Positions 1 through 39,395 of a stretch of DNA of 39,395 nucleotides are shown here, piece by piece. Within the stretch, counting starts at the first letter, position 1; each line of letters opens with the position of its first letter. The notes under the pieces were generated by a model. That model made no database searches. It saw nothing but the letters and a program-made list of their open reading frames with translations, and was not told the DNA's origin. Origin of the DNA: Ginkgo biloba (lineage: Eukaryota > Plantae > Ginkgophyta); NCBI GenBank assembly GCA_024626585.2, contig JANKJI020000001.1:3542760-3582154 (forward strand), given 5' to 3'. The translations under genes and the position numbers were made by a program.

Positions 1-2419
1 ATTTTCAAAATGACTAAGCATCTAGACTATAATGGGGTAAGTCAGGTATATGATGGGAGCCTCCAATTAATGAACTATTCTTGATTGTAATATGAATATA
101 TATTCATGGTGGAGCTTCCCCTCATCATTTTCTACAGTGAATTATTCCCATTCTTGAGCATAATGATCCATATGATCCTCAACAACTTCAATTACCCAAA
201 ACGACCATGTGGCTATAACTTGAAATGAAAAAGTTATTTAGAAAAGAACAAGTTTTTAGAGCCAAGGGATCTTATGGGTGCAATTATGATTCCAACACTT
301 TCATAAGTAGATTATTTTCTTGATTCAGAGAAAATTAGGACCTCCAAAGTATGCATTGGCTTTGGTGATGCTATAACTTATTTTTTAGAGGATGATTGAG
401 ATTTGAATAAACATAGGAACTAGAGGATGGGAGTAAAAAATTTAAAAGCATTAAACTCCTCATATTTTAAGAGTAATGACAATAAGTTCTTGCCACATGT
501 TGAGGCTTCATTAGCTGGTGATTACCATGAGGAGACACCATGCATGATTTGGGGTGCTTCTCAAGATATGTCATTAATGCCCGATGTAAGGTGCCTTGAA
601 TATGCACTAGTCACCCAATGTCTTAGATGTTATAAATCTCCCTTAATAATTTAGGGAGGTGAAATGCCTCCAATGAAAGGGAGACATCTCCCTAGGATAT
701 TATCACTCCCTAGTAGTTGCAGAGGTCCTTGACTAGATCAAAGGAAAATACCTTTCTAATGAGGGTTGTGTTCTAGGAAAATAAGTGACTTCCCACCTTC
801 ATATTTTATCCTTTACTTTGGCGCATGTGGTTTAAATTATTTTTCATAGTGTCATGGGTCCCTCTATACCAGGCATATCCCTAATGGAGTCAAGGAGTGA
901 GAGGAATCCTAGGATGAAATAAGTTCTTTTCTTTAATGAACTATCCCTAATAGAGCCCCTTTGAGGAATAGGCCAAAGGGGTGTCTGATAAGGTGCTAGA
1001 AATTTCATGAATATTGTTGAAAATTTTTATAAATTAGAAGAGCTTAGTGAGTGAAATGGAATGAAGGTGGTGAAAATTGAGTTTGACATAAGATGAAACA
1101 ATTATGTGAAGGAGAGAATGAGAGATATAAGTCATATTCTCCATGCTTTAAGATTGTACATATAAAATAATGGAATGGGTATAATTAGAGAGATTAAAGT
1201 AATAGGAAAGGTTTGATATGAGGAATAGGTTATTGTCAGCATTACACCATAAGGATTAATCCATCCACTACTTTTGACGAGCCTGACTTCATATCTCGAT
1301 TCACCATGAAACCATTGGAAGATCTGAGGGGGGTATCTATAGAGAGGAGTGAAAATGTGACATATATAATTTTTATAAAAACTTCCTCCTCTCAAATGAG
1401 CCAAAACCTCCATCACCTCACTAAGATAAGAGCTCCTAAGACACATGGAGCATGATTTTGGTGAGCACAGTCTTCCATCAATACATTGGGGCCCCTAGGA
1501 CATGCGAGACATGACTCCATCTCATCCAGTATAGAAGATGGAGAATTTAAAACCTTACTCACCTTGGTTCCAACATNNNNNNNNNNNNNNNNNNNNNNNN
1601 NNNNNNNNNNNNNNNNNNNNNNNNNNNNNNNNNNNNNNNNNNNNNNNNNNNNNNNNNNNNNNNNNNNNNNNNNNNNACAAATGAAATGTTAAACCTCAGA
1701 ACCTAGAAAGAGTTGGAAGTGTCTAGAGAGCTTAATAACAACCAAATAGGTGACAATCTACAGCTCAGAAATAAGACCTGGGGGAACCAAAAATAATGCG
1801 ATGTTGTAATTCAGAAAGTCAAATCGTAAGGTAAGAAGGTTTCACAAGATGCAAAGGCATGCCTTTATAAAGTATAAATTAGGAAGTCATCCCTTGGTTA
1901 GGGGCACTCCTTGGGTGATTCAGGAAGCCNNNNNNNNNNTTCACATGGACCAGGGAGAATGGATTTATGTATGATGATAGATGAGTGGTACCTAATGTCG
2001 ATAACATTAACCTTCCCTAGATGTTACTCAAAAATGGCAAGGGAGATGTTTCTTGATGGCTTCATATGGTCCTTGGCCAAAAAGGAACATTCAAGAAACC
2101 TAGGATGATGTTAAATGAAGTCAGGACCAACTCACTCTCATGTCTTAGATAAGAAAGGGTTCCCNNNNNNNNNNNNNNNNNNNNNTAGTCAATAAGGGAG
2201 GAAGTAATCATCCAAGAAAGTAAGGAATTAAAGGAAGAAGTGAACCCCATGGACCTGGGAGCATCATGTAATATGGCATATTGAAGGAGTATGTTGTTCC
2301 TAATCCTAGGTAAAAAAGTCATTTCTAGTGCACTCAAGAGGCTCCAAATGATCTAGAAGTTACCAAGATCCTAAAGTGGCCTATGACTTCAATAACAAAG
2401 AGTTCCAAGATAAGAGGGG

Positions 2420-3094
2420 CAAGTTTCTCCTAGTAGTGTTTCATGTTCCTTATGCGCTAAGGGATGAAGAGACATATAGGAGAGGGAGTGACCCTTGAGG
2501 GACCCACCACATCACTAAGATGAAGTAAAATCATATGCACCAAGGTGGTACCAAGATTCTCCACTCTCCTGGTGTTTTTTCACAATCCTTGTGTGATAGG
2601 AAAAGTTCAAAGGACCAAGAATGCTAGCGCATCCCTTGGAGAGGTACAATGATATTAAGACATAAGCACGTGCACTAAGGGAGAGGTGGAGTCGGTCTTG
2701 ATCAATAAGGAAAATCCAAAGGGCCCAAGAGGCATACACATACCAAGGAATGACATTAGCAACCAGAACTAGAGAGTTGCAAGATAAGGAGGATACACGA
2801 TGACTAAGTGAGGGACCCATGATTCAACTAAGGAATAGATAAATCACGTGCACCAAGGATGGACAAAGATCGAGGAAGGTTACTCCTAGTTATTTTTCAC
2901 AGTCCATGTACATTCAAGAAAGCAAAGGTATCCAGGAGAGTACATACCCCTAAGGGGCCAACAATGCCTTAAACATATGTGAAGAACTTCCTCTAAGGAG
3001 GGATAAGTGACCTGGATGGTGTCGCCTAGTAACATTTCATGTTCCTTGTACATTAAGGGAGAGAAAGATAATTTCTCCTGGTGGTTTTATGCAT
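2420..3094. repeat. Degenerate direct repeats (~320 bp period), probably TE-internal
   Basis: GAGGGACCCA...TGCACCAAGG...TTTTTCACA blocks recur at ~2497-2590 and ~2809-2905. TTTCATGTTCCTT recurs at ~2439 and ~3035. Confidence 0.45.
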
Positions 3095-3239
3095 TNNNNN
3101 NNNNNNNNNNNNNNNNNNNNNNNNNNNNNNNNNNNNNNNNNNNNNNNNNNNNNNNNNNNNNNNNNNNNNNNNNNNNNNNNNNNNNNNNNNNNNNNTCTTT
3201 TCTAAAACTCACAAGTGGTTATCACTAAGCTAGACTTCA

Positions 3240-4996
3240 CAATAAAATATACTTTGTGAAAAATTATCAGCTCCTTTTTAAATCCAAACACTTGACTTCA
3301 TAAAATATTTATGGACTTCTTCTACTATCACAAACAAAACAAAATAATTCACTCATTCTTTAAACCTGGGGATTTATGGAGGTTCATACAATCACAGTCA
3401 CTTTACTAGGGGCAGACTTCATATGGCGATGAATTTTAAAGAAATAGACGTCAAATACAATTCAAAAAAATACTTAAATCCATTTTCTTTAAGATAAAAT
3501 ATTTTTTAATTGTGTTGGATGCTCCTTGTCATTTCCATCTTCCAGCTTCTTCGCTTCTCGTTGCGCTTTGTCGCACCGCAGGTTGTAACTCTCCATCAGA
3601 GGCTCTATATTAGCAATTATGGCACATCTGGTCCTGCACACTCTTAAAACTTGACCTAAACTCATACCACCACCTACAACTCTGTATCTTCTCACCTCCA
3701 TCTTCTCAGAGCATTCTTCTGATCCATGACAATCTCACGGTGTTCTTTTGAGATGCTACGTATTGCTTCCTTGCAACCTTGGTGACTTCACAAACGCTGG
3801 AGAAGAGTCAGAGAACCTCTACTCATCTTGGCCCTTGCAGGATCTGTGCGGTCTATTTGTCGTTTCTCCATCTTTAGTGCTATGGCATCCTCATCTCCGT
3901 CAACTAGTTGTAATGATTGTCTTCATCATTCGTCTTCTCCCATTGGTTTTTTAACTCCCTGCTCTTCCAATTATTCGACTCCTCCTAATTGATCTCTATA
4001 TCCTCATAGCCTAGTGATTCCCTGCCTTCTCTACAATCAATGGTGGCCTCAAGGTTTTACATGGTGTTTTATCTCCCTACAGCTTCACTGCTCATGACAT
4101 TAGGGGTTGTCTCTAATAGTTAAGTTTTCCCATGCGAGTGACTTACTCTAGGTTCATAAAATGGCATTTGCCTCTCATCCAACAATAATCTTTAACAATC
4201 TGAACAAGGCCTCGATAATTCTTTCCCTTCAGCATTCCACATTCTACAGTTGTCACTTCTGGGCATTTTGGGTTCTAGTGATTCTTCTTTCTCACAACTC
4301 ATAATAAAGAGTCGATTATTCTATCATTATGGGATATTCTCCTATTTACAATAGTGGTGTTCTTCTCTCTCCATGGCCAATTCTCTACACTGAGATTTCT
4401 CCCTCATAGATGTTTGCAACTATATACAAATGGATCCTTCTTTGAGCCTGCGACCATATTCTTCATAGCATGCTCTGACATTCAGACGTCCTTCACTAAT
4501 CCTACAACGGCATTATCCTTCAAAATTATTTTCCAACATCTATGAAGCTATCTCCCACACCATCTCCCAGTTTCCCAATGTTTATAACCTTCTCATGACT
4601 TTCATTCAACACAAGAAACATTATTTCTTCCTCACAGTAGTGATTATCTCACGTTCCTTCTATTCACAAGCATTTCACAAAGAAATCTTCATAAAAAATA
4701 AGCTCATTCAAAAATTCTTAAAGTTTTCACAAACACATAGGTTCATCAAAAAATAACTCTCCACTTGCTCTGATACCACTTTGAAGGAATATCAAAGTGC
4801 ATATCAATAACCCATACAAAATCAATACTCCCAAGATCCAACATACATAATAGAGTTGCTACAAGAAATGCTCCTCCAAGAGATAAGCAATAAACACACA
4901 ATGCAAAATAGAGAGAGGAGGGGTGGAGTGCAATGGAGCACTCTCCACACACATTTCGAATTCACTAATGGGGTGAATATACAAAGAGGTGGGAGT
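3240..4996 (-). mobile_element. 5' end of an LTR retrotransposon: end of the 5' LTR (4782 to the gap), PBS and degenerate leader/gag region
   Basis: Anchored by the PBS and the LTR-terminal CA. The internal region has no intact ORF, and the left boundary is a guess. Confidence 0.55.
4767..4778 (-). mobile_element. LTR retrotransposon primer-binding site (tRNA-iMet)
   Basis: The minus strand reads ...TTCCTTCA AAG TGGTATCAGAGC: a canonical tRNA-iMet PBS 3 nt after a CA LTR terminus (TG at 4782-4783 on +). Confidence 0.9.
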
Positions 4997-5096
4997 NNNN
5001 NNNNNNNNNNNNNNNNNNNNNNNNNNNNNNNNNNNNNNNNNNNNNNNNNNNNNNNNNNNNNNNNNNNNNNNNNNNNNNNNNNNNNNNNNNNNNNNN

Positions 5097-6178
5097 CCGC
5101 ATTTAATGATCAAGAGTCATTGTACGCATGACTTCTCACCTACTTCACCCATTGAATGCAAATCGGGTATTGGAGCCCTAGTTGTTGAGTACATCAAAGC
5201 TCAAGAATAAAATGGAGCACGCCAGAGGAGAATGGGTTGAAAAAGATTGAAGGGGGGTGGAAAGAAGAGCGAAGTGTGAGCAGGACATTCTACATAGGAA
5301 TACTTAATTGAGTTACGTTTGGGATTGAGAAAGCAGAAGTCGCGAACAAAATTGTGGGAGCCATTCACCGACAGAATCAAGGCGTTTTTGGTATGGGATT
5401 TGAGTTGTGGAGAGAGCTTCGAGAGCCATCCAACAGTGGGAAATTACTGATGGGCACTGAAATTGAACCCTGGACCAGATACGCCAAGGGTTTGGAGTGT
5501 GGAGATTGTGAGCAGAGCTGTGGGAGTCGCTTGATGGTGGAGACCAAGTGTTGAGCAATGAATTTGAGCATTTCCTTGGTGGAATCGGTGCTTGGACAAC
5601 AGATTGGAACCCTAGCCGAACTTGCCAGTGGACTAGAAGTGGATGTGCCACGAATAGGGGTTGTGGGAGCCATCTGAAGGTGGAGACAAAGTTATAGGCA
5701 ATGGTTTTGAACCTTTGACCGAGTTGGTGTAGCAAATTAAATTGCCCTAATGTGAGTAGTGAGCGGTGATGTGGGAATCAACTGTTGAAGCCAAAAATAG
5801 CGAATGTGCATGTGAGCACACCTCGAGGCATTGAGGAGTCTGTCGGAGCCAGGATTTAAAGCTAGCAAGCAAAACTTCGAGTGAGGTAGCTCGTGGAGTT
5901 GTGGGGCAATGGCCCATTCTGTGAACTCATCAAAAATTATGTGTAATCACCGTCGTTAGCGAGGGCTAGCAACAGAGGCTTGAACATGTGATGTAATAAT
6001 TAAATTTCTAAATAGACCTAGAGTTTTATTCCCTGTGAGGGTTTCTCTAGTTGAAAAATGATGTGTCGTTGTGATATTTTCATTACGTGTGACTGCTTTA
6101 TTTTTTGTGCTATTTGAAAATATATGCAAGTGTTTGTGTGTTTAAGACATGTGGGTGTCGACAATAATGTCACCAACA
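5097..6178 (+). mobile_element. LTR-like sequence (3' part of an LTR)
   Basis: Contains the plant LTR R/U5-type motif TTTATTCCCTGTGAGGGTTTCTCTAG...TGTGTCG (~6025-6070) and a candidate terminus ...CACCAACA at ~6178. TGAGGGTTTCTCTAG recurs inverted at ~23233-23247. Confidence 0.5.
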
Positions 6179-6619
6179 TACTCTGTTTGAGTGTTTGTTG
6201 ACGTCATCGGCGAGGGCATATTTGTTGAAGGATCCTGGAGGCAGAGCGACAATGACTTTGTATGAAGAGAAATCGTCGACATCAACATTAGCATTAAGCA
6301 CCGACAAGCATCGATCAAAAATTTTNNNNNNNNNNNNNNNNNNNNNNNNNNNNNNNNNNNNNNNNNNNNNNNNNNNNNNNNNNNNNNNNNNNNNNNNNNN
6401 NNNNNNNNNNNNNNNNNNNNNNNNNTGGAGATCAAGGATGTGCCCCTTACTAGAGGGCCTCATAAGCACATTTCCTTGTACAGGACTTGCATGAGATCTA
6501 GTATTCCCAGCCAAGAAGCATGAATAGGCCAATTAATATCTACTCAAGCCTAAGTCCAATTTGAATCTCCTCCATTAGCTTGAGTGGCAACTGAGTTCAT
6601 AATACAATAATGTCTACTT

Positions 6620-6790
6620 CTTACTGAGAAAATCAATCATGAGGATCANNNNNNNNNNGCATATGAGGTGGATTTGCTCGACGAGAATGATATTTCACCC
6701 ATATTCAATGTAGTCGACATGTATAAGTATCCAGGCAGCGAGGAAGAATTAGAAGAAACCAAGGAGATCACGCTAGAAACTCAAATTGAA
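6620..6790 (+). mobile_element. Ty3/gypsy pol C-terminal (post-integrase SH3-like) fragment
   Basis: Translates as AYEVDLLDENDISPIFNVVDMYKYP, matching the gypsy NAYxLxLP..ISPIFNVxDLxxY motif. Confidence 0.7.
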
Positions 6791-8449
6791 ATCGACATCA
6801 CCAAGAAGATTTCCATTCTATTATGGATTAGATGGCAGAGATCAGGGCATCCTTGGCCCATAATTGAATGCCAATTGTCCCTCCATTCATGAGTGGCTGA
6901 GACGTTGTTTCTGGGAGTCACAAAAATCCCAAGGACTTCAAGAAAGACACGAAAGCTTTCCTCCAATGGTTTATAAATAATATACTCAAGATGTTTGACT
7001 TAAACAACATTGCATTTCATGACACAATCGCATATGGTGACAAATCGCTCTCTAACTTAAAGGACCACTTGAAGAGAATCAACCTCACTAAATTGATCAT
7101 GAAGATGTTGGCTAAGCTCATTAGGAACAATAGTTAACATTCAGAGGAGCTTATGGAAGCCAAGAAAGATCCATTAATCAAGGAGGATTATGAACTTGAG
7201 AACATTCTTCTAGCTAGATGGATTCTAAATCTGGGCCATTTGGCACAAGGCAAACACTAAGGGCAAGGATCGAGCATGCCAAGAGGAAGAGGAGGTAAAC
7301 AAAGACTTTTAGGAATCCCTGGCGGAAGACATAGAAGTAGAAGAGGAGATGAGCATATAGAATGTTCTTTCCGATGGATCTTTTTGTAACTACATATTGC
7401 ATTACTAGTGTGGCTAAATAGTCAACTCTTCTAAAACAGGCATCTTGCCACCTCTTGTGTGATTTTGTCGGACGCATTGCCTCTCNNNNNNNNNNNNNNN
7501 NNNNNNNNNNNNNNNNNNNNNNNNNNNNNNNNNNNNNNNNNNNNNNNNNNNNNNNNNNNNNNNNNNNNNNNNNNNNNNNNNNNNNNNNNNNNNNNNNNNN
7601 NNNNNNNNNNNNNNNNNNNNNNNNNNNNNNNNNNNNNNNNNNNNNNNNNNNNNNNNNNNNNNNNNNNNNNNNNNNNNNNNNNNNNNNNNNNNNNNNNNNN
7701 NNNNNNNNNNNNNNNNNNNNNNNNNNNNNNNNNNNNNNNNNNNNNNNNNNNNNNNNNNNNNNNNNNNNNNNNNNNNNNNNNNNNNNNNNNNNNNNNNNNN
7801 NNNNNNNNNNNNNNNNNNNNNNNNNNNNNNNNNNNNNNNNNNNNNNNNNNNNNNNNNNNNNNNNNNNNNNNNNNNNNNNNNNNNNNNNNNNNNNNNNNNN
7901 NNNNNNNNNNNNNNNNNNNNNNNNNNNNNNNNNNNNNNNNNNNNNNNNNNNNNNNNNNNNNNNNNNNNNNNNNNNNNNNNNNNNNNNNNNNNNNNNNNNN
8001 NNNNNNNNNNNNNNNNNNNNNNNNNNNNNNNNNNNNNNNNNNNNNNNNNNNNNNNNNNNNNNNNNNNNNNNNNNNNNNNNNNNNNNNNNNNNNNNNNNNN
8101 NNNNNNNNNNNNNNNNNNNNNNNNNNNNNNNNNNNNNNNNNNNNNNNNNNNNNNNNNNNNNNNNNNNNNNNNNNNNNNNNNNNNNNNNNNNNNNNNNNNN
8201 NNNNNNNNNNNNNNNNNNNNNATTAATGTTACAATGAATAAACATAAAAGGTACAATGAAATAACATTAATTATTCTAATTGGTATCTCTCTACAACCAA
8301 TTGTAGGAGATCTATAGAGCTATGCCAAAGGCTTCTAAATATTCTACCTCATGCTCTATACAAGAGGACTAAGGCTTCAAGCAATACCTGCCAAGTTAAT
8401 TATTCTTTGTCTGCTTTAGCCATTTGCTTTGAATATTCTTATTGTTAAG

Positions 8450-8745
8450 CAATGATGTTGGAATTTGACAACAATGGGAAAAGCGTATGCCGAGCACCAA
8501 TTTGATCAGAGATGTTGGAGGAGCATGCCAATGGTGGGAACAAGCACAATCACCCTAATAATCCCTCCTCAAGGTTGTTTTCACCAGAAGAGAATATTGG
8601 TAAAGAAGACAATGTGCCCTCCATGCAGCAGATGAAAGCATGGCAGCCCTCAAAACGTAGCAGACGGTGGTTTGAGAATTTCTCATTATATACTGGAACA
8701 GAAATTCCTGAAGATGAAGACGATGTGCTTTCCTTTCCAATGTGA
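8450..8745 (+). other. Possible terminal coding exon of an unidentified gene (probably degenerate)
   Basis: A weak acceptor (ttgttaag at 8449) precedes a frame reading MMLEFDNNGKSVCRAPI*SEMLEEH...KRSRRWFENFSLYTGTEIPEDEDDVLSFPM*, with one internal TGA at 8503. The composition is protein-like but no family was recognised. Confidence 0.25.
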
Positions 8746-10130
8746 GGATGATTAGTTTTGGATGTCTTTTACTGCTGTGCCTTGCCTATTTTATAATCAT
8801 TATATGCTTATATGATTATATAGATTGTCACCTTTAATAGTAGATACAGGACACATTTCTACTGGCCAACTGTAATTTCAATGGTTGTGTCTTAACCAAC
8901 CTCTCCCACAAGGATACTTGGCCTCAGATTTCAGTCCTCTGAAATCTTTTCGTAAATAAACATTCATATCAACATGCTACTTACACATATCTTCAATAAA
9001 ACAAGAAAGAATCAAAGCTGATTTATTAAAATTGTAGCTCTTTCAAATCAAGTGCATCTGGATTTCTTCCTAGATGAAGCGAAGGTGGAATGGGATAAGC
9101 AAACAACAGAGTCATGTGGGACATGAATTTCAGCTTCTCCCAGAAACCACATGCATTGGGTAATTCATCCCTCTCTATCCCAAATAACNNNNNNNNNNGA
9201 TCAGGTAAATGAACCCCTAACAAAATAACAAACAGAATTTAGTCTGTCTCAAAGAGAATCTGATGTTGATGTAGGGCTCCAAGTGCCTTGTTGCCTATCT
9301 AATCTGACCTTCCTTGCACTTAATGCCTACTCAGATGTTGAGTATCTTTCAGTAGTGCATGTCATTCAACGAAGTGGTCCAAGTTCTCCCATATGTTATT
9401 ACACCCTTGTTTTGCTAGTTTCCTGTGGCTAGCCTTTTACATTCTTGCATTACCTTTGCATTGGTTGTACATGTAGGTAATCTGTGCATTCTTTCACAAG
9501 TGAAAGTTTCTCCTTCCATTTGATGTTTGTGTTATATTATCTTTCATCTCATTCCAGAGTGAGGGAAGGTCTGACCAACATCCAATTGACCTAAACATTC
9601 TCACTGAAATGGTTGATTTAGTGCGGTGCTTTTGGCATCATGTTACATGAGTTTCTGTGGAAATGAAAGCCTTGAATGTGCCTTGCTTGTTCAACACTGA
9701 GTGCACTGTTGGTAACTACATTGTTAGTGACAAGAAAATAGTAATTTTAAATGTATGGATGTTGCAGATAAATCAAGAGGTAAGTGACAGCAGACATCAA
9801 ACATGCCTTGGTTTCCAGAGTTTGCAATTCCAGCATTTTGTGAAACAGTACAACTCGTACCTTTTTCATCATTATGTTTTTGAGTTAAAAATGCTTCTGC
9901 AAGTTCAAACATATTAGCAAGTTACTGACTTTTTGCAGACCACTTTATTTTGAATGAAGTACTGTTTCAATTGATGTTAAGCGTTTGCATAGATTAAACA
10001 TTTAAGTATATTACGTTCAGGTCAATAGGTTATCTTGAATCTGGCAATGGGCGTTGTAACAGAGTTTTGTTGCTGTTATGATCCCAACTGATTATGTATT
10101 TTGATTTGCAATGTGCATTTTTCCTTGCAG

Positions 10131-10669
10131 CGCAGGAGTATAATAGAAAGAGAACAGTTGCCAAGGTCATCGTGGCTGCAAGTGCTAGAACCATCCAATG
10201 CAGAATTTATTGCAGCTTTAGCAGCTGGGAATAATTCTCATCATATTCTGCAGATTGGTTGTGGGCTTTCAACTATTGCTTTAGCAGCTGCTGCACGGGC
10301 TACAGGCTCCTGTCTGCTGTCAATACACACTGACAAAGATCAACAGGAAATTGTTAACAGTCATGTGAAGTATCTTGGTTTGGTAGAATACGTAAAGTTT
10401 ATCACAGATGAACCAAGTAATGTGGTACCTCAGCAAGATAGGGTTGATTTTGCCTTTATTTCAGGAAATCCAGAATGTTACATTGACTTATTTGACCTAC
10501 TGAGGCTGAAACATGGAGCCATTGTTGTAGCAAACAATGCACTTGATGAGGCAATAAATGAGTATATAAAGCATGTATGCAGACAATTGGGAATACATTC
10601 TTCTACCTTGACACTGGGCTGAGGTATTTAAGTTACAAAAATCACGTCCTGGGATAAATTCAAATTAGC
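10131..10669 (+). pseudogene. DUF1442-family (SAM-dependent methyltransferase-like fold) exon with two premature stops
   Basis: Acceptor ttttccttgcag at 10130 (phase 0). Reads LEPSNAEFIAALAAGNN...STIALAAAARATG...VDFAFI...GAIVVANNA, all DUF1442 hallmarks. The C-terminal motif reads TLG*GI*VTKI (family consensus approx. LPIGxGLEVTxI), with TGA at 10620 and TAA at 10629. Donor gc|GTATGT at 10670 (phase 2). The first exon was not found. Confidence 0.85.
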
Positions 10670-11124
10670 GTATGTTAATCATGCACACCAATTTTCACTT
10701 TTCGATAAACCCCAGTTTATTTGATGCTTCTGTAATGATTATGGTTCATTCAATCATAATATGTTCATGAAAGTATGTGGGGGCTTGCTTGCATAACATT
10801 AATTTGCACACTACTTTAATTTTACAGCAATGCACCCAAAATCATCTGCACACAGCCTACTGCATCAGCTGCTACAGAGCTTACACTTGAACTCTTTGAA
10901 TGATGCATTGACATACCTGGAAATGTGTAGGCTTGCCATTTTTAAGGTGGTGATAATCCAATTTGTTGGAGAATATGATCAATTCTGTTTTTGACTCGTC
11001 CATATGGTCAGATATAGTTTAGCCAAAGATTTGTAACTGCATCTTGCGTGCATTACCAGCAAAGGATGTTTTCAGTTGATTCAAGCTTACCTGGTTGGTC
11101 ATTCTGCCAATTAGAAGTTTAGAA

Positions 11125-11711
11125 AAATAGAAATAGAAATATATATTAATGTCCACTAGTGACCAAAAAGCAGTCAATGGGACTGAGAGTACAAACATAT
11201 GATACGACTCCAAGGGATTTCTGCTAACAACTCCAAGTCTAAATCTAAGAAACTATGAAATACAGTAGAGTAAAATAAAGCAAAGTGGTACATAGGATAC
11301 ATCCAAAAGTGGTGCTAGGGTTATTCCCTTCAAGTCTATAAAATGTCACCAAGGTCTGCATTGTGCTACTAGCACCACATGGGCTTATATGAGATAGGTC
11401 TACAAGTCATCCACAACTGTGTAGTCTCCCAAAGTCTATCAAATGATCTCATTGGCAGTCTGGTCATGAATGTGTCTAAATGGGGTTTGTCTCCATGGGT
11501 TGGGAAGGTTGACTGCTGTCTGCCTCACTCGAGGCAGTGTCTCTCCTACCATCTAAGGCTACTGCATCTGTGTCTCTTCCAAAGAAGTTGGTGATAGGTC
11601 TCTCTCTCTTGGGTTTGGGTCTTGGAGTCTTATAAGTGCTCCTCCTGATGTACCTAGTGGAGTGTCTTTTGGTGCTCTATAAGGGAGGATGGTAAGTAAT
11701 CCTGGTTTCCA
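11125..11711 (-). mobile_element. Dispersed repeat, probable 3' end of a LINE-like element (copy 1)
   Basis: TATATTAATGTCCACTAGTGACCAAAAAGCAGTCAATGGGACTGA closely matches ~25475-25520. Both copies are preceded on + by an A-rich short tandem repeat. Confidence 0.45.
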
Positions 11712-11811
11712 NNNNNNNNNNNNNNNNNNNNNNNNNNNNNNNNNNNNNNNNNNNNNNNNNNNNNNNNNNNNNNNNNNNNNNNNNNNNNNNNNNNNNNNNN
11801 NNNNNNNNNNN

Positions 11812-11970
11812 AAAAATTCTTCCTCAACGCCTTCTTAAACTCATTATAAAAAGTAATAGGCAACTATCAGTCCTATTCTCTGATCTTACAAAAAGACTCC
11901 CATAAAATTCATGATTTTAGGCCCATCCTCAACCTAAAAAATATTACTCTTTATTCACCTGTATAAGCTT
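11812..11970 (+). mobile_element. Degenerate LINE (L1-type) RT N-terminal fragment
   Basis: Reads SLILQKDSHKIHDFRPILNL, resembling the LIPK...DFRPISL motif. Confidence 0.4.
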
Positions 11971-13599
11971 AACAAGAAAAATATACCTCCAAATCTTTGA
12001 TCCAAGTCTCCAAAGACTCAACATCCATCCTTCAAACATCTTGATGTCAACCTTAGACTCTACTCAAAATGGATTATGTACCATAGGTTCTTTTGTTGAT
12101 GAAGAACCTATAAAATGAGGAATGTTATTTTACGAAGGGAATTGAACATTTAATAGAGGAGGAGGAATGGGTTATTGCCCCAAAGAGGAGACTGTTGTCA
12201 TAGATGCACTCAATGTAGATAGAGATTAATTAATCCTCCTAATATATGTTGAATCTCCTTCTAATCTTTCCTCATCTTCCTCATTTCCTTATCATATCCA
12301 AACATGAGTTATGGGTACCCTATTCATACCCCTCATTTTCACTTATCTCATCCTCCTATTCTTTTTAATTAGTAATGATTTTAAAATAACCTCTTGGAGA
12401 TTTTTCCCTCTCTCCTCTACCTTCCATTGTCCTTACATATTAACTTATAGTCCTTGATGCATTTCAAGTGGATACCATATAAAAAAATAAGAAAATTTAG
12501 AAAATGGATAAAAATGGTAAAAGGGAATCCCTCAATAAGTTCATAACTACCATGGCTAAGTTATTTTAACTAAACACGTATACTTATTGCAAGAAATCCA
12601 TATTACAAATTCAAGCCATCTAATACACCAATAAAAAAACTAGCCTTTCATTTGAGGAAATTCATCTTACTAAAGCAAGCCATCTAACACACTAATAAAT
12701 AATCTATTAATATAACTACAAGTAATATAACTTACTATGAGCAAGCTAGCCAACACACCAATAAGAGGAAGAAGTGAAAGTCTTAATAACAAAGTCATAA
12801 CCTACTTTTATATCAAATAATGTACCCTCTTAGTAATTAGAGGATTGATCAAAGTATGTGGAAGGTTAGGTCAAAATCCAAGGGGATAATCTATTACGCA
12901 CTCTTTGTATTCTAGGATACACTAGAAAACTCAACTATCTACCAAACTATATAGTTAAAATAGCTATTTGTATGGTGATATTCCTAATACCATGTTATCA
13001 CATATAGTTGGAATGAATATTGTGTTAATGCATGCTCCTAGGGAATGCACTTACGTGGCACCATATTTATGTAATGTAAAAATATGGTATGGTGCATAAA
13101 AATGTGGTTCCCTCTACAACATGGCCTAAACTATGAACAATGATTCTTGAACACATATTCCTTCTATACTTAGCCACAAAATGACCCATACTTATCTTGA
13201 AAACCTATCAAATCACCTAAAAAATATCCTACATTATATTTTATACATTCATGGAGATTCGATTACCAATATCTATCACAATCATTAAAATATTATAAGA
13301 TAAATCAAAGAAAGAACCATTCACAACATATTGGAAAAATAAGAAGCTCTCTTTATTTCCAAAGTATATAAATACAATCAAGAATAGAAAGTATAAAGAA
13401 GTGCATGAGAATACACCCAATGCTCTNNNNNNNNNNNNNNNNNACAAATAGTAGATCCCTTGAAAATATTCCATATAATATTTATTGGATATGTGTTGTA
13501 TAATTTTCTTATTTTATAACAATATAGATGTTACACCCCTATAGACTATACATCCCACCATAATATGAGGGTTTGGAAAGAATAATGTCTCAAAGTCTC

Positions 13600-14180
13600 T
13601 AAAGAAAGAAGAATAATCAAAGCAGGATGAAGCAGAAAAGGTTCGCTTTGAGTTAAAAGATGAAGATTTTGCATTTGAATATGAATCAGTAGAAGAAGAT
13701 AAACCTACTGAGGAAGAACCTTAGACTCTAGTCTTAATGAGATCAATTTGGAAGAGAAGACAACCTAAAAGGTATATCGCACTTGGTTTTTATTTTTATT
13801 TATTTTTATTTACTACTGATGATGATCCTAAAATGTTATGGAGGCACTTGATTCAATGGAAGGTAACTTATGGAAGAAGGCCATGGATGAAGAGATGATA
13901 GCCTTGGACAAGAATATGATATGGGATTTGGTCAAGTTTCCTATTCAAAGAAATCCTATTGGTAATAAATGGTTGTTCAAGAATAAGTTCAGTGTAGAGG
14001 GTAAAGTGGAGAAGTATAAATCTCGCTTGGTATAAAGGGATATTCCCAAGTGGAGGGAATTAATTTTGGTGAAATTTTTTCTCCTATTGTTAATTTAAGT
14101 TCTAGTAGATTTCTTTTGGTTGTTATTGGTGCTTTTGATTTTGACATAGAAAATATGGATATGGAGACAACATTTCTTCA
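13600..14180 (+). mobile_element. Ty1/copia pol fragment (integrase-RT linker and RT N-terminus), degenerate
   Basis: Reads RRQPKRY...DDP..MEALDSMEGNLWKKAMDEEMIALDKNMIWDLV...IGNKWLFK...VEKYKSRLV*REYSQVEGINFGEIFSP...MDMETTFL (RVT_2 motifs), with stops and frameshifts. Confidence 0.95.
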
Positions 14181-15570
14181 AACCCTACCTCATTCGACAT
14201 AATCAAAATGCAACACAATATCGAGATCTCCTATATATCTTGTATCACGTACAAGATAGGCTACTTTTCTTTAAAAATCAATTTTGCATTCCAAGTGATA
14301 CAAAACTCCTCAAACAGATAAAATGTTACAAGTCATTGATAGTCACACATTGTGACATTTACAAGACATACCTCTTCATTATGTCATCCTCGTATTGGCC
14401 AAACGTGAAGATTGATATCAATTCTTTGTGAAGCACTATTATGCAAAGTTGAAGGGAAGCTTCTAGCAAGACTTGCTGCAACCACTAGATATCCCACACG
14501 AATGATGGGAGAGTGTATCTTTGGATCTATAACCAATTTACCTTAATCAAATCCTCATAATTACCAGATTCTTGTAGTTGTTGATCAATTATCTAAATGG
14601 CCCATTTCATTACATGCAAAATGACACACATTGGTCATCGCATTGCCAAATTATTTTTAAAATATATTTTTTGTTTCCATGATTTACCTTACTCTATTAT
14701 TTATGATCACAAACAAAAATTACTTGGCAAGTATCTTATTGAAATCCTTCGGAACCCAACTCAATTTCAGCTCTTCCTACCTTCTAGAATATGATGGCCA
14801 GCTAGAATGAGTTACTCGAGTTTTATAAGATATGTTACAGAATTATGTCCACATAATTTAGTGTCTCAAAAAGATTACTAACACCTTGTTGAATTTTCTT
14901 ACAAAGTTTTTTTACCATAAATCGACCAAAGTAACCCCCTTACAAGCCACCTATGGCAAGAATCACTCCGATCGTCGCCTCAAACTGGATCATCGAAGGC
15001 AAACCATTTGAAACCATGAACAATTGGACATCATGAAAGACATCACTCTACAAACTCAAGATAAGATTGCTCCAGCATAGGCAGTTGATAAACACCAAGC
15101 CGTCAAACATTTGAATCAACATAATGATCAAGTGTTTTCATGTGTCACTTCCATCGTTATAAAGTAGCCATCTCAGTCCACTCTAAATTATAACCTTGTT
15201 TTTGTTGATTCGAAATGATTCATAAGAATTTTCCAACCAGCTATACACTAAGCTTGCCACCAACATGGGAAAAATCCACCCACTTTTTGCATCCCATGGT
15301 TGAAGCCATATTGTCCCCCAAAGGTCAATAATGATTTGGTTCCAAAATTTCTGAAAATAAAGTTGTATTAGCAACAGTGATAGAAATCGTCGAACACCGG
15401 ACACAAACCTTATGTTATTGAGTCATCAAGGAATATGTTGCCTAACGTAAGGCCACCCAGTAAGCAAAGCCATGTTGAACAAGAGATGCAAGCTTATACC
15501 AGTTTTGTCCAAAAATTTATTGCATCATTGGATATAACGGGGACATTGCTTTTAAAGATGAGGAATATGT
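14181..15570 (+). mobile_element. Ty3/gypsy integrase region through the PPT, degenerate (chromovirus-like)
   Basis: Reads LLFFKNQFCIP, YKTY...YWPN, LLQPLDIP..WESVSLD, ILVVVDQLS-MAHFI, GTQLNFSSSY..DGQLE. Ends with GGGACATTGCTTTTAAAGATGAGGAATA (PPT-like) followed by TGT at 15568, the expected start of the 3' LTR. Confidence 0.9.
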
Positions 15571-16370
15571 AAAAGAGTAATTAACTTATTTAAATCGCCT
15601 AATACTTTAGGCCGAAGTGTTCTGTTCCCATGGTTGGACACAACCTAACCTTTCCACCCATATATGATCTCGTACATTGTATTGTGTATTTATCAGTTGG
15701 ATTCCAGTCATCCAAGCATTGAGAACCACCCAATACTTGCAATGTTTCTTATTTCAATTGTATGAATGCCCTCAGCTAACATTGTGCGCATGCATGTCCA
15801 AGATCAGCCACAAGCTTGATCTCTAGTCCAATCTAGTTAATGGAAACGAGATCTGCCCATTTACATCATAAATCATGGGTCTTTGGATTATGTTGTGCCA
15901 CATGATTGAGAAGTTCGTTGAGAAGCAAGTTAGGGAGATTCATTAGATCCTGGGCAAGGTTGACAAAAGCACTTTGAGGAGAGCACAATGGATGCAGAGG
16001 ATGAAAAGAAGAGAATGAAACAAGAAATGGCATAGAAGTCAACAAGGGAGGAATTTGAACAAAATACAACGAAATCCATGCCAAAGAAAAGCAGCAAATG
16101 CATGAGAAGCTCACTAAAGCTGTTGTAGATAACTTTCTGGTTGACGGCAATTGGAAAAAGGCTTCAACTAAAATAAATGCAAATGGCTGCCTAAATAATA
16201 GTTCTGTAATGGTTTCTTAGATAAGTTGAGCTATTGGTACTTGACAACGACAAGGGCTAATTGACAGTTAACGTTGGACATACATGATGATGACTTGATG
16301 CTAACAACTAGATTTTGGCAGGACTTGTTGATGACACAAATCATAGCCAATAGCACAGCCATCTCCTTAA

Positions 16371-16606
16371 GCTGCTTGATCGACCAATACAGAATGATTA
16401 CATGGCCAGAGGTTTTTGTGAGTAGATGTTGGTTTCAACGCACAAGTGGCTAAACATTCCCATGCCTGCTCTTCTTTTGACATAATTCTGGCTGCTTGAT
16501 CAACCAATACAGAATGATTACGTGGCCAGAGGTTTTTGTGAGTAGATGTATGTTTTAACGCACAAGTGGCTAAATATTCCCATGCCTTTGTTTCGACATA
16601 ATTCTG
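16371..16606. repeat. Tandem duplication, two copies of ~120 bp
   Basis: GCTGCTTGATC...GACATAATTCTG at 16371-16490 and 16491-16606, with high identity. Confidence 0.95.
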
Positions 16607-17628
16607 AACCTCCCTAGCACACGCAAGATTATCCCTAATTGCTTGTTCTGGAGGATTTTTGACACTTATATTCTACTGATTCGGCTATGTTAAAGATTGA
16701 TGTTTCCATTATTTCCTTCATCCATTTTAACATTTGTCCATATGGGAATGATTCCATGTGTACGTTTCCCACGATCTTTCGTGGGACTTTCTACAGTTGC
16801 ATCCTTTGGTATTTCCTTGTATGTTTTTGGAAAAGAAATACTCTCACTTGGGTCTAATTTCTCTTTTACCAAAGGAGGTCTAATTAACTCTCTTATATTT
16901 TTTCTCCTGAACATTTTGTGAAGTCCCAAACAAAAATTTGTTTCACTTGAAGCAATAGCATTGACATATGTTGTTTCTACGGCCTCAGATTGACTAGTAG
17001 AAGCTGGTTATTTTTTAGTTTTTCCTGAATACATCCCATGGGGCATTCGCTCTAGCATAGATCACTTGTGGAGTGTTAGGACAAGGACAGTCTCTGAGAT
17101 AATGATGGCATGTAACTATGCTTTCCTTACATACTACCAGGGTGTTCAGAATTCGGTCCTTCCAATGAATCATAGTGATGAAGATTATAGAAGAAATTAT
17201 TTGCACTTTAGAAGGGGCAAAATTCTGTTAATTTTGGTTGATGGTTTGTTACAATTTGTGTTAGTGAACGTTTAAGCATTTCTGAGGTTTGTTTCTACCA
17301 ATCATTAGTGTAATAAGTTTTGTATAGTCTTTCTGCAACAGTGAGGCTTTGAACACAAGTTTTCAAAATGGAATAACATGTTTTTGTGAAACAAGTCTTT
17401 CATAGGTTGCTAGTTTGAAGCCTTCCAGCTGAGTCTTAATACAGAACCTAATGTAACTTTAGCAGCTACATGTCAAAGAAATCATTTCTTGTTGTTTTAT
17501 GTCAAATTTACTCTGTATAAAAGGTAGTGGCCAAAAACCCGTGTCCAAAATTCTGCTGCAAGTTTCTCTCATATTGCAGGCATTTCATTAAACATATATC
17601 TGATATGTTTGTATGAACATTTGTGCAG

Positions 17629-18413
17629 GAGAGTGTTTTATTATCAAATTGGGCAAGAAAGGGATGAAGTCAACAATGGCTGTAACTATCAGGATATGAT
17701 CTTACCAGGTGGATCATTCCCTTCTATTTCTTGTAGCAAGCTAAACTGTCCTGCAAATGACAGCCAACTGAAAGATTCGGCTCAATTCAAGGATAATGCT
17801 ACCAAAAGAAATGCCAAAATAGATAATCTCATTTCTGCACCCCCCTTTCAAATGGCTGATGAACCCGAAGGTTCAAGGCATGGGGGATATTTGGAAGGGC
17901 TGGTGACAAAACCAAATGGTTCCAATCTTTGTCCATATTCAATAGAGGACGAAGGAACTTGCTCAGACAATTGCAAACTCCCAGAAACTTCAGAGCGGTT
18001 AGATTCTATCATTAATGGCGAAGAACAGGAAGGCTGTTATATGTCTGTTGAATCATGTGGGTATGATTCTGTATTGCCCATAGAGAAGGCAGTATCTTTG
18101 GATAGAAAATCACTTAAAGTTGAAAGTCTGCTAGGGACTGGAATGGCTGAGGCAACTTCTGCTCAAGCTGTGTCAAGAGATCTGGTTCAAGACTCTAACA
18201 TCTATTAGCAGTTGGAACCCCTGAACGGCAATTTGAGGATTCGAGAACAATTGAATACGAATCTGAACCAGAACCAGAACATATGAATAGCAGCATTTGT
18301 TTTCAGATTCGTTTTAGAAATGATACATCACAGACGGAAGTTTTCATTGAGGGACCTGATCAGGACATGCTTGTGACTGATATCACCACGGCATTTAATG
18401 AAATGGGCATTAG
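17629..18413 (+). pseudogene. Large internal exon: S/E/D-rich linker plus N-terminal half of an ACT domain, with a frameshift at ~18197-18207
   Basis: Acceptor ttgtgcag at 17628 (phase 2). The frame is open to TAG at 18206. The -1 frame from 18199 reads HLLAVG...CFQIRFRNDTSQTEVFIEGPDQDMLVTDITTAFNEMGI. Donor AG|GTCTGT at 18414. Confidence 0.75.
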
Positions 18414-18650
18414 GTCTGTATTGCAGATTACAGCTGAATAAGAAAAACCAAAGCATGAAAATTCCAATTTTTATTGCACTGTCATTGAACTGTATAGTGG
18501 CGAGTTATTACATATCATTGAATATGTCAAATATTGCCAAATTATTGCTTTCATAAAATGAATAGATTCAAGTTTGGAATGATGCTTTTGAAGCTCTGTT
18601 TGTGATTATGCCTGACTCTGCAACCTAACTTGCTCACATTTCTCCTGCAG

Positions 18651-18813
18651 TGTACAGAAAGCCAGGATTGCAACCAAAGAAAAATGTATTGAAGATGTTT
18701 TCTATGTCATTGATGCAGAGACTGAGGCTCCTTTGGATCCTTCTGTATGGGATACTGTGAGGGAAAGAATGTTGCAGAGGATTCTTTTGCATAGAAAAGC
18801 TGCAGAGGAGTGA
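18651..18813 (+). pseudogene. Terminal exon completing an ACT domain (ACR/GlnD type)
   Basis: Branch-like CCTAAC and acceptor tttctcctgcag at 18650. It splices in frame to give MGI-S-VQKARIATKEKCIEDVFYVIDAETEAPLDPSVWDTVRERMLQRILLHRKAAEE*. The joined motif D..G/ML..DI..AF..MGISV..A.I.T....EDVFYV.D is typical of ACR/GlnD ACT domains. Confidence 0.85.
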
Positions 18814-20342
18814 GGTTTGATGGCACATCATATGAATCTGTTAGCATGGTTTCTGTAATTTTCTGGGACATATATTTTATTTGTTCCACTGTAAAAATTG
18901 CTGTTTTTTTTGTCAATTAGAAAACATCTGAGCTTGTAGATTAGGCTGAAATCTAACTCCAGGAGGGAGGGAATATCCATTATAATATGTTTGTAGTTTG
19001 CTCCCATCTGGGGGCACTTTTGCTCAAGATGCATCTGTAAGAATAACAAAATTTATTTAGCGTACAAAACATGGTGGCAAGCTCACTCATTTAACATGTT
19101 TTGTAGAGATGGTTTGCTGGCTTCCTTTTTACAACTTTTGCCAGCCAATATGAATCATTAAACATCACTATGTTGATCGATGGACATGGTGACAGTGACC
19201 TTCCTGCTTATTTCAACTATGATCAAGGACAATGCATTGTTTTAGTAGTATGCATCTCTGTCAAGGAGAGGATTCATATAACTTTAGACATGCTCACAAG
19301 ATCCCATCAATCCATTGTGGGGTTTGCAAATCTTTTACCCACACTCAGATTCATTGCATGTTTTGCTTCCCTGGCTCCTATGGCATTTTCACCCCTGATA
19401 TAGTGGATGGCCATCACATTTTCAGTGACATTTACAAAAATAGTTTTCGTAAATAGTTCAAAAATAAAAACCTTGCCATTATAAAGCTAGATGAGGTCTA
19501 TGACATTAGAAAATTCTATCCCTTTCAGCTTTATTCTAATTGCTGAAAGGTATATGACAGCGGTACCTCATCATTAATTGCTAACATGTTATTATGCCTG
19601 CCGAAGGTAGGGAATTGTAGGAATTTTTTTTCTAATCATTCGCTTATGTTTTTAGTCAATCATAACCATTTATTATTAGATGTTAAGATTTTTAAAATTT
19701 GATAGGTTTATTGAAAACTTAGCTATTTATTTTAGAAAAATATAATATTATTAATGTTCAAAATGATTTGGCCATGGATAATCAAATGACAATTTTAGCC
19801 TTCTTATTGTCCATTTAAAAAGAAATGCAAAATCTTGCCATGCCAATTCAATTGATATTTTAGTGTTGATATTTGACAAGTGGCATGCAATATTTATTGT
19901 AGATCATTACATATTAAAGTAATGATATTCTTATTAAAAACACATCACTAGAGTAATTGATGTTTCAGTTCAATTTGGAGACAAGAAACTTTTAGTCACA
20001 TTAAGTATGATTGACTTATGAATACGGTAGGATAGTAGCATAAAATGAAAGACAAAAGCAAAGCGAGAGTATTTCTTTTATTATGTTGTATTGTTGTATC
20101 GTCCAAAACTTTGTCATTGATATTGCATTTTTTCAATTGCTTCTTAATGCTCTAGTCTAAGTCACAAGGTTTGTTGATTTTTAAGAAAAAATGATTTTTG
20201 GGCGATTTTTAGGTACGACCGAAAAATAAAAAAAAAAATATTNNNNNNNNNNNNNNNNNNNNNNNNNNNNNNNNNNNNNNNNNNNNNNNNNNNNNNNNNN
20301 NNNNNNNNNNNNNNNNNNNNNNNNNNNNNNNNNNNNNNNNNN

Positions 20343-21031
20343 GTTCTATGGTTGTCAAAGAAGAAGCCAAAACTGTGCCGCTAGAGGCTAACCGCTACTG
20401 CAAATTAACCAGAGACCACTCAGCCTTTCTACGTTGTCTCCTCTACTCAATTTTATCCGTTCGTGGATATGTTTTTGGCTCATTAAAAATGGGAGTGTGT
20501 TTGTATGCATCAGAATCAGGAAATAGACAACCATGCGGGAATCTAGGAATGAGATGCGGTTTTTCCTAACTATAAGAAACTAGGAGTGGGTTCTCGTTTT
20601 CTTACCATAGGAAACTACAGCATGGGCCGGGCGAATGGAATTTCTTTTGCGCAATTTATGTACTGCATGATTTCGTGCAAGGTTCCGGAACGTGAGAGGC
20701 TGTGATTAACATCAAAGGTGCCTTCAAATCCCTGTGCAGAGTTTAAATCCTCCATTACCTGTATAACATCAAAGACATTACAGTGTGTTCTACTAGCTAG
20801 ATTAGCATAGTAATGCGCAGCTCTGCCAAAGTCTCCGAGGTAACGAACTGCAATATCTGCCAGGGCTTCCAGTGCGGATTGCTGGAAGCATTGAAACCCC
20901 GCACGTTCACATATTTGGCCAACTGCGATTTTAGCAACGGCACGACCAAACGCATCTCCACCTGCAGTAGCTGCTTCATTGGGTTTCTCTTTTGCTCCTG
21001 CTCCTCTTTCTCCACCATTGTTCATACTCAT
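20343..21031 (-). pseudogene. TAF8: TFIID subunit 8 (TAF8) pseudogene: bromodomain-associated histone fold plus TAF8_C region
   Basis: Reads DAFGRAVAKIAVGQICE...FQQSALEALADIAVRYLGDFGRAAHYYANLASRTHCNVFDVIQ...EIPFARP. Beyond the annotated stop it continues *FPMVRKREPTPSFL*LG...*IPAWLS/FPDSDAYKHTPIFNE...DKIE*RRQRRKAEWSLVNLQ*RL. TAG stops lie at 20615, 20570, 20543, 20443 and 20395, with a frameshift near 20524. It runs into a gap. Confidence 0.93.
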
Positions 21032-21829
21032 TGATTCATATCATCCCAGACCTCCTTTGCTAAGCTTTTATTAAATCTTTGAAAGGAAACGCCTTCGATT
21101 CTGAAATACCATAAATCTGTGCGATTAAACTCGTGATTAAATGAAAGGTAACCCCTCACCCAGTGGCGCACAATCCTGGATATTTCTGCTTCAAAGACGC
21201 CTTGGAAGGCTTCTGTCTATAGCTGTAAAAACATGGTAAACGTCCCTAACCTGCTGGTAGATTCGAGTAAACATCCATGGCTTCTCCAAAAATGACCAAC
21301 GACGGCCATGGCTACGACCACCTCAATTGTTAATGTTTACGAGGACAAATCTCCTTTACAAACCGTACAACCACCAAAACAAAATAAAAAAGGGTATCAC
21401 AGGACTCTCTCCCCAAAAAGGAACAATAGCAACAGCATAGACATATCAAAGGGTCCTCACATGAGAGGATTTTTTGTTGCCCATTACCATTTTGAGGTAC
21501 ACGGATGACTTAAGCGACCTTAGGGAGACAACATTGTAGTTTTTCATGTGGCAATGAGTTTGCAATGAATTTCATTGTCCAAAAATAAAATATTAATATT
21601 TTATTTTTTTAAGCGTATGCTGGTGGCAAAAAAATTGGATTATACAATGTTTTTCNNNNNNNNNNNNNNNNNNNNNNNNNNNNNNNNNNNNNNNNNNNNN
21701 NNNNNNNNNNNNNNNNNNNNNNNNNNNNNNNNNNNNNNNNNNNNNNNNNNNNNNNCCCTTCTAGATGCTGTAAAGAAGCCATCTCCATGAAGGTATCCTG
21801 TCATAGTTTGGTCATTTTGACCTTATCTC

Positions 21830-22457
21830 AGGACAAGACAAAGATTTAAGTGTGGGGGAGTGTTGGACGAGGAATCAAATGCATGTCATATATGGATTAG
21901 AATGACATCAATATGGGTTGGTTCACTGATAAGCAACAAAGAGGATTTGGTCGACAATGGTATAACCCTTTAGTAGCAATGGCACCAACAGAGGATAATG
22001 CTATACTAACATGAGTTGGCCTGATGATAAAGGTCTATACCAATATGAGTTGGCTCACCGATGAAGGTTGGGGTAGACCTTGATAATTCTTCACCGATGT
22101 CATTAGGGAAGACCGACATCACCTCACCAATATCTACTAAAGATGATCACCGACGCTGATAAGGGAATCCAAGACAAGTCTCTAACTTATTATGTACATT
22201 ATAATTACTGCAATGATTACTTAACCATCTACACCTTGTATATATATCTAACATAGGATAGGATATGAGAGAGAGAACTATTATGTAACATGATGTGATG
22301 TACTCATGCTTTATACCTTATGAGCAATAATATAAGGATTGGATGATTTTCCATAAGATCTATGTATAGTGTCTTATGTATATGAATGTGAAATTTATGT
22401 AATACAACTAGAGTGTGATTAACACTATAAACCCATTAGGCAATAACATGCTTAACA
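21830..22457 (+). mobile_element. Polypurine tract and 3' LTR of an LTR retrotransposon (Athila/Tat-like PPT)
   Basis: GGACAAG...TTTAAGTGTGGGGGAG is immediately followed by TGTTG at 21861. There is a TATA-like TGTATATATAT at ~22237 and a candidate terminus ...TTAACA at 22457. Confidence 0.75.
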
Positions 22458-23015
22458 ATACTCTATCTCCTCAAGTCTATACCACTTGGATTTTGTTGGA
22501 ATCTGTTCCTTAATGCCGATCCATAAAAAATCTTGCTTATCCCTCTAAGTGTCTCAAAGTTTCTACTATAAAATGCTATATTTTTTAAACACATCTTGTA
22601 CATCTAGTACCCGGTCTTCTCTGGATGGTGAAATTGTTCCTACCTCTTGATCTTCATTAATCATTGAAGNNNNNNNNNNNNNNNNNNNNNNNNNNNNNNN
22701 NNNNNNNTAGAATAAATTCCCTTTTAAGGCAACAAATGCAATAAATCTACATTCTCTCCCACCTATTGCATGATTTTGAATAGACTGTACCTAATGGATT
22801 TTATCTTTTACCTTGGACCCTATAACCATTTATTATTGTTCTATAACTAAACCATATATCCTACTAAAAAACTATAAGAAATTATATGCTAATCATGTTG
22901 CTCCTTATATCTTTGCNNNNNNNNNNNNNNNNNNNNNNNNNNNNNNNNNNNNNNNNNNNNNNNNNNNNNNNNNNNNNNNNNNNNNNNNNNNNNNNNNNNN
23001 NNNNNNNNNNNNNNN

Positions 23016-23450
23016 NTGAAAATAAAAGCAAAAGTAAAATGTAATTCATTTACTATTTTATCTACTATTTTTCACTTTATAACACACACATCCTGACGTG
23101 AGTTGTTCGACATGGCCTTTAAAAGTTGTTGCCCACCCACTCAGGACACAGGGCCACTCTAAGTGGTTGTGGTTGTGGTTGGAGAACAATCTATCAGACT
23201 GGTAACATAAAAGGTACAATATTATTTTTATCTAGAGAAACCCTCATGGGAGTGGAGTGGAGCTCTTTCATCTTTGAATGAATCTCTCACTCTACTATTC
23301 TTTCTCTCTTTCTGCTCTCTACTTCAACAAAAACCAACGATAAATCCCTCTCTATGGTTGAGTGCCCATTTTAACTGCTTCACTATTGAAGGAAATTAAA
23401 CCATTTTTTGTACCCATCCCGCTGGAAGAAAAATTGAAATAATATTCATT
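23016..23450 (-). mobile_element. LTR fragment
   Basis: CTAGAGAAACCCTCA (~23233) is the reverse complement of the LTR motif at ~6036, followed by CT-rich LTR-like sequence. Boundaries are approximate. Confidence 0.4.
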
Positions 23451-23484
23451 ATCATCATGCCTAATAAATATTATTACAATAAGG

Positions 23485-24050
23485 AGTTATTCCTCCTGGG
23501 CCTTTCCTTTATTTCCTGGGTTGGCTAAGACACTATCGTGGCTAGGAATTATTCCTCTTGGGCCTCGCCTTTCCTTCCTAGATCCCAGTTCCTTCTTGGG
23601 TCAGCTAGGATACTATCATGACTAGGACATAGATGTGGCTCCTTTTCCAAATTTTTCTTGTTCCTTCATGGGTCCCACTTTTCCTACCTTAATGTTTTCC
23701 TTCCTAAAAAAAAATTCCTCCCTTAGTGAGTAAAAGAGCATATGTCCACCTAAGAATTACTCTTTCTTGATTGCACCACATTGTAATAGATTTTCAGGTG
23801 TGCAAAGTTTATTCTATTATTTAATGTGTTCCCTCATGGGCACCTTCCTCCTCCCTTAGTGAGTAAGGGATCCTTCCTCACCTAGGACAAGGTTCCTTCT
23901 TATTCCTCCCTTATTACACCACCTTGAATTATGTTTTCAGGTTCGCAAACTTTATTATCTTCTGTGGTATTCATATCCTAGATCCTTTTTCCTCCCTTAT
24001 CGACTAAGGGAGCCATTTACTCACCCAAGATGAGAAAGTGCCTGGGGCCC
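23485..24050. repeat. Degenerate tandem repeats (~60 bp and ~135-140 bp periods)
   Basis: TTATTCCTC..GGGCCT recurs at ~23487 and ~23549. TCCTCCCTTAGTGAGTAA and variants recur at ~23716, ~23850 and ~23990, with ACACCAC...TTTTCAGGT after the first two. Confidence 0.6.
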
Positions 24051-24254
24051 ATAGTTTTTCTTTCATTTATGTTTCTGTATATTTTTCCTCCATGTTCACA
24101 TTAGAAAGAACTTTACATCAAGAGCAAGTCTATTAAGGGTAACTTGAGGCTAATNNNNNNNNNNNNNNNNNNNNNNNNNNNNNNNNNNNNNNNNNNNNNN
24201 NNNNNNNNNNNNNNNNNNNNNNNNNNNNNNNNNNNNNNNNNNNNNNNNNNNNNN

Positions 24255-24760
24255 AAGTAGTCTAAAGATTGGTTCTCTTCTTAGTTTTCTATTAAAATCC
24301 TCTAAGTTAGATGCCATTGGGGTCTCCACCACTAATTTATATGGAATAACACCTAAGATGGTAGCATGGATTTTAGGGGATGAGAATGATAATGAGGTAA
24401 GTGTACTTGTGAAGAAAGATGACTTAGATTTCTTACTAATAAAATAATCTATCATAAGAGGAAAAAAACCAAGTTATGCCTATAAATTAACATTTATAAA
24501 TAGGAAACAAAACACTTGACTAGGAAAAATCTAGAGATCTTGAGTACTCGATCCACTATAAAGTCCTTTAATACTAATTTCTACATTAATTGTGGAGGAT
24601 ATATGTAGAGTAGGAAAAGTTGACACTTTATGCCCTAAGTTCTCCCTCACTAAGGTATTTTGTGATATATCTAAATCATCTACAAGATCTGAACACTAAA
24701 GCAACAAACATTAAATAACACCATTTCCCTAAGCTCACACATAACTCCCTAGGTATTATA
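24255..24760 (-). mobile_element. Highly degenerate LINE RT fragment
   Basis: The minus strand gives LVDDL (~24665-24690, resembling the FADD motif) and ISKKSKSSFF...ILGVIPYKLVVETP (resembling INxxKS...ILG...KYLGxP). Confidence 0.4.
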
Positions 24761-25449
24761 TTTTAATTTATCGACATAGGAGTATTTTTTCTATAACAAA
24801 GCCTCTTATTATCCTCAAGGTAAGCAAAAATACCTACAACCCTTATTTCTACAATTTGATAGAATCCCATTTTTCTTGGATAATATTAAAGTAAATTAGA
24901 AATCTAATCAACCTTTTTCTATGAATATTATTTTTCCAAGCATTATATGATGAAAACAATATAGAGGGTAACATGCATTAGAGTAGTAGAAAACCATGCA
25001 AATTTCGAACCACTTGAAATCCCATGAATGATCACTTCTTTGTTGATCATTATAGGTGACATGGTCCTATGTTTCCTGACATAGATATGATATGTAATAC
25101 ATAGGGAATATGTTTATATGATATAAGAAAACAAAATAACATTTATAAATATGATCTATAGTGGCAGGCTCATGGTTTGGTTTACTTGTTAGGATATAGA
25201 AAATAATACAATATTCCTATGGTAAAAAGTTTATAGAAGTTGGAAGAATTTTTGATAATATTCATAGGTGAATACTATTAATCAATGGACATTTTAAGTT
25301 AAAGGATGTTGGATTAATCATACTTTATGGGAACTCTAATTGATTATTTTAAAAGTGGGTATGACAGTTTTATGCTTGTAGGGTAGAGAATCTTAAACAC
25401 CAAACCATTGACAAAATAAAATGTTTAAATATCAAGTAATTATTGAGTA

Positions 25450-26715
25450 TAAAGAAAGAAAGAAAGAAAGAAATTATATTAATGTCCACAAGTGACCAAA
25501 AATAGTCAAAGGAACTGAAAGATACATCATGTAATATAGGCAAAGGGAGTGCTCATGGCTACTCTAATACCTAGACTAAAATATTGAAGGTATAAAATAT
25601 AAAGATATAAGATACAAATTACAATAATGATGACCCTAAGGTGTGTGCAAACATGTGGCATAGAAATAATAAGGGGTCAATAGAGTTCAAAATAAGGCCT
25701 AGAAAAGAGTGGTATCCTCCATAAGGGAGAGATCTATCAAATGGAGAAAAATAATAGAGCTTGTCCATCAGGAAATGTTTGACAAAATATCTCTAAAAAT
25801 CCCAAATGGTTAGAAAAGATCATTAATCAAGAAATGGCTTCCATAAGATCTTTGAGAACTTCTCTAAGAATATCATCTAGGGAGGGGTTCAATTTATCCA
25901 ATTGAGATCTTCCATAGGGTGTAGAATTCTTAGAAGAGGAATCTCTACTACCACCCAAGGTAGATGGTTTCCTTCTCAAAGCGAGGAAAATGGTAATATG
26001 CCCCTTAGTTGGGCGCCTAGAATATAAAGATCTCATATCCCTACACAAAGGGCCATAGGAGCTGAAGTTTTAGATCAATTTTACTATGGTCAAGGATAAA
26101 GGGCAATGAATGGTTAATCAATAGACCTCCTACTGATCTAACACTAAAAAGGGAAAATTGGGTTTTCCCCCCAAGGGTAGGATGGAAGAATGATGTGATC
26201 AATCAGGTGGAAGCACAACTAGATTGACTCTATAATAGTGACCTTCTAAGAACAATCATATCCATGATAAACAAGGACAAACACCTCTAGTCTTAGAATA
26301 TAAAGAAGGTAGTCAATGAGCCTCCTTTACATATGAAAAGATACTAGTATCTACCTCTAATCTTGTAGTACCTTGGGCAATAAAAAATAAAGTGTTCCTC
26401 TATCTCAACCTCTGCAATAGAACAAATACTACATATACATTTGTCCCTATAAATATGGTGGTACATCTCCATAGATAACTGATATTAATAAACTTTGAGT
26501 TGGAGAAGGGGGAACCTAAGACCATAAGACCAATGATGCCAAAGATAATTTGGTCTAATGATAGCCTCATCTGATATGTGAAGGAAATCTTCCAAATAAA
26601 ATGTAAATTTGGTGCTAAGAGATGGAGGTGAGATCCAGGTGAAGTGAATGAAACTCCTAAGGATGTCATCCCTGATCTATAAATAATTGTTAAAAAATAA
26701 TTAATGATAGAAAAT
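25450..26715 (-). mobile_element. Dispersed repeat, probable LINE-like 3' end (copy 2) with an (AAAG)n tail on +
   Basis: Homologous to ~11130-11200. (AAAG)n lies at ~25451-25473. The extent to the right is uncertain. Confidence 0.4.
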
Positions 26716-28679
26716 NNNNNNNNNNNNNNNNNNNNNNNNNNNNNNNNNNNNNNNNNNNNNNNNNNNNNNNNNNNNNNNNNNNNNNNNNNNNNNNNNNNNN
26801 NNNNNNNNNNNNNNNTCTCCCTTTAATTCTTGAAAGTGGGTTTATTATGCACTTGTGCCCTCACACCCTAGTACCTTTCTTGTTGCGTGTTCATTTGGAT
26901 ATAGGATAGAATCTTTAAATAACATATTTACTTTGTAAATAAATTCTTTTAATAGTTTATCAACTTTATCATTGATATATAGAATTTCAAGATCAAACTC
27001 ATCTTCTATAAGGTTCAGAGTAGTTGAGGCACATGTTATTATAGTGAATACAACTTCATCATTATATTTTATTTCTTGCTTTTTCTCTTTTTGTTGTCAA
27101 TCTTCATAACCTTGGGGGTACCTTTTTTCATCATCTCTACTATGCCATTATTGACCACCCTCTTATTAGTTCTACTCTAATTTTTGGTTGCTTGGTCCCT
27201 ATCAACTGTCTGTTTAAAATTTAGGCTATCGCTATTGTTGTTGTCCTTCTTACATGTTGTGTATCCCAATTGACTATGATTTGGTTTATTTTTTTAATGG
27301 ATACTTCCTAAGACTTTTTCCTCTTCCATCTTGGTTATCTAGGAATATTATTCATTCAATTACTATCAAATTCTATTATAGTCTCTTATTTAGTGTCAGA
27401 GCCATCCTTTATTATGCTTCCTCATTTCTTATACTTGGTCTTGCACCTTTTAAAGTTCCTATATTATATCGTTCAATTGGTTGTTTGAGTTGGATGATTT
27501 TTCTCTTCTCTAATTATTTTGCATTTATGTCTTTAAATTATTTGGTGATTTTTTTATTTGTTCTTTTATACTTTCCTTTTCCCATTTAGTTAAATTTTGT
27601 TGCACCACCTATCGATAGTTATGTAGCTGTCCTTGATTTTAATCTTGGCTATTTGTGTACTTTCTATGGCCCTTGTCATTGTTGGTTTCTTAATCCTCCT
27701 TATGTCATCATTGGTCTAAATCATCATTTCCTCCCCTTTGTGACTCACCCACAATTGGCTCCTTTATAGCCACCATTCTTAGTTATTTACTGATAATTAT
27801 TGACAAACTTTCCTTATCTCTATTTTCTTTGGTGTGTATAATTAATATGCATTTTATTTATTTATTTATTATTATTATTATTATTTTTAAGGATNNNNNN
27901 NNNNNNNNNNNNNNNNNNNNNNNNNNNNNNNNNNNNNNNNNNNNNNNNNNNNNNNNNNNNNNNNNNNNNNNNNNNNNNNNNNNNNNNNNNNNNNAGGATA
28001 TTTGATTGAATGACATTATATTGAATCAATTAAGATTTACAATACATAATACCAATGAGATATATATTATATTAGTTAGTTCATAGAAAAAAGTTCCACA
28101 ATATTAATACTCTTACCCTTGGTGAATATTTTTAAATTCAAATATTTTAAGCGAATCATTCACTACCTATTTTCTATCTAGAATATTCCCTCTTTTAATC
28201 TTAAGGTGAATATACTTTTACATTCACTTTATTAAAAAACATTATAAAACTCAATTCCCTAAAAATTAAATAACTAACAATGTATTATGTATAAAGATTC
28301 TCTTGCGATCTTGAGTTTCTATTGACAATTTTATCAAGGAAGGACTAACACTATGAAATTTTACATATTTCGATGATCATGTAAAGTTTTACTTGAAATT
28401 GTATGTGAATTATTTGTGAATAATTTTTATCTACATTGATTAGTAATTACCCCTTTTTATTAGTACAAAAAACTTGTGGAATATATCAAAGTACACTTCC
28501 ACTACATGAATTTTCCCCACTCTCAAATGATGTCATTTCATGATAGATAAATTAGGAGCTATATATTAATGATGTTGTAACAACCTTTTAACTTAATCCT
28601 ATAATAAATATCCCTTGATTGAAAAGAGATTAAGTAAAAGCCTCAAACACTCTATAATAAGAACTAATCTCTAAGGGGG

Positions 28680-29187
28680 GAGAGAGAGAGAGAGAGAGAT
28701 TAACATGGATGAAATTCACACATAATAATATGCTATGGGATAGACTTACAACAATAGACTGGTTTACATCAAAAAAGAGCCAACCGAGTCAAAAGGGCCA
28801 CTACACCAGCATGACATCGCGACTCGATGTTACTAAGGGTGAGGAGTCCAATAAATGTGTGACCGANNNNNNNNNNTGCACCTCTAAGCCTTCTACTCCA
28901 TTGGAAAAGATTTTGGTGGGTAATGGGCTTCATAAACCACTCCATTCTTAAGGCTAACACCAATGTGGGATTATTACTTACACACACACACACACATTAC
29001 ACTAATTAAGAGAGAGTGAGATATTAACGTGGATGAAATTCACACATAAGAATATGCCACAAGATAGACTTGCAACAATAGATGAGTTTACATCACAAAG
29101 GAGTCAGCCAAGTTAAGAGGACCACTACACCTCACATGACACTACGACTCAATGTTAATAGGGGTGAGGAGTTGATCCGTATCTCAN
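28680..29187. repeat. Two tandem copies (~330 bp period) of a repeat bounded by (AG)n and (AC)n microsatellites
   Basis: (AG)n-ATTAAC.TGGATGAAATTCACACATAA...CACTACAC...GGGTGAGGAGT occurs at 28680-28850 and 29008-29173. (AC)n lies at ~28980-28996. CCAATGTGGGAT is an LTR-type motif. Confidence 0.85.
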
Positions 29188-29539
29188 NNNNNNNNNNNNN
29201 NNNNNNNNNNNNNNNNNNNNNNNNNNNNNNNNNNNNNNNNNNNNNNNNNNNNNNNNNNNNNNNNNNNNNNNNNNNNNNNNNNNNNNTTCAAATTTTCAAG
29301 CTGTACAAGGAATTCAAAACGGTTCTGGAATTTCCATCACCATTCCCGTCACTTAATAATATGCTGCCATGATTTTGCTTATAACTTGCAAATTATACTC
29401 CATTTTTTGACTTATTATATTCATTTTGAAGGTAACAGAACATGATATAACTTTTATTCTTTTTTTGAAGTCTAATTTTGTATTTATTTCATCCAATTTT
29501 GGCTATAATCTAACTATGTAGAAAATTACAAAACTGCAA

Positions 29540-29780
29540 GTTGACTGGTTCAATGAAAAGTTGAAATAGTGGGCTGACTATGCATGGAAAAACATGAGCA
29601 ATGAGCTTATTCTGGAAAAATACAAATAGTAAGATGATTATTCAATGGAAAATACAAATAAGGAGTTAGCTATTTTGGAAAAAGAAAAATAGTAAGTTGA
29701 TTGTTTAAGGAAAAAGACAAATAGTGAGTTGGTTATTTAAAGAGAAATAAAAAAGAGAAAATAACAACTTGGTTATTTAA
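29540..29780. repeat. Degenerate ~30 bp minisatellite
   Basis: Units resembling AAATAGT(A/G)AGTTG.TTATT...GGAAAA are repeated about 7 times. Confidence 0.7.
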
Positions 29781-29807
29781 TCATGATGAAAAGACAACTT
29801 TTATTTT

Positions 29808-30838
29808 TTTGTGAGTTGACTTAAAAATTTATAACCTGTGTCATTTTTTATTAAGTGACAGGAGGTCAATTTCAACCAATGGGCAAGTGACTGGCTGATA
29901 TTTTAGGTCACTTACAAGTAGTAAGGTAACTAACTCAACTTTAGATCACCTAAGTGATTGAATTTCCCTTTGGTTCACTTACAAGTGTAAACGTTTGAAA
30001 TAAAAATAAGAAATAGTAGAATGGATAAAGGTAGTTAAAAATTAAAAACAGGGCTAGAAGAACAAATTTCGATGGAGCTAGACTCCAACACACCTAGATA
30101 ATTTGTTGTTCAAATTTGANNNNNNNNNNNNNNNNNNNNNNNNNNNNNNNNNNNNNNNNNNNNNNNNNNNNNNNNNNNNNNNNNNNNNNNNNNNNNNNNN
30201 NNNNNNNNNNNNNNNNTTCTGTCAGTTGACATAAAAACTTACAACTAATGTCATTTTCTGTTAAGTGGCAAGAGGTTAATTTCAACTAGTGGGAAAGTGA
30301 CTGACTGACATTTGGGTCACTTACAAGTAGGAAGGTAACTGACTCACACTTTAGATCACCTGAGTCACTGACTTTCCCTTTGGTTCACTTCCAAGTGTAG
30401 AAAAAAAAAAAAAAAATCAGAAATGGTAGAATGGATGAAGGTAGTTAAAAATTAAAAATAGGGCGAGAAGAACATACCTCGTTGCAACCAAACTCCAACA
30501 CACCTAAACAATTTGTTGTTGGAATTTGATTCCCTTTTAGCCATACTGAGCCCTTCCATACCTCAAGATTAAGCTGGCGTTCTATGGTTTCTGTTAGATT
30601 ATTATCGGAATCATCTCATAGAAAAATACAGTATGTTCTGTCAGTTGACCACTTTCATTTTTTTGTCAGTTGACATAAAACTTCAACTGGTGTCATTTTC
30701 TGTTAAATGATGAAAGGTCATCTCAACCAGTGGGCAAGTGACTGGTTTATACTTCGGATCACTTGCTAGTGCGTAGATAATTGATTCGTATTCCAAGTCA
30801 CTAAGTGACTAACTTCCTTTTGGTTCATTTTCAACTAG
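29808..30838. repeat. Tandem ~420 bp repeat (2 full copies plus 1 partial) carrying a copied fragment of the lectin gene
   Basis: Units start at ~29808, 30217 and 30636 with (T)TGTCAGTTGAC. Each full unit is ~180 bp of GTGACT/GTCACT-rich DNA plus sequence homologous to 32287-32530 (29986 to the gap, and ~30396-30636). Confidence 0.92.
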
Positions 30839-30944
30839 TCGGTGGGTGACTACTTTACACACTGGCAACTAGTGGGAAGGTGACTGACTTACTCGCTGGC
30901 AACTAGTAGGTAGGTGACTGGCTGGCTACTAGTGGATAGGTGAC
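30832..30944. repeat. ~34 bp tandem repeat (3-4 copies)
   Basis: CAACTAGT.G...GGTGACT....CTGG units. Confidence 0.85.
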
Positions 30945-30980
30945 TCTTGTGATTAGACCAGAATTAGATCTGACTCGGAT

Positions 30981-31276
30981 CGACAGTTGATAGAATTGAT
31001 CGAGGAAGGTCGCATCTAGCTTAGTACCTCTCCTTGCGAGTCCCCAATCCTTCTTGTGCCTAAAAACGATGGCACATGGCGCTTATGGGTCGACTACAGG
31101 GCCATAAACAAAATCAAAGTGAAGAACAGATACCGTCTTCCTAGAATTGATGATCTCTTGGATCAGTTACAAGGGGAAAAATACTTCACTAAGATCGACT
31201 TGGCTTCAGGCTATCACTAGGTCCGAGTACAAGCCACCGACACTTGGAAGACGACATTCAAAACCAAGTTCAGCCT
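30981..31276 (+). mobile_element. Ty3/gypsy reverse transcriptase fragment
   Basis: Reads [81 protein letters not shown]...WKTTFKTK. It has two TAG stops and runs into a gap. Confidence 0.97.
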
Positions 31277-32174
31277 NNNNNNNNNNNNNNNNNNNNNNNN
31301 NNNNNNNNNNNNNNNNNNNNNNNNNNNNNNNNNNNNNNNNNNNNNNNNNNNNNNNNNNNNNNNNNNNNNNNNNNNNNNNNNNNNNNNNNNNNNNNNNNNN
31401 NNNNNNNNNNNNNNNNNNNNNNNNNNNNNNNNNNNNNNNNNNNNNNNNNNNNNNNNNNNNNNNNNNNNNNNNNNNNNNNNNNNNNNNNNNNNNNNNNNNN
31501 NNNNNNNNNNNNNNNNNNNNNNNNNNNNNNNNNNNNNNNNNNNNNNNNNNNNNNNNNNNNNNNNNNNNNNNNNNNNNNNNNNNNNNNNNNNNNNNNNNNN
31601 NNNNNNNNNNNNNNNNNNNNNNNNNNNNNNNNNNNNNNNNNNNNNNNNNNNNNNNNNNNNNNNNNNNNNNNNNNNNNNNNNNNNNNNNNNNNNNNNNNNN
31701 NNNNNNNNNNNNNNNNNNNNNNNNNNNNNNNNNNNNNNNNNNNNNNNNNNNNNNNNNGTTGCACATTCTTTGAAATCAAAATAAATAATATAAATATGTC
31801 AAAAAAAAAACCATTAAAAAGATGTCGTGCATCAACCACCAATTTGTAAGAACGACCACGACCTTCATAAACGGTAACACGAGATGTATTAAGTGTATAA
31901 TAGCAAAATAAGTGTAATATAGCATGAAAAGAGATGCATTTGCCCGGCCATGCATATTAGCTCAGGAAAAATGCAAGTAAAAGAAAAGCTATCATTTAGT
32001 TCGCAACATAATATTTATTTATTTATATATATAAGTGCATCTGCGGGGCTAACCAGCTCGGACTTCCTGCGTATTGAAAAAAAAAAATCAACATAATTGT
32101 TGAAGTGAATTGGAAGATCGTTCCATTAAAAAGGAGATAATTAATGCTTTCAAAACCACTTCACGGAGTAGAGA

Positions 32175-32954
32175 TTACTTACATTTGGGCACCGTCCCTT
32201 GCACTTCATAATTGGAAGGGACGGTGTTACAGTTACAGTTGGTCATGAGGTGCGTCGTTGCTTCCACTTCAGACTTGCTACGGGTCTGTAAACGTTTGAA
32301 ATTACAAAAATCAGAAATGGGAGACCGGGTGAAGGTGGTTAAAAATTAAAAACAGGGCCAGAAGAACAGACCTCGTTGCAGCCAGACTTCTGCACACCTA
32401 GAGAATTTTTTGTTGGAATTTGTCTCCATTCCTGCCCTGCTGAGCCCTCCCATCCCTCAAGATCAAGCTGACGTTCTTTGGTTTCTGTCAGATTGCTGTC
32501 GGAATCATCTGACGGGAAAATACGGTATGTATTTTCATTATTGGAATTAACTAACTGCTCTTTCCAATAATGAACTTGTGGATCCAGAAAGACCTAACAA
32601 GAGGAAAAAACCATTCTCATGAATGTTCAGTCCATTATCTATCATTTTAATTCCCCAAATATAACTATAGACAAGGAAAAAAGAATTTTGATATTGACTG
32701 ACACCTCTCCTTCATGGTCATATGCCAAATACATGGTGTTGGCTTTGTTTTGCAAGGCAAATTTTGACTTGAGTGAGCCTTTCAATGTCCATTGCTGCAA
32801 AATTCAACCAAATTCTCATACGATTGTCAGAATTTCTATACAGAGAAGATCAATTTTGTAGAAAATAAACTGCCTAGCAGTTTCGAACCAACCAACAAAC
32901 TTTTATTTGATGCCACCACAAACCTGATGTGGATCTCCTGCCTTATACGGTGCC
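32175..32954 (-). CDS. Partial spliced gene: divergent EUL-related / ricin-B (beta-trefoil) lectin domain with a C-terminal extension. Exons 32954-32924, 32794-32705, 32593-32372 and 32285-32183/32175
   Basis: Three GT-AG introns (129, 111 and 86 nt) with consistent phases give a stop-free frame: APYKAGDPHQ|QWTLKGSLKSKFALQNKANTMYLAYDHEGE|VFLDPQVHYWKEQLVNSNNENTYRIFPSDDSDSNLTETKERQLDLEGWEGSAGQEWRQIPTKNSLGVQKSGCNE|TRSKSE...VPK. The QxW motifs and FALxNKA are ordered as in EUL domains. The 5' exon(s) were not found. Confidence 0.75.
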
Positions 32955-33289
32955 CTGCAAACATCGTTATTAATTGTTGTAGCCAAATGATAGTTGTTGT
33001 TGGTTTTACTAGCGAAGGTGTATTCTTTTTCCATTTTATTGTGTGCGTGTGTACAAAAACAAGACTAACAATGTTCAAATAATTAATTAAACAACAACAT
33101 ATCAATTATGTCCATAGAATCACCCTCACTCACTAAGTAGGATGACACAACAACAAAGACGAAGTAGATGCATCATTAATCATNNNNNNNNNNNNNNNNN
33201 NNNNNNNNNNNNNNNNNNNNNNNNNNNNNNNNNNNNNNNNNNNNNNNNNNNNNNNNNNNNNNNNNNNNNNNNNNNNNNNNNNNTCCATA

Positions 33290-33787
33290 ACATCTTCCCT
33301 TCTCTCCTAAATCTATCCATTCATATATATTTCTTAAAAATTGGCCTAACATATATCAACTATATCTATAATATCTACCATTGGTTAGGTTACTATCACT
33401 TTTGATCCTTTCTTGGTCTTCTTCCCCATTGAGTCTATTCAAGCAAATTGGAATTTCCCTTTAAGAGTGGAGTCAATTTTTTAGTATACAAGCTCAACTT
33501 GATCAACAACCATGATCTTTCTTTACTTATATTTTATATTCTTATTCTTGTGGTCATTTAATTTGCATGTGAAAAGTTTAGTTTATGCTTAATAGTCCTC
33601 TTCATAAATGCAGATGCAACCTTTGATCAACACCTTAACACCATGTTCATGGTAAGGATATGGCAAATGTTTCGACATTAAATGCCCTCAACCTTGGTAT
33701 GATTTATGACATGTGTAACATGATCAAATTAAATGATCCTTCTTTCAAAATGGCCTATAGATGAGTATGTGTGATTGATGACATTCA
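33290..33787. repeat. ~500 bp dispersed repeat, copy 1
   Basis: Colinear similarity to 36757-37254 (TTTGATCCTTTC..., CTTGATCAACAACCAT, CCCTCAACCTTGGTATGATTTA, ATAGATGAGTATGTGTGAT). Confidence 0.9.
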
Positions 33788-34974
33788 AAATAACAAGCAC
33801 CCCTCAGAGAAAGTGCTTAAAAAAAAAAAAAAAAAAAAACATTATGCCTCCTCCTATTTTTCCTTATCACAAGGCCTTTTACTAATCAAAATCTAAAACT
33901 TAATAATTTCCTTTTGACAAGTCGAATGAGAAATTTGAATTAGACCACCATCATTCTTATTTTGGGTCTGTGCAAATTTATGGCCCATTTCATAATTCAC
34001 TCCTTGTTCTTGTAACCCTAAATTCTAAACCCCAATAATTATTTTAGACCCTTTTATGGATATGATATTTGGATTGAAAAGATTAATTCCTTGGCTTAGG
34101 TTCACAAGTTGTCTTTAATATTTTGGGGATTCTAAAAGGTGACCATTAACTCTTCATTCTAGGGTTTCTCACATTTTGAAACCCAAAGTCTCCCTATAGG
34201 GAACTAAAGGGCACAAGTCTTCATGCGAATGAATTTTTCATTCAAGTCCAAGAATTATCACTATGAGATGAAATATTTTTAATAGAGAGCAATCTAGGGT
34301 AGTCAGTCACCAAGTTTTATGTAATGGTTTCAATTTTAACCTATAATATTAGATCATACTATTAGCACAACTTAAATAACTATGCAAGTACTTATTTTTT
34401 AAAGTCATTTTATATTTGATGACAAAAATACTCAATCAATCATTCAAACATTGGAAATTAAGTCTTTCTAATGCATTATCATCTCTTCTCTTTCTCCTAC
34501 TAGAACTGTCTTCCAATTCTTACCATGGGTATGATCCAAAGTTTTATTCATTCATATAATAANNNNNNNNNNNNNNNNNNNNNNNNNNNNNNNNNNNNNN
34601 NNNNNNNNNNNNNNNNNNNNNNNNNNNNNNNNNNNNNNNNNNNNNNNNNNNNNNNNNNNNNNATGTACAAATGTAGATACGTGGGGCATTTGAAGATGCC
34701 ATTTTGTAGGAGAAATGCATATTTTATATTCAAAATTAAAAACAAAGTTGTATACAGAGTATTATATACCCATTATAATTTTGTTGACAATCTTATTATA
34801 ATTAGATATCCAACAAAAGTGGAACTCTTATTAGATAATTAATCCATTAAGGTTCTTCCTAAGACATTGAGAGATATTAACCTTATTAAAATAAGGATAA
34901 TAATTTACATACTTCATCCACCATTGAATGATAAACTAATTTAGGAATCATGTGTGTGGAACATGGGAGATAAA

Positions 34975-35130
34975 GTGTTTAAGTACTTGGGACTCCTTGT
35001 GGGATGAAAAAGGTCAAAGGTCATTGATCAGATGCATTTTTTCAAAACAATTAGAATCAATTTAGATGTTTGGATGAATCTATGCCTTAATATGGCTAGG
35101 ATGAGGTTAATGTTTCAATCAATCCTATCA
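34975..35130 (+). mobile_element. Degenerate LINE (L1-type) post-RT fragment
   Basis: Reads FKYLGLLVG*KRSKVIDQMHFFKTIRINLDVWMNLCLNMARMRLMFQSIL, resembling KYLGLPL...W...LxxAGRxxLIxSVL. Confidence 0.7.
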
Positions 35131-36756
35131 TAATGCTATATCTTTTGTTAACACAAAAAAAAATCATTAATATGTTAAAATAATAAGAATAAATTAACTA
35201 AAATATAAGGAATATTTACTTCCCTTTTTTTCATTTCATCCAATACAAAATATAACTGATAAGTGAAAGCAAAACAATAATCACTATAGTAACCACAAGG
35301 CTAGTAATTAGGACTTTGTTACCACTTTATTTTTTGGATGCAGTAGGAATTAGGGTTTGAAGACTTAGAGATGGACTCATAGAATCTATAATTCATGAAT
35401 TTTCTCCACTCTTGCAAAGTTTAAGATATCAAAAAGTACTACAAAAACCCAGTAATACAAACAAGAAGAGAACATGAATGTTGGATTGTATAAATTGCAT
35501 ATATATAGTTCTATTAAGGATTACCTTTGAATTTTCAACTTGTTATTCAATTAATGTTGAGGAGAGAGATATTTATCACATACTTAAGTTGTGATCTCAA
35601 ATTTCTGGCCAACAACATAGTGCCCTGAGAACCCACATATGAAGTAATATCTTCCTATCTTTTTAAGTATCACACTAGTAGTTTCATCCTCGTATGAAAC
35701 CAGGGGTATACCTAATGTGCATGAACCATATTTTTTATTTTTCACTTAAATAAAATTGTGTAATTTATTATGATATAAGAACACTGCAATAGAATACTTG
35801 ATCAAAATACGACTTAATCCGAGAACCAAAATAACTAATTCAATGATTTACATAATAAATCACACTACTTGGGAAGGAAAATAAAATAGCTATAGTTTCT
35901 CCCACATGGAACTATTTAGGAGAATACCATGTTGTGTATTTTATAGGTCCAACATTCCATCCATCCTTATCCCTNNNNNNNNNNNNNNNNNNNNNNNNNN
36001 NNNNNNNNNNNNNNNNNNNNNNNNNNNNNNNNNNNNNNNNNNNNNNNNNNNNNNNNNNNNNNNNNNNNNNNNNNGCCAAACTCTGTACAGTATGCAATTA
36101 TGCGTCACCCAGTAATAGAGAAGATCGAGAAGCCTTACTTTCTAATTTTACTGACCACATACTCTATTTTTGAGACTAAGAGAAGAGAAGAGTGAGAAGA
36201 GGATTATCCCTTGGATTTGATCAACCATTTCTGCTACATAATTGACATCGAATCCTCCAACACCAAGTAGGTACACCATGACTACTAACACTCAGTTCAC
36301 CTAATATAATTTTAGACCCAAAAATAAAAGGATCCTTAAATTCCTCGATAGGTTCATGGTTTCCAATGATAATAATTTAGAGTTTAACATGAGGAAGGGC
36401 GATCGTTGAAGGTGCTTGGGAATACTAAACTCTTTGACCAATCTCCTATTACTTTCAATGTTGTCTGGGGAGAACATAAGCTCCTTGATAGAGGCTCTAT
36501 TTTTAGGTTGAATGTCTCCCATCTTAAGCTAAGACCTTGCACTATTAGAATTTGTAATATTTTTTTTGTAATATGAGGAGGAAGATGAAGTATTATGGAG
36601 AACAAATCAAGGGTCAAAGAATATAGTACCTAACTCATTTTCAAAGTTATAGTTTAAAATTATGGATTGAATATTAAATCACACCACTCTACCATCAGAC
36701 GCAAAGGCATGAATTTGGGAATAGAGGAAACTTGAACTAAACCAACTTTATATAAT

Positions 36757-37254
36757 GTCTTCCCTTCCCTCTTAGCTCCATCCATTTATATATATTTCTC
36801 AAAAAGAGAACCAAAACTAAATTCTCATATATATTAATTGTATCCATTGGTGGGGTTACTAACATGTTTGATCCTTTCCTGGTCTTCCTACCCATTAAGT
36901 TTGTTCAAGCAGTTTCGAATTTCCCTATAAGAGAAGAGTTATTTTTTTAGTATGAAATCTCATCTTGATCAACAACCATAATCATTCTTTACTTGTATTC
37001 TAGCTACCTATTCTCATGATCACTTAATTTGCCCGAAAAAACTCTAGTTTATACTTAATACTCCTCTTTATAAATGAATATGTAACCTTCAATCAACACA
37101 TTTACACATTGTTCATGGTAAGGGTATGGTGAATGTTTCAACATTAAATTCCCTCAACCTTGGTATGATTTACATCATGTAAAACATGATCTAATTAAAT
37201 GATACCTCTTTTAAAATGACTCATAGATGAGTATGTGTGATGGATGACACTCAT
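36757..37254. repeat. ~500 bp dispersed repeat, copy 2
   Basis: Direct-orientation homolog of 33290-33787. Confidence 0.9.
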
Positions 37255-37265
37255 CATGATAATTT

Positions 37266-37363
37266 TGTTAGGAATCACAGATCACAGAGCAATAACAAAA
37301 TAATGTGAGAATAAACACAGAAGAAGACAAAACACAAGAGAGACAGAATATATGTGGTTCACC
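37266..37363 (-). mobile_element. 3' end of a copia-type LTR
   Basis: The minus strand reads GGTGAACCACATATATTCTGTCTCTCTTGTGTT...TTCCTAACA, a typical U5 motif with a CA terminus. It is truncated by a gap. Confidence 0.65.
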
Positions 37364-39395
37364 NNNNNNNNNNNNNNNNNNNNNNNNNNNNNNNNNNNNN
37401 NNNNNNNNNNNNNNNNNNNNNNNNNNNNNNNNNNNNNNNNNNNNNNNNNNNNNNNNNNNNNNNTACCTTACAACTTTTTCAACTGAATATACAATGTCTA
37501 GTCAAGTATTTCTTAAGTATATAAGACTTCTAACTAATTTTCTATAAAGAGTGTTGCCAATAAAGTTTGTTCCATCATTTGTAGTTCACTTTATACCTAT
37601 CTTAATAGGTGTAGGAGACACTTTAAAATAATCCAGATAACATCTTCTAAGTAAATCTTTGACGTATATGCTTTATGAAATAAACAAGGCATAAACGTTG
37701 CCATTTGGATGAAAGGTAGATAGCGGAGGATGGGTGAATTTGGACAAAAAAGAAGATGAATTTACAAGAAAATGAGCTTTAGGTATGGGGGGCGATATAG
37801 ACCTCCAATATCTAGGCCCAATTATTATGAAAGACTAACACTAGGATTCTTTACCTCCAATGAGCCAAGATCAACAATTTCTAGAGAAAAGGGTACCCTT
37901 TTGATTGTTGATTGTCTCATTTTTCTATCTTTAAGATACTATTAAAAAAACAGGATAAAACCTTGATATCTCTGATATCTTTTGTATGGCCTCCTAGTAA
38001 TCNNNNNNNNNNNNNNNNNNNNNNNNNGACTAATGAACAAATTTATAACTTAGGGCACACCTAGTATGGTTGCTAGTTCTATTGACGATTATTTTTAGTA
38101 CTTGATTGATAAAATAGGATAAATCTTTGTGTCTACAACTCAGAGATATAAGTACCAATATAGAATAATAGGAAGGAGCCAAGGGGATCTCCATATTCAA
38201 GGGTCAATTACCTTATTATGAAAGAATAAAAAGAAGTAATGAAATAAATTAAAACTATTCATACTAAGTACACGATTGTGGTGAAAGTAGGTTCTGGCTC
38301 ATGCTAGGCAATTTATAACAAAAGGTGGAAAATATTACTAACTTAAATACTACAATGAAGGATATTGCTATTAAGATGAAGATGCCAATAGGGCCAATCT
38401 CTTGAAGTAGTAACGAAGAGTTGAGCGAGGTCAAATCTAGAAAGAAAGACTTTGTGACAAATTCAATCCTAAAGAAGGGGAATTATGAACATCATACCAC
38501 ACATTAATTAGTCAAACTCGCCAGACTAATCACAAAGTATAACATCTCAAATCACATTCACTTTATAATTTAACAACATGACTAGATGAATTAGAAAGTC
38601 AACTATAATTTTTTTAATAAGAAGGTATNNNNNNNNNNNNNNNNNNNNNNNNNNNNNNNNNNNNNNATGAAAATTAAAATCTATCTTCTATTTAATTATC
38701 CAAAAATATTCCCTTTATTGGGGTGATTATAAAGAAGTCATTTTTTTCTATAGAAATTATCTTTTCTCACATACAATTTTTTTTTTATGCAAAATGTTCA
38801 AACTCTTAACATGTCATTTATTTTCCATCTTATAGCCTCCCCACAAGGATATTGTGCAACTACTTATATCTTCTTCTTCTTGTTCCTGATAACTAGTTAG
38901 CATGAAACCTTTTGTTGAAGATTCCCATTATATGTTGGTCGGATAGCCCAAAGAAAGGGAAGCCTTTCTCTTGCTTCATTTTTCTCTTAGGGTCAAAGGT
39001 GATGTGGTTGAGTCAGGGGGGTGATTGAGGGAAGGACCTCAAATATCTCCACATGATTGATTATACTTGGTGATGACTCATAGTGTACCAAGGAAGTAGT
39101 GTGAGATTCAGTAGGGCTAAGTGGGACAGTTATCAAAGGTGTTGAGGAGGATGTAATAATTGGTGCTTCAAGATCTTGTTGTGGGCTTATATTTTCACCT
39201 TGTTCTTGATCCATTGATGATTCAATAACTTTGAATGGATGTTTAGTAGGATACAAACTTGTGGTAGGAGATGGATTATCCAATTTAGGAATATCAGGGG
39301 GGTGAAACACATCCAGGGACCTCCCTACCTCTAATTATCTCTCGGGGAACCCAAGAAGTTACTCTTTAGGTTGGTCAATAGGAGAGGATACGATG

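Follow-up and report, generated by a model that had tools for sequence, protein, structure and literature searches.

Our data show that a 39,395-nucleotide stretch of Ginkgo biloba DNA, hereafter the window, contains a four-exon gene that is a copy of Ginkgo biloba Gb_31211, a gene model whose protein begins with a DUF1442 / family-3 O-methyltransferase-like domain, continues with a variable, disordered linker and ends in an ACT-like domain. The splice that joins the two halves of the gene, from 10669 to 17629 across a transposable element-bearing intron, is used in vivo. We consider it highly probable that the gene's identity, its structure and the conservation of the DUF1442-ACT-like family, taken together, are as described here. 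A first-pass annotation of the sequence had proposed this fusion and read it as a metabolite-regulated methyltransferase; what it observed is partly confirmed, and its interpretation is partly supported.

Transcripts join a DUF1442-type exon to an ACT-like end

We compared the window with the intact public protein of Gb_31211 (P0032; EukProt EP01018 P035938, 516 aa) and with RNA reads and contigs (Table 1). Exon 1 has one difference from P0032 residues 4–21 in the alignment; the MSNM... start of the intact protein lies three codons upstream, where the window reads ACA (9794–96). Exon 2 shows 13 differences in 178 aligned residues, plus the last two junction codons, and on its own scores 28.3 bits for Methyltransf_24 and 25.2 bits for DUF1442, slightly under the 27-bit gathering cut-off. 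As the first-pass annotation had described, exon 2 ends in two bases of a split codon followed by a phase-2 donor (GT at 10670–71), and an acceptor AG at 17627–28 opens exon 3 in exactly the phase that this donor demands.

Table 1. Exons, introns, retroelement fragments and lesions of the gene in the window.
Feature	Position	Strand	Description
Exon 1, coding part	9803..9856	+	Encodes MPWFPEFAIPAFCETVQL; donor GT at 9857; tblastn of homologues P0001, P0003, P0004
Intron 1	9857..10130	+	GT..AG, phase 0; predicted from the sequence and P0032 continuity across ...VQL|RRSII...
Exon 2	10131..10669	+	Family-3 O-methyltransferase-like / DUF1442 domain; Pfam and homologues
Two in-frame stops	10620..10631	+	TGA 10620-22 and TAA 10629-31, in exon 2
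Intron 2	10670..17628	+	About 7 kb stated length; spliced RNA overhang at 17628
Ty1/copia reverse-transcriptase fragments, degenerate	13838-14199	+	In intron 2; Pfam RVT_2, E 2.5e-07 and 9.1e-05
Integrase zinc-finger fragment, weak	14240-14428	+	In intron 2; Integrase_H2C2, E 0.0058
Exon 3	17629..18413	+	Ser/Asp/Glu-rich linker, poorly conserved, and first half of ACT-like domain from about 18283
Substitution patch and frameshift	18173..18208	+	Five substitutions (18173, 18174, 18177, 18189, 18193) and one C missing after 18197, relative to RNA reads
Intron 3	18414..18650	+	GT..AG, within ACT-like domain; joints 18411>18649 (cut +2) in 4/4 runs
Exon 4	18651..19300	+	Second half of ACT-like domain (codons 18652-18810), stop TGA 18811-13 (coding part 18651-18813), 3' UTR to at least 19300

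RNA evidence for exon 2 comes from reads compared from the exon 3 side, as an overhang at the 17629 acceptor. We found the same 30-letter overhang before 17628 in X20 (8 reads), in X21 (15 reads) and in the X1 and X4 contigs (agreement 1), and it matches window positions 10639–10668, and no other place in the window, with three mismatches. The last exon base also differs, so the transcripts may derive from another locus or haplotype. Reads and contigs of these four runs thus carry the 10669^17629 junction, which the first-pass annotation had proposed seeking in RNA, in the predicted phase, and P0032 reads ...GRGIEVTKITSWNEFKSG|RVFYYQ... and runs on through the linker to the ACT-like end.

Intron 2 holds both assembly gaps (11712–11811 and 13427–13443) along with the retrotransposon fragments. 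Since both gaps lie within the intron, the reading frame is unaffected; its ~7 kb is a stated length only, and the linkage of the exon 1–2 contig to the exon 3–4 contig crosses the two gaps and depends on scaffolding. Contig depth is elevated in the retroelement region at 13640–14031 in run X4, and polyA-RNA depth across 13444–17559 was absent in X20 and X21.

Downstream of the acceptor, exon 3 is transcribed, as seen from depth, from contig pieces of 787 and 762 nt and from spliced ends in four runs, and it aligns with P0032 residues 202–462 with five amino-acid differences. The spliced C-terminal end that had been predicted is borne out by the 18413|18651 intron, for which X20 and X21 also contain a minor alternative acceptor (exon start 18719; joint 18411>18717, four reads each). 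Exon 4 shows no differences from a 652-nt contig piece or from P0032 residues 464–516.

It is extremely improbable that the window holds two unrelated genes, one a short stand-alone methyltransferase that stops at TGA 10620 or in a terminal exon close by, the other an ACT gene with its upstream exon elsewhere: the window does have in-frame stops ahead of the donor, short homologues of 186–190 aa are known in Diphasiastrum and bacteria, and ACT-less isoforms (P0033, P0184) exist in a conifer-like cluster, but the overhang at 17628 is methyltransferase-exon sequence in four of four runs, a 2402-nt contig reaches 1640 nt upstream of 17628, and both domains lie in a single 516-aa protein and its orthologues across land plants. 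The RNA overhang and P0032 contradict both a nearby terminal exon for 10669 and a foreign upstream exon for 17629.

The fused architecture is found across non-flowering land plants

In Pfam scans, P0032 scores 42 bits for DUF1442 (PF07279; cut-off 27), 23.5 bits for Methyltransf_3 (cut-off 22) and 17.8 bits for ACT, and its orthologues score 33.7–49 bits for DUF1442. The 13 best HMMER matches (E<1e-30) are mostly 367–518 aa long with an N-terminal methyltransferase domain, and come from Taxus, Psilotum, Adiantum, Ceratopteris, Selaginella, Physcomitrium and Riccia; Cryptomeria, Marchantia, Ceratodon and Adiantum capillus-veneris provide further members. These alignments indicate that the DUF1442-linker-ACT-like layout is conserved in gymnosperms, ferns, lycophytes and bryophytes (mosses and liverworts), giving the single proteins with both domains that the first-pass annotation had proposed looking for. 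No angiosperm member was found among the named matches, in line with its suspicion that flowering plants lack the fusion. In the streptophyte Spirogloea, the methyltransferase domain and the junction motif are present.

The architecture, described in the first-pass annotation as unrecognised, already exists in Gb_31211 and in many NCBI and UniProt entries. The protein is public under the UniRef label "ACT domain-containing protein", and we found no publication on the fused family, which is without a published function. Entries so labelled include Physcomitrium XP_024374539.1, Selaginella XP_002986563.1, Marchantia MPTK1_1g22520, Ceratopteris KAH7439125.1, Riccia KAL2652020.1, Taxus KAH9318066.1 and Cryptomeria SUGI_1028410. 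They share the N-terminal DUF1442-type domain (55–78% identity in the methyltransferase domain), a W-x-x-F-x-x-G-R motif at the junction, a linker that varies and a single ACT-like module at the C-terminus, but linker length and sequence are unconserved (proteins of 377–557 aa), and some of the models are incomplete or have no ACT end.

Canonical short DUF1442 proteins (PF07279; Canavalia P0029, Marchantia P0052) belong to the same fold family and share the STIALAAAAR helix and the LP-x-G-K/R-G-x-E-V/I-T strand. They differ in lacking the G-x-G of motif I and the ACT-like domain, show 33–39% identity, and are kept in angiosperms. Because Marchantia has both types, we treat the short proteins as a separate lineage.

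The window copy carries lesions that transcripts do not share

Gene structure and junction are the same in the window and in Gb_31211, exon 4 is identical, and the protein encoded by exons 1–2 is ~92% identical. The window copy differs in carrying nonsense codons in exon 2, a 1-base deletion in exon 3 and substitutions at conserved residues. According to the first-pass annotation, no natural stop closes the DUF1442 exon; its frame in the window reads ...TLTLG, TGA, GI, TAA, VTKITSWDKFKLA, and so meets two. Where these stops stand, the conserved LPLGRGIEVT strand has an Arg and a Glu; the fused clade has the Arg without exception, outgroups have Lys or Asn instead, and the Glu is invariant in 17 of 17 aligned sequences.

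In exon 3, the C missing after 18197 shifts the frame onto a TAG at 18206–08, and the ACT frame is offset by one base. The extra C is present in 16 of 17 and 6 of 7 reads and in both contig runs. Of the ~230-aa linker proposed earlier, the Ser/Asp/Glu-rich character holds, but the frame in the window is broken. The ...SRDLVQDSNIY-stop reading of the window patch recurs in the paralogue Gb_18766. The variants in the RNA reads all agree with P0032, and those at 17949/50, 18173–18197 and 18373 give its residues exactly. The window also departs from P0032 at conserved positions: HVRRQPG shows R>C and P>L, LPLG shows P>T, and the invariant MLL of the ACT-like domain shows L>V. The continuous protein of the first-pass annotation requires three repairs in the window.

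The window copy carries two nonsense codons and a 1-base deletion that no transcript read shares, and would be a duplicate in decay, a null haplotype or a local mis-assembly of the expressed gene. We give an even chance to a genuine, separate and unexpressed sequence that is degenerating, either recently duplicated from Gb_31211 or one of its null haplotypes, with patches perhaps gene-converted from an older Gb_18766-like pseudogene. Its differences from P0032 look like real substitutions, not just indels; they amount to 21 or more amino-acid changes, almost all of them non-synonymous, with many at invariant positions, and both the patch at 18173–18205 and the Asp at 17949/50 agree with Gb_18766. 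The window version appears in no RNA read at diagnostic sites (at 17949, the other version is carried by 31 of 31 reads in X20 and X21), and sampled words of 17300–19100 are found at 100% in X15 versus 0.85–0.89 in the resequencing runs X16–X19, although X15 may be the window's own assembly sample and so not independent support. Against a separate copy, exon 4 and the 3' UTR (652 nt) and ~2.3 kb of X4 intron contigs are identical or nearly so to the window, which would not be expected of a paralogue with an exon 2 that diverges by 3% or more.

Scarcely less plausible, at a little under an even chance, is that the window is the Gb_31211 locus itself, its stops and frameshift being artefacts of a gap-rich draft assembly (28 runs of N within 39 kb), either from patchwise consensus with paralogue or pseudogene reads or from base errors. 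The differences cluster in exonic patches, and independent runs bear out the unique intron and UTR sequence. However, Gb_31211 was predicted intact from an assembly of the same species; if the window comes from that base assembly too, the intact locus must be elsewhere. The R and Q of the window in the 18173–18193 patch are also shared with a conifer orthologue (PRYLVQD, P0182), making them plausible as real alleles and not errors.

The methyltransferase-fold domain appears to have lost catalytic residues

An AlphaFold 2 model of the methyltransferase domain (pLDDT 91.6) returned family-3 O-methyltransferases as all of its top 50 Foldseek matches (E 5e-12 to 4e-10), including Rv0187, TrmR, CCoAOMT and COMT. 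The model, these matches and the Methyltransf_3 score place the domain in the class I family-3 methyltransferase fold. Bacterial COG4122 "YrrM"-type and family-3 proteins (TrmR 5zw3, 8c9v, COMT, CCoAOMT) share this fold (Foldseek E about 1e-11, TM 0.6–0.77), with a sequence E of 4.7e-06 to 8c9v and 43% identity to metagenomic relatives of ~190 aa. The linker and ACT-like extension are present only on the plant side.

As read from alignments and the predicted model, the fused plant clade would also lack three residues that the bacterial proteins keep. The catalytic Lys and first metal-binding Asp of the F-I-D-x-D/E-K motif are absent, with FISGNP opposite FIDADK of 7cvu in the HMMER alignment; at this position land-plant fused members have [ST/L]-G-x-P/A/T, Diphasiastrum has TDEP and bacterial relatives have IDCEK. 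Where strand 2 ends, the acidic residue that binds the SAM ribose, Glu in 8c9v, 7cvu and bacterial relatives, has given way to His in Ginkgo and to N, D, A or S in others. Because of these losses, we favor a binding or scaffolding pseudo-enzyme, or an enzyme of altered chemistry, as probably the better description of this domain than a classical cation-dependent O-methyltransferase.

The ACT-like domain resembles bHLH-type modules

The C-terminal module has a mean column identity of 57% over 11 species sequences. It falls below the ACT (PF01842) cut-off of 27 bits in the nine members scanned (15.9–24.7 bits) and in P0182 (20.3 bits), and the separate window exons gave no ACT Pfam match. The DRPGLL motif of the ACT ligand site (PMC10175843) here reads D/N-Q/R-x-M/L-L-L, without Gly in 11 of 11 sequences. 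Foldseek ranks 1–2 are 9c7n (TM by target 0.69–0.76), with 9c7o at 0.70; the E value for this small domain is weak (6e-4). The topology agrees with the bHLH-type ACT-like fold described in PMC10175843. The domain thus resembles plant bHLH ACT-like domains (GL3 9c7n, maize R 9c7o; PMC8202348, PMC10175843) in structure and in its degenerate DRPGLL motif, but identity is 8–12%, PF22754 scores are 13.4–19.1 bits versus a cut-off of 27.6, and here the domain is joined to a methyltransferase fold with no bHLH, its ACT-like dimerization being putative. An ACR (ACT-repeat) protein was rejected as a candidate: this class needs two to four tandem ACT domains, and here there is a single module and a linker exon without a Pfam match. 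Given its likeness to the bHLH-type module and the missing ligand-site Gly, we suggest that self- or partner-association is a likelier role for the domain than amino-acid sensing.

Discussion

We tentatively propose that the protein combines a pseudo-enzyme-like methyltransferase fold with an associating ACT-like domain, a mechanism that sequence comparison and predicted structures make possible and which we judge to have roughly one chance in three. The first-pass proposal of an active SAM-dependent methyltransferase, switched by a small molecule such as an amino acid at the ACT domain, is weakened and now seems unlikely. The class I fold is retained with a G-x-G motif I, an Asp-Asn pair is present in most members, and the C-terminal fold also matches the ligand-binding ACT domains of PGDH, SerB2 and Ser33. 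Such an enzyme is nonetheless disfavored because the catalytic, metal- and ribose-binding residues and the ligand-site Gly are absent, and because topology and best structural matches are those of the dimerizing bHLH ACT-like type.

More speculatively, and with less confidence than in the proposed mechanism, the data could be read as follows: an ancient streptophyte pseudo-methyltransferase, serving as a SAM/SAH- or substrate-binding regulatory scaffold and not as an enzyme, would have gained an ACR-derived ACT-like association module in early land plants, and the family would have disappeared from angiosperms. Independently of this, the window copy would be a genuine pseudogene of recent origin, some of its patches converted from a dead copy that is older.

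In a gap-rich assembly, a seemingly broken gene may have an intact, expressed version, and stops and frameshifts need comparison with reads before pseudogenization is claimed. The gene described here encodes an RNA-supported, conserved two-domain protein that every major lineage of non-flowering land plants retains and for which no flowering-plant member was found. The loss of its catalytic residues suggests a pseudo-enzyme, which would alter how DUF1442-type proteins are read.

Transcripts join the methyltransferase-fold exon to the linker exon

Our data support the proposal of the first-pass annotation that a methyltransferase-fold exon, a linker and an ACT-like domain belong to one fusion gene on the forward strand. 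The fusion is seen as a junction in RNA, in the intact public Ginkgo biloba protein P0032, and in land-plant orthologues with the same layout. We aligned two polyA RNA-seq raw-read runs (X20 and X21) and two contig runs (X1 and X4) to positions 13444-19300, a region that holds exons 3-4 and part of intron 2. Exon 3 (17629-18413) and exon 4 (from 18651, reaching at least 19300) were transcribed, and in all four runs the intron between them was spliced out as a GT..AG joint. No polyA-RNA depth was detected across 13444-17559. Matches beginning at 17628 carried an identical 30-letter overhang in each of the four runs (agreement 1; 8 X20 reads, 15 X21 reads and two contigs), and within the window this overhang matches only 10639-10668, the end of the methyltransferase exon, with 3 mismatches. 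The transcripts read ...SWNEFKSG/RVFYYQ... over the junction, in the predicted phase. The overhang, its match and its phase together show that the 10669^17629 splice exists in transcripts, and that the donor, acceptor, phase and junction had been called correctly. Upstream of 17628, contigs extend for 1640 nt in one case and 529 nt in another, which leaves room for exon 2 and more.

Features of the fusion gene in the window
Feature	Position	Strand	Content or basis
Exon 1, short	9803-9856	+	Bears the start codon; homologue comparison, sequence
Exon 2	Acceptor 10130/10131 to GT donor 10670-10671	+	Methyltransferase-fold domain; sequence
Exon 3	Start 17629, AG at 17627-17628	+	Linker and start of ACT-like part; requires an upstream exon ending in two codon bases
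Intron splitting the ACT-like part	18414-18650	+	
Stop codon of the ACT-like part	TGA 18811-18813	+	

The runs also contain minor variants of the 3' end. Four reads each in X20 and X21 place an exon start at 18719 (18414-18718 region, + strand), an alternative minor acceptor that drops 68 nt of exon 4 and would shorten the ACT-like domain, and a low-depth X1 contig retains intron 3 (depth 6, versus 93 for the spliced form). A G/T polymorphism at 18903 in the 3' UTR, present in about half of the X20 reads and nearly missing from X21, is ordinary heterozygosity of the expressed locus. On the opposite strand, 20615-21031 (-) holds a 138-aa ORF with a Bromo_TP domain (bromodomain-associated, TAF8-like histone-fold; E 1.9e-21), which is probably the first exon of a neighboring gene that runs towards the fusion gene's 3' end.

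Compared with the expressed version, the window copy is broken

We searched the window exons one by one and aligned their translations as separate pieces to P0032, which served as a stand-in for the full-length product. Exon 2 alone matched the Pfam families Methyltransf_24 (28.3 bits), DUF1442 (25.2 bits) and Methyltransf_3 (24.4 bits); the separate ACT exons (43 aa and 53 aa) and the linker exon gave no Pfam matches, the pieces being too short. Exon 2 had been described as lacking a natural stop. This is wrong: its frame is closed before the donor, reading ...STLTLG, TGA (10620-10622), GI, TAA (10629-10631), VTKITSWDKFKLA. In exon 3, the linker frame ends at a TAG (18206-18208) and the ACT-like part lies in another frame, which indicates that one base is absent near 18197. 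Assembly gaps at 11712-11811 and 13427-13443 both fall inside the 10670-17628 intron, so the frame is unaffected. The gaps make the apparent length of this intron provisional, and the linkage of the contigs carrying exons 1-2 and exons 3-4 depends on scaffolding. Pfam identifies pieces of copia reverse transcriptase and a weak integrase fragment in this intron. Over the reverse-transcriptase fragment (13640-14031, +), X4 contig depth is 27-94, compared with 1-7 elsewhere in the intron, showing that related elements are transcribed somewhere in the genome.

All reads differ from the window at 17949/50, 18173, 18174, 18177, 18189, 18193 and 18373, the exception being an X4 contig, which has T at 18173 as in the window and a further change at 18106. 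An additional C after 18197, found in 16/17 and 6/7 reads and in both contig runs, restores a single open frame that runs through the linker and on into the ACT-like part. When the methyltransferase exon was searched with HMMER against 1.84 billion representatives, the best matches were long proteins, and the top match was P0032 (516 aa, 94% identical), which is G. biloba Gb_31211 from EukProt. P0032 has Arg and Glu at the positions of the window's TGA and TAA, shares the reads' junction and their residues at all diagnostic sites, and has a complete ACT-like end. Compared with P0032, the window shows 1 difference in exon 1, 13 among 178 aligned residues in exon 2 (both stops included) plus the last two junction codons, 5 and the frameshift in exon 3, and none in exon 4. 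Many of the window's residues break positions that are invariant among orthologues: R and P in HVRRQPG, P in LPLG, R and E in GRGIEVT, G in SGR and, within the ACT-like domain, the second L in MLL. A contig look-up returned no contigs on record encoding P0032 or the window's 52-aa ACT ORF.

The window copy may be real, either a decayed duplicate or a decayed allele, with converted patches. Gb_18766, a fragmentary Ginkgo paralogue, shares with the window both the 18173-18205 patch and the Asp at 17949/50, and the R and Q of this patch are also present in a conifer orthologue. Alternatively, the window may hold an assembly mosaic of this locus, a reading favored by its gaps: N occurs in 28 runs within 39 kb, and many of the runs are exactly 100 long. 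A 652-nt stretch spanning exon 4 and the UTR, together with ~2.3 kb of intron contigs from X4, matches the window exactly or almost exactly. Organellar-style U-to-C editing that erases the stops was rejected, as the gene is nuclear and spliced and its transcripts also depart from the window at numerous positions other than the stops.

Gb_18766 (P0031, 153 aa), compared with window 17690-18205 (+), is a frame-hopping paralogue of the linker exon only, and ends ...SRDLVQDSNIY-stop, as the window does. At least one dead copy of the linker exon thus lies elsewhere in the genome. A word search with the linker exon, under its length filter, retrieved Gb_18766 and nothing else.

The fused layout is found across non-flowering land plants

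The fused layout is present in conifers (Taxus chinensis and the conifer-like 512-aa P0182), ferns (Psilotum, two species of Adiantum, and Ceratopteris), lycophytes (Selaginella), mosses (Physcomitrium, with several paralogues, and Ceratodon) and liverworts (Marchantia and two species of Riccia). A 396-aa model from the conifer Cryptomeria japonica, which aligns over ~55% of P0032, is a candidate for the same layout. Many fused members carry the UniRef label "ACT domain-containing protein". The C-terminal module has a mean column identity of 57% (11 sequences), and the linker between the two domains is not conserved. In the zygnematophyte alga Spirogloea, we found the methyltransferase domain and the junction motif without a clear ACT end. 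No angiosperm proteins were among the named matches of either homologue search; the short DUF1442 proteins of angiosperms and Marchantia form a lineage that is separate and more distant.

Short forms include a 186-aa Diphasiastrum protein and ACT-less isoforms in the conifer-like cluster (JGI, Logan transcripts). In that cluster, P0033 and P0184 (406-414 aa) stop just before the ACT-like domain and have a different short tail, and P0182 retains the domain. Isoforms of this kind may occur regularly in the family. In the fish Channa striata, a "hypothetical protein" of 3093 aa (P0044) gave 34 separate matches to the methyltransferase exon (E 2e-26); it seems to reflect a repeat, or an oddity of assembly or annotation, and not to be a relative.

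The architecture, which the first-pass annotation did not recognize, is not new: public databases already contain the gene model, its layout and its orthologues. Our literature searches found no published paper on the fused family, which is known as sequence and is uncharacterized.

Fold and conserved residues of the two domains

P0032 scores above the Pfam cut-offs for DUF1442 (42 bits) and Methyltransf_3 (23.5 bits), and its N-terminal domain has a predicted fold with a pLDDT of 91.6. This predicted fold matches family-3 O-methyltransferases only: Rv0187, TrmR (B. subtilis YrrM), CCoAOMT and COMT (E ~1e-11). The nearest solved chain by sequence is 8c9v (E 4.7e-06). In COMT and CCoAOMT, the established residue roles are those of a metal-binding Asp, a catalytic Lys and a ribose-binding Glu. 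When aligned with 7cvu, FISGNP faces the FIDADK motif and a His faces the ribose-binding Glu. In the aligned land-plant fused members, [ST/L]-G-x-P/A/T stands in place of the metal-binding Asp and catalytic Lys, and H, N, D, A or S in place of the ribose-binding Glu; most of them retain the Asp-Asn pair. Bacterial relatives retain IDCEK and the Glu. Judged by these alignments, the catalytic Lys, metal-binding Asp and ribose-binding Glu are lost in the fused clade.

The best solved matches of the C-terminal fold are the ACT-like domains of GL3 and maize R, followed by the ACT domains of phosphoglycerate dehydrogenase and others. PMC10175843 describes the ACT-like topology, as well as DRPGLL, the motif at the ligand site of GlnD and ACR proteins. 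In contrast to GlnD and ACR proteins, the family's motif lacks the Gly in all members aligned. Pfam ACT scores were under the cut-off in all 10 members scanned. A homodimer prediction for the ACT-like domain (P0032 420-516, two copies) scored 0.02, which speaks neither for nor against a dimer.

The metabolite-switched methyltransferase enzyme envisaged by the first-pass annotation seems unlikely, since the alignments show the catalytic residues replaced and the ligand-site Gly absent. Because of the residue losses, the ACT-like fold matches, the Gly-less motif and the sub-cut-off ACT scores, we tentatively favor a methyltransferase-fold protein that would be non-classical or inactive, with association mediated by its ACT-like end.
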